From a virus (lineage: Duplodnaviria > Caudoviricetes), in the IMG/VR virus record IMGVR_UViG_3300043450_000376: a stretch of 64,000 nt of DNA, one strand, 5' to 3'. Shown here in pieces: positions 1 through 64,000 of the stretch. The notes beneath the pieces were generated by a model. The model ran no database searches. It was not told where the DNA came from and worked only from the letters and a program-made list of their open reading frames with translations. The translations under genes were made by a program, and so were the position numbers. How positions within the stretch are numbered: position 1 is the stretch's first letter; every line of letters begins with the position of its first letter.

Positions 1-55
1 TTTGAAGATATAATCTTTGGCTAGACCCCGGCTAGGGCCACTCCCTAGTAGACAA

Positions 56-110
56 TGTTAATAACTTTATTAAAAAACATTGTACTATGTCAAATAAAAG
101 TATTATATTT
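56..110 (+). promoter_or_regulatory. class I (early-type) promoter with upstream TGTTAATAAC box
   Basis: TGTTAATAAC at 56, TGTCA-N11-TATATTT at 88-110; upstream of the sigma gene. Confidence 0.7.
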
Positions 111-143
111 AAATTATAAATCAATCAATCTAAAAAAATAACT

Positions 144-860
144 ATGGCAAAATTTGAAGCATCAACCAACTTACCAGCATACTTTAAAAGTATTGACAAA
201 CTGGCGAAGCCTTTAAGCAAGGCTGCGGAAAAAGAATTAGCTATCCGGATTCAGGCCGGCGACGAGGCTGCAATGCACTCCCTAGTAAATGCTAACCTTA
301 AGTTCGCTGTCAGCTTAGCGAATAAGTTTATTGGACTAGGCTTGCCTGTCGACGATCTTATTATGGAAGCTAACTGCGGTCTTATCGAAGCTGCAAAGCG
401 TTTTACTCCAGAAAAAGATGTTAAGTTTATTACCTATGCACAGTTCTGGATTCGTAAGAAGTTAAATACTGCACTAGGCGAGTATGGTCGTACTGTACGA
501 TTACCTATGAATCAGGAATACGATATCTACAAGCGCAAAATGGCTGGCGAAGATATCAACTTAACTAATATTAGATTAGACAAGCCAATCGGCGAAGATG
601 GTTCTAATACCTTAGGCGATCTTATTCTTCGTGCAGAATTCGTGGATCCATTTGAAGAACAAAGCGTTGAGCAACAAGTTGCCGCAGTGTTAAGCAAATT
701 AAATGACCATGATCGCAAGGTAATCGAGACTTTCTATGGAATCGACAGAGGCGAAGCTCGCTCTGCTAAAGAAACTGCTGATGAATTAGGAATGGAAGTT
801 TCTAAAGTAAATCAAACTCTTCGATTAGCTCGTCACAAATTACGTAAAACTTTTAACTAA
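144..860 (+). CDS. sigma70-family RNA polymerase sigma factor
   Basis: Region 2 motif (DDLIMEANCGLIEAAKRFTPEKDVKFITYAQFWIR) and C-terminal region 4 HTH. Confidence 0.9.
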   Translation: MAKFEASTNLPAYFKSIDKLAKPLSKAAEKELAIRIQAGDEAAMHSLVNANLKFAVSLANKFIGLGLPVDDLIMEANCGLIEAAKRFTPEKDVKFITYAQFWIRKKLNTALGEYGRTVRLPMNQEYDIYKRKMAGEDINLTNIRLDKPIGEDGSNTLGDLILRAEFVDPFEEQSVEQQVAAVLSKLNDHDRKVIETFYGIDRGEARSAKETADELGMEVSKVNQTLRLARHKLRKTFN

Positions 861-876
861 TTAAATCCTAAAGAAA

Positions 877-1278
877 ATGTCAGATCAAATTAAACAATGG
901 ATAGCTAAAGGCTATGCGCTAGAAGTAACAGAAGTAATTATAGAGAATGATAAGGCAGGGGATCTAGATCAAGAAACTCTTTTACTTGATATAACTAATG
1001 CTGCACTGGAAAATATGAAGGATGATATAGTTCCTTTTGTAAATCCTAACTTGACTGAAGAGCAGGTCAGTGCAGTGATAGACTCTGCAGCGAAAGCCCA
1101 AATAAGAAATACTATTTCTGAAATGGTAGACGCTGGATTAATTGATGCAGCGCTTAGCGAATCAGGCGAGGTAATGTACAAGCAGTCTGCAAAAGGCGCA
1201 GCCTACGAAGACATGCTTCAAGATGGATTCATAAAGCCAGAAGACTTTACTAAACAATTAAAAGGAGGAAAACTATGA
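877..1278 (+). CDS. hypothetical protein, acidic
   Basis: ORF track; A-rich leader. Confidence 0.75.
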   Translation: MSDQIKQWIAKGYALEVTEVIIENDKAGDLDQETLLLDITNAALENMKDDIVPFVNPNLTEEQVSAVIDSAAKAQIRNTISEMVDAGLIDAALSESGEVMYKQSAKGAAYEDMLQDGFIKPEDFTKQLKGGKL

Positions 1279-1586
1279 TAAGTTATGTCGAAGAACAGGG
1301 TAGTATTGCAAGCGTGGTGCACGACAACGGGACCCGAACCCAGTTTGTATTAGGTAACTATGAACTTATAGGTTGGGATTCAGAAGAGGTCTGCTGCATG
1401 TCTCAAACAGGCGAGGTTAATTTCTTTACTGCAACCGGCGAGAATAGAGGTATGTATAGATTAGGATTACCCAATCAAGAACCTCTCTCTTTTAATAATG
1501 GTATATTACTTTACGAAGACCTTGGCCTAAGAGAAAAGTTTGCATATAATCGTCGCACAGGCGAAACCCGGCAGTCGAATCGATAG
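1275..1586 (+). CDS. hypothetical protein
   Basis: ORF track; ATGA overlap with upstream gene. Confidence 0.7.
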   Translation: MISYVEEQGSIASVVHDNGTRTQFVLGNYELIGWDSEEVCCMSQTGEVNFFTATGENRGMYRLGLPNQEPLSFNNGILLYEDLGLREKFAYNRRTGETRQSNR

Positions 1587-1623
1587 TACAATAATAGATA
1601 ATACTATAATATAACCAGGAATC

Positions 1624-1788
1624 ATGTCAGTAGGAACCTATTACTATTACTCAAAACTAGATAAATCAACCGAGGCTGTTGATAAAGTTTTTACAACTGG
1701 CAGATTGGCCGCCGCTAAACACTTCGCAAACCGTAAGAATCTGCCGCTAAAGGCATTCTTACAAATATGGGCAGTAAGCAAAAAATAA
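1624..1788 (+). CDS. small hypothetical protein (54 aa)
   Basis: Manual translation MSVGTYYYYSKLDK...WAVSKK; below the ORF-track cutoff. Confidence 0.6.
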   Translation: MSVGTYYYYSKLDKSTEAVDKVFTTGRLAAAKHFANRKNLPLKAFLQIWAVSKK

Positions 1789-1797
1789 TCTCGATGT

Positions 1798-1941
1798 ATG
1801 GATCCAAAAGAAAAAGAAGGGGCAGACTCAGCTGCGCAACAAGAGCTAGACCAATGGTTAAAGGATCTTGATAAAGAACTTGATAATCTTGAAGAAGAAC
1901 AAAAAGAGAGATGGGGACCAGATGGAAAACCTGAAGAATAA
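1798..1941 (+). CDS. small acidic hypothetical protein (47 aa)
   Basis: Manual translation MDPKEKEGADSAAQQELDQWL... Confidence 0.55.
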   Translation: MDPKEKEGADSAAQQELDQWLKDLDKELDNLEEEQKERWGPDGKPEE

Positions 1942-1943
1942 AA

Positions 1944-2010
1944 TGTTAATAACTTTTTTAAAAATAAATGAACCTGGATTTTTTTAATTCAGGTTTTTTT
2001 ATTATATTTA
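1944..2010 (+). promoter_or_regulatory. class I promoter with embedded hairpin; 65-bp exact direct repeat of 7579-7643
   Basis: TGTTAATAAC at 1944, TATATTT at 2003; 1944-2008 is identical to 7579-7643. Confidence 0.75.
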
Positions 2011-2037
2011 CATATAACAAACTAACAAAGATATAAT

Positions 2038-2319
2038 ATGAACTACTCACAAATCCTTTCTCAAATCAACACCCTTTCTACTGCTGACCTTTCAAAGTTA
2101 AATGCAGATCTTATTGACATTATTAAATTACGTCGCAGACAAGAAGCGCGTATGGTAAAACGTTCTTTAATAATTGGGATGTCGGTTAGAGTTAACCATC
2201 CTAAAGCTGCGGGTAAAACGTTCGAAGTTGTTAAAATCAACCGCACCAAAATACATTTAAAAGAAGCTGGTAAATTAGGCATTATAATCGCTCCACTTAG
2301 TTTGACTGAGGCAATTTAA
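2038..2319 (+). CDS. hypothetical protein (C-terminal SH3-like beta region)
   Basis: ORF track; directly behind a class I promoter. Confidence 0.75.
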   Translation: MNYSQILSQINTLSTADLSKLNADLIDIIKLRRRQEARMVKRSLIIGMSVRVNHPKAAGKTFEVVKINRTKIHLKEAGKLGIIIAPLSLTEAI

Positions 2320-2335
2320 TAATAAACAAATCAAT

Positions 2336-2647
2336 ATGAAAATGACAAGAGAAGAACAGATTAACATCGTAAGGGCAGAGGTAGAAATATACCTTGATAA
2401 TAATGCTCAATGGACAGAACTCGTCGACCTATCGGAAAGTGAAAGAGTTCATATTATTGATATAGGAACCTCGATTCTCTGCACTAAGTGGAAGGTAGGA
2501 TATGAAGGTGGAAGCTTTGTACAGAGCTTTGTTGCTAACGATCTTATGGGTGCGATTGGTCGCGCAGATTATACAACATACAAAGGATTAAAATTCTTTG
2601 CAAACTTAGTCTATAATGTAGGAATACCAACTAAACTATTAAAATAA
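2336..2647 (+). CDS. hypothetical protein
   Basis: ORF track. Confidence 0.75.
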   Translation: MKMTREEQINIVRAEVEIYLDNNAQWTELVDLSESERVHIIDIGTSILCTKWKVGYEGGSFVQSFVANDLMGAIGRADYTTYKGLKFFANLVYNVGIPTKLLK

Positions 2648-2653
2648 AAAGAT

Positions 2654-2893
2654 ATGAAGATACACGAAAAGGCGAGAGCCTATGACGAATTAATGAAGGA
2701 TATAGATTCCTTTATTACTCAATTAGAGGAACACTCTAACTCCATTAAAGAAATCGATAAGGACGAAACTGGTAAAGACGGGATGGGATATTATCCTATG
2801 AAAGTAGGTCGTCTCGTTGGAAGCAACTTTGGTCTAGAGCTAAAGATTCAAAAAATGGTGGGTATATTAGAATGGTATAAGAAATTAAAGTAA
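2654..2893 (+). CDS. hypothetical protein
   Basis: ORF track. Confidence 0.7.
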   Translation: MKIHEKARAYDELMKDIDSFITQLEEHSNSIKEIDKDETGKDGMGYYPMKVGRLVGSNFGLELKIQKMVGILEWYKKLK

Positions 2894-2914
2894 TCAATTA
2901 AATCAAATATAACT

Positions 2915-3217
2915 ATGGCAAAACTAAGCTTTAACCCTGGATCAGGAACCTCGTTCCACGACACTGTAATTACATGTTCTTATAACCAATTAGCCCAAGC
3001 AATTGGTGAGCCCCAGCATAGCGATAATACTGGCGAGGATAAAGTAAACTTCGACTGGAGGTGCGAGTTGGAAGACGGACAGATATTTACAATTTATGAT
3101 TGGAAAGAGTATAGACCAATTGGGAAAGACGAAATGATTGAATGGCATATTGGTGGTTACAACCATATTGTTACAGAGCAAGCTCTCATTGAGTTGACAG
3201 CACTCTTAGCACAGTAA
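2915..3217 (+). CDS. phage hypothetical protein
   Basis: ORF track; DKVNFDW/FTIYDWK/WHIGG motifs resemble a common phage family. Confidence 0.75.
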   Translation: MAKLSFNPGSGTSFHDTVITCSYNQLAQAIGEPQHSDNTGEDKVNFDWRCELEDGQIFTIYDWKEYRPIGKDEMIEWHIGGYNHIVTEQALIELTALLAQ

Positions 3218-3341
3218 TATAGTTTCTATTATATCAAGAAATATAATCCAACAGGAGTGTCCCAGCGACCTCCTGTTCTGGGTTAGTATTAAAACCTTTT
3301 GGCTTATTCTAATAAAAGATATCAAAATAATACTTATATTC

Positions 3342-3701
3342 ATGTTTAAAGCGATCGCAAACTGGTTTAAAGGATTGTTAGGTAAAGCAGAACAAGAAGT
3401 AGTTAAGGACAAGCAAGTAGTAGATTCATTCGAGAAATGGTCAACTGTTGTTAATGAGATTCCTAAAGCAAAAGTTGAAGAGGTTAAAAAACCTTATCCA
3501 ATCGTAGCCGAAGAAACTGTAAAGCCTGCCCCTACTAAAGCTGAGAAGAACTCTCGTAAGAAAGATTCAACGAAGCCTGCTAAAGAGACAACTAAGACAA
3601 CTGCAAAGACGTCTAAGCCCTCTACAAAACCTGCGCAGAAGGCTGGCAAGCCAGCTGCAAAGACTACACCTAAGTCCAATACAACTAACACAACTAAGTA
3701 A
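3342..3701 (+). CDS. Lys/Thr/Pro/Ala-rich low-complexity basic protein
   Basis: C-terminal KPAK/KTT repeats, histone-H1-tail-like composition. Confidence 0.7.
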   Translation: MFKAIANWFKGLLGKAEQEVVKDKQVVDSFEKWSTVVNEIPKAKVEEVKKPYPIVAEETVKPAPTKAEKNSRKKDSTKPAKETTKTTAKTSKPSTKPAQKAGKPAAKTTPKSNTTNTTK

Positions 3702-3928
3702 TGGTAAAGACACTAGTACTACACAGAGAAGACACAAAGGTAATATATTGCCTAGGTGGTGGCGAAGAAATCCAATTGAATAATGCGGTAATCCGTATTA
3801 CATTTCCGGAAACTACTCGTCAAATTAAGACCATTTCGTTTGGCACTCAAGAAGAAGCAGACTCTGCTTTTAAGGAGATTCAAGACTGGCTTGCTAGCAC
3901 GCTAGCCCAGTTGGTTATGGAACTATAA
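3701..3928 (+). CDS. hypothetical protein
   Basis: ORF track; TAATG coupling. Confidence 0.65.
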   Translation: MVKTLVLHREDTKVIYCLGGGEEIQLNNAVIRITFPETTRQIKTISFGTQEEADSAFKEIQDWLASTLAQLVMEL

Positions 3929-3932
3929 GAAT

Positions 3933-4000
3933 TGTTAATAACTTTTCTTAAAATAAGTCCTCAAAGATTTTTTTCTTTGAGGATTTTTTATTATATTAGC
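3933..4000 (+). promoter_or_regulatory. class I promoter with embedded perfect inverted repeat
   Basis: TGTTAATAAC at 3933; TCCTCAAAGA/TCTTTGAGGA; TATATTAG at 3992. Confidence 0.7.
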
Positions 4001-4026
4001 TCTATAACCAATTAACTAAAGAAGAT

Positions 4027-4182
4027 ATGTGGACACTAGATTGCAGCTACTACAAGAAAGAATTCTCAACTCTACAAGAACTTATCGATGATGTCATGTC
4101 CAGCGGCATGGATCCAAATTACGAGATCCTGCGAGATGGCAAGCCTACGGGCGAAGAGCTATGGGATTTTATAGTCCCATAA
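4027..4182 (+). CDS. small hypothetical protein (51 aa)
   Basis: Manual translation MWTLDCSYYKKEFSTLQELIDDVMSSGMDPNYEI... Confidence 0.7.
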   Translation: MWTLDCSYYKKEFSTLQELIDDVMSSGMDPNYEILRDGKPTGEELWDFIVP

Positions 4183-4270
4183 TTTTTTGAAAATACGTGC
4201 TCAAATATTTTTTACTGTCAATTATTTTTATTATATTAGCTTTATATTAATCAACTAAACCCTTAAATGT

Positions 4271-4489
4271 ATGTATGTAATTATTAATCTTAATCACGAT
4301 GGTGATTCCTATTTCTTAACTGAAAACCTAGACAAAGCCCAAGCGGAGTTTAATGAGTGTTGCAAAGAAGACGAATATAACTTCAAAGTAATCCTATGTC
4401 GTCCAACTCTTGAAGGAACATTTGGATTTGGAAGTCGTGGCGAACTTTATGGTGCGGAGATCATTGAAGAATGGGAGAGAGAAGATTAG
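4271..4489 (+). CDS. hypothetical protein, acidic
   Basis: ORF track; preceded by TGTCA...TATATTAG at 4216-4239. Confidence 0.7.
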   Translation: MYVIINLNHDGDSYFLTENLDKAQAEFNECCKEDEYNFKVILCRPTLEGTFGFGSRGELYGAEIIEEWERED

Positions 4490-4501
4490 TCTCTCCCAAA
4501 T

Positions 4502-4568
4502 TGTTAATAACTTTATGAAAATAATTAATAAAAAGTTTTTTACTGTCAAATAAAAGTATTATATTTAC
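4502..4568 (+). promoter_or_regulatory. class I promoter
   Basis: TGTTAATAAC at 4502; TGTCA-N11-TATATTTAC. Confidence 0.75.
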
Positions 4569-4593
4569 TCTATAACCAATTAAAAAATAACAT

Positions 4594-5010
4594 ATGTCAA
4601 ATCAAATCGTGTTCGCCCGTTTCGGAATGGGACCAGACCCAAGAGTTTCAGAAGTATTAATGTCTGAAATTATTTTAAACAAAACTGACGCAAAAATTCT
4701 TCCACTTCCTGGAATTATTATCTCAGTTTTTAAAAGTGAGTTGACACCAACTCAAATTCGGGATCGTTTTAAAAACGATAGTGAGTTAAATGAAGTTCCA
4801 TTTATGGTTACGACCTTAGAAGATTTCGATATTAATCTTCCAGAAAAAATTCGTAAATCAGTTTTTGGTTTAGGTGAAACCTCATCACCAACAAGTTCCA
4901 CATCACACTTAACAATGGATGACTTATTGGAATTGATTTCAGTTAAAGGTTTAAGTGGACTAACCGTCGACGAAAAATCCAGACTCGATGTATTACGAAG
5001 TGAGTTTTAG
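4594..5010 (+). CDS. hypothetical protein
   Basis: ORF track. Confidence 0.75.
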   Translation: MSNQIVFARFGMGPDPRVSEVLMSEIILNKTDAKILPLPGIIISVFKSELTPTQIRDRFKNDSELNEVPFMVTTLEDFDINLPEKIRKSVFGLGETSSPTSSTSHLTMDDLLELISVKGLSGLTVDEKSRLDVLRSEF

Positions 5011-5033
5011 TTTAGTAGTTAATTGATAGAATT

Positions 5034-5060
5034 GGGAGAGCGAAAGTTCTCCCTTTTTTT
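5034..5060 (+). terminator. intrinsic terminator
   Basis: GGGAGAGC-GAAA-GTTCTCCC followed by a T-run. Confidence 0.8.
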
Positions 5061-5127
5061 GTTAATAACTTTTTGAAAAATAATTGACCCCAGATTTTTT
5101 AGTTTGGGGTTTTTTGTTTATATTTAC
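5060..5127 (+). promoter_or_regulatory. class I promoter with no downstream ORF
   Basis: TGTTAATAAC at 5060; TATATTTAC at 5119. Confidence 0.65.
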
Positions 5128-5223
5128 TATGTCAATCAATCAATAAGACGGGACGGTTCTGAACAAGGAAGCGGGAGGTATACTCCGACCTACCTCTATA
5201 TTTGGCTAGGATTACAGGAAAAT

Positions 5224-5290
5224 TGTTAATAACTTTTTGAAAATAAGTGTATAAAAGTTTTTTATTGTCAAACTAATTGCTTATATTTAC
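5224..5290 (+). promoter_or_regulatory. class I promoter
   Basis: TGTTAATAAC at 5224; TGTCA...TATATTTAC at 5282. Confidence 0.75.
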
Positions 5291-5313
5291 TTAACCAATT
5301 AACTTAACTACAT

Positions 5314-5826
5314 ATGACAAATCAAATCAGAGCAGCTCGGCCAAACCTTAATCCAAAGTCACTACCAACCTTGGCGCTTGCAGGTAGAGCCAACATCACC
5401 TTCCGCAATAATGAACAACTTACCCACATGAACGTGCGTATCAAGCAGTTACGTGACAAGGAGGATCGCAAAAAGATGCTGCCTATTTACTACGTCAATA
5501 TCTCTCTATTGGCGGACGGGCGTAGCGGTCATCAGTTTGCAGGTACCCTATTTGCCGAGCCCTTAACCTATGTATTGGGCAAAGGAGTTACACCAAGCTC
5601 GCGACTGGCACAGGCTCTAGGCTGGGTGGTAGCTGCTATTAAGGACCCTACAATTTTGGGAACCCGAGTAGGTCTATTTCATAATGGGACCTGCTGCAAA
5701 TGTGGCTTGCCATTAACCCATCCAGAAAGTATCAATACTGCAATGGGACCTGTTTGTTTGGAGAGAGTAAAAGCCGCAATGACATCAGTAGACTTTTTCG
5801 ACACCTTTACCCCAATCGGGGTATAG
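5314..5826 (+). CDS. hypothetical protein with C-terminal Zn-binding DUF6011-like domain
   Basis: CCKCGLPLTHPESINTAMGPVC motif. Confidence 0.7.
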   Translation: MTNQIRAARPNLNPKSLPTLALAGRANITFRNNEQLTHMNVRIKQLRDKEDRKKMLPIYYVNISLLADGRSGHQFAGTLFAEPLTYVLGKGVTPSSRLAQALGWVVAAIKDPTILGTRVGLFHNGTCCKCGLPLTHPESINTAMGPVCLERVKAAMTSVDFFDTFTPIGV

Positions 5827-5843
5827 GTTATACTTAGTTACAG

Positions 5844-5910
5844 TGTTAATAACTTTTTGAAAATAAGTAACAAAAAGTTTTTTACTGTCAAATAAAAGTA
5901 TTATATTTAC
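5844..5910 (+). promoter_or_regulatory. class I promoter
   Basis: TGTTAATAAC at 5844; TGTCA-N11-TATATTTAC. Confidence 0.75.
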
Positions 5911-5935
5911 TTATAACTAATTAAAACAAATAAAG

Positions 5936-6187
5936 ATGATTTTTCAAATAAAAAACGAAAGCAACGAGGTTGGACTGTTAAAAGTCGTTGAATGTATAGG
6001 AAATACCTGGTCTCCCGAGTCATATGGTGATATTATCAGTAAGTCATTAAAACTCTTTTCTGAAATAGGAGAGGCCGATGGATGGGATGTTGATGATCTT
6101 GATGATTTTGTGGAATTCAACAATCTGAGAAACGTATTAATTTTGGAGCATTTTTTTATAGTGGACGAAATACAATTTTATCAATAA
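5936..6187 (+). CDS. hypothetical protein, acidic
   Basis: ORF track. Confidence 0.7.
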   Translation: MIFQIKNESNEVGLLKVVECIGNTWSPESYGDIISKSLKLFSEIGEADGWDVDDLDDFVEFNNLRNVLILEHFFIVDEIQFYQ

Positions 6188-6229
6188 AATACTTATATTT
6201 ACTTTATAATCAATTAAACTATATACAAT

Positions 6230-6643
6230 ATGCAAGAAAATCAAGTAACTTTAGTGGACCAAATGTACGCATGGGGTCAAGGTGAATCAGCTCTCTACCC
6301 GCACTGTCATGACTTCTATGACTGGTTCTGTAGCGATGCTTCGCTCGATCGTAGAGCTAAATCCCTTCAGAGCAAGGTAATCAAGTTGGTAAAGTACTTT
6401 TGCAAAAATGGAAATCCAATCGATTGCAGCAAGGTGTATGTATTCTTTAAGAATAACTGTCCAATGGGCGGACCGCTTTATGATTCATTCTCTATCTGTG
6501 ATCGCGAATCAGGTGATGTTCTCTTTTGGGTAACTCCTAAATCCGGTCATAGCGGTAAAGCTGAAATCTTTTCACGCGCAAAGGGATTTAGCGATCCTTT
6601 GGCCGAAGCTGATAATTTCTCTCAACTCTTAAAATCTATCTAA
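6230..6643 (+). CDS. phage hypothetical protein
   Basis: ORF track; FYDWFC/FKNNCP/LYDSF motifs. Confidence 0.75.
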   Translation: MQENQVTLVDQMYAWGQGESALYPHCHDFYDWFCSDASLDRRAKSLQSKVIKLVKYFCKNGNPIDCSKVYVFFKNNCPMGGPLYDSFSICDRESGDVLFWVTPKSGHSGKAEIFSRAKGFSDPLAEADNFSQLLKSI

Positions 6644-6645
6644 CT

Positions 6646-6831
6646 ATGGCAACACAAGAAGCAATCGATGAAGCAATCGCGATATGGGGTCAAGACGCAG
6701 TCTATCAAGCAATGGAGGTCGTAGCAATGTCAGACCCCGATGGGGCCTACACAATGTTCGAAGATCTAGGAATCTTTGATCAAGCCGAGGTAGTAGAATT
6801 CCTCTATTTCGATGGGGCAGGTAATGAATAA
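6646..6831 (+). CDS. small acidic hypothetical protein
   Basis: ORF track. Confidence 0.65.
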   Translation: MATQEAIDEAIAIWGQDAVYQAMEVVAMSDPDGAYTMFEDLGIFDQAEVVEFLYFDGAGNE

Positions 6832-6881
6832 AGAGACTCCGTAGTAAGTATAATAATATTAATCAATTAAATCAAAGAACA

Positions 6882-7262
6882 ATGGGATTAGACATGTATG
6901 CACAGGTTCGCAGTAACAAGCCAAAAACTGCAGTAGACTTTAAAACTGAAGAAGGTGTTGAAGATCAGGAGTTACACTACTGGCGTAAGCACCCTAACCT
7001 GCACGGTTGGATGGAAAACCTATACTACCTTAAGGGCGGTACGGCCGAGAGTTTCAACTGCGTAAACGTGCTAATTGAGTCAGATGACTTAGACCAGTTA
7101 GAGCGTCATATTAAAGAGCGTCACCTACCTCAAACCGCTGGATTCTTTTTTGGTAATAGCCAATCCGATGAGCGTGAGATAGAAGACGATCTACAGTTTA
7201 TTAAAGAGGCGAGGAGAACGATCGCGGCTGGAGAGTATGTCTACTATACTTCATGGTGGTAG
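6882..7262 (+). CDS. conserved phage hypothetical protein (MGLDMY...YWRK...LHGWM family)
   Basis: MGLDMY, YWRKHPNLHGWME, LPQTAGFFFG, YYTSWW motifs. Confidence 0.8.
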   Translation: MGLDMYAQVRSNKPKTAVDFKTEEGVEDQELHYWRKHPNLHGWMENLYYLKGGTAESFNCVNVLIESDDLDQLERHIKERHLPQTAGFFFGNSQSDEREIEDDLQFIKEARRTIAAGEYVYYTSWW

Positions 7263-7305
7263 GCCCGCCTGCCCACTCCCTAGTAGATTAGGTATATTAA
7301 TAACT

Positions 7306-7314
7306 AGATAAATA
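7306..7314 (+). promoter_or_regulatory. class III (late-type) promoter AGATAAATA
   Basis: One-base variant of the T4 late promoter TATAAATA, 9 nt before the ATG. Confidence 0.55.
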
Positions 7315-7322
7315 ACCCATAC

Positions 7323-7577
7323 ATGAACGAAATAAAAAGAGACCTTAAGACTTCACAAATGCTAGCCGAGCTGGTAAGTCTTCGTCATACAGATTTCGAT
7401 GCATTTATGAATCTGTTATATGATGCACTACAGCGCGAACTTAGCGGTGCTATCTTTGATGAGACTCCACTTACTGAAAAACAGGAAGCACTCAACTCAA
7501 TGATTCAATACTTTCAAGATAAGGAAGAATACGAGAAGTGTGCAGTGCTTAGGGACATGGTCCTAACGATCGAATAA
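7323..7577 (+). CDS. hypothetical protein with C-terminal UVR (UvrB/UvrC) coiled-coil motif
   Basis: YFQDKEEYEKCAVLRD. Confidence 0.65.
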   Translation: MNEIKRDLKTSQMLAELVSLRHTDFDAFMNLLYDALQRELSGAIFDETPLTEKQEALNSMIQYFQDKEEYEKCAVLRDMVLTIE

Positions 7578-7578
7578 T

Positions 7579-7646
7579 TGTTAATAACTTTTTTAAAAAT
7601 AAATGAACCTGGATTTTTTTAATTCAGGTTTTTTTATTATATTAGC
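7579..7646 (+). promoter_or_regulatory. class I promoter, second copy of the 65-bp repeat
   Basis: Identical to 1944-2008. Confidence 0.7.
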
Positions 7647-7757
7647 TTATGTAGTTTAGACCCCAGCCGGACTCCGTAGTAAATAGATAACTAAAGAGCA
7701 GTGCCAAAAACTACTCTACATTAGTATAATAATAGTAATCAATTAAAAATCAAACAT

Positions 7758-8876
7758 ATGACAGGAAAAAAAGAAGTCCAAGTCCGCAAGTATTTCTCAC
7801 AGGAATTCGGCGGCGAAGTTCCAACCGGCAAGGTATTGGATCTATTCCAAAACTTTCAGACCCATCCTCTAGGCGAGGGTATCTCTTATTCGCTCTTTAA
7901 CGGAGTTATAAAGAAGTTACGCGGTCCACAAACCCCAGCTGATGTAACACAAACCAGCCGAGTAGTTGCAACACCAGCTGCAGCAACCAAGGATTTTGAA
8001 TTAGAGATTGTCGAGATTGGCAATATGGAATTTCCTGATTTTAAATGCTTTAAGACTGGTACCCTATTAGACAAGTTATTTTCAGACCACGAAGATGGCG
8101 GAGGTATCTATGGTGGTACTGCTAATATTGTAATCGGCGAGTCGGGCGTGGGTAAATCAACTGTAATGCTAGATGTTCTTGCTAAGATTAAGCGTAATCA
8201 ACCTGAAGCAAAGATCCTCTATATCTCTAGCGAAATGACTCGTAATGATCTCTTCTTCTACTACAGTAAAATGCCGATTATTGCCGAGGTTCCTACCTTA
8301 CTCTTAATGGATTATATCCAAACGGGTTTTGTGAAAGCAATTGAAAAGGCCTTGACTGGAGAACACGATGTAATCCTTATTGACTCGCACCAAGATATTA
8401 TTGTAAAGCTAAAGGATGTCTTAGGCTGGAAGTCAACCTATGCAGAGGCATGGTTAACTAATCTTGTAATCAAAGCTGCAGACGGTATGGGTAAATCAAT
8501 CTTCTGTATTCAACACATGACAAAGGGCGGTACCTATGTAGGAAGTACTTATCTTAAACATGCGACTACCTCAATGATGGAGATTAAGTTTGGCCCAGGC
8601 AATCGCAGATACTTAGAGTTCACAAAGAACCGTAGAGGCGGCAGCTTAGTAAATAAACCCCTCTTCTATTCAATGGCAGATGGTCAAGTAGTTTACGATC
8701 AAGCAAGTTGGGATCTTCAAATCCGAGCTGAGGATGTTGCACATACCGAAGAGGCAAGGCGAGAAGAATTAGAGAGCGAGTTTGATGCTCTATTTCTAAG
8801 CGCAACCTTAGCAACCTCATCAGTAGAGGAGCCAACTGAATTTACTGAAGAAAATAAAGTTGAGGTAGAGCAGTAA
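7758..8876 (+). CDS. RecA-superfamily ATPase, RadA/Sms-like
   Basis: Walker A GESGVGKST, Walker B ILIDS, QHMTKGGTYVGS, KNRRG; lacks the RadA Zn finger and Lon-like domain. Confidence 0.8.
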   Translation: MTGKKEVQVRKYFSQEFGGEVPTGKVLDLFQNFQTHPLGEGISYSLFNGVIKKLRGPQTPADVTQTSRVVATPAAATKDFELEIVEIGNMEFPDFKCFKTGTLLDKLFSDHEDGGGIYGGTANIVIGESGVGKSTVMLDVLAKIKRNQPEAKILYISSEMTRNDLFFYYSKMPIIAEVPTLLLMDYIQTGFVKAIEKALTGEHDVILIDSHQDIIVKLKDVLGWKSTYAEAWLTNLVIKAADGMGKSIFCIQHMTKGGTYVGSTYLKHATTSMMEIKFGPGNRRYLEFTKNRRGGSLVNKPLFYSMADGQVVYDQASWDLQIRAEDVAHTEEARREELESEFDALFLSATLATSSVEEPTEFTEENKVEVEQ

Positions 8877-8930
8877 CTCTGCCTACTTCTTTAGTATAAT
8901 AGTATTAACCAAAAAAACCAAATAAAATAT

Positions 8931-10052
8931 ATGTTATCACAAGCACAATTTAACGAGGCAAAATTAGCCGCAATCAACACTGAACCGCTGACTAAACCCG
9001 TAATGCTAAGTGAGATCAAATTGAGTGACAATTCACAGAAGGATGGCTTCATCCACTTGAATGACTCAAGGGTCCCAGCTAGCGGCGCGTTTTTTAAACA
9101 GCTGGCTTCCCTACTTAACATCAACCAAACCTTAAACTCTAAGTTTGAGAAGAATGGTGATGCTGCAATCGGTAATAAACTTATCGGCGCAGTCAAGCAC
9201 TACACAGAGAACCGAGGTGGAGATGTTCCCCTAATGATGGTTGCAAATCGTGATCATCGCGAAATTACAGGTATCGTAAAGGCAGACAAGTTTGCACGTA
9301 TCTCTAATGAGACTCTATTTAAAACTGCAGAAGGAATCCTTAACGAGGTACCGGACATGCATATTGAGTCTATTGACAATGGTAACGGCACCAGTCGTAT
9401 TAACTTGATCCATACCAGTGAGGTAGGTTTTGAGCGTATCGGCCCAGACGAAGTATTCCGTTTCGGAGTTTCATTAGTGAACAGCCCTACACAAACTCAA
9501 GTAGATGATTTCTTCTACAGATTAGTATGTGCTAATGGCGCAGTTGCTAAAGACATGACAGCAGCCTTCCAATTAAAACAGGCAAATGCTACAGGTATTG
9601 CCGAGTTATTCCAATCCCTTAAAGCTTATGGTAAAACAGGTTTTGTACCGCGTGCCTTTGCTGAAAGATTAGAACGTGCAACCGGTACACGCGCAAGTTT
9701 GCAAGAGGTACAAAGAGCAGTGGACTCCGTAGTAGGTAACCTTAAACATGAGGATCCGGAAATGAGACGTCGTCTACAGGAAAGCGTAGTGGACAACCAC
9801 TTCCCAATGTATAAGTCTACCATGGCCAGAGTATTTAATGCAGGCCATAACCCAGATTTCTTAACAGACAAGCAAAAGAGTTTCGTTAAGACAGGTATGA
9901 GTGTATGGGATCTTGTCAACGAGTTGACTTGGTTAGGTAGCCATAACACTGTTGAAGAGTATGAAAACCGTGCACGCTTTAAAGCTGCAGGTGGAAGCCT
10001 CTTCGCTAAGAGTAACTATGATTTAGAAGCAGCACAGTTTGCGACTATATAG
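8931..10052 (+). CDS. DUF932-like hypothetical protein
   Basis: RLVCANG motif and helical C-terminus with WDLVNELT. Confidence 0.55.
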   Translation: MLSQAQFNEAKLAAINTEPLTKPVMLSEIKLSDNSQKDGFIHLNDSRVPASGAFFKQLASLLNINQTLNSKFEKNGDAAIGNKLIGAVKHYTENRGGDVPLMMVANRDHREITGIVKADKFARISNETLFKTAEGILNEVPDMHIESIDNGNGTSRINLIHTSEVGFERIGPDEVFRFGVSLVNSPTQTQVDDFFYRLVCANGAVAKDMTAAFQLKQANATGIAELFQSLKAYGKTGFVPRAFAERLERATGTRASLQEVQRAVDSVVGNLKHEDPEMRRRLQESVVDNHFPMYKSTMARVFNAGHNPDFLTDKQKSFVKTGMSVWDLVNELTWLGSHNTVEEYENRARFKAAGGSLFAKSNYDLEAAQFATI

Positions 10053-10076
10053 TTTGATGATTGATTGATTAGGATT

Positions 10077-10101
10077 AGGCCCTCTACAAGAGGGCCTTTT
10101 T
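10077..10101 (+). terminator. intrinsic terminator ending the early region
   Basis: AGGCCCTCT-ACA-AGAGGGCCT-TTTT. Confidence 0.85.
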
Positions 10102-10194
10102 CTTTTAGGATAAAACCGTACTCCGTAGTAGAGTACAAGATCTTGGAGTTCTTATCCAGCTATTTAAATCTAGACCGTTTCAATAGCAAACCCA

Positions 10195-10227
10195 AAGGGA
10201 TCTGCGCAAGCTGATCCCTTCTTTTTT
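10195..10227. terminator. probable bidirectional terminator
   Basis: AAGGGATC/GATCCCTT stem; T-run on plus strand; lies just downstream of the minus-strand ORF 10232-10360. Confidence 0.65.
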
Positions 10228-10231
10228 GGAG

Positions 10232-10360
10232 TCAGCGACCTTGTCCTTGATACTTCTTAGGTTTCTGTTCCTTAGGACCGAAGCTCTTCTTTGCCTTGCC
10301 AACCTTCTTTACAGTAGGACGGAAGGTAGAGCCAGCAGTTGCGCCTTTCTTTGTTGCCAT
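10232..10360 (-). CDS. small basic protein (42 aa, ends KKYQGQGR)
   Basis: Manual translation MATKKGATAGSTFRPTVKKVGKAKKSFGPKEQKPKKYQGQGR; TATAAATA upstream on minus strand at 10385-10392. Confidence 0.7.
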   Translation of the reverse strand: MATKKGATAGSTFRPTVKKVGKAKKSFGPKEQKPKKYQGQGR

Positions 10361-10525
10361 TTCTAGACCGGGTTATTTTGCAATTATTTATAAGTTATAG
10401 GTATAATAGAAATAGGCCCAAAAGCCCGGGCCCATGCCGACGGGGCATAGGTATTTATGGTGACCCCGCTCCGTGGGGATCCCCGGCCCCTGGAGAAATG
10501 CTCCTCTATTAGGGCCGCCAGAAAT

Positions 10526-10582
10526 TGTTAATAACTTTATGCAAAAAGATTGTCAGGAGTCATGGAAAAGTGGTATATTAGC
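10526..10582 (+). promoter_or_regulatory. class I promoter with no convincing downstream ORF
   Basis: TGTTAATAAC at 10526; TATATTAGC at 10574. Confidence 0.6.
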
Positions 10583-10734
10583 TATAGGTAACCGGTTAAG
10601 AACTCCGACCCAGGGCTGGACCCAGCATAAGGATCCAGAAGAGTATACTCCGACCTGCCTCTCTCTAGGGGGCAGGACTAATGTACTACTCTATACAACG
10701 CATTAGTTTTGAACCAGTTAGACAACCCTAAGTG

Positions 10735-11367
10735 CTAGATACCAAGCTCCTTGGCGCTAGCGATTATATCGACCAGCTCCTCCTTGATTTCGTCGATATA
10801 TTCCTGTCGGCCAACCTTCGGCTGGATTATATGTATATCTACACCATGATAAATCAGTACCCGTTCAAGTATATCCCAAGCAAGGAATCTGGCTAGCCTG
10901 TCCGGGGTCTCGATAATCAGGGTGCTGACCTTTTTACGTACAACCAGATCCATAATTCGGTTCAAGCCCGGTGCATTATCATCTAGCCTGTTCGCGCGCC
11001 TAACCTCTTGGATTACCTCATCGACCCTGATACCCCGGGCTGTGCAGTAACCCTGTACCCGGTCTAGCTGGCTACGCAGCCTGCTCGTACTGGATATTCC
11101 GGCTGCCCCAGAGTCTGGAATGGGGCTCGTTCTACAATATATTATTACTAGCCTGTCTTGAGGTACTCTACTCCCTAGTAGATATAGTATCTGGTCTGAG
11201 TCTATATAGACCCTACCATTAACCCGGTTCTTCATAGGTGTTATCTTACCCTGTTCTATATAGCGACCTAGAGTTCGGGTAGTTACACCTAGTCTCTGCG
11301 CGGCTTCGCGACTACTTATTAATTCGCCAGTAGGCAAGGTCTGCGGTATCGTAGGTTCTATCTTCAT
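10735..11367 (-). CDS. IS607-family TnpA-like serine recombinase (MerR-like HTH plus resolvase domain), no TnpB beside it
   Basis: N-terminal REAAQRLGVTTRTL HTH; IYCRTS catalytic motif; LIIETPDRLARF; AGATAAATA upstream at 11375-11383 (minus). Confidence 0.85.
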   Translation of the reverse strand: MKIEPTIPQTLPTGELISSREAAQRLGVTTRTLGRYIEQGKITPMKNRVNGRVYIDSDQILYLLGSRVPQDRLVIIYCRTSPIPDSGAAGISSTSRLRSQLDRVQGYCTARGIRVDEVIQEVRRANRLDDNAPGLNRIMDLVVRKKVSTLIIETPDRLARFLAWDILERVLIYHGVDIHIIQPKVGRQEYIDEIKEELVDIIASAKELGI

Positions 11368-11500
11368 ATAGGGTTATTTATCTAGCCCCATACAGACAGC
11401 CTGGAACCCGGTGTCAGCGGATGTCTACTAGTGTCTACAGTTCCGGGTGGATCGCCCGACCCGAGGATTCCGTTGCGGGCCCCGAGTCGAGAGGCGCACC

Positions 11501-11630
11501 ACTCCGTAGTCCTTAAGTAGGACCAAGTGGGTCAGTCTGGGTCGGCTGGCTGCTGGCACTCCGTAGTCCCGGTATCTAGGCTAGGTGCTGGCTGGGGTCT
11601 AGCCTATATAGGTTACTCCGTAGTCCCGGT
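11501..11630 (+). repeat. three direct repeats ACTCCGTAGTCC(CGGT) at an exact 57-bp period
   Basis: Copies start at 11501, 11558, 11615; spacers differ. Confidence 0.85.
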
Positions 11631-11798
11631 CTGGGCAGGTAGAGTCTATATAGGATTGGTGATAATATAGAGAAGAGTAGACTAGGAGGGTCTTATACCT
11701 AGGGTTAGGCTTGTTCTTTCTATTATTAATATAAGTAGAGAAAGTATCTATAGAAACAGGAGTAGTCTAGATATAGGTAGTATTATTATTGGTAAAGA

Positions 11799-11824
11799 GC
11801 CGCCCCTTTGAGTTTAGAGGCGGC
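11799..11824 (-). terminator. probable terminator of the minus-strand gene
   Basis: GCCGCCCCT/AGAGGCGGC hairpin just downstream of 11844-12458. Confidence 0.55.
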
Positions 11825-11843
11825 AAAATACCTAGACCCGGTT

Positions 11844-12458
11844 TTAGCAGGCAAAATAGCCATGTACCCAGCCGCAATTATTAACCTGTAAGGTTGTACC
11901 GCCAGATGGAATATCAACATCATTAACATGGTACCAGCTACCCCCACCAAGGAAGGGCTGAGTCAAGGACTGGTCTAGCCAGATGCGGTCGACCTGTTGC
12001 CACTCCTCGCGCTGTACCCATACCGTCTGATTATACGGCCCTTGTAGATTACACTGGGTTGAGCTTGGCTGGGTGATCCTGACCTGGATAGCCTCGGGCT
12101 GGGCAATAGTTTCAATCGCTGCAATACCCGACGCGTTGTATTTTATTAGCTGGCTATCAATGCGATACCAGTTACCGTTAATTAAGGTCGCAATCTCTTG
12201 GCTTAGGCCGCTATCTAGATAGAGTCGGGCGCCAACCTCTAGGGTAGGGCTGCTTGGCCATACTTGAGCAAAGCTGCTATTGTTGCCGGCTAGACTCCAC
12301 CAGTCATTAATATCGCCATCGCCTTGTGCGCCAACAAATAGGCTGTCAAATTCATAGCCGTATCGCAATTGTAGAGAGTTGGTACAGGCAACAGTTAGTG
12401 TGGCGGCTGCTCCACCTGCTCGGCGGCCTAATAGGGTATAGTAGTAGTTATGATTCAT
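11844..12458 (-). CDS. hypothetical protein (two similar beta-rich modules; possibly virion-associated)
   Basis: ORF track; internal similarity VWPSS..LYLDSGLSQ / VWVQR..IWLDQSLTQ. Confidence 0.7.
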   Translation of the reverse strand: MNHNYYYTLLGRRAGGAAATLTVACTNSLQLRYGYEFDSLFVGAQGDGDINDWWSLAGNNSSFAQVWPSSPTLEVGARLYLDSGLSQEIATLINGNWYRIDSQLIKYNASGIAAIETIAQPEAIQVRITQPSSTQCNLQGPYNQTVWVQREEWQQVDRIWLDQSLTQPFLGGGSWYHVNDVDIPSGGTTLQVNNCGWVHGYFAC

Positions 12459-12494
12459 AGGTATAGAGACTTTGTTATAGCTATTTATTATCCG

Positions 12495-12502
12495 GATAAA
12501 TA
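12495..12502 (+). promoter_or_regulatory. class III promoter GATAAATA
   Basis: Upstream of gene 12526. Confidence 0.6.
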
Positions 12503-12525
12503 ATAAGAAAAGAGTTCTACTCTAT

Positions 12526-12948
12526 ATGAAGGCAAAATCATTTAGTCAATTTATTACCGAAGACCACAACGATGATGCACAACAACATCAGGTTTATCGC
12601 AGACTACAGGGGCTTGGACTTGCTGACTCTCCACTTGAAGGATTGGAGAAGATGTTGATACAGCGCCGCTGGAAATGGGAAAAGGTTGATAGCGACCGCA
12701 CCTTTGCAATTGAGCTAACCCGATGGGAAGCTGAGTCGACCTATCTGTCGCGAATGGGTGCGCGCCACCAAAAGAAATATCCTAATGTCTACTATTTTAG
12801 TGTAACTGATCTAGGTGCCGAGCCCAATCAGGTTCGAATCCTGTGGTATTCAAGTAAAGACTCTGTTAAGGAGGTGCAGGTTGCCGCAGAGCCAGAGGTA
12901 ATAGTACGCAAGATTGAACAATTATTTGGTGAACGCAGTGCAGATTAA
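12526..12948 (+). CDS. hypothetical protein with T4-like capsid-targeting N-terminus
   Basis: MKAKSFSQFITE versus T4 internal protein MKTYQEFIAE. Confidence 0.7.
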   Translation: MKAKSFSQFITEDHNDDAQQHQVYRRLQGLGLADSPLEGLEKMLIQRRWKWEKVDSDRTFAIELTRWEAESTYLSRMGARHQKKYPNVYYFSVTDLGAEPNQVRILWYSSKDSVKEVQVAAEPEVIVRKIEQLFGERSAD

Positions 12949-13375
12949 CAGAGCCAACATATCAGAAGCATTTTCATTTGGGGCATGGCAGCGACTACAG
13001 GATCTGGGCCTAAGCGAAGAAGGTATTGTTGCAAAGCGTATTGAACTATATCGCAAGCTGGTAAGTCAGGTTGTAGATCCAGAAGAATTTAAAAGGGTTC
13101 TAGTTGAACTTGGTCTCGCTATTATTAAGGTTAACGTTACCCGCAATAAAGGCTATGCTATGCACCAATCGGTTGCCATTGCTGGGCCAGAAGAGGCGTT
13201 TGAAGAATTAGATAGGTGGTGGCATAGTCAAACTGGTCGAGACTGTCCACTATACCTGCACCTTGAGCCTCACCATGCAAATAGCCCGCTGGTTAGGGAT
13301 CGTTGGGAAAGGGCAGTTTCAAGCGGAACCCCATTTACAGTTGGTGCGCTTAGCGACCATGCTGCAAAATTATAA
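12914..13375 (+). CDS. hypothetical protein, N-terminally similar to the upstream gene
   Basis: WQRLQDLGLSE versus YRRLQGLGLAD. Confidence 0.65.
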   Translation: MNNYLVNAVQINRANISEAFSFGAWQRLQDLGLSEEGIVAKRIELYRKLVSQVVDPEEFKRVLVELGLAIIKVNVTRNKGYAMHQSVAIAGPEEAFEELDRWWHSQTGRDCPLYLHLEPHHANSPLVRDRWERAVSSGTPFTVGALSDHAAKL

Positions 13376-13384
13376 TTAAGTACT

Positions 13385-14260
13385 ATGAAAAAATTAATAC
13401 TATTAACCCTATTGGTCCTAACCTGCTTTACTGCCACTTCACAAGTTGCGCAAGATACGGTTAAGCTTACTCCGCAAGAACTATTTGAATTTAATTCAGA
13501 GTGGTTGAGCTTGGGCACAACACAGTCCTATATTGATTTTTCAAAGGATGTCCTAAATACATCAGATCTTTCGCTTGGTATAGTTGGTCGTAAGGTTTCA
13601 ACTACCCTCAACTTGACCCTTAACAGGGCGTCAACTAGTGGTAAGTGGAGCCATGCTGGTATACTATCCATAAATCCAGGTTGGAAATATTATGGTGTAG
13701 GTTATGGCCTTACCCGAAAGCGGGCCAATCGCAGCACAACTTTACAAGTAGTTGGTTCGGCCGACTTTGATTTTCAGAAAAATATTAACATTTCGCTAAT
13801 CGATATGGTTAAAACCCGCCGCTTTGGTAACTTTGGTTATAACCTAACTGCAAGCCAAACCTGGTGGGGTGAGTGGCAAGGCCCATGGCAAGGTGAATAC
13901 ACAGTAGATTCGCTAGGCAATTGGGTTGCTAACATCTATCCAACGATGCCACCTTCTAGACAGCTAACAACCCGTGCGATGATTGTCTATTCCTATCCGG
14001 TTAAATTAAGACGGGTTACCCTTTCACCACAACTTATTTTAGTTAGTGATATTCATAAATCATTTAGTGATGGTACTCTTAATATTAGTTATCTAGCAGA
14101 TTTTAACATTGATGCCTATTATGGGGTACAGGCTGACTGGAAAATAGGCAAGCACTTTATCCTAAATAGCGGTCTTAGATTTAATAGCACAATTGAAAAA
14201 AACAGTCAAGATTTTAAAAAGAGTAATCCAATTCTTTTTTCAATCGGCACCGGCTTCTAG
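13385..14260 (+). CDS. exported protein, probable outer-membrane beta-barrel
   Basis: Signal peptide; alternating beta-strand pattern; C-terminal Phe (IGTGF). Confidence 0.6.
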   Translation: MKKLILLTLLVLTCFTATSQVAQDTVKLTPQELFEFNSEWLSLGTTQSYIDFSKDVLNTSDLSLGIVGRKVSTTLNLTLNRASTSGKWSHAGILSINPGWKYYGVGYGLTRKRANRSTTLQVVGSADFDFQKNINISLIDMVKTRRFGNFGYNLTASQTWWGEWQGPWQGEYTVDSLGNWVANIYPTMPPSRQLTTRAMIVYSYPVKLRRVTLSPQLILVSDIHKSFSDGTLNISYLADFNIDAYYGVQADWKIGKHFILNSGLRFNSTIEKNSQDFKKSNPILFSIGTGF

Positions 14261-14269
14261 AAATAAATA

Positions 14270-14614
14270 ATGTATATGAAACACGTATCAAACTTTGGAG
14301 GCTGGAAAGCCGAAAATAATATTAATGAAAGCTTGATTCTTACTATTCAAGCTGGTATTGTACTTGGTCTACTTGGTATAAAGGGCCTTATGATGATTGT
14401 ACGCAAGGTTGCGCAAAAGGTTGGTGAAGGGGTTGAACTGCCTAAAGCTGAACTAAAATCCCTAGTTGATGACATTATCTCCGATATTAAAAAGGCAGAT
14501 AAGGGTAACTCATCATTTGCTGAATTAGAACGCGAACTAAAAAAGAGGATTGATGGTGGTGAAATTACCAAAGCCAAAGATATTATTCCTGTAATTAAAG
14601 AATTTACTAAATGA
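14270..14614 (+). CDS. single-TM hypothetical protein with capsid-targeting-like N-terminus
   Basis: MKHVSNFGGWKAENNINE followed by a hydrophobic helix. Confidence 0.65.
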   Translation: MYMKHVSNFGGWKAENNINESLILTIQAGIVLGLLGIKGLMMIVRKVAQKVGEGVELPKAELKSLVDDIISDIKKADKGNSSFAELERELKKRIDGGEITKAKDIIPVIKEFTK

Positions 14615-15444
14615 AACACTTAATGCTCTATGAAGAGTGGTGTGCAGCTGGTAAGTTAGACACCGATTCATATCAAATAGACGAACAGCTTTCTGATATC
14701 CTACATTTTGTTGGTGATGTTGCAGCTGCCGTGGCCGATGTAGTCGTACCTGGTTCGGGCGCTGTACTTGATGTTATTAATATGCTTTCCTATTGGGTGC
14801 AGGCTCATCTAGCAACAGACGGTCTTGACAAAACCAAATACATACTTAGTGGTATAATTCAGGCATTTGCTATATTTGATCCAATTAATGCGCTTAGTAC
14901 AATACTTAAAACTGGTCTTAACAAGGTAATTGCCGCAATCGCAACCAAGAGCCCAGCCACACTTGCTGCCGCCAGGATTGCAGCACGCCAAGTTGCAGAT
15001 GGCCTAACTACACTGCTAGGAGCCTTAACTGGCTTTGCAACCAAAATGATAACTGGGCTAAGTGGTTCAAAATTTGGCTCAGCTGTTGCATGGCTAAGTA
15101 CAAAATTAGGCATGACTAATGTACTTGCCTGGCTAAAGACTTTTATTACCCAAACTGCGCCAACTTATATTAAACAGTTTCTAACCCGAATCCGCGATAC
15201 ATTTAATCCAGCTCAAGCTGGTGCAAATACTGCTGCAACTGAATTTAATCAGGTACTAAGCCGAAATATTGCAAAGACAGTTGTTAACTATGGTGCAGCT
15301 AATGCTATTCACCAAAAGGTATCAACCTTTGCTCAAAACTGGAATAGTTCAATCCAAAATATTAAGAACTATCCAGATCCAAGAATTATGGCTAGGGACA
15401 ATACTTATGTTGCTCAAAACCACAGACTACCTGGTTTAAACTAG
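14611..15444 (+). CDS. hydrophobic helical protein with capsid-targeting-like N-terminus
   Basis: MKHLMLYEEW; long Ala/Gly/Leu-rich helices. Confidence 0.7.
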   Translation: MKHLMLYEEWCAAGKLDTDSYQIDEQLSDILHFVGDVAAAVADVVVPGSGAVLDVINMLSYWVQAHLATDGLDKTKYILSGIIQAFAIFDPINALSTILKTGLNKVIAAIATKSPATLAAARIAARQVADGLTTLLGALTGFATKMITGLSGSKFGSAVAWLSTKLGMTNVLAWLKTFITQTAPTYIKQFLTRIRDTFNPAQAGANTAATEFNQVLSRNIAKTVVNYGAANAIHQKVSTFAQNWNSSIQNIKNYPDPRIMARDNTYVAQNHRLPGLN

Positions 15445-15474
15445 ACTTAATCCAAATTCATGGTATCTAGTACA

Positions 15475-15483
15475 AGATAAATA
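15475..15483 (+). promoter_or_regulatory. class III promoter AGATAAATA
   Basis: Upstream of gene 15508. Confidence 0.65.
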
Positions 15484-15507
15484 ATTACAAATAAACATTA
15501 TCTTAAA

Positions 15508-16779
15508 ATGTCTACAATTAAATCATTTGAATCCTTTGTTAATGAAGGTCTAACCAATCAATACCTAACTCAACTTAATGAGGGGTTTGAAAAAGATAGC
15601 TATACATATCGCACAGAATCTACTAATTTAAGACCAATGCAATATTTTGACCAGGTTACCACGGTTTTGCAAACTGGAACTTTAACCAAAGGAAATATTC
15701 CACCGTGGTTGGGTCGATATGGTAATTTTGAAGGAAAATCTGCTAACGAAATTTATCAAGTGTTAATGGCAAAGGAGGCCCTAATTGAAATAGATTTAAT
15801 TATTACAGCTAAGGCTCAAAAAAGTAATACTGCAGAAGAGCTTATCAAATGGAAAGCTGACCCAACTAAGAATTTATTGTATGCAATGGTTTTGCTTGAT
15901 CTAAACTCAAATAATCGTGAATCTTGGCGAAGCTCTCTAGACAAAGGTAGAACCTCTGTAATTGTTTCTGATATTGAAACAAAGAAAAAAATTACTAAAC
16001 CAGGTTCTTCCGTAACTACACCGGGTACACAATCTGCGCCAAATGCAACATCTGTTCCATTTAGTCATTCACAAGATGGTTCTAAAGGAGATGTGTTTGT
16101 AATTAATGAATGGATTTTAAGTGATTCATTTAAATCTGAGCTTGATGCTAGAATTCAAGATATTAAACAAACGGTTGATTTATTAAATCCGCCTTCAGGT
16201 AAGCCTAAAGCATTTTGCTCAAATATTGAAATTGAATCCAGTTGTTCAACCGCTCCAAATGGTACACCAAAATCTTCACCTGGTGCTTCAAAATATGCAG
16301 GAACAAAAATCTCTTTTATGGATTTGTCTAAAGAGCGAGCAAATGCAATTTTAACATATCTTAAAACTGGATTATCTTCAGTTGGAGTTTTAATTGATAC
16401 TGATACTAAAGTTACAATTAAAGCTGATGGTCAAAATGCAGATGGTACAAGCGGACCAGCTTGGAATAGTGTAAAGGGTAATTCAAATGAAGAAAAACTT
16501 GCACAAGTTAAAAAATATCAAATGGCAAAGTTTGATTTTACAATTCTATTTAATGATACAACGGCGTCAATTACTCCATCTGAGGAAACAAAACCCGAAG
16601 GTTCGGTTGTTCCGCCAGAAATGGTTGAAGTACCGGTTGGAGAATACAAATTGACTCTTGCAATTAACACATTTAGATTCCACTTGCCTGAAATTACTTT
16701 ACCTAGAATCAAAATCAGACTTCCTAAATTAGGTAGTGGTCGACGTAATTGGGGTTCAACTAAATGTTATAAATTCTAA
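15508..16779 (+). CDS. capsid-targeted protein with an OmpA/MotB-like domain
   Basis: MSTIKSFESFVNE; P/T linker; IEIESSCS...DLSKERANAILTYL. Confidence 0.65.
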   Translation: MSTIKSFESFVNEGLTNQYLTQLNEGFEKDSYTYRTESTNLRPMQYFDQVTTVLQTGTLTKGNIPPWLGRYGNFEGKSANEIYQVLMAKEALIEIDLIITAKAQKSNTAEELIKWKADPTKNLLYAMVLLDLNSNNRESWRSSLDKGRTSVIVSDIETKKKITKPGSSVTTPGTQSAPNATSVPFSHSQDGSKGDVFVINEWILSDSFKSELDARIQDIKQTVDLLNPPSGKPKAFCSNIEIESSCSTAPNGTPKSSPGASKYAGTKISFMDLSKERANAILTYLKTGLSSVGVLIDTDTKVTIKADGQNADGTSGPAWNSVKGNSNEEKLAQVKKYQMAKFDFTILFNDTTASITPSEETKPEGSVVPPEMVEVPVGEYKLTLAINTFRFHLPEITLPRIKIRLPKLGSGRRNWGSTKCYKF

Positions 16780-16800
16780 TAGCTAAATACTTTATTGTAA

Positions 16801-16829
16801 AAAGCCGGGAAAATCTCTCGGCTTTTTTT
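16801..16829 (+). terminator. intrinsic terminator
   Basis: AAAGCCGGGA/TCTCGGCTTT plus T-run. Confidence 0.8.
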
Positions 16830-16842
16830 GTATATTAGATAT

Positions 16843-17337
16843 ATGAAGAAGTTGCTAATTATAGGAATCTTTGCAATAAGTCCACTTGCAAAAGCACAGG
16901 TAAAAACCGATTCAGTTTATACTGTAATTCGTGAATTGGTTGCTCCATCTACCAAAATAACCAGAACATCAAACCTTGATTCTGCTGCAGCCTTTCACGC
17001 AAATTACCTAATCTCTGGTAAAAAGACTGGCCACTATGAAGAAGAGTGCCCTCTAACCAAAACCCCAATGCGCAGAGCAGAAAAGTTTGGAGATGAAGGA
17101 TTGGGTATCTATGAAGTATGCTGGGCTGGAACCCCAAAGTATGGAAATCTGCCGGCCTCAGTACGATCGGCTATCTATTATTTTAAACTTAGTGATAAAC
17201 ACTGGGATATTATGACCAGAGCAGTTAGTCAATTTACTGAAATCAGATTCGGCTATAGCCGAATTGAAACTAAAGACTGGAGTGTATGCGTTATTATCTA
17301 CTCAACTGGTCCAGAACCGGTTGGATCTAACAGATAA
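16843..17337 (+). CDS. secreted CAP (SCP-like) domain protein
   Basis: Signal peptide; AAAFHANYL...GH...RRAEKFG...EV...SDKHWDIM; ATG start preferred over the TTG at 16828. Confidence 0.65.
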   Translation: MKKLLIIGIFAISPLAKAQVKTDSVYTVIRELVAPSTKITRTSNLDSAAAFHANYLISGKKTGHYEEECPLTKTPMRRAEKFGDEGLGIYEVCWAGTPKYGNLPASVRSAIYYFKLSDKHWDIMTRAVSQFTEIRFGYSRIETKDWSVCVIIYSTGPEPVGSNR

Positions 17338-17340
17338 ATA
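17332..17340 (+). promoter_or_regulatory. class III promoter AGATAAATA
   Basis: Upstream of gene 17365. Confidence 0.65.
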
Positions 17341-17364
17341 ACTACAAACAAACATTAATGTACA

Positions 17365-18714
17365 ATGTCAAACATTTTAAGATACCAAACTTGGTTAAAT
17401 GAAAACCGTATCTTTGAGGCAGACTCTAGTCTCTTCATTGATTGGAAAGGAAAATTAAGCGGAGCATTTCCTAAATTAGGATTAGCTGGAGAAGGCAAAC
17501 GAATAATTGGAATTGGTGCAAAGTCCGGAAAAGAAGACGCAATGGGAATAACATTTGGCTCAGCTGCAAATCGCGGAACTAAGTGGTCAGTAATTACACC
17601 GCCTAAATCTACTCCGCCAGTTGCAACTACTCCACAATTAACACCGCCTACTATTACCCCATCTGTTGATTTTAAAGGAACAGATTTTCCTTATCCAGAT
17701 AATATTATTACCCCAAACTGGACCATTGCACAAGGTGCAAAGACTCTATTTGATGGTTTTATTATAAATCTGGTTGACTATTTTAAATTAGATCCAACTC
17801 AAGCTAAAAACAATTTTAAATCAATTGCAATTGAAGGAGCAGCCGACGTTGCAACTGCAACGCTAGATGTTCCAGCTGGATATACGAAGCTAGATCATAA
17901 TTATGGTGGAGCTAAACCCAGTAACGAATTTCTTGCAGAGAATCGTGCACTTAAAATGAAAGAAGCAATTGTTAAAGCCCTAACTGCAAATGGCGGACTT
18001 ACTCCAGAATTAGTTACTTTTATATCAGGTAAAATTACAACCACTTTTAAAACAGGTTTACCGAGAGGCGGTCGTTATGTTAAAATCACAACTGCAGCTA
18101 CTCCATATGATGTAAAAACAGCAGGCACAGCAATTCCAGCCACAACTACACCAGGAACAGAAACTCCAGGCCAAGTTGGACCTAGCGGAGAAATTTCTAA
18201 AACCTATTCGGTTCTAACTGATAATTTATTAGAATTCTTTTTTGGAGATGCCAGTACGCATAAAATTGAATCTAGTGCAATTACTCCATTTAGACCAGAT
18301 AAAAATGGTAAATCTGATTTTGTAAAAATTGAAATTTCAGCTTTACAAAATTGGGCTAAAGCATATTTAGGTGGTGAGCTATTAAGTTCAGCTGAAGTTG
18401 CTAATCTTACTGCAACTATTGAAATGGGTGAAGCTGAGACTCGTCAAAATGCATACGGTAAAGAAAGAACCTATTCAATTTCATTTAATGTTCCATCTGG
18501 AAAAGTATTTGCTCCATCTGATGAAGGTAATACTGTTACATGCTCAACTCAAAATAGTAGATATCTAAACCAATTTGGTTATGGAACAGATCAGCAAGGA
18601 ATAAAAACAGGTATGCCATTTGTAATATTCTATACTGCAATTGGAGACGGTCAGTGGGGAATATTAGAAATGAATTCAATTGCAATTGCAAAAGAAACTT
18701 TAATAATGGGATAA
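17365..18714 (+). CDS. capsid-targeted protein with an OmpA/MotB-like domain; paralogue-like to 15508-16779
   Basis: MSNILRYQTWLNE; P/T linker; IAIEGAAD...NEFLAENRALKM. Confidence 0.6.
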   Translation: MSNILRYQTWLNENRIFEADSSLFIDWKGKLSGAFPKLGLAGEGKRIIGIGAKSGKEDAMGITFGSAANRGTKWSVITPPKSTPPVATTPQLTPPTITPSVDFKGTDFPYPDNIITPNWTIAQGAKTLFDGFIINLVDYFKLDPTQAKNNFKSIAIEGAADVATATLDVPAGYTKLDHNYGGAKPSNEFLAENRALKMKEAIVKALTANGGLTPELVTFISGKITTTFKTGLPRGGRYVKITTAATPYDVKTAGTAIPATTTPGTETPGQVGPSGEISKTYSVLTDNLLEFFFGDASTHKIESSAITPFRPDKNGKSDFVKIEISALQNWAKAYLGGELLSSAEVANLTATIEMGEAETRQNAYGKERTYSISFNVPSGKVFAPSDEGNTVTCSTQNSRYLNQFGYGTDQQGIKTGMPFVIFYTAIGDGQWGILEMNSIAIAKETLIMG

Positions 18715-18721
18715 TTTACTT

Positions 18722-19486
18722 ATGCGATACATCAAACTATTTGAAGACCTAGAACCATTTTATCAGCCGAGCCTTAACCCAAGGGTTTGGGGAGTTACTG
18801 ATGTAAATACTGCACCTAAAATCCATCCAGGTTTAAGAAACAGGCTACTTGTTATTGCGCAAGATTTCTATGAAGCCCTTAAAGTTGAGATTCCAATTGA
18901 GGATATCCACTTAACTGGCTCGCTTGCTAATTATAACTGGACTAAGTATTCAGATTTTGATGTGCATGTTCTATTTGATTTTACTAAGATTAATGAAGAT
19001 ACTGCACTAGTTAAAAAAGCACTCGACGGTCAACGATTTATGTGGAATCAGCGTCATCCAGTCCAAATCTTAAGTCATGATGTTGAACTATATGCCCAAG
19101 ATATTAGTGAACCACACATCGCAAGCGGTCTCTATTCTCTCCTAAAAGACGAGTGGATTACAATTCCTCGCTTTACTCCACCTTCAATTGATCCTAAAGA
19201 CGTTAGTCGTAGAGTTGAAGCACTAGAAACTGAAATTGAAATGCTGGCTAAAGAGATTGTTACGGGCGATTTCGGGTTAATTCAGGAGCCTCTAATCTCA
19301 AGAGTTGATTGGCTTAAAGAGAAAATCATGAAAGCTCGCAAGGATGGTCTAAGTGCACGAGGAGAGTTCTCAGTTGAGAACCTAACGTTTAAAGCGCTTA
19401 GAAATTCAGGCCATATTGAAAAACTAATTGATCTAGGCAAAGAAGCCTATCGACGTCGTCACTCAGACGGAAACCCTATTGTATAG
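18722..19486 (+). CDS. Pol-beta-superfamily nucleotidyltransferase with capsid-targeting-like N-terminus
   Basis: TGSLANYNWTKYSDFDVH (GS...DxD) and third Asp in HDVELY; N-terminus MRYIKLFED. Confidence 0.8.
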   Translation: MRYIKLFEDLEPFYQPSLNPRVWGVTDVNTAPKIHPGLRNRLLVIAQDFYEALKVEIPIEDIHLTGSLANYNWTKYSDFDVHVLFDFTKINEDTALVKKALDGQRFMWNQRHPVQILSHDVELYAQDISEPHIASGLYSLLKDEWITIPRFTPPSIDPKDVSRRVEALETEIEMLAKEIVTGDFGLIQEPLISRVDWLKEKIMKARKDGLSARGEFSVENLTFKALRNSGHIEKLIDLGKEAYRRRHSDGNPIV

Positions 19487-19653
19487 TAGAGTAGAATATA
19501 GAATAAATCTCTATACTATGCGATCAAAAATTAAAGCCCTTTCGAATTTTGCACTATCAAGCATTTGGAATTTTGTCTTTACCTTATTAGGCATAAGCCT
19601 TGCACTTCGTTTTATTGCACTATTCGTTAAGTACTGTATATTACAGAATTAGT

Positions 19654-19860
19654 ATGAAAGAATTAGACTATATCGAAATCGCTAAGTGGATTAACCGAAT
19701 AGTCGAATCCTCTACCACTAACGCTCATCTTAAATGTTGCGAAAAGTTATTGGATCAATATCAAGATCTAATTATCAAACAACGGGATTCTCAATTGTGG
19801 ACACTGCACCACCAAATTCGCAACCATATTTTTACCAAAGCCTGTAAAATTAAAGTATAA
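19654..19860 (+). CDS. hypothetical protein
   Basis: ATG inside ORF-track entry 19600-19860. Confidence 0.55.
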   Translation: MKELDYIEIAKWINRIVESSTTNAHLKCCEKLLDQYQDLIIKQRDSQLWTLHHQIRNHIFTKACKIKV

Positions 19861-20000
19861 TAATACTATGAAAATAGTGTACATGGAGCAGACCATTAAT
19901 TGGCTTGCTCAAATAGATCCTGAGCGGGTCAATGAACTTATAAAAGTCAGTACTGTTAAAAAGACAGAATCTGGTATTAATTATTTAGTAATAGAAGAAG

Positions 20001-20201
20001 ATGGAAACACAAACACAAAAGGCAATTAACGAAGCTCGTGAAATTATGGAAAGCTTTGATCCAAGTCCAGCAATGACAATTGGATTTGACTTGCCGACTT
20101 ATACCCTAACCGCAGAGCAAATGATTAAAATCGCTGGCGCTCTTTACCTGGCCGATTGCGAAATTGGCGAACTTACAATTAATAAATGCAAATGTAACTA
20201 A
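20001..20201 (+). CDS. hypothetical protein
   Basis: ORF track. Confidence 0.6.
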   Translation: METQTQKAINEAREIMESFDPSPAMTIGFDLPTYTLTAEQMIKIAGALYLADCEIGELTINKCKCN

Positions 20202-20202
20202 T

Positions 20203-20502
20203 ATGCCAACTCTAATTAAAATACACCAAGACGGCCGAGAAGAATTTAAGGAACAGGGCCAAAGAGTAGAGGCAATTGCTTGGAATGAAGACAAGACTTT
20301 TAAAGAAATTGTTGATTCAAAACCAGTGGTTGGCTGTTCTCTCTTAGTAGGATCAGTTACCGCTAGATCTTATTCAAGTCAAGATTATTGGTTAACGACA
20401 GTCGTAACTGAAATCTTAGAAGAGAAAAAAGATGCAGAAGGTCATTTAGAATTTGTAAAATTCAAGACCAAAAACTCAGATTATATCTTAACGAACAGAT
20501 AA
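20203..20502 (+). CDS. hypothetical protein
   Basis: Internal ATG of ORF-track entry 20164-20502. Confidence 0.7.
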   Translation: MPTLIKIHQDGREEFKEQGQRVEAIAWNEDKTFKEIVDSKPVVGCSLLVGSVTARSYSSQDYWLTTVVTEILEEKKDAEGHLEFVKFKTKNSDYILTNR

Positions 20503-20503
20503 A

Positions 20504-21076
20504 ATGAAAGTAATATTTTTAGATCATGATGGAGTTATTTGCTTAGCCACTGAATGGGGCGGCAGATTTAAAAAGCAACAAAAACACGGCCGAAAACTGA
20601 GTCAATCTGTTTTGTCTCTTCCAGTAGATTGTAGGTTTGATAACTTTAATAAGAAAGCTATTCTAATCTTAAATGAAATTATCCAAGAAACTGGCGCAGA
20701 GATTGTTGTAAGTTCAGATTGGAAACGTTGGGCAACCTGCGAAGAGATGGGAGACTATTATGAAGCTAAAGGCATCTGTAAGAAACCTATTGCATTTACA
20801 CCTGATCTTAGAGACTGTACAATACATGGTACTAATTTTATATGGAGTCCTCAATGGGATTTGGAACAAACCAGATCTATTGAAATCAAACAATATTTAC
20901 ACGACCATCCTGAAGTAACGCATTGGGTTGCAATCGATGACTTAAATATGGGAATGGATGAGGACCATAAAGTTTGGGGTTTATCAAATTTTGTCTTAAC
21001 TCCAAAATCAAGAGAAGGCATAAAACAAAGCGGAATAAAAGAATCAATTTTAAAATTTTTAAAAGATGGGAACTAA
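20504..21076 (+). CDS. HAD-family phosphatase, Swiss-Army-knife RNA-repair-like (HAD_SAK_2)
   Basis: VIFLDHDGVI, IVVSSDWK, WVAIDD. Confidence 0.85.
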   Translation: MKVIFLDHDGVICLATEWGGRFKKQQKHGRKLSQSVLSLPVDCRFDNFNKKAILILNEIIQETGAEIVVSSDWKRWATCEEMGDYYEAKGICKKPIAFTPDLRDCTIHGTNFIWSPQWDLEQTRSIEIKQYLHDHPEVTHWVAIDDLNMGMDEDHKVWGLSNFVLTPKSREGIKQSGIKESILKFLKDGN

Positions 21077-21563
21077 TTATTATAGAATTCCGACTGAATC
21101 GGAAATGCAAGAGCGTAAAGCTCGTTTAGAAAATCGTATTCAAGAATTAGAGATGACGGCTGGAAATATTGAACGCAAATTTAATACGATTCCAACTCAT
21201 GATTCAGATTATGTTTGGGAATATGAAACTCCATGGGACGAGTTTTGTAACAACACTAATATCCATTTAGGAAAACGCAGCAGCGGCTGGAAGTTTAGCT
21301 GGAATTTCCATAAGAATAAGTTTTACAATAACAAAGAAACCCTATTCGCCTTTATTAGAGCGGGCCGAATTGTTGATGAATATGGTACAGAACTTCCAGC
21401 AGAAGAATTTATTCAAATGGCCATGGAATGGGGTCAACCCGATGGCTTAATTGCAGATGAAGCTTACCTAAGAAAGTACGAACGTAATATTGGTAATTGG
21501 CAAGACTATGTGGATCGGGACATTGACGGGCTTAGGGTTTCTTCTTCAACTGAATTCTGTTAA
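21066..21563 (+). CDS. phage hypothetical protein
   Basis: MGTNYY...IHLGKRSSGWKF...IVDEYG motifs. Confidence 0.75.
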   Translation: MGTNYYRIPTESEMQERKARLENRIQELEMTAGNIERKFNTIPTHDSDYVWEYETPWDEFCNNTNIHLGKRSSGWKFSWNFHKNKFYNNKETLFAFIRAGRIVDEYGTELPAEEFIQMAMEWGQPDGLIADEAYLRKYERNIGNWQDYVDRDIDGLRVSSSTEFC

Positions 21564-21604
21564 AATTAACTAGACCCTAGTCAATAATTAAAGTATAATA
21601 CAGT

Positions 21605-21910
21605 ATGGAAAACCAAGAAGTTTTAATATGTGAATGTCACTCAACTGATCATCAGATCCTATTTATGTGGGAACACGATCCATTTATCGATGATCAATTG
21701 GCTTTTATGCACATACACTTATCGAATTACCGAGGTTTTTGGCAAAGACTTCGCTATGGCTTAGCCTATGCGTTTGGTAGAAAGAGCCGCTTTGGGGCTT
21801 TTGATGAAATTATCTTAGATCCAAAGGATGCTGATAAACTACAAAAGGTAGTTAATCACCTCAAAAATATAAAGAAACAACGTGAAAAGAAAGTTAAGAG
21901 AACTGTTTGA
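21605..21910 (+). CDS. hypothetical protein
   Basis: ICECHSTDH...FWQRLRY. Confidence 0.7.
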   Translation: MENQEVLICECHSTDHQILFMWEHDPFIDDQLAFMHIHLSNYRGFWQRLRYGLAYAFGRKSRFGAFDEIILDPKDADKLQKVVNHLKNIKKQREKKVKRTV

Positions 21911-22085
21911 TAATCTTGCTAAAAAAGCAGGATATGTAACAGTTGCCGAGGCTGAGAAACTTGTAATAGACCAGCGCGAAAGATGCGCGGTTAGAGCAAG
22001 TCAAAGATTCCAACATGCTAAAAGTAATAGAGACATGTTTGGTGCAGTAATAAACACATGGTTAGTAACAGAAAAACAAGACTAG
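21882..22085 (+). CDS. hypothetical protein
   Basis: ORF track. Confidence 0.5.
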   Translation: MKRKLRELFDNLAKKAGYVTVAEAEKLVIDQRERCAVRASQRFQHAKSNRDMFGAVINTWLVTEKQD

Positions 22086-22090
22086 AAAAC

Positions 22091-22456
22091 ATGCAAATTG
22101 CCCTAATTGCACACGATGGAAAGAAAGCCGAAATGGTTGCCTTCCTAATGGAAAATCGTGAAGCACTTAACGGAATTAATCTTATCTCAACCGGTACTAC
22201 CGGAAAATTTGTTGAGCAGGCAGGACTTAAGGTAACGCGAGTCCTGTCTGGCCCAATGGGTGGAGACGCCCAAATTGCAGCTAAGATTGCTGAAAAGGAA
22301 ATCGAAGCAGTAATATTTTTTAGAGATCCACTCAATGCCCATCCACACGAACCAGATGTTCAAATGTTAATGCGTATTTGTGATGTACATAATATCCCGC
22401 TTGCAACAAATCCTAGTTGTGCTCGCCTTATCTTAAAAGGCCTACATAGTAATTGA
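22091..22456 (+). CDS. mgsA: methylglyoxal synthase
   Basis: IALIAHDGKK, STGTTG, SGPMGGDAQI, FFRDPLNAHPHEPDV, CDVHNIPLATN. Confidence 0.95.
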   Translation: MQIALIAHDGKKAEMVAFLMENREALNGINLISTGTTGKFVEQAGLKVTRVLSGPMGGDAQIAAKIAEKEIEAVIFFRDPLNAHPHEPDVQMLMRICDVHNIPLATNPSCARLILKGLHSN

Positions 22457-22471
22457 TAAATATTTACAGTT

Positions 22472-22723
22472 ATGCAATTTATAGAATTTTATATTACAAC
22501 GTACAACTCTACAACAGAAAGAGTTATTGAAACTATCCTTGTTCAACTAGCTGATGCTGGCATGGTTAAAAAGTGGAAGACTCACGAAAGTGATTCGACT
22601 CTGCACTGGACTGTAACTGGCAGCTGGGCTGCGTATTCAACAGTTTCAGCAGTCGATAAGAATAAATTTATTTCAGAATCAGAACCAATCTCTTTTAGTC
22701 TAGAGCACTTCGAGGAAGATTAA
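22472..22723 (+). CDS. hypothetical protein
   Basis: ORF track; GATAAATA at 22455. Confidence 0.65.
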   Translation: MQFIEFYITTYNSTTERVIETILVQLADAGMVKKWKTHESDSTLHWTVTGSWAAYSTVSAVDKNKFISESEPISFSLEHFEED

Positions 22724-22795
22724 TAAACATAGTGTTAATGATTTGATAATCCTAAAACAGATTATCGGATTGGCAAAGCCAATAGATAACCTTAT

Positions 22796-23500
22796 ATGAT
22801 TAGTACCAAATTAACTATAGTTATTCCATGTAAAAACGAGGGCAATACAATTTATGCCTGCCTACTTGCCATCTCGAACCAAGTAGATTCCAACAACCTT
22901 TCCATTATTATTGCAGATAGTTCAGATAACCAAGAGTCTCTTGATATTTTAGCTAAGTGCAAATTTGATTTTAAAAATCTAGATATTCAAATAGTAAATG
23001 GCGGATTTCCAGCTCAAGCCAGATTAAATGGTTCGTATCTAGTTAAAACAGATTATCTACTCTTTTTAGATGCAGATATTATGCTAACTGATATTAATAC
23101 ACTAATACAGTCTATAATTTATTGCTGCGCTAACCCACATATTGATTTACTTACAATACCTTTTTACACAGATCCTAAATGGAACTGGGCTTTTAAAGCG
23201 TTTAAATTCTTTCAAATGATTGGCCCACCATTTGCAATAGGCGGCTTTCAATTATGGAAAACCTCAGCCTATTGGAAAACTGGCGGTTATAATCCAGCTG
23301 AAATATTTGCAGAAGACTATTCAATTTCTTCTAAAGTAGATCGAGCTAATTTTAAAATGCTAAAGTCTAGTCTTGCATATACTTCGCCAAGACGATTTGA
23401 GAATAAGGGTATCTTTTATATGTTTAAGTTAATGATCTTAAGCTATCTTAACCGAAATAAACCAGACTTTTTTAAAAAACACCATGATTATTGGACATGA
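22796..23500 (+). CDS. glycosyltransferase family 2
   Basis: IVIPCKNE, IIIADSS, LLFLDAD, FAEDY. Confidence 0.9.
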   Translation: MISTKLTIVIPCKNEGNTIYACLLAISNQVDSNNLSIIIADSSDNQESLDILAKCKFDFKNLDIQIVNGGFPAQARLNGSYLVKTDYLLFLDADIMLTDINTLIQSIIYCCANPHIDLLTIPFYTDPKWNWAFKAFKFFQMIGPPFAIGGFQLWKTSAYWKTGGYNPAEIFAEDYSISSKVDRANFKMLKSSLAYTSPRRFENKGIFYMFKLMILSYLNRNKPDFFKKHHDYWT

Positions 23501-24240
23501 CCTATCAATCTATAATAGTATCTGACCTACACTTAGGAACAAAAGATTCTAAATGTGAAGAGTTCTTGGAATTCTTAGATACACATAAAACCCATCAGCT
23601 AATTCTTAATGGAGACATTATAGATGGTTGGGCCATTAATAGAGGAGGCAAGTGGAGAAAAGAACACACTAAAGTTCTTGGTAAATTACTAAGACTTTCA
23701 AATGATATTCAAATTATTTGGATTAGAGGAAACCACGACGACTTCTTAACTGAATTTATTGGCAATGCCTTTGGCGGAATTGAATTTAGAGAAGACTATA
23801 CGCTAGAATATTCTGAATGGATTGAATCTGATGTATGGAAGCGCAAAAGTTACTATGTTTTTCATGGAGATGTTATTGATGTTTTTATTACTAACTATAA
23901 ATGGTTAGCCAAAATTGGAGCAGTAGGCTACGACTTTGCACTATGGTTAAATCGTATCTACAATGGATATAGAAAATGGAGAAATCTTCCATATCAATCA
24001 ATTTCTCAGAAAATAAAGGCTGGAGTTAAAGTTGCAACCAATTATGTTAATGATTTTGAAGTAACAGCTCTGCGTATGGCAGAAAAGAAAGGCTGTCATG
24101 GAGTTATTTGTGGTCACATTCACCAACCAGCTGACCGCTATATCAATGGTCACCACTACCTAAACTCTGGAGACTGGGTTGAAAACATGTCTGCTATCTT
24201 AATTGATAACAAGGGCCATGTTAAATTATATCAAGCTTAA
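23491..24240 (+). CDS. LpxH-like UDP-2,3-diacylglucosamine diphosphatase / metallophosphoesterase
   Basis: SDLHLG, LNGDIID, GNHD, FHGD, GHIH, NSGDWVE. Confidence 0.85.
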   Translation: MDMTYQSIIVSDLHLGTKDSKCEEFLEFLDTHKTHQLILNGDIIDGWAINRGGKWRKEHTKVLGKLLRLSNDIQIIWIRGNHDDFLTEFIGNAFGGIEFREDYTLEYSEWIESDVWKRKSYYVFHGDVIDVFITNYKWLAKIGAVGYDFALWLNRIYNGYRKWRNLPYQSISQKIKAGVKVATNYVNDFEVTALRMAEKKGCHGVICGHIHQPADRYINGHHYLNSGDWVENMSAILIDNKGHVKLYQA

Positions 24241-24423
24241 ACTCTTTCAGCGTACACCAGTATAATAATCCATGAAATGGAAGAAATATAACTGGACTTT
24301 CCTTGTTACATGGGTACTTGTCCTAATTACAGCAGGCTTTCTTTGGGGTAAGCTAATCGCCTGGTTAACGTCTTAGCCAAACCCAATAGTATTGGGTATA
24401 TTAATTTAAATTACGTCTAAACG

Positions 24424-26259
24424 ATGGCATCAACAAAAGAAATTAGTAAGAAATACCAGCTGCTTGATGAGATCGAGCACGTCCTAAAAAGACCTGGCAT
24501 GTATATTGGTTCAACTAAACCTCATACAAGTCAGGAGTGGATCCTTAAAGATGGTATGTATGAGAAAGAGGAATTGACTTACAATCCCGGCTTTCTAAAG
24601 TTATTTGATGAGATTATCTCAAACTCAGTCGACGAGCATAAACGCTCAGGTAAAATTAACCAGATCAAAGTTGTTATTAAAGACAACCTTATTTCAGTTT
24701 GGGATAATGGCGGAATTCCAGTAGTTCAGCATCCAGAACATAAAGTCTGGATTCCCGAATTAATCTTTTCTAACCTTAGAGCTGGCTCTAATTTTAATGA
24801 TGATGAAGGTAGAATTGTAGCTGGAACAAATGGAGTTGGTGCATCACTAGTTAATATCTTTTCTAATAAGTTTAAGATTGAAACAGCTGATGGTAAAAAG
24901 AGACTAGTTCAGCTTTTTACCAAAAACATGTCAGTTAAGGGTGTTGCAAAGATTTCTGCATCAACTCAAGGTTTTACTGAAATTTCATATGAAACAGATT
25001 TAAGCAGATTTGAAATGAAATCTCTTGATGAAGCTCATATTAAAATGATGCGTAAACGTGTTATTGATATTGCAGCAGCAAATCCGGGTCTTAAGCTAGA
25101 ATTTAATGGCGAGAAATTTAGATTTAAAAATTTCAAAGAATACGTTGAGCTCTATGTTCAAGCTCCAGTTTGGGAAAAGAGCGAGCATTGGGAATTTGCA
25201 GTTGGCCATTCAAAAGATGGCTATCAATCTATTTCATTTGTTAATTCAATTGAAACTAAAGATGGCGGTACCCATGAAAACTATATCTTAAATCAGGTAA
25301 TTGAAGACCTAAGAGTCTTAATTAAAAAGAAACATAAGGTTGAAGTTAAACCTTCGGAAATTCGTAATCATGTTTTCTTATTCATAAACTGTACAGTAAT
25401 TAATCCGGCGTTTTCTTCTCAAACCAAAGAAAAACTAATTACTGAACCTAAAGAATTTGGAACAGCCCATACTGTTTCAGACAAATTTGCTAAAGCAGTT
25501 TTTGCATCAGAAATAATTGAATCATTATTAGATTGGATTCAACAAAAGAAACAGGCTGAAGAGAGAGCTGAGTTACGTAAACTTAATAAATCTCTTGCAA
25601 CAACTAAAGTTCTTAAGTTAATTGATGCTAAAGGCAAGGACAGAAGCAAGTGTTCGCTTGGAATATTTGAAGGTATGTCTGCCCTATCAGCAGTTCGTAA
25701 GTTTAGAGATCCTCAGGTATTTGGAGCATTTCCACTTAAAGGTAAATTTCTTAATGTAAGTGAGATGAAGAATACTGAAGTTATTAAGAACGAAGAAGTA
25801 GTTCAGCTGATGGCATCGTTAGGAATTAAATTAGGAGAAGATCCCAAGGAAATGCGTTATAATAAAATCCTAATCTATACTGATGCTGATCCAGATGGAG
25901 ACTCGATTGCAGGTTTACTAATTAACTTTTTTAATAGGTATTGGCCAGAATTAGTAACAGAAGGCAAGGTCTTTAAAGTAATGACGCCGCTTGTTGTTGC
26001 AAAGAAAGGTAAAGAAATCATGCCATTTTATACAGCCGATTCTTATTTAAAATGGGAAGCTGAAACTAAAATGACAGGCTGGACAGTTGAATACAAAAAA
26101 GGTCTTGCAGCACTTGAAGATGCAGAGTATCGAGAGATTATTCATAACCCAAATTTAGTACAATTAACTAACGATAAACAGGCAGCGAAATCACTAGACG
26201 ACTGGTTCGGAAATGATTCAGCTCCTCGAAAAGCACGTCTTTTACAATTTTCAATATGA
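24424..26259 (+). CDS. type IIA DNA topoisomerase, ATPase/TOPRIM subunit (T4 gp39+gp60-like)
   Basis: RPGMYIGS, DEIISNSVDE, GTNGVG, EGMSA, PLKGK, YTDADPDG. Confidence 0.95.
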   Translation: MASTKEISKKYQLLDEIEHVLKRPGMYIGSTKPHTSQEWILKDGMYEKEELTYNPGFLKLFDEIISNSVDEHKRSGKINQIKVVIKDNLISVWDNGGIPVVQHPEHKVWIPELIFSNLRAGSNFNDDEGRIVAGTNGVGASLVNIFSNKFKIETADGKKRLVQLFTKNMSVKGVAKISASTQGFTEISYETDLSRFEMKSLDEAHIKMMRKRVIDIAAANPGLKLEFNGEKFRFKNFKEYVELYVQAPVWEKSEHWEFAVGHSKDGYQSISFVNSIETKDGGTHENYILNQVIEDLRVLIKKKHKVEVKPSEIRNHVFLFINCTVINPAFSSQTKEKLITEPKEFGTAHTVSDKFAKAVFASEIIESLLDWIQQKKQAEERAELRKLNKSLATTKVLKLIDAKGKDRSKCSLGIFEGMSALSAVRKFRDPQVFGAFPLKGKFLNVSEMKNTEVIKNEEVVQLMASLGIKLGEDPKEMRYNKILIYTDADPDGDSIAGLLINFFNRYWPELVTEGKVFKVMTPLVVAKKGKEIMPFYTADSYLKWEAETKMTGWTVEYKKGLAALEDAEYREIIHNPNLVQLTNDKQAAKSLDDWFGNDSAPRKARLLQFSI

Positions 26260-27611
26260 TGATTAAAGCAGAATTAAAATCAGTATCTCAATTTCTAGAT
26301 CAGGACTATGCAGCCTATGGTATGTACACTCTTGAAAACAGAGCAATTCCCTCAGTTATAGATGGATTTAAGCCAACTCAGCGTAAAATTATTTTTATTG
26401 CAGATAAAGTTTGGAAAGGTTCTAATGATAAACCACTAAAGATATTTCAGCTAGGCGGCCGAATTGCAGCAGATGCACACTATCATCATGGAGATGGATC
26501 TCTTAATGGAGCTATTATTGGAATGGCTCAATCATTTAAAAACTCCCTTCCGTTATTGGATGAGGTTGGCCAATTTGGATCAATGCGATCTCCCGAAGCA
26601 GGTGCTGCTCGTTATATTTCAACCAAACTTACTCCAAATTTTAGATTACTCTATAAAGATTTTGAACTATTAACTTCGCAAATCGAAGAAGGTAATGAAA
26701 TCGAACCTAAATATTTCTTACCAATTATTCCAACTGTCCTCCTAAATGGAAGTTCAGGTATTGCAGTAGGTTTTGCTACAAATATTTTGAACAGAAATCC
26801 TGCTCAATTAATAGAAGCTTGCACTAAAGTATTAGATGGTAAAAAGATTGGAGAATTACTTCCATGGTTTAAGGATTTCAATGGGCCAATCTCTAGAATT
26901 GGAGATAACCAATATCAATTTAAAGGAGTTGCTCGAGTAGTTAATACAACAACGGTTGAAATTACCGAGTTACCTCCATCAATGACATTCCAAAAATATG
27001 AGAACCATTTAAATAATTTACAAGAGCGTGGAGTTATTTTCTCATATGAAGATAACTGTTCAAACGGAATTTCATATACCCTTAAATTTCAACGAGCTAG
27101 CCTTGCTGACTTGATTGCAAAAGATAAATTAGAGACAACTCTTAAATTAGTAGAAACTGATAGTGAGAATTTAACATGTCTAGATGAAAGAGGTAAACTT
27201 AAAATATTTTCAAGTCTACCAGAATTAGTTGATTACTTTGTTAAATTTCGTTTAGCGTATTATGATAAACGCAAGGCTTACTTAATTGATACATTAGAAA
27301 AAGATTTAGTGTATCTTTCAAATAGAGCCAGATTTATTAAGATGATTATTGATGGTAAACTTAAATTAGGTAATCGCCCAAAACAAGAAATCGTTTTAGA
27401 ATTAGATGAGCTTAAGTTTGACCGTATCAATTCAGGCTTTGACTATTTGCTAAGCATGCAAATTCAAACTTTAACTAAGGAGAAATACGAGCAGTTAGTC
27501 AATGAAGTTAAAGAAAAATCTGCAGAATTGGTAACTGTAAAAAAGACTGCACCAATTGATATGTATAGAACCGATCTTGCAGAATTAAAGAAAAATCTTA
27601 AGACTAAATAA
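26256..27611 (+). CDS. type IIA DNA topoisomerase, breakage-reunion subunit (T4 gp52-like)
   Basis: RAIPSVIDGFKPTQRK, YHHGD, AARY catalytic Tyr, GIAVGF. Confidence 0.95.
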   Translation: MMIKAELKSVSQFLDQDYAAYGMYTLENRAIPSVIDGFKPTQRKIIFIADKVWKGSNDKPLKIFQLGGRIAADAHYHHGDGSLNGAIIGMAQSFKNSLPLLDEVGQFGSMRSPEAGAARYISTKLTPNFRLLYKDFELLTSQIEEGNEIEPKYFLPIIPTVLLNGSSGIAVGFATNILNRNPAQLIEACTKVLDGKKIGELLPWFKDFNGPISRIGDNQYQFKGVARVVNTTTVEITELPPSMTFQKYENHLNNLQERGVIFSYEDNCSNGISYTLKFQRASLADLIAKDKLETTLKLVETDSENLTCLDERGKLKIFSSLPELVDYFVKFRLAYYDKRKAYLIDTLEKDLVYLSNRARFIKMIIDGKLKLGNRPKQEIVLELDELKFDRINSGFDYLLSMQIQTLTKEKYEQLVNEVKEKSAELVTVKKTAPIDMYRTDLAELKKNLKTK

Positions 27612-28018
27612 TGAAGTTTTTAAATCAACACCCTATCAAGAAATCTGATCTTGGATTTCATGGTAATTTATTTGGAGGTAAACTCCTAGCCTGGATTGAT
27701 GCAGCGGCAGCCGGTTATGCAATGGAATATGCACATAATCGTAGAATGGTTACAGTTAAAATTGATGAATGTATATTTAAAAAGCCAGCCAAAGAGGGCA
27801 GTCTACTTAAAATTTATGGTTCTATAACAAAGGTTGGTAATACCAGTATTACTCTGTACATAGAGGCAAGATCCTTTAATGTCTATACGCACGACGAAGA
27901 TATTGTCCTGTCCACTCATATTACATTTGTTAGAATAGATGAAGACGGTAGTCCTATTCCAATTTCAGATAAGGTTCGAAACGGCTTTCATTATGAAGTA
28001 GCATCGAAAGATAAATAA
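27611..28018 (+). CDS. acyl-CoA thioesterase (hotdog fold)
   Basis: GNLFGGKLLAWID, VTVKID, VGNTSI, FVRIDEDG. Confidence 0.85.
   Translation: MKFLNQHPIKKSDLGFHGNLFGGKLLAWIDAAAAGYAMEYAHNRRMVTVKIDECIFKKPAKEGSLLKIYGSITKVGNTSITLYIEARSFNVYTHDEDIVLSTHITFVRIDEDGSPIPISDKVRNGFHYEVASKDK
28009..28017 (+). promoter_or_regulatory. class III promoter AGATAAATA
   Basis: Upstream of gene 28041. Confidence 0.65.
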
Positions 28019-28040
28019 TACTGAAAAAAGAACTATTAAT

Positions 28041-28913
28041 ATGTCATTAGTAACTAGCTTCGATAAATTTAATGTAAACGAAGAAGAAATTGAAACTCCT
28101 ACTCCAGCCCCGGCTGAAGATCCAATGGCTGAACCTGCTGCTTCTGAAGAAGTTAAAGTAGAAGAGCCTGCTGCTGAAGAAGCTCCAACCGAAGAAGTTA
28201 AAGCGGACGAACCTCAAGCTGAAGAACACGAATACTATTTTACATGGTATGGCTGGGTTCCTAGTTATGGAGATTTTGACCAAGACTGGATGTCAGTTAA
28301 AGCAAAATCGGATAGCGAAGCAATTGAAAAATTATCTGAATACAAACCACTTCAATATTCAAAAGGTGGAGTTGGTCTTGATACACTAGACGGAGAAAAA
28401 CCTAAAGGTGCATCTGTTGCTGGATGGGACGAACAAGAAGATGGTTCTAAAATTGCAAAATCTTATGAAGTAGATTTTAAAAACAAGAAATTTGTTCTTA
28501 ATGTTACTACATATCCAAAGGATCACTTTGCTAATCCTAAAGAAAACCCTAAAAAGAATGAAAAACAGGACGTTGAACCATTCTTTAGTGGAGAAACTAA
28601 AACTAATGAAGGAATGGATTCTATGATGGAAGTTTCTCTTGAAGAGAAGTACGATACATTTGTAGAGTCAATTCGCAAAAGCGGTAAAGGCGCAAAGCTT
28701 ACCTTAACACCTAACGATATTATTGTTGAATTTGGATTTGACTATCCAGATGAATTAGCTCAGCTTGCATTTGAAACTGCAGATGAATTAGGAATTTCTA
28801 GTAGAGAACTTTCAGTTTGTGCAGAATCTAGCGGACACAAAGCTATTAAGATCAATAGAGTTAACGGTGGCCCTAAGAACTGGAACATGCTAAATAGATA
28901 CGGGCGTCGTTAA
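28041..28913 (+). CDS. acidic hypothetical protein with capsid-targeting-like N-terminus
   Basis: MSLVTSFDKFNVNE; E/P/A-rich segment. Confidence 0.7.
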   Translation: MSLVTSFDKFNVNEEEIETPTPAPAEDPMAEPAASEEVKVEEPAAEEAPTEEVKADEPQAEEHEYYFTWYGWVPSYGDFDQDWMSVKAKSDSEAIEKLSEYKPLQYSKGGVGLDTLDGEKPKGASVAGWDEQEDGSKIAKSYEVDFKNKKFVLNVTTYPKDHFANPKENPKKNEKQDVEPFFSGETKTNEGMDSMMEVSLEEKYDTFVESIRKSGKGAKLTLTPNDIIVEFGFDYPDELAQLAFETADELGISSRELSVCAESSGHKAIKINRVNGGPKNWNMLNRYGRR

Positions 28914-28916
28914 TCA

Positions 28917-29174
28917 GTGCCAAAGGTATTATCATATAACGAGTGGGCTGATCTTAAGCAAGCCAATCATGTAAACCACGATGGCTATCTAGACTCATCT
29001 CCAAATAATACAAACCCCTATAATATTATTCCTTCTGCTGACATCACAATGGATGGCGTTAGCAGAAGGCTTAAACTTACCCCCGAAAAAGGCGAATCTA
29101 TTATCGCTGAACCAAACTCAGGTTCATATAATTTCGGAGACTCTAGTTGGGTACTAGAAATTCCTCAAGATTAA
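28917..29174 (+). CDS. hypothetical protein with capsid-targeting-like N-terminus
   Basis: MPKVLSYNEW; GTG start. Confidence 0.55.
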   Translation: MPKVLSYNEWADLKQANHVNHDGYLDSSPNNTNPYNIIPSADITMDGVSRRLKLTPEKGESIIAEPNSGSYNFGDSSWVLEIPQD

Positions 29175-29228
29175 GTTAATCTAATTCAAGTTTTTTAGTA
29201 TAATAGTTTAGATACTAATTATAACTAT

Positions 29229-29951
29229 ATGAAACTTGGACACTGGTTTTGCGAAATGGTTGGAATTAAAATTAGATCGTTTTATTTAGGCGACCTATAT
29301 TTTACCATTACCAAAGATTCCCCTTACTATTCATCAGGCAATGATGTTTTAAACACCCTACATTTTAAATTTCTAGGTCTTTATTTTGCCAGTCGGCTAA
29401 AGAAGCGAAAAACTAAAGCTGGTTTTAGGAAAAATCAAAAATTAATTAAGATTTTTGAATCTACATGCGGAGTTATTGTTGGTAACTATCAAGTTAAAGA
29501 TAACTCTAGCAATACATATGATGATTGGGCTTTACCGGATGCAGTTGTTACCATACAGGATAAAAAATTAGTTGGCACACTAAGCGATTGTTACTGGCTT
29601 CTAGAGAAATCTGTAGTAGTTTGCGAAGAGTTCCCAAGTGCAGGCTATTCAATGACTGATAACATGTGGGTAGGCTGGTCTCATAGAGCAACTGCAGGTT
29701 TCAAAAAAGGTGATCGTCTTTTTGATGAAACATATAAACCAATCGAATCTGATTATACACAAGCTGAGTGGAAAGACTGGACAGTTAAATTTCAAAAGGC
29801 AATCAATAAAGCTGACGATCTTGAAAAGAAGTGGATTATTGAAGATGGTATGTCTTATGTAATACCGTTTAAACAAAGAGGGCCAAAGATTATTGAAACA
29901 AATCAGGAAGCTAAACAGGCAGCAATTAATTTTTCTAAATACGTATCATAA
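29229..29951 (+). CDS. hypothetical protein
   Basis: ORF track; W.GWSHRA..GF..GD motif. Confidence 0.7.
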   Translation: MKLGHWFCEMVGIKIRSFYLGDLYFTITKDSPYYSSGNDVLNTLHFKFLGLYFASRLKKRKTKAGFRKNQKLIKIFESTCGVIVGNYQVKDNSSNTYDDWALPDAVVTIQDKKLVGTLSDCYWLLEKSVVVCEEFPSAGYSMTDNMWVGWSHRATAGFKKGDRLFDETYKPIESDYTQAEWKDWTVKFQKAINKADDLEKKWIIEDGMSYVIPFKQRGPKIIETNQEAKQAAINFSKYVS

Positions 29952-29952
29952 T

Positions 29953-30258
29953 ATGAAATTAACAACCGAATTCCAATCAATTAGAGATTGGGCAGAAGAA
30001 AAAGGAATCTACTCTAAAGGGGATCCTAAAACACAATACATTAAACTATGTGAAGAGATGGGAGAGCTGGCTCAATCTATCTTAAAGCAGGACGAAGCAG
30101 AATTTAAGGATGCAGTTGGAGATTGTGTTGTAGTCTTAACAAACTTAGCCAAATTAAAGGGTTATACAATCGAAGAGTGCATTAACGGATCTTATGATGT
30201 TATTGCAAAGCGTACAGGTAAAATGGTTAATGGAACATTTGTTAAAGAACAAAACTAA
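29953..30258 (+). CDS. mazG: MazG-like nucleoside triphosphate pyrophosphohydrolase
   Basis: KLCEEMGELA...DAVGD...Y.VIAKRTGKMVNGTFVKE. Confidence 0.85.
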   Translation: MKLTTEFQSIRDWAEEKGIYSKGDPKTQYIKLCEEMGELAQSILKQDEAEFKDAVGDCVVVLTNLAKLKGYTIEECINGSYDVIAKRTGKMVNGTFVKEQN

Positions 30259-30260
30259 TA

Positions 30261-31229
30261 ATGAAACAATATAAACTTTTCTCAATTGACGGTCGTCCAC
30301 TCGCAAACGAAATTTGCGAACATCTTTCAACCCTAACTGACTCTGATATTAGAGTCGGTAAATTTAAAATTGATCAATTCTCAGATGGAGAATTTAGTCC
30401 ACAGTTTTTAGAATCAATTAGAGACAAGTCTGTATTTTTAACAACTACTTTAACTAGTTCAGATGCTATTATTAAATTAGTACTTTCAATTGATGCAGCA
30501 AAGCGAGCATCTGCATCTGAAATTATTATAGTACTGCCATACCTTGCATATTCGCGACAAGATCGAAGAGAAGGCCATCGTGGTTCAATCGGCGGAAAGG
30601 CGATTGCCGATCTTATTAAAAACGCAGGTGCTGATAAAGCAATTCTATTTGATCTACACTCAGAACAGATTCAGGGTTTCTTTGATATGCCAGTTGAACA
30701 CATTCCTGGCTGGGTTGCATTTACTGATTATGTAAAAGACTTGGATCCAACTTGTGATTGGACAGTATGCTCGCCAGATGCCGGCGGTGTTAAACGAGCA
30801 AACCGTTTTTATCAGCACTTTGTTAAAACACATGAGACGGCAACCTTTTCAATGTTATCTAAACTAAGAGACAAGCCAAATTCAATTGAACGAATGGATC
30901 TGATTGGAGATGTTAATGGTCGATGCGTAATCTTAATTGATGATATGGTTGATACTGGCGGAACTCTTCTACTTGCAGCTAAACTGCTAAAAGAAGCAGG
31001 CGCGCTAAAGGTTCATGCAATCTGTACGCATGGAGTTTTATCTGGCCCTGCATATGACCGACTAAGCGGAGAAAATGGTCAATATCTAGATTCGTTAGTT
31101 ATTAGTACTTCAATTCCATCTAATTTTCACGATAAAATAAAAACCGTAAGCTGTGCTCAGCCCATTGCTAAAACTATTTTTGCAATGACTAGATCTGTAT
31201 CTGTAGCACAAACTCTATTACCACTATGA
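30261..31229 (+). CDS. prs: ribose-phosphate pyrophosphokinase (PRPP synthetase)
   Basis: FSDGE, PYLAYSRQDR, DLHSEQIQGFF, SPDAGGVKRA, IDDMVDTGGT, THGVLS. Confidence 0.95.
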   Translation: MKQYKLFSIDGRPLANEICEHLSTLTDSDIRVGKFKIDQFSDGEFSPQFLESIRDKSVFLTTTLTSSDAIIKLVLSIDAAKRASASEIIIVLPYLAYSRQDRREGHRGSIGGKAIADLIKNAGADKAILFDLHSEQIQGFFDMPVEHIPGWVAFTDYVKDLDPTCDWTVCSPDAGGVKRANRFYQHFVKTHETATFSMLSKLRDKPNSIERMDLIGDVNGRCVILIDDMVDTGGTLLLAAKLLKEAGALKVHAICTHGVLSGPAYDRLSGENGQYLDSLVISTSIPSNFHDKIKTVSCAQPIAKTIFAMTRSVSVAQTLLPL

Positions 31230-31960
31230 AGAAATTAATTTTTATCCTATGCTTTTTGCCAAGCTTGGCAGGAGCACAAACCCAAATCTATTCCCTAACT
31301 GGAATGTTAAATATTGGTAACCGTGCAGGTTATCTGGTCGGAACAAAGGCAGAATACAAATCAAAGGACACTGGCAAAATTGGTTTAGTTAGCAATGCAT
31401 CAGGTCAAATTCAATATGCATCAGTCAATGACGCGATGCTATTACAGAGAAGAGATATTAACCTTTCTGTGTATGGCTGGAAGACTCTGGATAAGGTACA
31501 GTCACTTATATTTTTTAGTGAAGGTGAACATTCATATACCAGAAAGGTTGAATTCAGGGTGACCGGAGGAGCTGGTTATAAAAAGGTTCTAGTTGATATT
31601 CCAGGTAAAAAGATTGAAGTTTCACAAGCAGTTACGACCGAGCAACTTCAATTAATAGATGGCAATCGTAGCTGGACCATTCGCAGTTCAACTAGAGGTA
31701 AACTTGTGTTGGGTACAGACACTAAATTAACAATCATTGCCACCATACAGCCGCCCCTTGCCTCTAATACTGGAGCAGACGTTAAGAACAATATGGTAGG
31801 TCGAGTTATTGCTCAATTGGAGCACCCATTATCAAAAAGTCTGTCATTTTCAGTTAGTAGCGATATAAACTATCAAACATATCAGTCTTGGGTTAAACCA
31901 GACGTTAAACCTTACGACGGAGTTATTCAGCTTGGCCTAATGTGGAGGCCGAATAAATAA
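31226..31960 (+). CDS. exported protein, probable DUF481-like outer-membrane beta-barrel
   Basis: Signal peptide; beta-strand pattern; EFRVTGGAGY. Confidence 0.55.
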   Translation: MKKLIFILCFLPSLAGAQTQIYSLTGMLNIGNRAGYLVGTKAEYKSKDTGKIGLVSNASGQIQYASVNDAMLLQRRDINLSVYGWKTLDKVQSLIFFSEGEHSYTRKVEFRVTGGAGYKKVLVDIPGKKIEVSQAVTTEQLQLIDGNRSWTIRSSTRGKLVLGTDTKLTIIATIQPPLASNTGADVKNNMVGRVIAQLEHPLSKSLSFSVSSDINYQTYQSWVKPDVKPYDGVIQLGLMWRPNK

Positions 31961-31966
31961 TCCTAT

Positions 31967-32581
31967 ATGACAACTGCCAGTCGACTAGAACATCCACGTA
32001 TTAAAGCATTTATTAATCACGTAAAGTCTGAATGTAAACGTACTGGAATTAGGGTCGAACTAAGAAACGTAAGATACTTAATGCTGGGTCACGGCATGAA
32101 GTGTTCGGGATATTTCGATGAAGCAAACCGCAAGTTAGTAGTTGCAATGCTAAATCCAGTTGCAGTTGAGGTCTTGGTCCATGAATTTGGTCACTTTACC
32201 CAATGGGACGAAAACATTCCAATTTGGAAAGAAGCCGGCTTTGCAATGGGTCATATTGAAGAGTGGCTAAACGGAAAAACTAAGCGCAGTATCGAAAAGT
32301 GGATGGCTCTATCCAGAGATCTTGAACTTGATAATGAAAAGCGTAGCGTTCAGCTAATCAAAGACTTTAACCTTCCAATTAATATAGAAAAATATACTAG
32401 ATGTGCTAATGCATATGTTCTTTTCTATAATTGGATGCTTACTTCAAGAAAATGGTGTAAGCCTGGCAATACCCCATACTCAAATAAAGCTGTAGTCGCA
32501 GCATGTTCCCCTAAATTCAATATGAGATACGATCAGCTCTCTGCAAAGATGAGATTGGCATTTGAAGAGTCAGGAATCTAA
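31967..32581 (+). CDS. hypothetical protein with HExxH zinc-metalloprotease motif
   Basis: VLVHEFGHF. Confidence 0.65.
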   Translation: MTTASRLEHPRIKAFINHVKSECKRTGIRVELRNVRYLMLGHGMKCSGYFDEANRKLVVAMLNPVAVEVLVHEFGHFTQWDENIPIWKEAGFAMGHIEEWLNGKTKRSIEKWMALSRDLELDNEKRSVQLIKDFNLPINIEKYTRCANAYVLFYNWMLTSRKWCKPGNTPYSNKAVVAACSPKFNMRYDQLSAKMRLAFEESGI

Positions 32582-32640
32582 AACCAAGTAACCCAATTAG
32601 GTATAATACCTTTATAATAAAAACACACAATACAATACAA

Positions 32641-32835
32641 ATGAAAAACGGAACAGTAAAATTCTTCAACGCTGAAAAAGGCTTTGGATTTATTAAAGAA
32701 GACAATGGACAAGAAATTTTTGTACATTCAACAGGTTTACAAGAAGACATTCGTGAGAATGACACAGTAACTTTTGACGTACAAGATGGTAAAAAGGGTT
32801 TAAACGCAGTAAACGTTAAACTAGTCCAAAACTAA
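32641..32835 (+). CDS. cspA: cold-shock protein
   Basis: GTVKFFNAEKGFGFI, IFVH. Confidence 0.95.
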   Translation: MKNGTVKFFNAEKGFGFIKEDNGQEIFVHSTGLQEDIRENDTVTFDVQDGKKGLNAVNVKLVQN

Positions 32836-32864
32836 AAACAAAACACAATAAAAAAACAACACAT

Positions 32865-33035
32865 ATGAAAAACTACGTAATCGTAATGCTTCTAGTTGCC
32901 GCAGTAGGAATTACTGCATGTGGAAATGGTTCGGCTAGTGCTGACGCCACTGCTGCTGACTCTACTCAAGTAGACTCAATGGTAGTCGCAACAGACTCAA
33001 CTGCAACTGTAGACACAGCCTCTACTACTAAGTAA
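32865..33035 (+). CDS. small lipoprotein (56 aa) with four D-(S/T)-(A/I/L/M/T/V) sequons
   Basis: Manual translation; lipobox ITAC at Cys19; DST, DSM, DST, DTA. Confidence 0.75.
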   Translation: MKNYVIVMLLVAAVGITACGNGSASADATAADSTQVDSMVVATDSTATVDTASTTK

Positions 33036-33060
33036 TCAAGAGTTAATATACTCGGAGTTA

Positions 33061-33090
33061 AAAGGGAAACTATTTGTTTCCCTTTTTTTT
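33061..33090 (+). terminator. intrinsic terminator
   Basis: AAAGGGAAAC/GTTTCCCTTT plus T-run. Confidence 0.85.
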
Positions 33091-33120
33091 GTTTCTGGCG
33101 TCAAGTAACACAAATAAACT

Positions 33121-33129
33121 AGATAAATA
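33121..33129 (+). promoter_or_regulatory. class III promoter AGATAAATA heading the 33-42 kb operon
   Basis: Directly after a terminator, upstream of gene 33153. Confidence 0.65.
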
Positions 33130-33152
33130 ATAAGAAAAGGTCTAGATTTAAA

Positions 33153-35084
33153 ATGAAACAGTGGCTAAAAACCCTCCTATTCGCCGTGCTGTGTCTCTCG
33201 GCAAGCTCAATTTACGCTCAAACCGGTCCTCCAGCTCCATCTTCGGGTGCTTGGGTCTTGATTGACACCAACTACACAGTTGGATCATCTCTGCTTGGTC
33301 AAACCAAAGCACGAATTACTTACAAAAATAATACCTCAACCCTAGTAACAGGTCTTCAATTTAGAGTATTCTATGATAAGACTGCATTTACTGGTGCTAC
33401 CGTCGCTGCAGTAACTTCAGCGTCAAACGAAGTTCTGTCGTATGTAACAGATTCAGTTAATGGATTTATTACAATTACGCTTGTTTATACAGGTTCAAGC
33501 AGCACATGGACACTAGCCGAAGGTGAAACTTTTGAAATTACATTTACCCATGCTGCAAACACTACATTCCAAGCACTAACTGCAATTTCAAACTTAACTT
33601 GGTCTGCAACTAGTGGAAACTCTTTCCCTCAGTTATTGGCAAAGCAGAATGGTACAGACGGAACGCTAAGCCAACACAACTATGGTGGTATCTTTGTAAG
33701 ACCATCTCTTAATTACCATGGTACATTTACCAACGTAACTGGTTCAGGTTCAAAGAATATTATTGTTCAACTACAGCAACGTCCAAAGACTGGTGGTACT
33801 TGGTCAACTATTAAAATGGATACGACGGCTGTATCTGGAGCATTTGCATTCAATGATGTAGTTGTCGATACTACTTACTTTAATGCACGATTATATGTTA
33901 AAGGTGATACCTTAACAGTAGGTAATACAATCTCTACAGCAGATGCTGCTAAAGTAAACCAATACGTATTAGGTCAAGCAACTCCAACCGGATTTGATTA
34001 CTATGCAGCTGACGTAAACTCAGATAATACAATTTCAATTACAGATGCTTATGGTATCTATGGTAGATTAGCTGGAAGATTTACAGCATGGCCAAACAGT
34101 ACAATGGATGTTAAATTCTTTACTGCGGCTCAATACGCAACCATCAATGGTTCATCTACAAACTATACTTCATCAATTGCAGGTGTAACTGATATTACAT
34201 TTAATATTGTCGCAGGTCAACCTGATTCTGTAACATTCTATGTATTAGGTAAAGGCGATGCAAATGGAACAGGATTCCATATGGCACGTGTAACCCCTAT
34301 TCAAATTATTAATCCTAATAATGCGCCAAACCATATTATCGATGTAACAACTGAATATGATAATGCTAATCAATTAGGAACAATTGAAGTAAACATGCCA
34401 ACTCTATCAGTTGAGGCTGGAAATTTAGTTAATGTTCCTGTTAAAATTTTAGCAACCAATACTCAAATCAGTGCTCTGCAATTAGCAATGAAATACGATC
34501 CAATTCTATTAGAATTTAAATCTCTTTCTGCTGAAGCTGGAGTAGCTCACTGGTTATCATTTGTAAATCCATCAGATGGAACAATCGAATGGGGAGCTTC
34601 TGACTTTACTACAACTAATCCACTAAGTGACGGGCAAACTGCAATTAATATTCAATTTAAAGCGTTAGTTCCTCAAAATCAATGGAATAAAAGCCCACTC
34701 TATGTAACTCGTAAATTTGCAGGTGTTGCTGGTACGCTTAGAGATTTAAATATTACACCAACTGATGGAATTATTCAGGTATTAATCGTTAATCCTGGAT
34801 TTGGCAATCAATTAATTGAAAACAAATTGATGCAAGTTAGATTAGCACCAAACCCAACTAGAGATCAGGTTGCAGTAACCTTTAATATTATAGAAGATGC
34901 AATGGTTAATCTTACATTTAGAGATCACCTAGGTCAACCTATTAAAACTTTAGTTAATCAGTTTATGCCAGCTGGAACCTATACCTACACTACAAATTTA
35001 GGTCATGTTCCCGATGGAATTTACTATGCAATTCTTTGGTCTGGCCAAAAAGCTGCATCAGCAAAGGAAATAGTTTTAAAGTAA
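33153..35084 (+). CDS. secreted cohesin/dockerin-like protein with a T9SS C-terminal sorting domain
   Basis: Signal peptide; two cohesin-like domains (GLQFRVFYD; ALQLAMKYDP); dockerin-like DVNSDNTISITD; CTD APNPTRDQVAVTF...GIYY. Confidence 0.8.
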   Translation: MKQWLKTLLFAVLCLSASSIYAQTGPPAPSSGAWVLIDTNYTVGSSLLGQTKARITYKNNTSTLVTGLQFRVFYDKTAFTGATVAAVTSASNEVLSYVTDSVNGFITITLVYTGSSSTWTLAEGETFEITFTHAANTTFQALTAISNLTWSATSGNSFPQLLAKQNGTDGTLSQHNYGGIFVRPSLNYHGTFTNVTGSGSKNIIVQLQQRPKTGGTWSTIKMDTTAVSGAFAFNDVVVDTTYFNARLYVKGDTLTVGNTISTADAAKVNQYVLGQATPTGFDYYAADVNSDNTISITDAYGIYGRLAGRFTAWPNSTMDVKFFTAAQYATINGSSTNYTSSIAGVTDITFNIVAGQPDSVTFYVLGKGDANGTGFHMARVTPIQIINPNNAPNHIIDVTTEYDNANQLGTIEVNMPTLSVEAGNLVNVPVKILATNTQISALQLAMKYDPILLEFKSLSAEAGVAHWLSFVNPSDGTIEWGASDFTTTNPLSDGQTAINIQFKALVPQNQWNKSPLYVTRKFAGVAGTLRDLNITPTDGIIQVLIVNPGFGNQLIENKLMQVRLAPNPTRDQVAVTFNIIEDAMVNLTFRDHLGQPIKTLVNQFMPAGTYTYTTNLGHVPDGIYYAILWSGQKAASAKEIVLK

Positions 35085-35110
35085 TTAAATAATAAAAAAA
35101 CAATTAAACA

Positions 35111-35434
35111 ATGTCTGAAGAAACAGAAAACGACGGCACTTGGTCAGGTCTTAAGAAGACCCTAATCGGAACAGTTTCAACTGTTGTGCTAGCAGGTGGA
35201 ACATACTTAACTACTACTCTTTTTGGTGGTGATGACAAAGAAGAAACTAAAACTGAACAGGCTGCACCGGCTCCTGTTATAGTTAATGTTCAACAAAATC
35301 AAGAGAATACTCAAAAACAGCAAAACAATGGTGGTACCACAACTATCATCAAAGAAAGAGTTATAGAGAAAGCTCCTGCAGCAGAGCCAGCCGCTCCTAA
35401 AAAAGAGGCTAAGAAAGAAGAAGATTCTTGGTAA
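35111..35434 (+). CDS. single-TM hypothetical protein
   Basis: ORF track; one hydrophobic helix. Confidence 0.7.
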   Translation: MSEETENDGTWSGLKKTLIGTVSTVVLAGGTYLTTTLFGGDDKEETKTEQAAPAPVIVNVQQNQENTQKQQNNGGTTTIIKERVIEKAPAAEPAAPKKEAKKEEDSW

Positions 35435-35457
35435 TTAAAAAAATAAAAACTATTAAC

Positions 35458-35748
35458 ATGGCTAAATTAGAAAAAACAAAACCAAATTTCTTTAAACGTA
35501 TGTTTATGGATGATAACGATATCAATGAAAAATCAATCGTAGGGTTCGGCGCGTTTGTAGTAATGTGTATTGCATTTGGGGTTGACATTTATACAGGAGT
35601 TAAAGGTATGCCTTTTGAAATTAATGAATTTATTTTTGATGGTTTTATGGTTATTACCTTAGGTGCATTTGGTATAGCATCAGTTGACAAATATCTAACT
35701 GGAAAGAATAAACCAGGTTCTTCTGACGAAGAAACTCCAGCAGAATAA
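35458..35748 (+). CDS. two-TM membrane protein (holin-like topology)
   Basis: Two hydrophobic helices; internal ATG chosen. Confidence 0.6.
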   Translation: MAKLEKTKPNFFKRMFMDDNDINEKSIVGFGAFVVMCIAFGVDIYTGVKGMPFEINEFIFDGFMVITLGAFGIASVDKYLTGKNKPGSSDEETPAE

Positions 35749-35762
35749 AAAAATTAAAACTT

Positions 35763-35867
35763 ATGAAGAAGGTATATTCTTTCTTTGAAGAATATTGGAA
35801 AATCCTTTTACTGGCAGCCATTTGGTTTGGTGGAATTGGATTTATCGCCTATAAACTTGGAATATGA
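35763..35867 (+). CDS. small membrane peptide (34 aa)
   Basis: Manual translation MKKVYSFFEEYWKILLLAAIWFGGIGFIAYKLGI; ATGA overlap with the next gene. Confidence 0.55.
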   Translation: MKKVYSFFEEYWKILLLAAIWFGGIGFIAYKLGI

Positions 35868-36577
35868 AAAAGTTAATCGTAATTTGCACAATGCTGCTAT
35901 TGGCGGTGGGTGTTCAAGCTCAAACAATTGGTTCAACTAAAACTGAAACCTATCAAGCTGATTTTGAAAAGAAGCAGTCAATAAACCTTGTTGCAAATTA
36001 CGATGATACTATTGTAATTCCTATCCAAGTATTAAAGATTGGTATTAACGAAGAGTTATACGAGATGTACCCTGAATTAAAGGATAATAGAGTAGGGCTT
36101 GGTGTTGCCAATATTGTTCTTGAATTTTTAGAATCAACTGACCGATTTAAATTCACAGAGGACAGGGAAGAGATTAAGCAAAAAATGATTGCTCAACAAA
36201 AAGCATCAGACAAAGGAGTCTCATCAAATACTATTCAAGTAAAAGGCAATGTTATTCTTGCTAAATACTTTGTTTATATCGAAGTTTATGATTTTGCAAT
36301 ATCAGAAGATGAAGAAATTCAAGTTTCTAGTGCAGAAGTTAAACAAAAAACTACAATTGGCCTTCAAGTAAGATTCGTAGACGCTGAAACAGGCGAAATT
36401 ATTACTGGCTCAGGTCTTGGTGAAGCCATTACTGTTAAGAAAGCAAGTCTATTGGATGGCGTTGATGAGGTTAAGTTTAACCAATCAACAATCGGTATAT
36501 CGACTAAGAAATCCCTTGAGACTGCTGCTTCACGTGTAGTGAGTAAGCTGATCAAAAAGGGAGTCTTTAGACGATGA
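35864..36577 (+). CDS. CsgG/HfaB-like (curli assembly/transport) fold protein
   Basis: Signal peptide; GLGVANIVLEFL...RF.F; GLQVRFVDAETGEII.GSG.G; STIGIS.KKSLE.A. Confidence 0.65.
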   Translation: MKKLIVICTMLLLAVGVQAQTIGSTKTETYQADFEKKQSINLVANYDDTIVIPIQVLKIGINEELYEMYPELKDNRVGLGVANIVLEFLESTDRFKFTEDREEIKQKMIAQQKASDKGVSSNTIQVKGNVILAKYFVYIEVYDFAISEDEEIQVSSAEVKQKTTIGLQVRFVDAETGEIITGSGLGEAITVKKASLLDGVDEVKFNQSTIGISTKKSLETAASRVVSKLIKKGVFRR

Positions 36578-38220
36578 GATCTCTACTCTTAATAATATTT
36601 TTATCTGCTTTTACTACTTCTGTAAAAGCTCAAAGCTACATATACCAATATGTAGATCCATGTACAAAGAATATTAAATTCGTATCTGTTCCGCTTAGTG
36701 GTGCAAATGTCGCCGTAACCTATTATGGCCAAGTTGGAACATTTAGTAATGCAGATTTTAGCAATGGTAATTTTATATCATGGTTAAATCAAACTTCTGG
36801 CTCAAATGCTGGTAAACCATGCGATCAGGCTACAACTCAAGCAGTTAACTCAACTAACTTAATCGTTACAAATAACATTATTTCAACCTTAACTAATATT
36901 ACATCAGTTTCAATGATGGCAGCAAGTCTTTCATCAAATGTTGCAGGGTCAGTCGGCGGTAATCTTGGAAATACTGTAAGCAATGGATCTTCCGGCGATG
37001 GTTCAGGAAACGGTAGCGGCGATGGAAAAAAGGACGATAAGAAAAATAATAGCGGAAATGGAAGCGGTAGCGGCAATAATAACAATAATTCTAATGGGTC
37101 CTCTGGTTCTAATGGGAATACTCAGTCTAGTGGTTCAACTGGATCAACAAATAATCAAGGAAATGGCTCATCTAATAACAACGGAGGAAATACAACAGGC
37201 TCTAGTGGAAATACTGGAAGCGGAAACACTGGATCAGGTTCAGGTTCTGGTCAAGCAGGTGGAAACCCTGCTTCAGGCTCGGGAGGAAGCGGTTCAGGTT
37301 CAAGTGGTTCAACTCAAGGAGGAGGTTCATCGTCTCAGCCGCCTGTAGGTAATACGGGATCCACTGGGTCAACTGGAACTGGCGGTAATGGTAACACTAA
37401 TGGAGGCGGAACTGGATCAGCTGGCGGAACAGGAAACACCACAGAAACAGGCGGAGCAACTCAATCTAGTTCAAGTAGTGGAAGCGGTGGAACTGCAAAC
37501 TCTGTATCAAATGCAGCAGAATCAACATCAAGCGGAGGCGGTAGTTCTAGCGGCGGAGGAAGTTCAAAAAATGGAGATAAAAACCGAGCAAGAACTGGTG
37601 CTCTTATTGGAACTGGAGATATTGTAGCTGTGCGCAGTGCAGAAGAGGGAGAAAAGGATCAATTTAAGTTTACAATGAGTATGACTAAGTCTAATACCAA
37701 AAACACCTTTGCTAGAGGATTCTTAGGAAACTTTACTACTCAAATTAATAATTCAAACGTTACGTTCTATGGCGCATGGACTCTACCTAAAAGTAAAACA
37801 ACTGTTATTGTTGCAAACTCATCAATGATAAATCCAGATAGAGATTTCTTTAATACAACAACACTACTTGCGTCAAAGAGATTTACAAAACTTTCACTTA
37901 TGGGCGGTCTTAACTTTACAGCGGGTGCAATTGGCGAAACTGGGTTTCAAAACTTATCAGCAGTCGGTGGTGGATTTTATATGTTTAATGCAGGTAAAAA
38001 AATAACAGCAACTCTCCTGGTACTTGGAGTTTATTCTCCATTTACACAATTCTATGAAGGAAATTGGTGGAGTTCAGGTCTATTGGTAGTTCCGTTTAGT
38101 TCATGGGATTATTCAATTACAAAGAAATTTAAATTTAATATAAGTTTCTCGGGAACTTATGAAATGAATAAAAATATGCTTAACTATCAGATCTTAACTG
38201 GTGGTAAAGTGATGCTCTAA
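36574..38220 (+). CDS. secreted protein with a long Gly/Ser/Asn/Thr low-complexity linker and a beta-barrel-like C-terminus
   Basis: Signal peptide; about 230 aa of G/S/N/T repeats; alternating beta strands at the C-terminus. Confidence 0.7.
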   Translation: MRSLLLIIFLSAFTTSVKAQSYIYQYVDPCTKNIKFVSVPLSGANVAVTYYGQVGTFSNADFSNGNFISWLNQTSGSNAGKPCDQATTQAVNSTNLIVTNNIISTLTNITSVSMMAASLSSNVAGSVGGNLGNTVSNGSSGDGSGNGSGDGKKDDKKNNSGNGSGSGNNNNNSNGSSGSNGNTQSSGSTGSTNNQGNGSSNNNGGNTTGSSGNTGSGNTGSGSGSGQAGGNPASGSGGSGSGSSGSTQGGGSSSQPPVGNTGSTGSTGTGGNGNTNGGGTGSAGGTGNTTETGGATQSSSSSGSGGTANSVSNAAESTSSGGGSSSGGGSSKNGDKNRARTGALIGTGDIVAVRSAEEGEKDQFKFTMSMTKSNTKNTFARGFLGNFTTQINNSNVTFYGAWTLPKSKTTVIVANSSMINPDRDFFNTTTLLASKRFTKLSLMGGLNFTAGAIGETGFQNLSAVGGGFYMFNAGKKITATLLVLGVYSPFTQFYEGNWWSSGLLVVPFSSWDYSITKKFKFNISFSGTYEMNKNMLNYQILTGGKVML

Positions 38221-38222
38221 TT

Positions 38223-39029
38223 ATGAAGAATTTATTTTTAATAAGTACGTTGATTTTTATATCAGTAAATGCATTTTCACAGGCAGTGCCTCCTCCGCCT
38301 CCACCGAATCCGCCTGCTCCAATGGAAAATGTTGGTCAAGTACAAAATGCAACTGGATTTGTTCAATCTAAATCGTTTGCTCCATCTGGGTCTATGGTTA
38401 AGCCTAGCCCATTTTTAGCAGGAGCTGATATGGCTTTTATATCAAATCCAACATTTGAAGGAGGTTTTAGAGCAGGCTTTTCATTAGGTTATGCTAAAAC
38501 CTCGACTAATGGATCAAAAACATTTGGCGGTAATGGAATTGCAACCTTTGATTTAACACAAAGATCTTTTAATATTTTTTATGGAAGAAATAAAAAAACC
38601 TATTCAGCATTTATATCAACATCATTTGCGCAAATAGGACTTGATTGCAGTTATGGTCCAGCTTTTACTGTATTGTTTAAAAGAAAAGCTTTCAACTATG
38701 GCTCAACTTTAGGTTGGAGCTTTATAGATGGAGCTACCTATAGAATAATGTCGCCAACTGCTGTTATTATAATTAATAAGCCAATGCAGATAGGAAAGAG
38801 AATTAAATACACACCGGAATTATTTGCAACCTTTGCCAATCCTTATTATAGTAGAGATGCAATGGCTTGGTCAAATGATTTAACAGTTAATGCAATCGTT
38901 GGAAACTCAATTGGTTTGCTAATAGGAAAATCATTTATTATGAATGTGGATTGGAGAGCAAACATAAATACAAATCCAAAGCTTGGCATAATGCACAACT
39001 TATTAATTGGAACCAACTATAAATTTTAA
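38223..39029 (+). CDS. secreted protein, probable beta-barrel, Pro-rich N-terminus
   Basis: Signal peptide; PPPPPPNPP; C-terminal Phe (TNYKF). Confidence 0.6.
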   Translation: MKNLFLISTLIFISVNAFSQAVPPPPPPNPPAPMENVGQVQNATGFVQSKSFAPSGSMVKPSPFLAGADMAFISNPTFEGGFRAGFSLGYAKTSTNGSKTFGGNGIATFDLTQRSFNIFYGRNKKTYSAFISTSFAQIGLDCSYGPAFTVLFKRKAFNYGSTLGWSFIDGATYRIMSPTAVIIINKPMQIGKRIKYTPELFATFANPYYSRDAMAWSNDLTVNAIVGNSIGLLIGKSFIMNVDWRANINTNPKLGIMHNLLIGTNYKF

Positions 39030-39042
39030 AAAATCAAATACT

Positions 39043-39489
39043 ATGAAAAAGTTATTATTAGTTTTATCAACCCTTACTCTACTTTCTTTTACTGAACCTT
39101 GTTATAAAGTAACAAGCGTTATCGCAAGTGCAGATGCTCCTGATATGAAAAAAGAAAGAGTAATCTTTGGAATTAAACAATTAGCAGAAGAAATTGTTTC
39201 AGAAAAATATACAATTTGCAGCGACGGTTCGCCAATTACAGTTGATCTTTTTTCAATAGAGGCTCCAACTACTGGCGTTTCAATCGGACCTTTTACTGCA
39301 ATTAAGAAAGAAACTATTATTAAAGTTAAAATTACCAAAGATGGTAAAGAATATATTGGAGAAGGCACAGCTAAAACCACGGTTAAATCTACCTTAATTG
39401 AATTAAAAGACGAGAATCTTCCATTTGAAAAAACAACTTTCGCTAGTGCAGTAAAGAAAAGTTTATTAGACGCAGTTAGCAAAATGTAA
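39043..39489 (+). CDS. exported hypothetical protein
   Basis: Signal peptide; C-terminal EKTTFASAVKKSL resembles the end of the CsgG-like protein. Confidence 0.65.
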   Translation: MKKLLLVLSTLTLLSFTEPCYKVTSVIASADAPDMKKERVIFGIKQLAEEIVSEKYTICSDGSPITVDLFSIEAPTTGVSIGPFTAIKKETIIKVKITKDGKEYIGEGTAKTTVKSTLIELKDENLPFEKTTFASAVKKSLLDAVSKM

Positions 39490-39491
39490 TT

Positions 39492-41804
39492 ATGTTTAAA
39501 AAACCACTCTACATATTATTAGGACTTGTCCTATTCTTAATTCCAGCACTAGGTTTTGCGCAAGCAACAACAGTTAATCTTGGAACAAGTAGTAGTGGGG
39601 TTGTATCAGTTAGCTTTAATACATGGACCAAAGTTGATCCAAACATATCAATAACAGCAAATGGTACAATTACTGGTTTTAGGGTTCAAATATCTCAAGC
39701 CTATACAAGTGGTGCAAGCGGAGATCAATTAAGATCTACCGCAACTCTGCCATCGGGAATATCAGTTGCTGCATTTAATACAACTACGGGAGTCTTAGCA
39801 TTTAGCGGTTCCACCACTGCCTCTAATTGGCAAACTGTATTAAGTGGAGTGGAGTTTAGATCAACTACTTCAACCTGCTATGCGTTACAAAGAAGAATTA
39901 CTTTTGTAGCAGGTACAGTATTTTATAACCCATTAACCGAACACTTCTATGAATATGTTTCAGGTACTACATCTTGGACCAATTCCTATACGGCGGCATC
40001 TGCTAAATCATATTTTGGCCGAGCTGGATATTTAGCAACAATGATGTCAGAAGCAGAAAATAATTTTGTTTGGAAGTTAATGGCAAATGATGCTTGGATG
40101 GGAGCGTCTGATGACTATAACTATATTAATACCGCAAAGGGTTCAACCGTTTATGCTAGTCAATCGGCAGCTGAAGGTAAATGGCACTGGGTTACAGGTC
40201 CAGAAAAAGGTCAAAACTTTTCAAACGGAAATACCCCAAGCACAACCTTAGTATCGGGTATGTATCATAAATGGGCAGGCGGCGAGCCTAATGGTACATC
40301 AGAAGCTTTTGGTCAATTCTATTCTTCAAATAATGGCCAATGGAATGACTTAGCCAATAGCACTCTACCTGGTTATATTTGTGAATATGGAGATATGCCT
40401 GGAGATATTACATCAAGTACTACAATATTAACCCGAAGTATTGAGATTAGCGGAGCATCGAGCGGTTATATTTCAGGTGGAGATATTAATGTTTGTTCAG
40501 GTTCAAATAGTACAACCCTAACTCTTAATAGTTATACTGGAAGTATTGTAAGATGGGAATCTTCTTTTGATAACTTCTTTACTGCAGGTACTACAATTTC
40601 AAGTACGTCCGCTAGCATCACAGTTACTAACTTAACTAAGACTACATATTATAGAGCAATTGTAAATTCAACTAGCCCAACTACTTGTTCAGGTTTAGCA
40701 ACATCGAGTAGCGCTCTATCAGTTAAGCCAACAACCGCTGGCTCGGTATTCGCAGCAAACAATTCAATTTGTGCAGGCGGTCAAGCTGAACTAACCTTAT
40801 CTGGTCAACAGGGTAATATTAATAAATGGCAAAGGTCAACTGATAATGTTAACTGGACTGATATTACAAATACGACTGCAAGTTTAACTCAAACTCTTAA
40901 TACAGCAGGTACCTATTATTATAGAGCACAGGTGCAAACACCAAACTGTGGAAGTGCAGTTAATACTAGTGCTAAGACCATTACCGTTACATCGGGAACT
41001 CCGCCAGTCGGAGGATCAGTTTCATCTGCAGTTCATGCAACCGCAACCAATTCAGGTACGCTAACGCTTAGTGGACATACCGGAACTATTGTTAAATGGC
41101 AACGTTCGGCAAATGATGGAGTAACGTGGACAGATATTACAAATACCTCTACGACCAATTCATATTCAAATCAAACCGATGGTGTTTTGTATAGAGCTCA
41201 ATTACAAAATGGAACATGTGGATTTACATTTTCAACTGCAGGAATAATTACAGTTGCACCATTTACATATTCCGGAACTGTTTACAATTCAGAGGTAATC
41301 GTTTTTCCAAACGTTGAAGTTAAACTATATTCTAAACTTAAATCTGATCTAACCTATTCTTTTAATAGTTCGTCTACTACTAATGCAAGCGGAGTATACT
41401 CATTCACAACTTCTCTAAGTGTAAACAAATATGATTTTAGAGTGTCAATTGAATCTATTACAACTACAATTCCAACATCGACTGATGCTCAAACATTTAC
41501 CAATAAGATTTTAACACAAACATTTAACTCAAAGGATTACTATAGAATTGACGCAAATAATAATAACTCATTATCAATTACAGATGTGTTCTTAATTTAT
41601 TCTAAAGTTAACTCTACTATTTTAACTTGGCCAAATTCAACACCAGACTATAGAATATTCTCGGCAACCCAATGGTCTACTATTAATAGTGGAACAGCTA
41701 ACATGAAATCTACTTTACCTGGACAACAATCGCTGCTAATAGATGGGCCAGTTTCAGGTGGAACAACTAACTTTTATATAGTTAGAACTGGAATTCGCCA
41801 GTAA
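39492..41804 (+). CDS. secreted adhesin-like protein: C-type lectin domain, Ig-like repeats, dockerin-like C-terminus
   Basis: GYLAT...EN.F.W...W.GA...W.W...W..GEPN...WND...YICEY; repeated KWQRS.D...WTDI; DANNNNSLSITD. Confidence 0.8.
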   Translation: MFKKPLYILLGLVLFLIPALGFAQATTVNLGTSSSGVVSVSFNTWTKVDPNISITANGTITGFRVQISQAYTSGASGDQLRSTATLPSGISVAAFNTTTGVLAFSGSTTASNWQTVLSGVEFRSTTSTCYALQRRITFVAGTVFYNPLTEHFYEYVSGTTSWTNSYTAASAKSYFGRAGYLATMMSEAENNFVWKLMANDAWMGASDDYNYINTAKGSTVYASQSAAEGKWHWVTGPEKGQNFSNGNTPSTTLVSGMYHKWAGGEPNGTSEAFGQFYSSNNGQWNDLANSTLPGYICEYGDMPGDITSSTTILTRSIEISGASSGYISGGDINVCSGSNSTTLTLNSYTGSIVRWESSFDNFFTAGTTISSTSASITVTNLTKTTYYRAIVNSTSPTTCSGLATSSSALSVKPTTAGSVFAANNSICAGGQAELTLSGQQGNINKWQRSTDNVNWTDITNTTASLTQTLNTAGTYYYRAQVQTPNCGSAVNTSAKTITVTSGTPPVGGSVSSAVHATATNSGTLTLSGHTGTIVKWQRSANDGVTWTDITNTSTTNSYSNQTDGVLYRAQLQNGTCGFTFSTAGIITVAPFTYSGTVYNSEVIVFPNVEVKLYSKLKSDLTYSFNSSSTTNASGVYSFTTSLSVNKYDFRVSIESITTTIPTSTDAQTFTNKILTQTFNSKDYYRIDANNNNSLSITDVFLIYSKVNSTILTWPNSTPDYRIFSATQWSTINSGTANMKSTLPGQQSLLIDGPVSGGTTNFYIVRTGIRQ

Positions 41805-41849
41805 TCCAATCCAATTTTCATAGTATAATAACTAAAATAATCAATCGTA

Positions 41850-42077
41850 ATGATAGATTTAAAGGAAGTATCTATTGCCTGGTTTAGATCGTTTAACCCA
41901 ACTCCTGAACAAAGGGCAACAGCAGACGAACGACTCGCTATTTGTGAAGCCTGTCCAGAATCAAAAGTTAATCAATTAAATATTCACTATTGCGGTGCAT
42001 GCGGCTGTCCTCTTAACAAGAAAATTTTCTCACCAAAGGGGCCAAGTGCATGTCCTCAGCAAAAATGGCCCCAATAA
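41850..42077 (+). CDS. small Cys-rich metal-binding protein (DUF6171-like)
   Basis: RLAICEACP...CGACGCPL..K...CP..KW. Confidence 0.7.
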   Translation: MIDLKEVSIAWFRSFNPTPEQRATADERLAICEACPESKVNQLNIHYCGACGCPLNKKIFSPKGPSACPQQKWPQ

Positions 42078-42094
42078 GGGTATATTAATCGTAA

Positions 42095-42322
42095 ATGGCA
42101 AAGTTAAACATACAGTTATTCAAAGAAACAATGGACGAGTTTAAAGACAAGATCGAAAATGATCCGTTTAGAACTGGCGAAATTCTTCGTGATCAATATC
42201 CCGATGAAATTTCAGAAATGTTAGAATTGCTATTTTGGGCAAAGGGCGCTAGGGAAGTAACATTTAAAGTTTCCAAAGATTCCGATGACCTACTTAAAGT
42301 TGAAATCTTAAACAGAAAATAA
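42095..42322 (+). CDS. hypothetical protein
   Basis: ORF track. Confidence 0.65.
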   Translation: MAKLNIQLFKETMDEFKDKIENDPFRTGEILRDQYPDEISEMLELLFWAKGAREVTFKVSKDSDDLLKVEILNRK

Positions 42323-42323
42323 A

Positions 42324-42530
42324 ATGCCACCAGAATTTTACACAGAAGCAGACATTGAAAATGCTCAAGCAAACGCACCAATAGATTACAATAAAGTATT
42401 TAGGGGTTCAACTTATACCGAAACCGAATTAGGTAAATTGTTACTTGAAATTTGGGAAAACCGTAATTGGTTTAGTACAAAGGATATTGATGCGATACGT
42501 AATCAATTAAAAGAAGATAGGAAATTATGA
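42324..42530 (+). CDS. hypothetical protein
   Basis: ORF track. Confidence 0.65.
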   Translation: MPPEFYTEADIENAQANAPIDYNKVFRGSTYTETELGKLLLEIWENRNWFSTKDIDAIRNQLKEDRKL

Positions 42531-42979
42531 TTAGAATTTATTTAGATGATGTACGAACTCCAGTTGAAACTGAATGGGTAGTAGTCCGAAATTATGAAGA
42601 GTTTGTACATTTAGTTAAAGAAACTGGGTTAGAGAATATCGAAGTAATTTCTCTTGACCACGACCTAGGTGATTCGGCTATGAGTGAATACTTTAATAAC
42701 GTAAGTCCTAATTATATTTTAGATTACACGCATATTAATGAGAAAACTGGATATGACTGTGCTAAATGGTTAGTTAACGAGTTTTATGATAGGAATCCAA
42801 AGTGGAGTGACTTATCACGAGACGTAAAGCGAGGTAAGCCTTTTCAATTTCCACTAGTCTATACTCACTCAGCTAATCCAATCGGCAGTGCCAATATCAT
42901 GGGTTATATTAATAACTTCTTTATGAATGAGGCTCAAGCCCAAACTTGTGTACGAGTAACTATTACTCACACAGTATAA
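42527..42979 (+). CDS. cyclic-phosphate-processing receiver-domain protein
   Basis: IYLDDVRTP, SLDHDLG, TGYD..KWL, HSANP. Confidence 0.8.
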   Translation: MIRIYLDDVRTPVETEWVVVRNYEEFVHLVKETGLENIEVISLDHDLGDSAMSEYFNNVSPNYILDYTHINEKTGYDCAKWLVNEFYDRNPKWSDLSRDVKRGKPFQFPLVYTHSANPIGSANIMGYINNFFMNEAQAQTCVRVTITHTV

Positions 42980-42993
42980 AAATATTTTAAATT

Positions 42994-43134
42994 ATGGGAA
43001 TACTTACCGGAATATTGATATGCGCAATATGTGCTGTCATAGTATACATGGCATTTAAACATGTATACTATCATGAAAAAAATGATAAGAAGCTAGTTAA
43101 GTCAATACTAAAAAACAAAAAAAGTAAAAAATAA
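42994..43134 (+). CDS. small membrane peptide (46 aa)
   Basis: Manual translation; N-terminal TM helix, basic tail. Confidence 0.55.
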   Translation: MGILTGILICAICAVIVYMAFKHVYYHEKNDKKLVKSILKNKKSKK

Positions 43135-43142
43135 TATGCAAA

Positions 43143-43168
43143 TTGTCAAAAACTTTGTGTATATTAGC
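43143..43168 (+). promoter_or_regulatory. class I-like promoter of the leader/tRNA transcript
   Basis: TTGTCA...TATATTAGC without the upstream box. Confidence 0.6.
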
Positions 43169-43200
43169 AAATATAAATAACTATACAAAATAACACCGTG

Positions 43201-43299
43201 ATGCAAACACAAATGAACCATATTATCGAGAATTGCTTTAGCCAAGTAGCATATGCTAAGTGGACAGGCAATGACCGTGACTTAGGGTTCAGGCGTTGA
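43201..43299 (+). CDS. putative attenuator leader peptide (32 aa)
   Basis: MQTQMNHIIENCFSQVAYAKWTGNDRDLGFRR; its last codons contain the antiterminator strand. Confidence 0.7.
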   Translation: MQTQMNHIIENCFSQVAYAKWTGNDRDLGFRR

Positions 43300-43334
43300 T
43301 AGGTATTATAAAGTTAGTAACTATGAAAACACTG

Positions 43335-43369
43335 AGCCCGAACCCAAAAAGTTCGGGTTTTTTGTTTTT
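43335..43369 (+). terminator. attenuator terminator upstream of the tRNA array
   Basis: AGCCCGAAC/GTTCGGGTT plus T-runs; 5' arm overlaps CTGAGCCC, complementary to GGGTTCAG at 43285-43292. Confidence 0.85.
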
Positions 43370-43378
43370 ACAGAATAG

Positions 43379-43400
43379 GTTCTTTGACATGTTGGAAAGT
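43379..43400 (+). promoter_or_regulatory. rrn-type boxA antitermination element
   Basis: GTTCTTTGACATGTTGGAAAGT immediately before tRNA-Phe. Confidence 0.7.
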
Positions 43401-43404
43401 ATTT

Positions 43405-43477
43405 GGACAGGTAGCTCAGTAGGTAGAGCACAGGACTGAAAATCCTGGTGTCGGCGGTTCGACCCCGCCCCTGTCCA
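43405..43477 (+). tRNA. tRNA-Phe(GAA)
   Basis: Cloverleaf; loop CTGAAAA. Confidence 0.95.
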
Positions 43478-43478
43478 C

Positions 43479-43556
43479 GTTGGCTGTAGCTCAGTTGGTT
43501 AGAGCGTCTGATTGTGGTTCAGAAGGTCGTGGGTTCGATTCCCATCAGTCACCCCA
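43479..43556 (+). tRNA. tRNA-His(GTG)
   Basis: G-1, loop TTGTGGT, encoded CCA. Confidence 0.93.
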
Positions 43557-43558
43557 TT

Positions 43559-43643
43559 GGAAGTTTGTCAGAGTGGTCTATTGTGCAGCTTTGCTAAAGC
43601 TGTGGATGTCAAAGTCCCGAAGGTTCGAATCCTTCAGCTTCCG
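43559..43643 (+). tRNA. tRNA-Ser(GCT)
   Basis: Loop TTGCTAA, long variable arm, G73. Confidence 0.93.
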
Positions 43644-43657
43644 CTTAAAATTGTTGC

Positions 43658-43765
43658 TGGTAGGTGGTGAAATTTGGCAGACACGACCTCCTGTCTCGGG
43701 GTTAAAGATCGGAAATAAAGCGAAAGCCTAATCCCTTTGTACTGGTTCGAATCCAGTCCTACCAG
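43658..43765 (+). tRNA. atypical tRNA-like RNA, GTC anticodon, 38-nt variable arm
   Basis: Acceptor TGGTAGG/CCTACCA, Leu-type D arm, loop CTGTCTC, T arm ACTGG-TTCGAAT-CCAGT. Confidence 0.7.
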
Positions 43766-43795
43766 CAGTAGTTAAAAATTTGTAAATTACTTATT

Positions 43796-44224
43796 ATGGA
43801 TAATATAGACAAAGAGTTTTTAAAACTCAAAATACAGAAACAATTGGAGCATGATCGAATCGATCGTGCCAAAAGGATTAGGGAATATTGGGAAACTGAA
43901 ACTACTCCATTTAAGGAGCCACATGAAGTTCCAACTATTCCTAGAGCAGAGCCCGAAGAATATAAAAACTTTTATATTCCTAAACTTATACAAAGAGGTG
44001 CAATTCCAAAACGCGACCTGATCCACGGTCAAGTTTATATTGGCGATACACGTAATGCCACTACTGCAAAATGGAATGCAGACCTGCAAGAGTTTGAATA
44101 CTGGCGATATAAGTTCGGTAACACTTATATTGATACTTGCAATCATTTCGAAGATGATAATGGATTTGCCCTCTTTGTTCCTATCAGATTAGGAGAAGAA
44201 AAAGATTGGAAAAAAAGTGAATAA
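43796..44224 (+). CDS. hypothetical protein inside the tRNA region
   Basis: ORF track; AIPKRDL..G..Y.G..RNAT.A.W motif. Confidence 0.75.
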   Translation: MDNIDKEFLKLKIQKQLEHDRIDRAKRIREYWETETTPFKEPHEVPTIPRAEPEEYKNFYIPKLIQRGAIPKRDLIHGQVYIGDTRNATTAKWNADLQEFEYWRYKFGNTYIDTCNHFEDDNGFALFVPIRLGEEKDWKKSE

Positions 44225-44234
44225 AAATTTTTTA

Positions 44235-44260
44235 GTGTCAAATATTTGTTTTATATTTGC
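44235..44260 (+). promoter_or_regulatory. promoter with an exact Bacteroidota -7 element (TATATTTG)
   Basis: TGTCA...TATATTTG at 44252 matches TAnnTTTG. Confidence 0.7.
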
Positions 44261-44271
44261 TCTAATTCAAT

Positions 44272-44345
44272 CGAACTGTAGCTCAGTTGGTTAGAGCACT
44301 CGCCTGATACGCGAGTGGTCGATGGTTCGAGTCCATCCAGTTCGA
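44272..44345 (+). tRNA. tRNA-Ile(GAT)
   Basis: Loop CTGATAC. Confidence 0.93.
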
Positions 44346-44350
44346 CTCAT

Positions 44351-44422
44351 AGTTTCTTAGTTCAATGGATAGAACACTTGACTACGGATCAAGAGATAAG
44401 GGTTCGAGTCCTTTAGGAACTA
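44351..44422 (+). tRNA. tRNA-Arg(ACG)
   Basis: Loop CTACGGA. Confidence 0.93.
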
Positions 44423-44428
44423 CTATAG

Positions 44429-44498
44429 GTACAGGATGATCGTGGTGGTCGGATAGTCTGCAAAACTATTGGTGTTGGTTCGATTCCAACCTTGTACT
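44429..44498 (+). tRNA. tRNA-Cys(GCA)
   Basis: Loop CTGCAAA, U73. Confidence 0.88.
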
Positions 44499-44506
44499 CA
44501 ACATAC

Positions 44507-44577
44507 ATGCCTGTGGTGAAATGGTATCATGTCGGTCTCCAAAACCGCGGTTAGAGGTTCGAATCCTTTCAGGTGTG
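44507..44577 (+). tRNA. tRNA-Trp(CCA)
   Basis: Loop CTCCAAA. Confidence 0.9.
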
Positions 44578-44583
44578 CAAAAT

Positions 44584-44658
44584 GTCTTGGTAGCTCAGCG
44601 GTAGAGCTCTCGACTGTTAATCGAGTGGTCGCAGGTTCGAATCCTGCCCGGGACGCCA
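44584..44658 (+). tRNA. tRNA-Asn(GTT)
   Basis: Loop CTGTTAA, encoded CCA. Confidence 0.95.
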
Positions 44659-44662
44659 ATAT

Positions 44663-44737
44663 TGCGGGATGTGTAGAAGATGGTTATCTCGTCAGTCTCA
44701 TAAGCTGAAGTCCCCGGTTCGAGTCCGGGTCCCGCAA
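44663..44737 (+). tRNA. tRNA-Met(CAT), elongator type
   Basis: Loop CTCATAA; acceptor TGCGGGA/TCCCGCA; slightly irregular D arm. Confidence 0.85.
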
Positions 44738-44744
44738 CAAAAAT

Positions 44745-44818
44745 GATCTCGTAGCTCAGTTGGCTAGAGCACCTCACTTTTAATGAGGGAGTCGATGGTT
44801 CGAGTCCATCCGGGATCA
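44745..44818 (+). tRNA. tRNA-Lys(TTT)
   Basis: Loop CTTTTAA. Confidence 0.95.
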
Positions 44819-44821
44819 CAA

Positions 44822-44902
44822 ATGTAAGTAGAATATAGAAATGGCGAGTTCAGTATTCCTCCCAATTACGCCTATGCAAAGGAGGTCGAATTCTACTTAC
44901 AT
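44822..44902 (+). ncRNA. candidate small pseudoknotted ncRNA
   Basis: Perfect 13-bp closing stem around a pseudoknot. Confidence 0.6.
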
Positions 44903-44906
44903 GCAT

Positions 44907-44981
44907 GCTTTCTTAGCTCAGTTGGTTTAGAGCATCTCGTTTACACCGAGAGGGTCGTAGGTTCGAATCCTACAGAAAGTA
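44907..44981 (+). tRNA. tRNA-Val(TAC)
   Basis: Loop TTTACAC. Confidence 0.95.
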
Positions 44982-45012
44982 CATAGTATAATTAAATTAG
45001 TATAATAACTGT

Positions 45013-45684
45013 ATGAGAAACGAATTTGAAAAATACGCGATGAGTAAGCATGGCATTTCTTCACTGAATATGCACTACCATCAAAAACAGATTGAGTCGT
45101 CAATGACTCCTTATATTTTAGAAGAGCGCGAATTACGTGCAACTCAAATGGATATTTTTTCCAGATTAATGATGGAAAGATTAATTTGGGTAGCCGGGCC
45201 AGTCAACGATCATATGTCGACTATTGTTCAAGCTCAGCTAATGTTTTTGGATTCAGTTGATGGATTAGATATTACAATGCATATTGATAGTCCAGGCGGA
45301 AGCGTTAAGAGTGGTCTTTCAATGGTAGATGTAATGGACTATATTAACTGCGATATCAAAACAGTTAATACTGGAATGGCTGCATCAATGGGATCAGTGT
45401 TGTTAGGAGCAGGAACAAAAGGAAAGCGCTCCTCACTAAAACACTCAACTACAATGTTGCATCAGTCTTCAGGCGGTTTTAGCGGAAATATCCAAGATGC
45501 TGAAATCGATATGCAAGAGTGGCAAAAGGTAAATGCTGAGTTGTTTGTTTTACTAGGTGGATATTGTGATAAAGATCCAGAACAGGTAAAACGGGATGCA
45601 ACTCGAGACTTTTGGTTAAATGCAGAAGAGGCCAAGGCATATGGAATTATTGATGAAGTAATTACAAAAAAGCCTAGAAAATAA
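45013..45684 (+). CDS. clpP: ATP-dependent Clp protease proteolytic subunit
   Basis: MDIFSRL, IDSPGGSV, GMAASMGSVLL, MLHQ, RDFWLNAEEAKAYGIID. Confidence 0.95.
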   Translation: MRNEFEKYAMSKHGISSLNMHYHQKQIESSMTPYILEERELRATQMDIFSRLMMERLIWVAGPVNDHMSTIVQAQLMFLDSVDGLDITMHIDSPGGSVKSGLSMVDVMDYINCDIKTVNTGMAASMGSVLLGAGTKGKRSSLKHSTTMLHQSSGGFSGNIQDAEIDMQEWQKVNAELFVLLGGYCDKDPEQVKRDATRDFWLNAEEAKAYGIIDEVITKKPRK

Positions 45685-45689
45685 TAATT

Positions 45690-45771
45690 GGGAGTATCGC
45701 ATAGCGGCAATTGCCAGGGACTGTAAATCCCTCCTCATTCGAGTTCGGTGGTTCGAGTCCACCTGCTCCCA
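45690..45771 (+). tRNA. tRNA-Tyr(GTA)
   Basis: Loop CTGTAAA, long variable arm. Confidence 0.95.
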
Positions 45772-45777
45772 CAAAAA

Positions 45778-45799
45778 GGTCTTTGACATATTGGAAAGT
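45778..45799 (+). promoter_or_regulatory. rrn-type boxA element, second copy
   Basis: GGTCTTTGACATATTGGAAAGT, near-identical to 43379. Confidence 0.7.
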
Positions 45800-45803
45800 A
45801 CAC

Positions 45804-45874
45804 TGTCCTGTGGTGTAAAGGCAGCACATCTGGTTTTGGTCCAGATAATCGAGGTTCGAATCCTTGCGGGACAA
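45804..45874 (+). tRNA. tRNA-Gln(TTG)
   Basis: Loop TTTTGGT. Confidence 0.93.
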
Positions 45875-45882
45875 CATGGGGC

Positions 45883-45986
45883 TTGTGGAAGTCCAAGAGT
45901 AGGCAAGTAGCTTATATCCACAATGGTGAAGAGAACCCTTAGTTTATAGATGGTTACTATAAATCAAGTAGACGTCACACTTCACC
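45883..45986 (+). ncRNA. candidate two-domain structured ncRNA
   Basis: Three 7-bp perfect helices. Confidence 0.45.
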
Positions 45987-45991
45987 TATTT

Positions 45992-46064
45992 GCCTCCTTA
46001 GCTCAGCTGGTAGAGCAACTGATTTGTAATCAGTAGGTCGTTGGTTCGATTCCGACAGGAGGCT
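45992..46064 (+). tRNA. tRNA-Thr(TGT)
   Basis: Loop TTTGTAA. Confidence 0.95.
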
Positions 46065-46129
46065 CAATACAATTATTAACCTGTTTATAGTATAATAACT
46101 ATAATTAATAATTTAAATAAAGTATACCT

Positions 46130-46303
46130 ATGCAAACATTAGCACAAATCCAAGCAACACTTGACGCGGTTCAAGCAGATGCAGTAAAGTTTTTCGAAAG
46201 CGGAAACAAATCAGCTGGAACGAGAGTTCGTAAAGCCATGCAAACTATCAAAAGTCTAGCACAAGATGTTAGAGCTGAAGTTTCGGCTAAGAACAACGCT
46301 TAA
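46130..46303 (+). CDS. Hc1-family histone H1-like protein (57 aa)
   Basis: Manual translation MQTLAQIQATLDAVQADAVKFFESGNKSAGTRVRKAMQTIKSLAQDVRAEV. Confidence 0.8.
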   Translation: MQTLAQIQATLDAVQADAVKFFESGNKSAGTRVRKAMQTIKSLAQDVRAEVSAKNNA

Positions 46304-46369
46304 CCTATTGAATTTTTTAAAATTCAACTAAGTCTACTCCGGTCGAGACTATAAATAAGGATCGGAGAT

Positions 46370-46443
46370 GGGGGTGTAGCTCAGTTGGCTAGAGCATCTG
46401 CCTTGCACGCAGAGGGTCGCAGGTTCGATTCCTGTCACCTCCA
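46370..46443 (+). tRNA. tRNA-Ala(TGC)
   Basis: Loop CTTGCAC; G3:U70. Confidence 0.95.
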
Positions 46444-46445
46444 CT

Positions 46446-46633
46446 ACAAATCTTACATAAGACGGGTTAGCACCGTTGAAAGAGACCTTGGCTTCGTGGG
46501 AGTAATTACCCAATGAAGTATACATGACCCAAGGTATTATGTGATGGACCCTGCTCTGTAGTGCACTTACACCAGGTGAACAGTAAACTATGTTCAATCA
46601 AATCCACAAGCATGGTGAGCATGCAAGATTTGT
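46446..46633 (+). ncRNA. candidate multibranched ~190-nt ncRNA
   Basis: 9-bp closing stem plus about nine internal helices. Confidence 0.65.
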
Positions 46634-46638
46634 TTTTT

Positions 46639-46710
46639 GGCCCCATCGTCTATCGGTTAGGACGCCAGGTTTTCATCCTGGAAAGTCGGGTTCGACTCCC
46701 GGTGGGGCTA
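46639..46710 (+). tRNA. tRNA-Glu(TTC)
   Basis: Loop TTTTCAT. Confidence 0.95.
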
Positions 46711-46717
46711 CACAATT

Positions 46718-46789
46718 GGTCCTGTAGTTAATCGGCTATAACGCCGCCCTGTCACGGCGGTATGCCGGGTTCGATTCCCGGTGGGACCG
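46718..46789 (+). tRNA. tRNA-Asp(GTC)
   Basis: Loop CTGTCAC, G73. Confidence 0.95.
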
Positions 46790-46794
46790 CAACT

Positions 46795-46895
46795 AGTTAG
46801 GAGTCCATTGGTTGGAGGCACCTCCCCAAGGTTGAGTACAGTTAGGCTGACTCTTTATGGCAAAGCTGGAATAGGTTCGAATCCTGTCCTGACTA
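46795..46895 (+). tRNA. atypical tRNA-like RNA with enlarged D domain (possible TAG anticodon)
   Basis: Acceptor AGTTAGG/CCTGACT, T arm ATAGG-TTCGAAT-CCTGT, bulged anticodon-like stem. Confidence 0.55.
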
Positions 46896-46975
46896 CAACA
46901 GTGTCTCGGTACGCTCTGACGAAAGTTAACGACGAGGTCCCGGCAGGCAGAAGGCCTCTGATCCTGCCCAAAGCT

Positions 46976-47047
46976 GCGAATATCGTATAGTGGTTATTAC
47001 TCCATCCTTCCAAGTTGGAGACGACAGTTCGATTCTGTCTATTCGCT
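46976..47047 (+). tRNA. tRNA-Gly(TCC)
   Basis: Loop CTTCCAA, U73. Confidence 0.92.
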
Positions 47048-47102
47048 CAAAAAGTTTTTAGGTATATTAAAAACTATTATTAACTAAGTAATACAATAAA
47101 AC

Positions 47103-47531
47103 ATGAATATCACAAAAGCACTTAAACAGAAAAACAAATTAGTTTCAAAAACTAATGAGTACATTTCGCATGTTTCGGCGTACAACTCGATTCAAGAAGG
47201 AACTACACGTCCTTATGATGCAAGAGAAGCGTTGGAAAAAGCAATGGCGTCGGTTGATGAATTAGTTGCCCTAAAAACAGCTATTCACAAAGCTAACTCA
47301 AAGGTTTATGATAAAATCTTTAAATTGGCTGAACTAAAATCTTTGGTTTCTAAATTGAAAAGTTTGGATTGCAAAGAAGGAATGCACCAATCATATCGAA
47401 TGGATGCTCCAGTAAAATACACTACACAAATCTCAATTGTTGAGAAAGACCAGTGGATTGAAAAATTGGAGTCTCAAATCGAGATGTTGCAAGAGGAGTT
47501 AGAAGCTCACAATGCAAAAACCAAAATTTAA
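47103..47531 (+). CDS. coiled-coil protein resembling the DIP1984/DUF6847 family
   Basis: MNITKALKQKNKL...LVALKTAIHKAN...IFKLAELKSL...IEMLQEELEAHNAKTKI. Confidence 0.65.
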   Translation: MNITKALKQKNKLVSKTNEYISHVSAYNSIQEGTTRPYDAREALEKAMASVDELVALKTAIHKANSKVYDKIFKLAELKSLVSKLKSLDCKEGMHQSYRMDAPVKYTTQISIVEKDQWIEKLESQIEMLQEELEAHNAKTKI

Positions 47532-47536
47532 AATAT

Positions 47537-47730
47537 AGGGGAGAGAAAAGAGTGAAGGGGGATCGGTAGCAACAAATGGCCACAAGCTATTTCTTACATA
47601 CTAGCTATCCAATCGATGTTAAGACGAAGACACTGAATTCAAAGTTCAAGATTCAAGTAATTCAAAAATGGGCAAGTCAAAACACAACAATCTTTCAGCG
47701 AAAATTTTTTCGGATCTCTTTTCAAACCCT
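47537..47730 (+). ncRNA. candidate structured RNA with tandem TTCAA repeats, downstream of the DIP1984-like gene
   Basis: Ends pair (AGGG/CCCT, GAAAAGAG/CTCTTTTC) and are followed by a T-run. Confidence 0.5.
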
Positions 47731-47802
47731 TAATTTTTTTTTTACTTTTATTAAACCGATATAGAATAAAGTAGGTATAATAAATAAGTAAACACAAAAT
47801 AA

Positions 47803-47812
47803 GTTCTTTGAA
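47803..47812 (+). promoter_or_regulatory. boxA-like element before the large ncRNA
   Basis: GTTCTTTGAA downstream of promoter-like TAGGTATAAT. Confidence 0.6.
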
Positions 47813-47822
47813 TTTTATTGAT

Positions 47823-48672
47823 ATATGTAGCCTAGCTTGCTAGGTTGCAACACGGTCGCCTATGATCGTTAAATAAATCTGGAAACAGATATAAAGTGGA
47901 GCTATAAGACTTATCGGCTCTGCGGTTTCGCAAGGAACTCAAGTAGGCAAGCAGGATATCAGAAGTCCTGAGTATCTGAGGGTAACACTGTAGGAGAAAT
48001 GGAATGCTGACTAGGCGATGTGGGTCGTTTAGTTGAGAGGGGAACCTCAATAAGATTAACCTGTAGGATATTTGCAAGGAGTGGACTCATCCGACTCCAT
48101 GATTGCGAACTCCAATTTAATGGGAACCTTAAAGTCGAAAGACAAGTTGGTGTACAGACGGTGCTGTTACTAACCTTATCATCAGTCTACCAAGGCTGCA
48201 GTTAAGAGGAATCCGGAAAAATTGAGGTAGGGATATCTCAGAGAGTAGTTAAGTATCGACCCTGACAAAATCGGGGTTGGCCTAATGACGAGCCACTACT
48301 TTCATAATCCACAGAGTCAAAAACTTTGGAATAAAGTTCTATTGGTGAATAACTAATCCAACCCAAAAAACAAAGCTTAAGCGCTCGTCAGCTGCGAACG
48401 AAAGGTGCCTACCTAGTAACTGGTTGTCAGTTGCCGTAGAGGATCGCAAGTCCAATACGAGTTCTCAGAAAAATCTATAGCCTCGCAAGGGTTAACGGGA
48501 TCGGCAGATTCTGGTAGATATAATATGAGGAGAGTAGTTCAAACCCGCAGCTCAAGGAGTGGTACACCTAAAAAACCGGCACTGTTAGAATAGAGATCAA
48601 AAGTCTCTGGATAAGTAGGGAAACAATAATCCTATGTAAAGATCTAACGTTAAAACGTATAATCTCAGCGTT
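47823..48672 (+). ncRNA. large structured ncRNA, GOLLD-like
   Basis: About 850 nt without a credible ORF, between tRNA genes; many hairpins and GNRA/GCAA loops; duplicated GAGAGTAGTT; 3' end GGGAAACAATAATCC...AATCTCAGCG plus T-run, matching my recollection of GOLLD. Confidence 0.7.
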
Positions 48673-48711
48673 TTTTTACTTTCCAACAATCACATCTTGA
48701 AAATATTATAT

Positions 48712-48784
<73 letters not shown>

Positions 48785-48794
48785 CTAAAAAGAA

Positions 48795-48817
48795 AAAGCC
48801 GCAATTAGCGGCTTTCT
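48795..48817. terminator. bidirectional terminator between convergent units
   Basis: AAAGCCGC/GCGGCTTT. Confidence 0.75.
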
Positions 48818-48840
48818 GTGTTTATCTAGTTTATTATAAG

Positions 48841-49782
48841 TTATGCAATAGTTGATGCATAGTCTAGTGCTCTTGCATAACCTCTTGCACTATGGCCGGC
48901 ACGAATATCTGTACCCCATCCAGCATTGGCTTGAACATAGTCAGTAACAGCAGATTCTAAATTATTGTAGGAGTTTAGGTCTTTACCCTTTCCTTTAAAA
49001 CTATTAATAAAGTACAACATTGCAAATTCAGCTGCAATATTTGGATCTTCTAGTAATTCAGGTTCCTCAACAATATTAATTTCAGTACCAGCTTTAAGCT
49101 TACCCATTTTATCAAATAGGTCTTGCAGTTTTTTATAGTTAGCCTTAAATGTTATTTGGTTAAATCCACGACCTCTATATCTAGCCCCATCGCCAGGTTG
49201 AGTATTGCCGTATTTTACACCACGACCAGTTGGATCGTCTACTCCATATACTCTATCCCAAAATTTAGTAGGCTCTTCTTTTAGTGCAGTAAGTTGACTA
49301 TCGGAAAGATCTGCTACTCTTGCACCATATACTTCTCTGATTCTTGAATTTGAAGTATTACTATAGTCCCCTTCTGGAGTTAAGTTTGAACTTTCTTTTG
49401 AAATTACACCAAGAATTGCTTTTCTTGCAAAGTCATTTGTAATTCCATGTCTTTCCATTGCAGCCTCAAGCGCTAAGACGTTTTCTGCTGGAATTTTCTT
49501 GTCAAACTTTTTAAATTTAGTAGACGACTTAGCAGAATCTGATTTAGATTTTTCTTTATCATCAGCTTTAGTATCAGTCTTTATACCTAGGGCAGAAGCA
49601 GTCTTATCTATAACTGCAGCTGCGGTTGATCCAGGTTCTGCAATTGAAGTTACTGAACTTGGTGCAGGCTCAACTGCCTTTCCGGTAAATGCCGATGTTG
49701 CAAGATCGCCAATCCATCCTAAAAATGAAGTGTCTTCATTTAATCTTTGCCATGACTTAAAGTCTCTAATGTTTTGTCCCAT
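48841..49782 (-). CDS. GH19 (chitinase-like) peptidoglycan hydrolase with capsid-targeting-like N-terminus
   Basis: GDGARYRGRGFNQIT..ANY; MGQNIRDFKSWQRLNE; AGATAAATA at 49806-49814 (minus). Confidence 0.8.
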   Translation of the reverse strand: MGQNIRDFKSWQRLNEDTSFLGWIGDLATSAFTGKAVEPAPSSVTSIAEPGSTAAAVIDKTASALGIKTDTKADDKEKSKSDSAKSSTKFKKFDKKIPAENVLALEAAMERHGITNDFARKAILGVISKESSNLTPEGDYSNTSNSRIREVYGARVADLSDSQLTALKEEPTKFWDRVYGVDDPTGRGVKYGNTQPGDGARYRGRGFNQITFKANYKKLQDLFDKMGKLKAGTEINIVEEPELLEDPNIAAEFAMLYFINSFKGKGKDLNSYNNLESAVTDYVQANAGWGTDIRAGHSARGYARALDYASTIA

Positions 49783-49860
49783 TAATAATTAGTTATTTCT
49801 ATAAATATTTATCTAAGGAAGATAACCCAGTTAACAAACGTAGTATAATAACTTAGTTAT

Positions 49861-49949
49861 GCCGACGTGATGAAACAGGTAGACATGAGAGACTTAAAAT
49901 CTCTTGGGCAGTAATGCCCGTGCCGGTTCGATTCCGGCCGTCGGTACCA
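49861..49949 (+). tRNA. tRNA-Leu(TAA)
   Basis: Loop CTTAAAA, long variable arm, encoded CCA. Confidence 0.95.
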
Positions 49950-49966
49950 AAAATAACCTCAACTAA

Positions 49967-50254
49967 ATGTCAGAGGAGCTTACTAAAGAAGAGCGAGGAA
50001 AAATCCTTGCTGAAATGATGCGATTAGACCAAGAGGCTGGTTTATATGATGAACCGGTTGAAAATCCACTAGTCAAAGAAAAATTAAAGGACACTAATTA
50101 TTATAAATTTGCTGGCACTACGCCAGACGGATTTGTCCTGATTCCAACCGAAGTTATCGATATGCTAGATGATTTTGAAGAGTGGAAGGATTTTAAATAT
50201 AGAAAGTTTGAATGGATAGAAGAAAAATCCAAACAGGTTTTAAGAGTAAAATAA
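49967..50254 (+). CDS. hypothetical protein
   Basis: ORF track. Confidence 0.7.
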   Translation: MSEELTKEERGKILAEMMRLDQEAGLYDEPVENPLVKEKLKDTNYYKFAGTTPDGFVLIPTEVIDMLDDFEEWKDFKYRKFEWIEEKSKQVLRVK

Positions 50255-50267
50255 AATAAAGAAAACG

Positions 50268-50540
50268 ATGATTAATGTAATTTATTTCTCAGCGCCATGG
50301 TGTGGACCATGTAGAACATTTGGTCCAGTTATGGAAAAAGTAGCTGAACAGTTTAACGAAAACGATTTAGTTGAAATCACTAAAGTAAATGCGGATGAAG
50401 ATCCAGATACAGCAGCCCTACATGGAATTAGATCAATTCCTGCCCTGGTATACTTAAAGGCAGGCGAAACTGTACACCAATCGGTTGGCGTAAAATCCCA
50501 AGCAGATATTATTGAAAAAATTAATGAGCTATTAGCTTAA
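50268..50540 (+). CDS. trxA: thioredoxin
   Basis: WCGPC active site. Confidence 0.93.
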   Translation: MINVIYFSAPWCGPCRTFGPVMEKVAEQFNENDLVEITKVNADEDPDTAALHGIRSIPALVYLKAGETVHQSVGVKSQADIIEKINELLA

Positions 50541-50546
50541 TAAATT

Positions 50547-51611
50547 ATGAATGAACCTATATTAGGAGTACATGCATTCTACTCAGGAGATGTAGATGAA
50601 GGAATATTTAAATCAGTTAATTTACTATGTCAATTAACGTCAGCTCTGTATTGGAGAAAAAACTTTGGCCCAATTGGTCTCTATATTAGTCCCGAACGAG
50701 AGGCTCAGCTATTTCACTATGGTCTGCACAATGCCTATTCGTTTGTTGATACTATCCACCATGAACAGGTGTTAATGCGAAGTGATGATAGATTTTGGGC
50801 ATATCCTAAAATGCTAATTGCAAAACACGTTTCACTAGACTTTAATAAATTTTGCATGATCGATACCGATCTCTATATTAAATCTAGAGATTTTTTTAAT
50901 ATTGATGCACAAATATTAACTTTCCATGGTGAAATAACCGATGCTGACAAATATCCAGAAGTTGGTTATGTAAATGGCGATGACCTATACAAAGTTGCAG
51001 AGTTAGAGAGTCCAGTTGAAAAATGGTCGCCTAGAGCAGTTAACACGGCAATGCTGTATTGTAATGGAGCTAGCGAATTTATCCATGAGTGGATGTATCA
51101 TGCAGAAATGATCGTTGAAAATAGCGATAAGTGGAAACCTATTATTGGAGCAGGCGATCAGATTTTTATAGAACAATACCTATTGTCTAATTTAGCTGAA
51201 GCCCGAGGAATTAATATTGAAACTTATCTTAAATCAGACTGGATTCCTGGCAAAAAGATTAATGTGACCCACCTAGATCCAGAAATGGAAGGTTGGATTC
51301 ACACCGAACCTCTTGATACAGTTAAACAGAAATTTAATAATGTTTTACATATATGGGGTCTAAAGCATAACTTAAATTATGCAATCGTTAGGCTTCAACT
51401 TTTAGGTAAAATTCTTGAAGATTTAGATAGAGATTTTCCAGGAATTGACCAGTCATATCCAGTTCTGTTAGCTGAGGCTAGGGAATTGTACAAAGACCAA
51501 ACTGACTATAATCTAGGTATATTGACTAAAGATACACCTAAACAAATAAAGAATGGAAAATCAAAAAAACTTCGCCCAACACCTAACAGAAAAAGCAACA
51601 GCCCTTCTTAA
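50547..51611 (+). CDS. DUF6734-like / nucleotide-diphospho-sugar transferase-like protein
   Basis: FWAYPKM...FCMIDTD (DxD), NTAML..G, IFIEQYLL, HIWG. Confidence 0.55.
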   Translation: MNEPILGVHAFYSGDVDEGIFKSVNLLCQLTSALYWRKNFGPIGLYISPEREAQLFHYGLHNAYSFVDTIHHEQVLMRSDDRFWAYPKMLIAKHVSLDFNKFCMIDTDLYIKSRDFFNIDAQILTFHGEITDADKYPEVGYVNGDDLYKVAELESPVEKWSPRAVNTAMLYCNGASEFIHEWMYHAEMIVENSDKWKPIIGAGDQIFIEQYLLSNLAEARGINIETYLKSDWIPGKKINVTHLDPEMEGWIHTEPLDTVKQKFNNVLHIWGLKHNLNYAIVRLQLLGKILEDLDRDFPGIDQSYPVLLAEARELYKDQTDYNLGILTKDTPKQIKNGKSKKLRPTPNRKSNSPS

Positions 51612-51882
51612 AAGAATTGGAACAGTTGCAGTTTTAGCCAGTGCACTAATCGCAGGATTTTGTATTGGTTATTATTACGAATTAGCCTTAAACAAAGTTA
51701 AAGGTGAAGCTTGGAGAGAAGCTAGATCTCTTAAAAGTACGTCGATTGCAGTAAATGAAAAGGAAGAGCTATTGATTATCGATAGAAAGACTGGAGTTTA
51801 TACAATTTACTCAGACTCAATCGGACGTGTTATTTTTAACATATATGCACAAAAAGCATATGTAAATGCTACTGGCCACTAA
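51553..51882 (+). CDS. single-TM hypothetical protein
   Basis: ORF track; hydrophobic helix. Confidence 0.65.
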   Translation: MENQKNFAQHLTEKATALLKRIGTVAVLASALIAGFCIGYYYELALNKVKGEAWREARSLKSTSIAVNEKEELLIIDRKTGVYTIYSDSIGRVIFNIYAQKAYVNATGH

Positions 51883-51892
51883 AATTAAAATT

Positions 51893-52393
51893 ATGGGAGT
51901 AAATTCATTTAAAACTCTCATTGTATTGGCTGGAATATTAGCATTTGGTTTTCTTTGGAGACTATTTAATACTGAACCAACTAAAGAGCTAAGCAGCGGA
52001 ACAATCAATGAGAAGTCACCGCCAAGTTTAGCTCTTTATTATTATCTAGAGAAATATTCAGATGAATATAATGTTCCATTCCATATTGCAATGGGAGTGG
52101 CAAGGGAAGAAACAGGTTACCATGGTCCATTTGATTGGAAATACAATCCAAAGCTAACTTCATCTGCTGCAGCGTATGGTGCAATGCAGATACAGGTACC
52201 AACTGCAAATTTTATTTGGGATGAGCCGATAACCAAGAAACAATTACTAAATAACCTTGAACTAAATGTTCAAATTTCAATGAAACTTTTGGCATATCTG
52301 TATAAAAGATATGATAGTTGGCCATTGGCGGTTGGCTGTTATAATACAGGTAGACCAATGGTTAACGATTACGCTAGACGTATAGTTAAATAA
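51893..52393 (+). CDS. lytic transglycosylase (SLT domain) with N-terminal anchor
   Basis: Catalytic E in AREETG; SSAAAYGAMQI; LAVGCYNTG. Confidence 0.88.
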   Translation: MGVNSFKTLIVLAGILAFGFLWRLFNTEPTKELSSGTINEKSPPSLALYYYLEKYSDEYNVPFHIAMGVAREETGYHGPFDWKYNPKLTSSAAAYGAMQIQVPTANFIWDEPITKKQLLNNLELNVQISMKLLAYLYKRYDSWPLAVGCYNTGRPMVNDYARRIVK

Positions 52394-52541
52394 AATAAAG
52401 CAACATGGAAAACTGGGATCCGAACGAATATCAAGGTCGTAGCAAAAAACAAGTTGAAGGCAATGAATCAATAGTGACAGCCGTATTATTTACTGGTGCA
52501 GTTATTGCAATAATTGTCATTACAATCAAAATACTATTTTA

Positions 52542-52781
52542 ATGAAAGAAAACTCTAAAGAAAAACTGCACTCAATCCTAAACCTTATATTCTATGTAAT
52601 GGTGGTGGTAAATTTTATTTTTCCAATCTCACTAGTAACTCTATGTACTATTGCGCTAGACCACTTGGAAAATGTACACTGGTCAATTTATTGGGCTATT
52701 AGAGTTTCGCTGTGTCTTGCAGTTGTAGAAACCTGTGCCCAGCTAATCCGAACTGTGAAACTTTTTAAAAATAAGAAGTAA
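52542..52781 (+). CDS. two-TM membrane protein
   Basis: Two hydrophobic helices. Confidence 0.6.
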   Translation: MKENSKEKLHSILNLIFYVMVVVNFIFPISLVTLCTIALDHLENVHWSIYWAIRVSLCLAVVETCAQLIRTVKLFKNKK

Positions 52782-52801
52782 ATAATATTGAAGAAGAGAG
52801 A

Positions 52802-52866
52802 TTAGAGCCTCTCCTTGTTCGCCTCGGGTTAATAGCCCTTGAATGATCGCATGGTCATAAAGAGGT
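52802..52866 (+). promoter_or_regulatory. structured 5' leader (three-way junction) complementary to the 3' UTR at 53685-53701
   Basis: TTAGAGCCTCTC-CT-TGTTC pairs with GAACA-GAGAGGCTCTAA. Confidence 0.6.
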
Positions 52867-52887
52867 AAGCAAAAATATAAATCTAAA

Positions 52888-53679
52888 ATGTATACACTAC
52901 AAGAACAAAAGCGTTGTTCGGTGAATATCACCAGCAACAAAAACCGTATTAAACAATACGAAGACTCTGTCTACCTAAATGACGGACAACAATTTGAACT
53001 GGAAATTTTTAATCCCCATCAGTTCAAAGTACTAGCAAAAATTTCAATTAACAGTAAAGAGATTTCTCAAGCTGGTCTAGTTATTAGACCCGGCCAAAGA
53101 ATTTACCTTGAGCGTTATCTTGATGTTGCTAAAAAATTTAAGTTTGAAACATATGAAGTTGAAGACTCTACAGAATCCAAAGAAGCTATTGCTAAAAATG
53201 GACAAGTTAAAGTTGAATTTTTCTATGAGCTGAACTTAAGAGGAAATTACTGGTATGGTAATTCAATGACAATTAATTCAAATAATTGGGCTGGAACAAC
53301 TATAACTACTAATACTCCAAGTATCTATTGTACAGGAACCAGTACAGGTTCGCTTGGCTCAGGTATAAGTTATACTAGCTCAAGTGCAGTAGGTAATTTA
53401 AGTTATGGTGGAACCACTCTCAACAATGTTTCAATGCCAGTAGCTGGATCAATTGAAACAGGTAGAATTGAAAAGGGTTCTAATTCAAAACAAAAATTCT
53501 CTGAAGAAAACGGATCTTATAATTGGTGGGTTAACGAAACTTTAATTATAAAACTCCTACCACTTTCAAAAAAACCATTAGAAGTTGCTGAGATACGTAA
53601 CTACTGTGGCGGATGCGGCTCACGTATCAAAAAATCTAGTTGGAAGTTTTGCCCTAGTTGCGGCGAATCTTTAGACTAA
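52888..53679 (+). CDS. hypothetical protein with C-terminal zinc ribbon
   Basis: CGGCG...FCPSCG; Ser/Thr/Gly-rich middle. Confidence 0.8.
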   Translation: MYTLQEQKRCSVNITSNKNRIKQYEDSVYLNDGQQFELEIFNPHQFKVLAKISINSKEISQAGLVIRPGQRIYLERYLDVAKKFKFETYEVEDSTESKEAIAKNGQVKVEFFYELNLRGNYWYGNSMTINSNNWAGTTITTNTPSIYCTGTSTGSLGSGISYTSSSAVGNLSYGGTTLNNVSMPVAGSIETGRIEKGSNSKQKFSEENGSYNWWVNETLIIKLLPLSKKPLEVAEIRNYCGGCGSRIKKSSWKFCPSCGESLD

Positions 53680-53741
53680 AATAAGAACAGAGAGGCTCTA
53701 ACTCAATTCTTTTTAGTATAATAACTCTATACACAATAAAG

Positions 53742-54083
53742 ATGGAAAATTTATTAAATGAAGCACTAGGCTTTTCGGGTCGAATGATTTCGGCAAGCAA
53801 GAGCGGTTATCGAGATCGCAACCCAAACAACTTTGCAATATTTAATGCAAACGTATGCACTGACGCTGGAAAACTTTGGTGGGGAGATATTGATCTTACC
53901 CTTAGCAAAGATGCACTTATTCAAGCGGCAGTCGCTGAAGGTCAAACTATCTATGTTCTATATGAAATGGATGGTAGATTTGAAAATGAAGACTCTCCTA
54001 AAATACATGAGGCAGTGGTTCGATTTTTACCAGACGGCACAGTTAAAATACGAGAAGACCTGCAACAATATTACACACTTTAA
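53742..54083 (+). CDS. phage hypothetical protein
   Basis: MISASKSGY...IFNANV...WWGDID. Confidence 0.75.
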   Translation: MENLLNEALGFSGRMISASKSGYRDRNPNNFAIFNANVCTDAGKLWWGDIDLTLSKDALIQAAVAEGQTIYVLYEMDGRFENEDSPKIHEAVVRFLPDGTVKIREDLQQYYTL

Positions 54084-54088
54084 AAAAT

Positions 54089-54565
54089 ATGAAACTATAC
54101 TTACTTAGAGGATTACCAGGAAGTGGTAAATCAACCCTAGCCAAAGAATTAGGCGGCAGGCACTATGAAGCAGATATGTTCTTTGTAGATAAGGATTCTA
54201 ATTATAACTTTGATGCAACTAAATTGAGTGAAGCTCATGCTTGGTGTCGTCATTCAGTAATGGCAGAAATGAAAGCTGGCGAACCTATTATTGTAGTATC
54301 AAATACCTTTACTCAAGCTTGGGAAATGTCAGCCTACTTTGATTTGGCTGAAGAACTTGGATATCAAGTATTTTCTCTAATAGTTGAAAATCGTCATGGC
54401 GGTAAAAATTTACATGGCGTACCCGATGATAAGTTGGAACAAATGAAAAATAGATTTGAATTACAACTACTTCCAGTAAAAGAAATTAAAATGGAAGATG
54501 TATTCAATGATGAGAAAAAAGAAGATCTTAAAAAATTTATAAACGAACACAAAAATGGAAAATAA
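54089..54565 (+). CDS. AAA_33 P-loop polynucleotide-kinase-like protein
   Basis: LRGLPGSGKST, VSNTF, HGVP. Confidence 0.88.
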   Translation: MKLYLLRGLPGSGKSTLAKELGGRHYEADMFFVDKDSNYNFDATKLSEAHAWCRHSVMAEMKAGEPIIVVSNTFTQAWEMSAYFDLAEELGYQVFSLIVENRHGGKNLHGVPDDKLEQMKNRFELQLLPVKEIKMEDVFNDEKKEDLKKFINEHKNGK

Positions 54566-55682
54566 TAATTCAGTGTGCTTTGTTGCAACAGTTAAGGAAA
54601 TTAAACCAATTGAAGGTGCTGATAAAATTGAATTAGCTGTAGTTGGTGGATGGAACTGCATTGTGCAAAAAGGTCAATATAAAGTTGATGATTGGGTAGT
54701 TACTGCAACAACCGATGCAGTAATTCCAATTAAGCTTTCTGATGAACTTAATGTTACAAACTATCTTAGAAAAGGTGGTAGGGTCCGTACTGTAAAATTA
54801 CGTGGTGTTTATTCTGAATGTCTAGTGATTCCGTTAAAGCATATTCCATTCATGGAAAACTACTATGAAGGTAAGGACATGATGTATGCAATGGATATTT
54901 GGAAATACGAACCTCCAGTTAAACAGGTTCAATTGGCTAGCGGTAAAAAGATTAGGTATTCCGAAAATCCAAACTTTCATATCTACTATAAATTTCCAAA
55001 TGCAAAAAATGTACCAGGAATGTTTACCGAAGAAGATTGGGTTGAGATTTCTCGTAAGATCCATGGTACTAATGCAAGATACGGTATTGTAAAGAAAAAC
55101 AAACTTTCCTTATTTGATAAAGTAAAGAAATTATTTGGTGTTAAATGGGTCGATTATGAATTTGTAGCAGGTTCACACAATGTTGAAAAGGGTTCTGACT
55201 CTCAGGGTTTCTATGATACTAATGTGTGGTATGATGTTGCCGATAAATATAACATTAAGGAAGTTTTATGGAAGTTTGCCAAGGACACCGAAAGATTCCC
55301 AGACGGTATTGGTATAGGCGTAGTTTTATACGGCGAAATTTATGGAGCAGGTATTCAAAAGAACTATGATTATGGACTAAAGGAAATTGAATTTGCAGGG
55401 TTTGACTTGGAAATCAATGGCAAATACTGTTCAACTGATGAATCTTTTAATTTTGTTGGAATTGAAATGGATTTACCTTATGTTGATGTGTTATATGTTG
55501 GAGAGTGGAATAAAGAAATTGAAGATATGTATGTCTTTAAGAATTTTATCCCTGGAACTAAAGTGCCACACGAAGGAGTTGTTGTAAAACACCACACCGG
55601 TGATCGTCATAAAGTTGCAAAGGTAATTAATCCAGACTACTTAATATATGCAGAAAACTGGGAAGTTGGTGACAGCCATTAA
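54555..55682 (+). CDS. ATP-dependent RNA ligase, DRB0094/Rnl2-like, with N-terminal OB domain
   Basis: IEGADKIE; motif I KIHGTN; YGEIYG; FDL; EGVV; KVIN. Confidence 0.88.
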   Translation: MENNNSVCFVATVKEIKPIEGADKIELAVVGGWNCIVQKGQYKVDDWVVTATTDAVIPIKLSDELNVTNYLRKGGRVRTVKLRGVYSECLVIPLKHIPFMENYYEGKDMMYAMDIWKYEPPVKQVQLASGKKIRYSENPNFHIYYKFPNAKNVPGMFTEEDWVEISRKIHGTNARYGIVKKNKLSLFDKVKKLFGVKWVDYEFVAGSHNVEKGSDSQGFYDTNVWYDVADKYNIKEVLWKFAKDTERFPDGIGIGVVLYGEIYGAGIQKNYDYGLKEIEFAGFDLEINGKYCSTDESFNFVGIEMDLPYVDVLYVGEWNKEIEDMYVFKNFIPGTKVPHEGVVVKHHTGDRHKVAKVINPDYLIYAENWEVGDSH

Positions 55683-55807
55683 CAAAATAATTGGGTATAA
55701 TATTATTATGAAAAACACATTTAATAGAAAGGATGCGATCATATATTTGATCATAGCTCTTTGGTTAGGTGGAATTATTTGGGGAATCGCATATTCAAGC
55801 TAATTAT

Positions 55808-56137
55808 ATGAATCTATACATTTATCCTGGCGTTAGACAAGTAGAAGACGCCCAATTTTTAGTAGTAACCGAAGAAGGAGAAGTTCTCTATTCTCACATT
55901 TGTTCAAGTTATCTCTTTGCAAAAGGAGATTTAGTTGATAACAAGCCTGACCGAATAGATGAGCTTAACCAAAAGTATGGCGATGGTGGATGGACTCTAA
56001 GATTTATCGACGAAGAGGGTCAACTCGATATTACAGATGACCAGTTGTGGGAGCGTAATCAAGCATTCTATAAACCAAGTGCACCACCAATCGAGGGTCC
56101 TCTATCAGAGGATGCAGACTGTGGTTGCGGCCAATAA
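55808..56137 (+). CDS. hypothetical protein
   Basis: Internal ATG of ORF-track entry 55769-56137. Confidence 0.65.
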   Translation: MNLYIYPGVRQVEDAQFLVVTEEGEVLYSHICSSYLFAKGDLVDNKPDRIDELNQKYGDGGWTLRFIDEEGQLDITDDQLWERNQAFYKPSAPPIEGPLSEDADCGCGQ

Positions 56138-56143
56138 TTTAAT

Positions 56144-56383
56144 ATGAATCCAGCAAATTTAAAACGATATATGCAAGTAAGTAGAACGGTAAAGGTATCT
56201 GATCAATTCAGAACAAATAATTTAAGCTTGACTCCAGGTGGGTCTGAAATTTCAATTACACTTAACACTGGACAAACCTTAGTTTACGATAAGATTAAGA
56301 GTCCCAAGAAATATATTCAAAGTCTATCTAACTACAAGGATATTGTTGCAGTTACAGTAAATGGCGAACCTTTTAATTTTTAA
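56144..56383 (+). CDS. hypothetical protein
   Basis: ORF track. Confidence 0.7.
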   Translation: MNPANLKRYMQVSRTVKVSDQFRTNNLSLTPGGSEISITLNTGQTLVYDKIKSPKKYIQSLSNYKDIVAVTVNGEPFNF

Positions 56384-56386
56384 GAA

Positions 56387-56650
56387 ATGAAAACATTTGA
56401 AGATTTAGAATTTAAAGATCACCCAAACCATGAGGGTGGCGTGCATGCCAAAATCAAATTTAGTAATGGATTTGGCGCAAGTATAGTTAAAAGCCCGTAT
56501 TCGTATGGTGGAAAAAACGGGCTATACGAATTGGCAGTATTTGGACAAGACGGAGATATTACCTATGATACTCCAATTACTAGTGATGTATTAGGTTATT
56601 TATGTGAAGCTGAAGTAACCGCAACCCTAGCTCAAATTCAAGCTCTATAA
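56387..56650 (+). CDS. phage hypothetical protein
   Basis: FSNGFGAS...SYGG..GLYELA...TPITSDVLGYL. Confidence 0.78.
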   Translation: MKTFEDLEFKDHPNHEGGVHAKIKFSNGFGASIVKSPYSYGGKNGLYELAVFGQDGDITYDTPITSDVLGYLCEAEVTATLAQIQAL

Positions 56651-56651
56651 T

Positions 56652-56939
56652 ATGGCAAAGAAGAAATCTCCAGAAGAAGTAGCACAGGTTCTCATTGATA
56701 AAATGTTTGAGCTAGCCGGTCATGAAGTTAAATACGCAGATATCGTTGAGCGCAAAGACAATTGGTTTTGGGATTGGACTATGACAATGGAACAGCGAAA
56801 TCAATGGATGGAATGGGGTGTTGACTACTTACGTAAAAACAATAGATATACAACCAAAAAGCAGGCTGAGATCAATATGAGCTGGGTTGATATGCAATGG
56901 GGTCTTAAAGTATCAGATTATGAGCACGCTAACAATTAA
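56652..56939 (+). CDS. hypothetical protein
   Basis: ORF track. Confidence 0.7.
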   Translation: MAKKKSPEEVAQVLIDKMFELAGHEVKYADIVERKDNWFWDWTMTMEQRNQWMEWGVDYLRKNNRYTTKKQAEINMSWVDMQWGLKVSDYEHANN

Positions 56940-57228
56940 TACAGATTCAAGTCACTTGACCATGCAAGGTTCAGGTAAAGTTACTATTAAGAGTAGTATT
57001 AAGATTGCTGGCAGCGGGACTCATTTACCAATTGAGTGTACTGCAGATTTTAGTACTATTCCAACTCATTTGCACCAAGTATATTTTGATGCATTTAAGT
57101 ATCAATACAATAGCCAAGTAAATGTTCATAATAATACTGAGCCTTTAACAATCAAAGAACAAAAAAGTGAATGGCGCTTGAATAGGATAACTAATATTAT
57201 TCTTAATGCAATTAAATCAAAGAGGTAA
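56920..57228 (+). CDS. hypothetical protein
   Basis: Internal ATG of ORF-track entry 56887-57228. Confidence 0.6.
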   Translation: MSTLTINTDSSHLTMQGSGKVTIKSSIKIAGSGTHLPIECTADFSTIPTHLHQVYFDAFKYQYNSQVNVHNNTEPLTIKEQKSEWRLNRITNIILNAIKSKR

Positions 57229-57461
57229 TGAGCAGATACACCAAAAAACTGGATAGTGGACAAACTATCATATACGGCTGGGACCATGCGCTTGGATATT
57301 TTTATGATGTCTGGGAAAATTATGGTACCAAAGAAGAAAAATGTATTAAGGATCGATGTTCCCTCTTCGGCATGTCTAAAAATGAATTAGTTGCTGCAAT
57401 TAGCGAAATCAAGGCAAATCCAAATTTTATGCAAGCCCTTGCATTGGACCTGCCAGATTAA
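57228..57461 (+). CDS. hypothetical protein
   Basis: YGWDHALGYF. Confidence 0.65.
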   Translation: MSRYTKKLDSGQTIIYGWDHALGYFYDVWENYGTKEEKCIKDRCSLFGMSKNELVAAISEIKANPNFMQALALDLPD

Positions 57462-57547
57462 TTTAATGTTATTTTTAAAGAAATCTCACATTTTTAAAAA
57501 CTTATAGTGGACTTGTTGTTAAATAACTAAAATTAACAACTGTTATT

Positions 57548-57784
57548 ATGTCTATACTACTAAAATCACCAATTACCATTGACGATACCTATATCGGCAA
57601 AAGTTTTACTATGGTAAATTCTAGAGGTGAAGAGGTAGAAGACACTGTCAAAGAGTTTGTAACTATTTGGATGGCAAAAACTCATAGGAAAACCAACACT
57701 AGAGTTTATCGACCGCAGTTAACAGTTAAAAGCCCCAGTGAAAAACTCTATCCACTGGCTGAGATCTATTTTCATCTCGATTAA
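57548..57784 (+). CDS. hypothetical protein
   Basis: ORF track. Confidence 0.65.
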   Translation: MSILLKSPITIDDTYIGKSFTMVNSRGEEVEDTVKEFVTIWMAKTHRKTNTRVYRPQLTVKSPSEKLYPLAEIYFHLD

Positions 57785-57845
57785 TCCATTTCTTATTTAG
57801 TAGTATAAGACCATTGTAGCTAAGACACAAAATAATCTAAAAACA

Positions 57846-58148
57846 ATGGAATTAACTTCATTCGCTTTAGGTATGCTAACGATGGTTGCTATTGCATTTG
57901 CAGTAGTAGTTGTTATTGGTTTGCTTAAGGTTAACAGACAAGCAAAGCAGATTGAAAATCTGCACCAAGGAATCGATCAAATGAATCGAAATTTTCAACA
58001 AGATCTTCAAATATGGAGAACAGATTTAGAGTTAGAATTAAAGAGAGTCGAATTAGAGTGCAAATCCTACACTGATTCAAGACTTGATAAAAAATTAGGA
58101 TTGACAGGTTCAAAGTCACAAACAGAGAATACGCTAATTACTAGTTAA
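57846..58148 (+). CDS. N-terminally anchored coiled-coil protein
   Basis: TM helix followed by coiled coil. Confidence 0.7.
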   Translation: MELTSFALGMLTMVAIAFAVVVVIGLLKVNRQAKQIENLHQGIDQMNRNFQQDLQIWRTDLELELKRVELECKSYTDSRLDKKLGLTGSKSQTENTLITS

Positions 58149-58171
58149 TTAGTATATTAGTCTTAGCTACT

Positions 58172-58246
58172 CGGGATGTAGCGTAGCTCGGTTATCGCGC
58201 CTGCTTTGGGAGCAGGAGGTCGCAAGTTCGAATCTTGCCATCCCGA
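58172..58246 (+). tRNA. tRNA-Pro(TGG)
   Basis: Loop TTTGGGA. Confidence 0.95.
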
Positions 58247-58274
58247 CAAATATAGTTTTTAATAAAATTGTTAA

Positions 58275-58478
58275 ATGAGTAAAGTTGATTTAATAGAAGA
58301 GGATCTTTGGGATCACTATAGCGGATTACCGAATCCATCTTGGTATCAATATAAAAAGAAGCTAACTGATGAGAAAACTGATACAAATAATAGTACTGAT
58401 TTGGGAAATTCTAAAGAAACACCTCAGCCGCAAACGGAAAAGCATATGGAATTTATAAACAAGAACCAATTAAAGTAA
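58275..58478 (+). CDS. hypothetical protein
   Basis: DLWDHYSGLPNP motif. Confidence 0.6.
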   Translation: MSKVDLIEEDLWDHYSGLPNPSWYQYKKKLTDEKTDTNNSTDLGNSKETPQPQTEKHMEFINKNQLK

Positions 58479-58479
58479 A

Positions 58480-59073
58480 ATGAATAATTTAATAATAATA
58501 GCGCACCCTAACCGCAAATCTTTTTGCTATAATGGAATTTTTAAAACAATTGAAAATACCCTAATTAAAAACAATGAATCTGTCAAAGTATTAGATCTGT
58601 ACAATGACGATTACGCAAGACCAAGAACCGATTTGATACAATCATATAAAGAAGCGGTAACATGGTCAGACCGAATTTATATTATTTCTCCGGTATGGTG
58701 GTTTAGATTAACTCCAAGAATGGAAACTTTCTTCGATGAAGTATTTACACCAGGATTTGCATATAACTTTGTACCCTTAACTAAATTATACGGCTATCCA
58801 AAGCCACTATTAAGTGATAAAAAAGTTAGAACTTATTTAACACATGGAGCTCCGGCACTACCAGTTCAAACCCTATATTTAAACTCTGTTAAACTAAGAT
58901 TAGTTATGGGAGTTTATTCATTTGTCTTTGGTTGGTTTAAAACAAAAACCAGACAATTTTGGAGCGTACCTTTTGTATCTCAAGAAAAAAGAATAAAGTA
59001 TTTAAGAAGAGTAGAAAAAGATGTTAACTGCGATTTAGGCTGGAATACTCACGGATATTTTTATAAAAAATAG
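58480..59073 (+). CDS. NAD(P)H dehydrogenase (quinone), flavodoxin-like fold
   Basis: IIAHPNRKSF, DLY, SPVWWF..TP, FDEVF.PGFAY. Confidence 0.88.
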   Translation: MNNLIIIAHPNRKSFCYNGIFKTIENTLIKNNESVKVLDLYNDDYARPRTDLIQSYKEAVTWSDRIYIISPVWWFRLTPRMETFFDEVFTPGFAYNFVPLTKLYGYPKPLLSDKKVRTYLTHGAPALPVQTLYLNSVKLRLVMGVYSFVFGWFKTKTRQFWSVPFVSQEKRIKYLRRVEKDVNCDLGWNTHGYFYKK

Positions 59074-59086
59074 GTATATTATAATT

Positions 59087-59272
59087 ATGAAGAAGATCAG
59101 TAAGTTTTTTGTTTGGGCACAGTTAATTATCAACTTGTTATTAATGGTTGTATTATGCTTTGCCGCATTTGATAAAACAATCCTAGATGTGATTGATGTC
59201 AGATGGTGGACCCTTTTTATTTTAGTTAATTTGTACAGCGATAAGTTATACAAGGAATTAGATAAAGAATAA
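59087..59272 (+). CDS. small membrane protein
   Basis: Two hydrophobic segments. Confidence 0.55.
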   Translation: MKKISKFFVWAQLIINLLLMVVLCFAAFDKTILDVIDVRWWTLFILVNLYSDKLYKELDKE

Positions 59273-59280
59273 TAAAACGC

Positions 59281-59355
59281 GGTCCTGTAGTTCAACGGAT
59301 AGAACAACTGCCTTCTAAGCAGTGGATCCAAGTTCGATTCTTGGCGGGACTACCA
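59281..59355 (+). tRNA. tRNA-Arg(TCT)
   Basis: Loop CTTCTAA, encoded CCA. Confidence 0.95.
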
Positions 59356-59367
59356 CAAAATTTAAAT

Positions 59368-59628
59368 ATGAAAAAAGTATATTTTATAATTGGAACAATT
59401 TTTACACTAGCTGCACTTGGCTGTGAATCGCCTAAGGTTGCTGAAGTTATTGAAAAGGATTGTGTTATAACGGAAGTTGAATACTTCCAAATTGGACAAA
59501 AGCATACATTACAGCTTGATCCTGAATGGAGAGTCAAAACTGACTGTGGAACAACCTATACTATGCGAAAGGCAATGCGAGTAGGTGATACTGTTCAGAT
59601 TAAAATTGTAAAGTATAAGAAACATTAG
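59368..59628 (+). CDS. small lipoprotein
   Basis: Lipobox ALGC after the internal ATG. Confidence 0.65.
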   Translation: MKKVYFIIGTIFTLAALGCESPKVAEVIEKDCVITEVEYFQIGQKHTLQLDPEWRVKTDCGTTYTMRKAMRVGDTVQIKIVKYKKH

Positions 59629-59651
59629 TATAATAAATTAAAATCAATACA

Positions 59652-59861
59652 ATGAAAGCACATTTAGCAAATATGCTGAAATCCGCAGCTGAAGCAGATA
59701 GACAAAGGGCTCTTTTAACTCTTGAACTATTAAGTAATCATGCAGTAGGAATTGGCGACCATTCGACTGGAGATTTCTATAAAAATGCTGAAGAAGCTAT
59801 TACAATGTTAGTAGATGCAGACGATCGCATCGCTGCCGTTGAAAAGTATCTAAGTAAGTAA
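59652..59861 (+). CDS. phage hypothetical protein
   Basis: VGIGDH motif. Confidence 0.72.
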   Translation: MKAHLANMLKSAAEADRQRALLTLELLSNHAVGIGDHSTGDFYKNAEEAITMLVDADDRIAAVEKYLSK

Positions 59862-59870
59862 TAAATCCAA

Positions 59871-59955
59871 GCCCTTTTGGTGGAATTGGTAGACACGCTA
59901 GACTTAGGATCTAGTGCCGCAGGGTGTGAGAGTTCGAGTCTCTCAGAGGGTACCA
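59871..59955 (+). tRNA. tRNA-Leu(TAG)
   Basis: Loop CTTAGGA, long variable arm, encoded CCA. Confidence 0.95.
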
Positions 59956-59956
59956 C

Positions 59957-59983
59957 AGGACTGAAGCAATTCAGTCCTTTTTT
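59957..59983 (+). terminator. intrinsic terminator
   Basis: AGGACTGAA-GCAA-TTCAGTCCT plus T-run. Confidence 0.88.
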
Positions 59984-59988
59984 CGTTT

Positions 59989-59997
59989 AGATAAATA
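59989..59997 (+). promoter_or_regulatory. class III promoter AGATAAATA
   Basis: Directly after a terminator, 6 nt before the ATG. Confidence 0.65.
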
Positions 59998-60002
59998 ACC
60001 TT

Positions 60003-60383
60003 ATGAAGAATCAAGTTAAACAGTTTAGCGAATTTATCAATGAGGCTAAAGCACCTACTGACAATCTCAAAAAGAAATTTATTGAGTTTGACGAGTCCCG
60101 ATTAATGGGAGCAACTAAAATTGCAGAAAATGCAAAGGAACGCGGCGGTAACGCAATGTTAACGTATAACCACTTTGTTGTTAAGTTACCATATTACAAA
60201 AAAGCAAAAAAGGGCTGGACGGTTGAAGATCGCGACTCTGCAATAAAAGAATACAATACTTTAATTGATGAACTTGCCTCAACTAAAGACACTGTTAAAA
60301 TTAAGCAAACTGACTTTCAAAAGTTAGTTGGAAAAATCGAAGTTCTTGGAGAACTTATTATTAAGTACAATGAAATATATTAA
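60003..60383 (+). CDS. hypothetical protein with capsid-targeting N-terminus
   Basis: MKNQVKQFSEFINE. Confidence 0.72.
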   Translation: MKNQVKQFSEFINEAKAPTDNLKKKFIEFDESRLMGATKIAENAKERGGNAMLTYNHFVVKLPYYKKAKKGWTVEDRDSAIKEYNTLIDELASTKDTVKIKQTDFQKLVGKIEVLGELIIKYNEIY

Positions 60384-60927
60384 GCTATACGAAGATTTTG
60401 ATCTTGATAAATTTATGAAAGATCCTGAAGCAGAGTTTCAGAAAAACGAGGAAAATCCTGATATTGAGCCTGGTGACTATGTAACTAGTTATAGAGGACC
60501 TGGCCAAGTAATTGATATGGATGATGACTTTATTAAAATTGAACTATTGGATTCTAGCAAAAGGATTGTTAGAGTTCCAAAGGATCTTGTTACTAAAACT
60601 AAAAAGAAAGACGTTTACCAAGATAACAAATCGCACGCTGAAGAAATTGCAGAGATTGGCGAAGAGGTTAGACAGTATGCTGAAATTATTTCTCCAGATG
60701 GAGAGGATCCAATGAATGTCAATGTTGAAGCCATTGCAGGTTTTATTGAAGATACCCTAATTGATGTATTAAGTATGTACAAAAAGGATAAAAATGTTAC
60801 ATATCTTCCAGGTTATGATAGTATTGTAAATGGTATTGCACTAATTGCAGATATCGCTGAAACCGCTGATCCATCAATATCGGACAGAATACAAGCTGCT
60901 CTTGAAAAATTTTATGAATTGGGATAA
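60370..60927 (+). CDS. acidic hypothetical protein with capsid-targeting-like N-terminus
   Basis: MKYIKLYEDF (internal ATG of the track ORF). Confidence 0.7.
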   Translation: MKYIKLYEDFDLDKFMKDPEAEFQKNEENPDIEPGDYVTSYRGPGQVIDMDDDFIKIELLDSSKRIVRVPKDLVTKTKKKDVYQDNKSHAEEIAEIGEEVRQYAEIISPDGEDPMNVNVEAIAGFIEDTLIDVLSMYKKDKNVTYLPGYDSIVNGIALIADIAETADPSISDRIQAALEKFYELG

Positions 60928-60952
60928 TCTAATTAAATATAGAATGTATAAG

Positions 60953-60981
60953 AAAGAGCAGCTAATCACTGCTCTTTTTTT
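60953..60981 (+). terminator. intrinsic terminator
   Basis: AAAGAGCAG/CTGCTCTTT plus T-run. Confidence 0.85.
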
Positions 60982-61017
60982 GTATAATAGTATTAATCAA
61001 CACAAATAAACTATAGG

Positions 61018-61737
61018 ATGAGAATAACGTTAATTTCTGACACGCACACAAAACACCATGAGGTAACCAATGATTTACCGGGTGGAGACTTACTAATCCA
61101 TGCTGGAGATATCATGAATTCAGGACGTAATCCTGGTGATATTACCAGTTTCTGTAAATGGTTTGATGGACTAGATCAATATGACCATAAAATTTTTATT
61201 GCAGGTAATCATGACCGCATGTTTGAAGATTTTCCAGAGAAATCAATGGAAATTGTTAATTCTTATAAGTGGATTGATTATTTGCAAGATAGTACAATTG
61301 AAGTCGGAGATGATAATGAAACAGCTAAAATCTACGGTAGTCCTTGGCAACCAGAATTTCACAATTGGGCATTCAATCTTCCTCGTCAAGGAGAAGAGTT
61401 AGCTGCTAAATGGGCTGCAATTCCAACTAATACTGATATTTTAGTTACACACGGGCCAGCTCAAGGTCATTTAGATACAAGCGGTCCTCCATATAACGAA
61501 CCAAATTTAGGTTGTCCACTATTGAGAAATCATATCGATCAATCTAAAGTTAAACCTAAAATTCATGTATGTGGACATATTCACGGTGGATCTGGTTATA
61601 AGTTTGATGGAACCACTCACTGGTTTAATGTATCAATCCTAAATGAATACTATGAATATGTTAATAAACCGGTAACATTCGATTGGGACCCTATTACTAA
61701 TGAAATAACCTTTGTTAAATTTACAGATAATGAATAA
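61018..61737 (+). CDS. calcineurin-like metallophosphoesterase (MPPED/239FB-like)
   Basis: SDTH, HAGD, AGNHD, YGSPW, THGP, GHIH. Confidence 0.9.
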   Translation: MRITLISDTHTKHHEVTNDLPGGDLLIHAGDIMNSGRNPGDITSFCKWFDGLDQYDHKIFIAGNHDRMFEDFPEKSMEIVNSYKWIDYLQDSTIEVGDDNETAKIYGSPWQPEFHNWAFNLPRQGEELAAKWAAIPTNTDILVTHGPAQGHLDTSGPPYNEPNLGCPLLRNHIDQSKVKPKIHVCGHIHGGSGYKFDGTTHWFNVSILNEYYEYVNKPVTFDWDPITNEITFVKFTDNE

Positions 61738-62803
61738 GACTGCTCTTACATATGATGATATCCAATTGGTACCAGGTTATTCTGAAGTATCAAGTCGTCA
61801 AACTATTAAATTAGATACACTAGTGAGCCGTCGATATGGCTTGATGCGACCTCTAGTTGCTTCACCGATGGATACGGTATGCGAATTAGAAATGGCATTT
61901 AGGCTATTTCTCCTAGGCGGAGTTGGCTGTATTCACAGATTTATGTCAATTGAAGAGCAGGCCAATCAGGTTAAATTGTTGAGCTATAAAATATATGGTG
62001 ATGGATTCGGCGGTCCATATGAAGATTGGGGAATTATGTATGATGATTGGCACGCTGAAATTAAACAGGTTCCAATTATGGCGGCAATTGGTGTAATGGC
62101 AAGTGATATGGATAGAGCAAAGGCCCTAGTTGAAGCAGGCGCAAATATCCTCTTAATTGATGTTGCACACGGCCATCACATAAATGTAAAGGTCATGATC
62201 GAATGGTGTAAGGCAAATTTACCTGAACACGTTGATATTATTGCAGGAAATATTGCAACGGCCGAGGCAGCTCAAGACTTAGAATCATGGGGAGCAGACG
62301 GCTTACGAGTTGGAATTGGTGGAGGTTCTCTTTGCACAACCAGAATTAAGACTGGCTTTGGTATTCCAAACGTAACCTGTATCAGTGATATTGTTTCAGT
62401 TGCAAAAACTCCAGTAATGGCAGATGGCGGAATTAAAACAAGCGGCGATATTGCAAAAGCCCTAGCACTAGGAGCAAGTTCAGTAATGCTAGGTTCACTC
62501 TTAGCTGGAACACATGAGAGTCCTGGTCAAATTGTTGAAAAGTCAACTGGTTTGTATAAGAGATATAGAGGCGCAGCTTCTTTAGAAACTAAAACCGTTC
62601 ATGGTCAAGCTCAACGAAATGTTGAAGGCGAATCAACAATTATTCCATACAAAGGCGGAGTTAAATTTATAGTAGAGGGCCTTATTGATGGAGTTAAATC
62701 TGCTCTGTCCTATGCTGGAGCTGACTCTCTTGCAAAATACCACCCAAAATGGGTACAAATAACTAATGCTGGTCAAACAGAAGCAAAACCACACTTACTA
62801 TGA
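61730..62803 (+). CDS. IMP dehydrogenase / GMP reductase family, lacking CBS domains
   Basis: SPMDTV, IDVAHGH, RVGIGGGSLCTTR, ADGGI..SGD..KALA, YRGAAS, EG. Confidence 0.93.
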   Translation: MNKTALTYDDIQLVPGYSEVSSRQTIKLDTLVSRRYGLMRPLVASPMDTVCELEMAFRLFLLGGVGCIHRFMSIEEQANQVKLLSYKIYGDGFGGPYEDWGIMYDDWHAEIKQVPIMAAIGVMASDMDRAKALVEAGANILLIDVAHGHHINVKVMIEWCKANLPEHVDIIAGNIATAEAAQDLESWGADGLRVGIGGGSLCTTRIKTGFGIPNVTCISDIVSVAKTPVMADGGIKTSGDIAKALALGASSVMLGSLLAGTHESPGQIVEKSTGLYKRYRGAASLETKTVHGQAQRNVEGESTIIPYKGGVKFIVEGLIDGVKSALSYAGADSLAKYHPKWVQITNAGQTEAKPHLL

Positions 62804-62907
62804 AGAATATAATTAATAAGATTAAAAAAATCTGCAAAGAGATTCTATTAGGCTTTAAGATAGCTGAAGAAAATCGTCACCGCAGTGGATGGGGTAAATT
62901 TTAAACT

Positions 62908-63141
62908 ATGGCAGACTTTTGTGATAAATGCGCCCCTGAAATGTGGGGAGAAGATATTCCAGCCGATATTGATACAGATCAAATCTTTGGAAGCCTGATG
63001 GACGAACACTATCAAGATGGATTTATTTGTGAAGGCTGCGGCCTAAAGGCAGTAGGTCGAGTTGGAGATGAAAAGATTCTAATCTATGATAACACAGATC
63101 TTCATAAGTTGCACGAGAAAATAGTAAACCGGCTAACCTAA
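62908..63141 (+). CDS. small Zn-binding hypothetical protein
   Basis: MADFCDKC...ICEGCG. Confidence 0.7.
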   Translation: MADFCDKCAPEMWGEDIPADIDTDQIFGSLMDEHYQDGFICEGCGLKAVGRVGDEKILIYDNTDLHKLHEKIVNRLT

Positions 63142-63160
63142 ATTAAATAAAATACACAAT

Positions 63161-63415
63161 ATGGCAGATTATCAACAACGACCAAATCGAGGAAAAGACG
63201 AATTTGCTAGAGAATTTGATCGAACCGATCAAACTTTATCACTTAGGGACCAATTAAAAAAATGGGGAACTGCTGAAGAAAAGCTGTGGATTGCTAAACT
63301 CGAGAAAAGAGAATCTGATTCAGCCGAACGAAAAAAAATGCAGGGTATTGAAACCCAAGAAAAGTACAATATTGTACCTAATTTTTCAAAACACGACGTT
63401 AAGCGAGATTGGTAA
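63161..63415 (+). CDS. hypothetical protein
   Basis: ORF track. Confidence 0.65.
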   Translation: MADYQQRPNRGKDEFAREFDRTDQTLSLRDQLKKWGTAEEKLWIAKLEKRESDSAERKKMQGIETQEKYNIVPNFSKHDVKRDW

Positions 63416-63425
63416 AATATACACT

Positions 63426-63510
63426 GGAAGATTGGCAGAGTGGTCGATCGCGGCAGTCTTGAAAACTGTTGTACTGCAAGGTACCGTAGGTTCGAATCCT
63501 ACATCTTCCG
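63426..63510 (+). tRNA. tRNA-Ser(TGA)
   Basis: Loop CTTGAAA, long variable arm, G73. Confidence 0.95.
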
Positions 63511-63511
63511 C

Positions 63512-63540
63512 AAAGGAGAGCTGAAAAGTTCTCCTTTTTT
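63512..63540 (+). terminator. intrinsic terminator
   Basis: AAAGGAGAGCT-GAAA-AGTTCTCCTTT plus T-run. Confidence 0.85.
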
Positions 63541-63575
63541 ATTTTAGATAAATAATAAAAATTAATAGAGAAATT

Positions 63576-64000
63576 ATGGCAGACAAAAACGGAGACGGAA
63601 TAGTATATCATCGCTCAGATTGCGGAGATAACAATGTAAGATGGTATGGCTTTGGTGGAGATGCACCTTGTTCAACATGCGAATCATGGGGACTTACCGA
63701 CAAAGCAATACGATATATTCACGACCATCCTGAAATAAATCATAGAATTGAAGATGTGACTGGTAGAGAATGGGAAGAAGAAGTAGTACCAGTACTTATT
63801 AATATTGGAAATCAAATAGAGTCTGGAGTTAAAGAAGGTTATGAAGTAGTAAAAGATGGTGCTGTAATGGCATACCACTGGGCGGATGAAAACGCATGTA
63901 ATATAGCAATAACCGCAGCAATCTCTGCAGGTGTAGTTGCAGCATTTACGCCAGCTCAACCGGCTGGAGCAGCAACATCAACCACATTATCGTTAATGGC
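63576..64000 (+). CDS. hypothetical protein, runs off the window end
   Basis: Manual translation MADKNGDGIVYHRSDCGD..., open to 64000; AGATAAATA at 63546. Confidence 0.7.
   Translation, partial: MADKNGDGIVYHRSDCGDNNVRWYGFGGDAPCSTCESWGLTDKAIRYIHDHPEINHRIEDVTGREWEEEVVPVLINIGNQIESGVKEGYEVVKDGAVMAYHWADENACNIAITAAISAGVVAAFTPAQPAGAATSTTLSLM

Follow-up and report, generated by a model that had tools for sequence, protein, structure and literature searches.

The freshwater-1 motif in the core of a ~190-nt RNA of phage tRNA operons with predicted self-association

Introduction

The orphan motif freshwater-1 reportedly stems from a survey by Weinberg et al. 2017 that described 224 motifs, and is said to have been published as two hairpins from aquatic metagenomes, assigned to no organism and presumed to be an sRNA. 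Stable RNAs other than tRNAs are found in the tRNA cluster of a T4-type phage. In the T4 record, rnaC and rnaD (the species 1 and 2 stable RNAs; NC_000866, 70908-71171) are annotated directly after tRNA-Arg, and they lie only 1–6 nt from the neighboring tRNA or RNA, which indicates release by tRNA-type processing. A third group of described systems consists of RNAs that associate with copies of themselves. [quoted passage not shown] 2025, PMC12286853). Orphan motifs of less than 200 nt, manA among them, also build large assemblies or cages from kissing loops (2026 preprint 10.64898/2026.07.01.735769).

Here, we describe an RNA element that touches on all three. It is encoded in the tRNA region of a tailed phage, within a stretch of 64,000 nt that was analyzed as a whole and is referred to as the window. 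A first-pass annotation, made from the letters of the window, had marked the element as a new stable RNA between tRNA-Ala and tRNA-Glu and had likened it to the stable RNAs of the T4 cluster; with respect to genomic context, that analogy holds.

Genomic setting of the element

The element occupies 46446..46633 of the plus strand, on which all features described below lie, and comparison with homologues confirms it as a conserved structured RNA gene. Its length is 188 nt, counting the outermost bases of helix P1; it scores 217.4 bits against the covariance model R1 and has the support of the pair counts given below. The upstream boundary is a tRNA-Ala(UGC) gene at 46370..46444 (ARAGORN; Rfam tRNA, 71.5 bits), which, read from the sequence, does not encode CCA, its discriminator A46443 being followed by C and T. 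The downstream boundary is a tRNA-Glu(UUC) gene at 46639..46711 (ARAGORN). The element had been proposed to fill this spacer, and it does so almost exactly: the gap is 194 nt, with tRNA-Ala ending at 46444, the element running from 46446 to 46633, and tRNA-Glu starting at 46639. A T5 tract (46634..46638) separates P1 from tRNA-Glu; in relatives, the equivalent bases are usually paired with an A-rich 5′ leader, which lengthens P1. The proposal of a non-coding structured RNA gene inside a phage tRNA operon, bounded by tRNAs, is borne out, and Rfam scans, in agreement with the first pass, match it to none of tmRNA, RNase P, SRP and 6S RNA.

The phage tRNA region of the window contains 24 tRNA genes. 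A GOLLD RNA is located at 48241-48671, 1.6 kb downstream of the element (Rfam scan). The window also encodes T4-type topoisomerase II subunits, by which its nearest relatives in GenBank are huge uncultured phages (∼50–60% identity).

Secondary structure

The overall layout is a four-way junction formed by P1, domain 1 (P2–P6), domain 2 (P7–P10) and the hairpin P11. The junction strands are short, with 0 nt between P1 and P2, 2 nt between P2 and P7, 3 nt between P7 and P11, and 0 nt between P11 and P1. All 11 helices listed in the first-pass annotation are found where it had placed them, and nearly all of the 11 are recovered in the minimum free energy fold.

P1 pairs its 5′ strand ACAAATCTT (46446..46454) with AAGATTTGT (46625-46633), and all nine pairs are compensatory. 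It is 9 bp long in the window and 9–18 bp in relatives, with a median of 12. Domain 1 (46455..46542) contains invariant columns and compensatory changes in each of its helices, P2, P3, P4, P5 and P6. P2 (ACATA/TATGT, 46455-59/46538-42) corresponds to the first five pairs of a stem that had been drawn as ACATAA/TTATGT. The sixth pair, A46460-T46537, is not supported by covariation: in a mutual-information scan, T46537 covaries instead with A46483 (AU 48, GC 42), and A46460 with A46536 (AA 64, GG 42). Beyond the helices and the loop palindromes, these two relationships (46483-46537 and 46460/46536) were all that the scan returned, with no further pseudoknots. P2 is followed by the hairpin P3 (46461-77; GACGG/CCGTT with loop GTTAGCA) and by J3/4, GAAAGAG (46478-84), of which GAAAG is invariant. 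P4 (ACCTTGG/CCAAGGT, 46485-91/46529-35) and P5 (CTTCG/TGAAG, 46492-96/46514-18) lead to P6 (GGG/CCC, 46498-500/46509-11), which is capped by the loop AGTAATTA (46501-08). The returning strand, J5/4 (TATACATGAC, 46519-28), contains an invariant ATG.

Domain 2 (46545..46606) consists of P7, P8, P9 and P10, with compensatory changes in P9 and P10. P7 (46545-48/46603-06) is TGGA/TCCA. P8 (CCTG/CAGG, 46550-53/46573-76), adjoined by an internal loop of CTC opposite C, is present as proposed in the first pass; it is invariant, and hence covariation speaks neither for nor against it. P9 (TGTAG/TTACA, 46557-71) carries the apex GTGCAC (46561..46566). P10 (TGAACA/TGTTCA, 46577-82/46591-96) has the loop GTAAACTA and is connected to the 3′ strand of P7 by J10/7, ATCAAA. 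The last hairpin, P11 (GCATG-GTGAG-CATGC, 46610..46624), has a GNRA-plus-one loop and directly abuts the 3′ strand of P1. Compensatory changes occur in all five of its pairs in the viral set and in four of five in the metagenome set; in either set, every cell is paired (100%).

Two intramolecular loop-loop contacts were considered and rejected. The P3 loop variants ACUUGCA and AUAAGCA are not complementary to the P6 loops with which they co-occur, and kissing between P6 and P11 would be possible in only seven sequences (those with P11 loops of the UUAAYGCG type), so that it cannot be general.

Conservation of the structure among homologues

The folding energy of the element is modestly better than that of shuffled sequences (z −2.49), with 4 of 200 shuffles equally good. 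The minus strand folds equally well (z −2.64), and thus thermodynamics alone decides nothing.

Homologous loci were gathered from viral contigs by exact-word scans with a 17-mer of the core, a 16-mer of domain 1 and a gapped pattern. Once aligned, they share the entire spacer-long element, beyond the Rfam core. In an alignment made with MAFFT only, which is not fitted to the structure, 93.6% of cells are paired and 29 of 58 pairs are compensatory, compared to 35–44% paired cells and 8–14 compensatory pairs for controls in which the structure is slid along the alignment. The covariance model R1, built from 31 sequences, matches 84 loci in viral contigs (65 distinct) and 57 in metagenome contigs (54 distinct), or 112 distinct sequences when pooled. 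There is one copy per locus, and all 141 matches span the whole element except where a contig ends within it. In the R1 alignments, where pair counts lean towards the model to which they were fitted, 96.5% (viral) and 95.8% (metagenome) of cells are paired, with 31–43% for slid controls, and 44 of 57 (viral) and 38 of 57 (metagenome) pairs have changed on both sides. For four of five measures, none of 500 shuffles attains the observed values in the viral or the metagenome set; for the fifth (further standard pair types), 37 of 500 shuffles of the metagenome set do so. As the sequences share descent, these shuffle controls overstate significance. The structure drawn in the first pass is accordingly conserved in homologues, with 93.6–96.5% of cells paired and 29–44 compensatory pairs across alignments, against 31–44% paired in slid controls.

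G-U pairs are frequent. The closing pair of P3 is G-U in all 64 of 64 rows, and one pair of P7 is GC in 29 and GU in 28, which identifies the plus strand, the same as that of the tRNAs, as the RNA strand. As judged by comparative analysis, the element is a four-way junction, all parts of which are kept by compensatory substitutions on the tRNA strand.

Relation to freshwater-1

The stretch 46540..46602 on the plus strand, which is the domain 2 of the first pass, matches freshwater-1 (RF02979) over model positions 1–62 of 62, with 71.2 bits and an E-value of 4.5e-16. The gathering score of this family is 72 bits. The window copy falls 0.8 bit short of it and is therefore missed by routine annotation: an Rfam scan at gathering thresholds makes no freshwater-1 call on the window, and the match appears in a scan by E-value. 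The assignment to freshwater-1 is nevertheless sound. Among 13 relatives containing the whole element, seven score at or above the cut-off, at 72.4–87.7 bits. These include the closest relative, L063, in which the element is also set between tRNA-Ala and tRNA-Glu. In a single alignment to R1, the window copy scores 217 bits and the relatives that pass the Rfam threshold score 165–228 bits, which indicates homology to accepted members. The features of the freshwater-1 consensus are also present in the window, namely UGUGAUGGACCCUGCUCUG, the GUGCAC apex, CAGGUG and AAUCAAA, within two adjacent hairpins. The claim of a new RNA is thus not upheld as to newness, since domain 2 is freshwater-1, with full-length relatives scoring above the Rfam threshold.

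The element and freshwater-1 have in common the hairpins P8-P9 and P10, the conserved flanks UGUGAUGGAC and AAUMAAA, and an origin in aquatic metagenomes. They differ in extent and in the state of the flanks. The Rfam model is 62 nt long with unpaired flanks, whereas here the flanks pair, in P2 and P7: P2 takes its 3′ strand from the conserved 5′ flank of the model, and P7 (UGGA/UCCA), unpaired in the model, is replaced by AGGAG/CUUCU in a divergent group of relatives. A core without domain 1 was never seen in the sample, the pattern hits rejected by R1 being chance matches in G+C-rich coding DNA. Homologue alignment thus places freshwater-1 as the core domain of a ~190-nt four-way-junction RNA.

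The Rfam model line of freshwater-1 gives neither a phage origin, nor a position in a tRNA slot, nor palindromic loops. The name "freshwater-1" was not found in the literature searched, including the main text of PMC5737381. Likewise, the ~190-nt extension, the phage and tRNA-slot setting and the self-pairing signature were found neither in the Rfam model nor in the searched literature. The 62-nt Rfam orphan thereby gains an owner, large T4-like lake phages with genomes of 119–311 kb, and a genomic logic of one copy per genome in a tRNA slot. The threefold larger, covariation-backed architecture accounts for the conserved flanks that are "unpaired" in the Rfam model.

Self-complementary loops

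A further feature of the element is the self-complementarity of two of its loops. The P9 apex of the window copy is a self-complementary 6-mer and a candidate site for a symmetric kissing loop or a duplex swap. Of 112 distinct sequences, 110 have a perfect palindrome of at least 6 nt here. Seven versions of it occur: GUGCAC (73), UGGCCA (26), AGUGCGCACU (6), GUCGAC (2), and AUGCAU, UGUACA and UCGCGA (1 each). The whole P9 hairpin forms a 14-nt near-palindrome in the window and is 14–15 nt long and often perfectly palindromic in the family. The versions are scattered over many different sequence backgrounds, and parsimony on a tree of the rest of the molecule counts ∼23 switches between them, an upper-leaning estimate because the tree is short and noisy. 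Inside a single hairpin, the inner four bases of the apex have no way to pair, so that the persistence of their self-complementarity points to base pairs formed from one molecule to another.

The second loop, that of P6 (46501..46508), is also a candidate symmetric kissing loop, with two unpaired bases (AG) followed by the 6-nt palindrome TAATTA. The 8-nt P6 loop contains a palindrome of at least 6 nt (UAAUUA or UAGCUA after two unpaired bases) in 80 of 108 distinct sequences and is non-palindromic in 26 of 108 (the UCGCAA class). The adjacent positions 46505 and 46506 are among the most strongly covarying pairs of the mutual-information scan, with GC in 59 and AU in 48 sequences (99% Watson-Crick), and such neighboring bases cannot pair within one chain. 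The P3 and P10 loops, tabulated in the same way as controls, contain no palindromes of at least 6 nt. Palindrome switching and adjacent-base covariation, the sequence marks of symmetric kissing loops (PMC12286853), are therefore both found among P9 and P6. From these patterns, we infer homotypic RNA-RNA contacts at P9 and P6, and hence a dimer or higher assembly. The 4-nt loop of P9, closed by a G-C pair, is small for a kissing complex, and P9 may need to open, or may instead swap strands into a 14-bp duplex. RNAcofold predicts a gain of −14.1 kcal/mol for the P9-swapped dimer and −9.4 kcal/mol with the P9 palindrome broken, but almost any hairpin RNA gains similarly.

The P9 palindrome could alternatively serve a dimeric protein. 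In the strongest rival explanation, which we nonetheless hold to be unlikely, the element acts in trans as a monomer, as a binding partner of or decoy for a host or phage protein, such as a tRNA-processing, translation or defence factor, and its palindromic loops are either the site of a dimeric protein or a structural quirk. In its favor, P8 with its internal loop, GAAAG in J3/4 and ATG in J5/4 are invariant, as sites bound by a protein or ligand typically are; the element is present as a single copy; and it lies in tRNA arrays, here in a phage that also carries an RNA ligase (54555-55682 of the window). On the other hand, no protein gene is consistently linked to the element within ∼5–7 kb; the best ORF cluster, PF04308 (RNaseH_like), is found at 13 of 65 loci. 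Seven different P9 palindromes favor self-complementarity as such over one recognized sequence, and binding of a protein would hardly account for the covariation of neighboring P6 bases. The protein-binding explanation, like the three rivals discussed below, is less likely than a stable, self-associating phage RNA.

Position in tRNA operons and probable release

The element is found in the tRNA operons of large lake phages and of some marine ones. Among 65 distinct viral copies, 57 have an upstream tRNA on the same strand, which in 53 of the 57 ends 1–12 nt before P1; 37 have a downstream tRNA on the same strand, which in 31 of the 37 starts 4–14 nt after P1. The anticodons of these neighbors are diverse (10 upstream, 15 downstream). 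The short distances and varied anticodons indicate that the element occupies the place of a tRNA gene, whatever its neighbors. Five phage genomes of 119–311 kb, 86–100% complete, contain exactly one copy each.

A blastn search of the element against 50,697 phage records gave no match, and neither did R1 against five huge-phage records, those nearest by topoisomerase. A pattern that finds close relatives only gave 66 matches in 185,579 species genomes. Two of these are real, one on a 2.9-kb "Micavibrio" contig and one on a 45-kb Chitinophagaceae contig; each contig belongs to a MAG and is probably phage DNA that was binned with it. Marine assemblies account for some copies of the element. GOLLD co-occurs with the element in the window and in L063, L123 and L015. 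An obligate linkage was rejected, as only one of the five genomes carrying the element also has GOLLD. No complementarity between the two RNAs was found, and the GOLLD sequence contains none of the loop palindromes of the element.

The 5′ ends of tRNAs are made by RNase P and their 3′ ends are trimmed. Combined with the geometry of the tRNA slot, this suggests release by tRNA maturation, and we strongly infer that the element is co-transcribed with the tRNAs, excised by the tRNA-processing enzymes and protected at its ends by P1. Release by tRNA processing had been proposed in the first pass; the close spacing of the upstream (53 of 57) and downstream (31 of 37) tRNAs agrees with the geometry that it calls for and supports it well as the probable route.

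The same position could instead mean that the element serves the tRNA operon in cis and has no function after excision; it would then guide processing, act as a spacer, or be a large terminator or attenuator formed by P1 and the U-tract. The element is always in tRNA operons, adjoining tRNAs; in many copies, the 400 nt downstream contain no tRNA; about two-thirds of copies have a U-rich tail after P1; and a terminator scan flags P11 with the T-rich tail AAGATTTGTT, in which the 9 nt of the P1 3′ strand lie between P11 and the T5 tract. P1 itself is directly followed by this tract, and a tRNA starts 5 nt later. We consider this explanation very improbable. Termination there would cost the phage three tRNAs, as tRNA-Glu follows after these 5 nt in the window. 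The U-rich tail mostly extends P1 by pairing with the A-rich leader. A single spacer per genome contains the element, whereas other tRNAs of the same arrays are 1–10 nt apart without it, and ~190 nt with 11 covarying helices and invariant loops go far beyond what processing or termination would require.

Catalysis by the element, whether self-cleavage or another reaction, is marginally less probable still; such a ribozyme might, for example, free the ends of the neighboring tRNAs with junction and internal-loop nucleotides as its active site. Conserved unpaired nucleotides do lie at the junctions, and the element ends within a few nucleotides of the tRNA ends. However, the spacing to the tRNA end is variable (1–12 nt), which is ill-suited to a fixed cleavage site, and an Rfam scan of 45600-47200 at E-values up to 10 gave no match to a ribozyme family, be it hammerhead, twister, pistol, hatchet or another. 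The junction of P2, P3 and P4, with strands of 1, 7 and 2 nt, recalls the 1/7/3 arrangement of the hammerhead; this resemblance was rejected, as UGAAAGA and AU misfit the hammerhead core CUGANGA/GAA and there is no Rfam match. Least probable of all is a tRNA mimic, with P1 as acceptor stem and P11 as T arm, that would be a substrate of tRNA enzymes or a decoy for tRNA-targeting nucleases: the tRNA slot, the junction strands (0/2/3/0 nt), the abutment of P11 on the P1 3′ strand as a T stem abuts the acceptor stem, and the P3 stem of 5 bp with a 7-nt loop resembling an anticodon arm are offset by the lack of a T-loop (the P11 loop is GUGAG), of CCA and of any ARAGORN or Rfam tRNA call, by the absence or replacement of P11 in about one-tenth of relatives, by a P1 of 9–18 bp rather than 7, and by variation at the U33 position of the P3 loop (AAUAGCG in eight sequences), for which an anticodon-loop mimic was rejected.

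Proposed mechanism

A stable, self-associating phage RNA is the best reading of the sequence data. That the element is a full-length freshwater-1 RNA of ~190 nt, present as a single copy in a tRNA slot, released by tRNA processing and predicted to self-associate, is in our judgment more likely than not. The element would be transcribed together with the tRNAs of its operon. Its 5′ end would be freed by 3′ maturation of the upstream tRNA, and its 3′ end would be made by RNase P at the downstream tRNA or, where no tRNA follows, by the end of the transcript. P1 would shield both ends from exonucleases. The freed RNA would then pair with its own copies via the P9 apex and the P6 loop, and the resulting homodimer or larger symmetric RNA assembly would act in trans. 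As to its role, our guess, based on the invariant core of P8 and the internal loop and on the tRNA neighborhood, is that it binds or sequesters a component of tRNA or translation metabolism.

Comparison with known RNA systems

T4 rnaC and rnaD are true positional analogues of the element and unrelated to it. Homology was rejected, as R1 with filters off gives no match there (the best score in the region, 10.5 bits, lies elsewhere), and rnaC ends in a tRNA-like T arm, which the freshwater-1 element lacks. Phage tRNA operons are production lines for stable non-tRNA RNAs as well as for tRNAs, and the element adds to that picture.

With respect to the loops, the DIS of HIV-1 has two unpaired bases and a 6-nt palindrome in an 8-nt loop, a layout that the P6 loop of the element matches. 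The prohead RNA (pRNA) of phi29, which serves packaging in phi29-like phages only, has loops that are complementary to each other and pair hand in hand. Like pRNA, the element is a phage RNA of less than 200 nt with paired 5′ and 3′ ends and two loops free for intermolecular pairing. The mode of pairing differs: the pRNA loops pair with each other, whereas the P6 and P9 loops are each self-complementary.

GOLLD and ROOL are phage- or prophage-borne and often lie beside tRNA islands, as does the element, while OLE is a bacterial RNA. All three have symmetric kissing loops with internal palindromes that switch versions, the same covariation signature as that found at P9 and P6. They are 2–4 times longer and belong to different families, and their assemblies have been seen by cryo-EM, whereas that of the element is predicted from sequence. 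As two symmetric contacts per subunit can share one two-fold axis only if they are collinear, a dihedral oligomer or a polymer would, on geometric grounds, be a natural outcome. Self-assembly of an RNA of less than 200 nt, with P6 and P9 as two independent contacts, into a symmetric particle or chain of several subunits made of RNA only is a tentative suggestion and, on balance, doubtful. The palindrome-switching loops make this orphan motif directly testable for assembly driven by P9 and P6, at a time when RNA-only assemblies are being solved both from the same genomic neighborhood (GOLLD and ROOL) and from short orphan motifs (manA). If such an assembly forms, the element would be a small relative, in principle rather than in sequence, of the GOLLD and ROOL cages encoded in that neighborhood.

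Structural variants among relatives

Structural variants of the full-length freshwater-1 RNA are found among its relatives. The P5-P6 tip of domain 1 is replaced by a branched insertion of ~60 nt in three related loci, L051 (9942-10210, minus strand), L090 (425-691, plus strand) and L273 (9018-9271, minus strand). The tip of this insertion is again a hairpin with the palindrome UAGCUA in its loop in two of the three. A separate sub-group, consisting of loci L124 (4544-4739, plus strand) and L126 (3192-3393, plus strand) and about ten metagenome copies, lacks the hairpin P11 or carries a few A-rich bases in its place, and the four-way junction thus becomes a three-way junction.

Genomic neighborhood

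A 57-codon, Ala/Lys-rich ORF (46131-46303, plus strand) lies between tRNA-Thr and tRNA-Ala of the window, and is preceded by a promoter-like TTAACC-18-TATAAT (46076-46105, plus strand). This region may be the start of a transcript containing tRNA-Ala, the freshwater-1 RNA, tRNA-Glu and tRNA-Asp. For the 116 nt that separate tRNA-Gln from tRNA-Thr (45876-45991, plus strand), the fold is only slightly better than those of shuffled sequences (z -1.48).

A tRNA-shaped RNA (46794-46896, plus strand) is predicted within the 185 nt that separate tRNA-Asp from tRNA-Gly. In the fold of this spacer, AGTTAGG/CCTGACT forms an acceptor stem of 7 bp and GGTTCGAATCC lies in a T arm; the other arms are oversized or additional. 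ARAGORN and the Rfam tRNA model both report no tRNA at this position. Two further hairpins are located 3′ of this RNA, at about 46904-46965.

The commonest neighboring ORF family, which shares the orientation of the RNA and lies about 0.75 kb upstream (for example, 2307-2879, plus strand, in locus L072), encodes a YkuK-type protein of PF04308 ('RNaseH_like'). It is present at 13 of 65 loci, a frequency too low for a partner of the RNA, and was rejected as such. An RNA ligase gene (54555-55682, plus strand; PF09414 with a PHA02142 OB fold) is located ~8 kb downstream, inside the tRNA-rich region of the window, in line with a tRNA-repair capacity of this phage.

A tmRNA gene (13561-13958, minus strand; 98.7 bits) was identified on the phage contig L123, in addition to the large RNA GOLLD and the freshwater-1 RNA.

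Follow-up and report, generated by a model that had tools for sequence, protein, structure and literature searches.

GOLLD RNAs are borne by phages, lie near tRNA islands and are reported to rise during lysis. In the published accounts they form closed cages made of RNA only, with 10-14 copies and the variable linker inside; in Lactobacillus brevis, the one case described as tested, GOLLD was dispensable for phage production. The member most relevant here is env-38, an 833-nt RNA reported as a 14-mer cage (PDB 9MEE; Kretsch et al. 2025, PMC12286853), in whose contacts L11a, L21a/b and the B4 bridge have been implicated. Other GOLLDs are reported to assemble as 10-mers or 12-mers; that of Streptococcus agalactiae, a 700-nt RNA described as lacking P9, P11a-c and P21b, is a 12-mer (PDB 9L0R). 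A ribosome pull-down has also been reported. The family is curated, structures of some members have been solved, and the RNA described here belongs to it as a further member. Since the family is already curated, the match lowers the novelty of the locus, as the first-pass annotation of this DNA, made from its letters alone, had anticipated; taken alone, one more GOLLD RNA adds little, and it is of interest for details that open the biology of the family to testing. A second related system is the leader of bacterial rrn operons, which comprises a promoter, a boxB hairpin, boxA and boxC and is served by a complex of NusA, NusB, NusE, NusG, SuhB and S4.

The window, i.e. the whole 64,000-nt stretch of viral DNA that was analysed (Caudoviricetes; IMG/VR record IMGVR_UViG_3300043450_000376), holds 24 tRNAs covering all 20 amino acids, together with phage genes for a topoisomerase II, an endolysin-like and a prohead-protease-like protein; its GOLLD is part of the tRNA island carried by this uncultured large freshwater phage. 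When 18 kb were searched by megablast against 50,697 phage records no match was found, and the nearest records of the topoisomerase II are from uncultured huge phages, at 55% identity. DNA runs that contain the GOLLD stretch come from freshwater and marine metagenomes. The features of the locus are as follows.

47772-47781, + strand: -10-like element TAGGTATAAT, with TATAAT at 47776-47781 (sequence, conserved block)
47803-47812, + strand: boxA-like motif GTTCTTTGAA, the sole exact copy within the window
47827-47848, + strand: leader hairpin GTAGCCTAGC/GCTAGGTTGC, folding with 10 pairs (two of them G-U) and a CUUG loop
47852-48240, + strand: GOLLD 5' domain of the env-38 type (P1-P13 in the published numbering), from blastn, RNAalifold covariation and the env-38 start
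48136-48145, + strand: GTC-GAAA-GAC hairpin (sequence)
48229-48235, + strand: AGGGAUA motif (sequence)
48241-48671, + strand: GOLLD 3' domain, complete RF02032 (cmscan, 243.2 bits)
about 48300-48385, + strand: A-rich, poorly conserved linker within the 3' domain (conservation profile of relatives)
48482-48491, + strand: CCT-CGCA-AGG hairpin (sequence)
48661-48670, + strand: terminal element AATCTCAGCG, directly before T7 (sequence)
48671-48677, + strand: U7 tract, 3' end of the abundant RNA (RNA contig ends; a T-run in most relatives)
48712-48785, + strand: tRNA-Met(CAT), initiator-type (ARAGORN, Rfam)
48795-48815, both strands: strong two-way intrinsic terminator (terminator scan; -12.6 kcal/mol, z -3.3)

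It had been proposed that the stretch is a GOLLD member, and the Rfam comparison confirms this. A cmscan of the whole window against Rfam 15 matched RF02032 (GOLLD) at 48241-48671 (+) with 243.2 bits and an E value of 7.5e-68, against a gathering score of 150; the match spans the entire model (1-416 of 416), which represents only the conserved 3' domain of GOLLD. No other large-RNA family, including ROOL, was matched in this cmscan or in a permissive rescan of 46400-48900. The stretch is also, as had been noted, poor in ORFs and comparatively GC-rich, its longest ORF being at most 81 aa and its GC content 0.43-0.45 vs 0.32-0.37 in the flanks. The hairpins, the duplicated GAGAGTAGTT, the terminal element and the tRNA all lie where the first reading had placed them. 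Both copies of GAGAGTAGTT (48241 and 48530) sit within conserved GOLLD elements of the Rfam alignment. The GAAA loop, the CGCA loop and the terminal loop also fall in conserved elements of GOLLD; the last of these, UAUAAUCUCAG, is closed by a covarying 3-bp stem (CGU/GCG, GCU/GGC, GGU/GCC, ACU/GGU).

The relatives used below comprise at least 115 GOLLD-bearing viral contigs, fetched by one exact 3'-end pattern and biased towards lake phages. Among the matches listed, three IMG/VR contigs share 94-95% identity with the window across 1.1 kb, and the otherwise closest relatives reach at most 73%; by blastn, more than 25 further IMG/VR GOLLDs align from 47853 to 48678 at 65-73% identity. The RNAalifold consensus of the leader and 5' domain, built from 31 sequences, contains 91 pairs, 73 of them with compensatory changes. 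As a control the 3' partner was slid by 1-3 columns: 95.3% of the cells are paired in the true register vs 37-43% in the slid versions, in which the compensated pairs number 24-38. The 5' start in the window (about 47852) is equivalent to the start of the solved env-38 construct, and the length from core to end is 820 nt (family range 741-829 nt among the matches listed). Conservation is 0.39-0.57 at 48320-48380 vs 0.7-0.9 elsewhere; this linker region appears as an insertion or with low posterior in the RF02032 alignment, and the tRNA scan found no tRNA inside the window GOLLD. From the Rfam match, the covarying 5' domain and the env-38-like start it follows that 47852-48671 (+) is a complete, typical GOLLD, with an env-38-like 5' domain and the conserved 3' domain. 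Taken whole, GOLLD membership plus the stepwise scheme developed below is very probably the best explanation of the locus.

Conservation in the family begins upstream of the published GOLLD core, at GTTCTTTGA, and the published model, which starts 3' of it, omits this conserved, apparently rRNA-type boxA leader. The boxA noticed at first sight holds up: among the matches listed, 85 loci have sufficient upstream sequence, and 77 of these have GTTCTTTGA at 19-122 nt 5' of the GOLLD core. An exact copy is present in 47 of 102 rrn leaders, mostly from Bacteroidota genomes, at a distance to 16S of 47-448 nt (mostly 75-250), and a copy with at most one mismatch in 80 of 102; this comparison set out from 120 genomic 16S starts, mostly Bacteroidota, of which 102 gave usable leaders. 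There are 94 non-redundant exact GTTCTTTGA sites in 1.16 Mb of GOLLD loci, where about 15 are expected by chance: 50 are GOLLD leaders, 16 have a tRNA on the same strand no more than 150 nt downstream and 28 are elsewhere. The window motif GTTCTTTGAA agrees at 10 of 11 positions with GYTCTTTAANA, a gammaproteobacterial consensus (PMC5725501). The tRNA array of the window is itself headed by another boxA-like site (43379), which follows TAGGTATTAT at 43300.

Around the motif the leaders differ. A small covarying hairpin of the CGGA-AAAG-UCCG type lies just 5' of boxA in most relatives and is absent from the window, while the spot of the leader hairpin is a variable insert of 0 to about 100 nt across the 31-sequence alignment; the 65-nt leader of the window has a minimum free energy of -14.5 kcal/mol (z -1.9). 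In an uncultured 635-kb phage, the order is tRNA-Met, hairpin, boxA and GOLLD. The GOLLD of Caulobacter phage phiCbK scores 165 bits and has an embedded tRNA-Gly; GYTCTTTRA is absent from the 2.5-kb stretch around it, which includes 1.4 kb upstream, and boxA was therefore rejected as a universal feature of the family. A leader-trailer processing helix like that of rRNA operons found no support either: over 27 loci, the duplex energies of leader and trailer did not surpass those obtained with shuffled trailers (mean z +0.2).

Upstream of boxA, the 20-nt block TAGGTATAATAAATAAGTAA is invariant in four relatives of 94-95% identity, in which the adjacent upstream spacer varies; boxA and the leader hairpin are also invariant in close relatives. 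The first-pass annotation had assigned the RNA its own promoter, and of this claim the conserved -10-like TAGGTATAAT stands, with a TATAAT hexamer that starts 27 nt before boxA, whereas no -35 hexamer is recognisable and a sigma-70 scan did not call TAGGTATAAT a promoter. The motif recurs in the window, with 17 occurrences at one mismatch or less vs 8.4 expected (17 was reached in 1 of 100 shuffles), mostly on the + strand and intergenic as judged against the ORF list. In the family at large, 40 of 52 non-redundant leaders among the matches listed have TAnnTTTG, the Bacteroidota-type element, upstream of boxA, and in 32 of the 52 the spacing is constant at 34-36 nt; the rate in random 90-nt windows is 8.6%. 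The small covarying hairpin usually stands between the two elements. In host rrn leaders the TAnnTTTG/boxA arrangement is the same but more loosely spaced, and the clade of the window has TAGGTATAAT in place of TAnnTTTG. We infer a transcription start near 47788, where a phage promoter of the recurring TAGGTATAAT type would be the likely source of the transcript.

The simplest reading of these similarities is that the GOLLD boxA is a functional rRNA-type boxA and a putative NusB/NusE site. Situated at about +15 of the nascent leader, a host-type boxA would, with roughly even chances, recruit NusB/NusE and the rRNA antitermination complex, so that Rho does not stop polymerase before the untranslated RNA, about 830 nt long, is complete, possibly with chaperoned folding. 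Such a leader points to a way in which a long untranslated RNA could evade Rho, and this RNA may fold as it is transcribed. No link between GOLLD and boxA was found in the literature searched; papers that mention both GOLLD and antitermination do not connect them. A doubtful alternative is that GTTCTTTGA is not a Nus-factor site, being instead a DNA-level element (part of the promoter, or a site for a phage regulator) or a piece of the GOLLD structure. RNAalifold does pair three GTTCTTTGA bases with the junction of the 5' and 3' domains, but compensatory change at these pairs is all but absent (0, 1 and 0 sequences), no covarying partner for boxA emerged from RNAalifold on the 31 sequences, and the solved GOLLD RNA folds without the motif; the variable distance of 19-122 nt to the core is also a poor fit to a structural role. 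That the abundant RNA lacks the motif, and that the 2.5-kb phiCbK stretch has nothing boxA-like, are in keeping with this alternative. Against it, the identical motif occurs in rrn leaders of the host phylum at a similar distance behind TAnnTTTG promoters, and in the same phages it also precedes tRNA genes.

With a putative rRNA-type boxA still the preferred reading of the leader, we turn to what lies downstream. The tRNA-Met(CAT) begins 41 nt after GOLLD, and its earlier naming as tRNA-fMet is supported by its sequence: C1 and U72 cannot form a pair, and GGG/CCC is present in the anticodon stem. An unpaired base 1/base 72 is a hallmark of bacterial initiator tRNAs, and this mismatch is found in the window tRNA-Met and in six further distinct sequences. 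Among the matches listed, 21 tRNAs begin on the same strand no more than 150 nt 3' of GOLLD, and 19 of them are tRNA-Met(CAT), so that an initiator-type tRNA-Met is the neighbour with striking regularity. In several relatives GOLLD and the tRNA are separated by 11-18 nt, too little to accommodate a promoter, and co-transcription is therefore the rule in those relatives; the tRNA-Met of the window is probably co-transcribed with GOLLD as well. The terminator at 48795-48815 serves both strands, ending the GOLLD-tRNA unit on the + and the endolysin-like gene on the -.

The recurrent protein neighbours among 46 GOLLD clusters, in the matches listed, are a 567-aa protein of unknown nature (16 of 46), an M42/M20-like peptidase (13 of 46) and a ClpB-like AAA+ ATPase (9 of 46), none of which is encoded in the window. 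Ten neighbour families were compared with the window and only a 99-aa one gave a weak match (30% identity, 57846-58091); the endolysin-like family is the only neighbour family common to the relatives and the window. A constant protein partner was rejected, as no family is always adjacent among the GOLLD clusters, and the lack of one fits an RNA-only particle.

The window contains the GAAA loop, the AGGGAUA motif and the hairpins CCUCGCAAGG and AUCGGCAGAU, whose loops are CGCAAG and CGGCAG. Read by eye against the printed env-38 sequence, these elements would correspond to L11a, the B4 bridge and L21a/L21b. Exact-pattern scans of viral contigs found no env-38-like locus, and none of the matches listed is close to it; the mapping is therefore by eye and limited to short motifs. 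Since putative elements of the env-38 contact type are present, our best estimate is a 14-mer: once mature, the RNA (about 834 nt) would probably self-assemble, without protein, into a closed cage of 14 copies with the linker inside. What such a cage does can be addressed only tentatively. The constant company of tRNAs, here an initiator tRNA-Met, points to translation, and it may be that the cage acts in the phage takeover of translation, a suggestion to which we give distinctly less than an even chance. It is improbable that the cage serves in counter-defence, for instance as a decoy or a sponge that occupies tRNA-attacking host nucleases or toxins; shared expression alone would then account for its location among the tRNA genes. 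On a general view, phage tRNA islands make good the tRNAs lost to cleavage or depletion in an infected cell, and this would suit such a role, as would the absence of a conserved protein partner and the reported dispensability of GOLLD in the laboratory host, a property often seen in accessory counter-defence genes; but a defence-related neighbour was not found, and the pairing with an initiator-type tRNA-Met, together with the reported ribosome pull-down, leans towards translation.

Metatranscriptomes bear on whether the RNA exists in nature. Six runs contain 0.67-0.77 of the sampled words of a 1.2-kb query, which is about the share of the RNA in it. Four RNA runs from four studies (lake, estuary) were compared with 46800-50000 as assembled contigs, which leave ends and strand unproven. 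One run (X16) gave a contig of 47844-48677, with the sequencing adapter directly abutting 47844; a second (X18) gave 47842-48675; a third (X17) gave 47836-48003 and 47974-48669. The fourth (X15) yielded four pieces between 47675 and 48668, with a depth of about 5600-6000 on the RNA body, 615 on the leader-containing piece (47675-47906) and 4-90 on the flanking protein genes, the RNA thus exceeding its flanks about 100-fold in the one run that covers them. The contig starts of three studies agree within 8 nt, and the contig ends of four studies (48668, 48669, 48675 and 48677) within 10 nt; we take this agreement as a hint of the approximate RNA ends. A 100-fold step in depth is not producible by uniform carry-over of DNA, and a stable RNA of about 834 nt, from 47842/4 to 48675/7, is therefore present in nature. 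The lack of a stable transcript and of covariation among homologues had been named beforehand as what would refute the reading; a transcript is seen in these contigs, and covariation in the 73 of 91 compensated pairs. The GOLLD of an uncultured phage is thereby seen in situ, in several lakes, among the most abundant transcripts of its locus and with approximate ends. The contigs of X15 and X16 do not cover the spacer and the tRNA; absent cover proves nothing.

The extent of the RNA differs from what the first-pass annotation had drawn, at about 834 nt instead of 875. The abundant RNA seems to have its 5' end 8-10 nt ahead of the core, within the leader hairpin, and therefore to be without boxA, as rRNA lacks its own leader; on balance we expect that the leader would be trimmed to about 47842-47844. 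As one contig crosses the putative promoter, upstream read-through also occurs. At the other end the predicted U-tract is real and conserved in relatives, whereas the hairpin before it is weak (-3.9 kcal/mol, z -0.6), so that termination and trimming at U7 are indistinguishable. For the same reason the 3' hairpin plus U7 was rejected as a standard intrinsic terminator. Most transcripts would end in U7 and the rest would run on into tRNA-Met, stopping at 48795-48815.

It is a still less probable proposition that the abundant RNA is a primary transcript starting near 47842-47844, with TAGGTATAAT and boxA belonging to a minor or different transcript. The contigs of three studies do begin at 47836-47844, one of them abutted by the adapter, and the leader-containing contig is about tenfold less deep; but no promoter-like element is seen at the right distance before 47842, the site lies inside a hairpin arm, and rRNA leaders are likewise removed after transcription. 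The invariance of promoter, boxA and hairpin in close relatives also argues against a minor transcript, as does the fixed geometry with which promoter and boxA precede the core across the family. A start near 47788 followed by trimming is our working scheme. The fallback of the first-pass annotation, a new large RNA class, is refuted by the full-length RF02032 match, and with the score far above the cut-off, the covarying pairs of the 5' domain and no ORF above 81 aa, such a class or a decayed protein gene can be set aside as virtually excluded.

Taken together, we propose, as a possibility placed a little below an even chance, that the GOLLDs of lake phages (mostly Bacteroidota phages by promoter type) are made like miniature rRNA operons: a host boxA close to the promoter would load onto RNA polymerase the Nus machinery for antitermination and folding, needed both to finish the 830-nt cage RNA and to fold it correctly, the leader would be cut off, and the initiator tRNA-Met would be released from the same transcript. 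If true, the biogenesis of the cage would rely on the ribosome-synthesis machinery of the host and would be coupled to translation initiation.

The comparison with the rrn operon can be drawn on several points. In both, boxA lies within about 15-20 nt after the promoter, and the window motif is identical to the Bacteroidota rrn boxA; both have a long, untranslated, highly structured cargo, a tRNA on the same transcript (probably so in the window) and a leader that is apparently removed. They differ in that the window has no rRNA, no boxB-like hairpin (most relatives have one) and no leader-trailer helix. ROOL and the other large ornate phage RNAs resemble GOLLD in being phage-borne, near tRNA islands and assembled into RNA-only cages, but the sequence and fold of ROOL are unrelated to those of the window RNA. 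Within the family, the GOLLDs of S. agalactiae, Mycobacterium and phiCbK share the 3' domain family and the tRNA-array setting; unlike S. agalactiae, the window has hairpins that appear, by eye, equivalent to P11a and P21b, and the linker of the phiCbK GOLLD and of some mycobacterial ones encloses a tRNA, whereas that of the window GOLLD does not. The closest likeness is to env-38, which shares with the window the 3' domain, the type of 5' domain, the opening sequence, a length of about 820-834 nt, the variable A-rich linker, the phage setting by a tRNA-Met and contact-type motifs matched by eye. The two belong to different phages, env-38 lying downstream of its tRNA-Met and the window GOLLD upstream, and while the env-38 cage has been seen by cryo-EM, that of the window RNA is predicted here from sequence, as a particle of the same type.

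On the plus strand of the window, the TAGGTATAAT/TAGGTATATT motif recurs at 6845, 7289, 10398, 32598, 43300, 47059, 47772, 55692 and 59071, sites that our comparison against the window's ORF list places mostly between ORFs. No conserved -35 element accompanies these sites in the window, and the motif probably represents a phage-specific promoter class. One copy stands at the head of the tRNA array, where the following features lie in order:

43300, plus strand, TAGGTATTAT, shortly 5' of the array's first tRNA
43379, plus strand, boxA-like GTTCTTTGAC, between TAGGTATTAT and tRNA-Phe
43405, plus strand, tRNA-Phe, first of the array (tRNA scan)

The layout of this head (43300-43405), TAGGTATTAT followed by a boxA-like site, is identical to that of the GOLLD leader in the same window.

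Two further RNA features lie upstream of GOLLD, the second preceded by a promoter-like element found in the promoter scan:

46540-46602, plus strand, full-length match to the Rfam model of freshwater-1 RNA (RF02979; 71.2 bits, E 7e-16)
47506-47534, plus strand, promoter-like CTCACA-17-TAAAAT, ahead of the closed RNA domain
47537-47745, plus strand, closed RNA domain of ~200 nt with a T-run at its end, immediately 5' of the GOLLD promoter

The freshwater-1 match, from a permissive Rfam rescan of 46400-48900, falls within the spacer between tRNA-Ala and tRNA-Glu and scores slightly below the family's gathering score of 72. Over the closed domain, the summed contig depth in the metatranscriptome run X15 is 3843-4941, a sum that possibly includes contigs of other organisms, and one overlapping contig has a depth of 2426; the preceding ORF has 44-88. 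Conservation of the domain is limited to three 84-91% relatives and does not extend across GOLLD loci generally.

Three proteins recur beside GOLLD in other phages, with counts given among the matches listed:

L064:6867-8567, 567-aa protein without a match in Pfam or PHROG, neighbour in 16 of 46 GOLLD clusters
L001:5503-6537, M42/M20-like peptidase, neighbour in 13 of 46
L031:2667-4772, ClpB-like AAA+ ATPase, neighbour in 9 of 46

None of the three is encoded in the 64-kb window.

In Caulobacter phage phiCbK (103600-106100, L237), the GOLLD linker contains an embedded tRNA-Gly and the opposite strand holds a permuted tmRNA 500 nt from GOLLD; no boxA-like motif was found in this stretch. In the uncultured 635-kb phage LR745206.1 (L236:1240-1420), where GOLLD scores 287 bits, the order is tRNA-Met (1:72 unpaired), hairpin, GTTCTTTGAAA, two leader hairpins and GOLLD; boxA here stands between tRNA and GOLLD in an apparent single transcript.

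The window itself carries 24 phage tRNA genes (43405-63511) representing all 20 amino-acid specificities, including two tRNA-Met(CAT), of which the copy adjoining GOLLD is the initiator type. Among the matches listed for other loci (L004, L012, L014, L019, L022, L044, L058, L087 and others), the tRNA immediately 3' of GOLLD is tRNA-Met(CAT) in 19 of 21 cases. Position 1:72 is unpaired (C-A, C-U, U-U or G-A) in most of the distinct tRNA-Met sequences after GOLLD, a feature that they share with initiator tRNAs.
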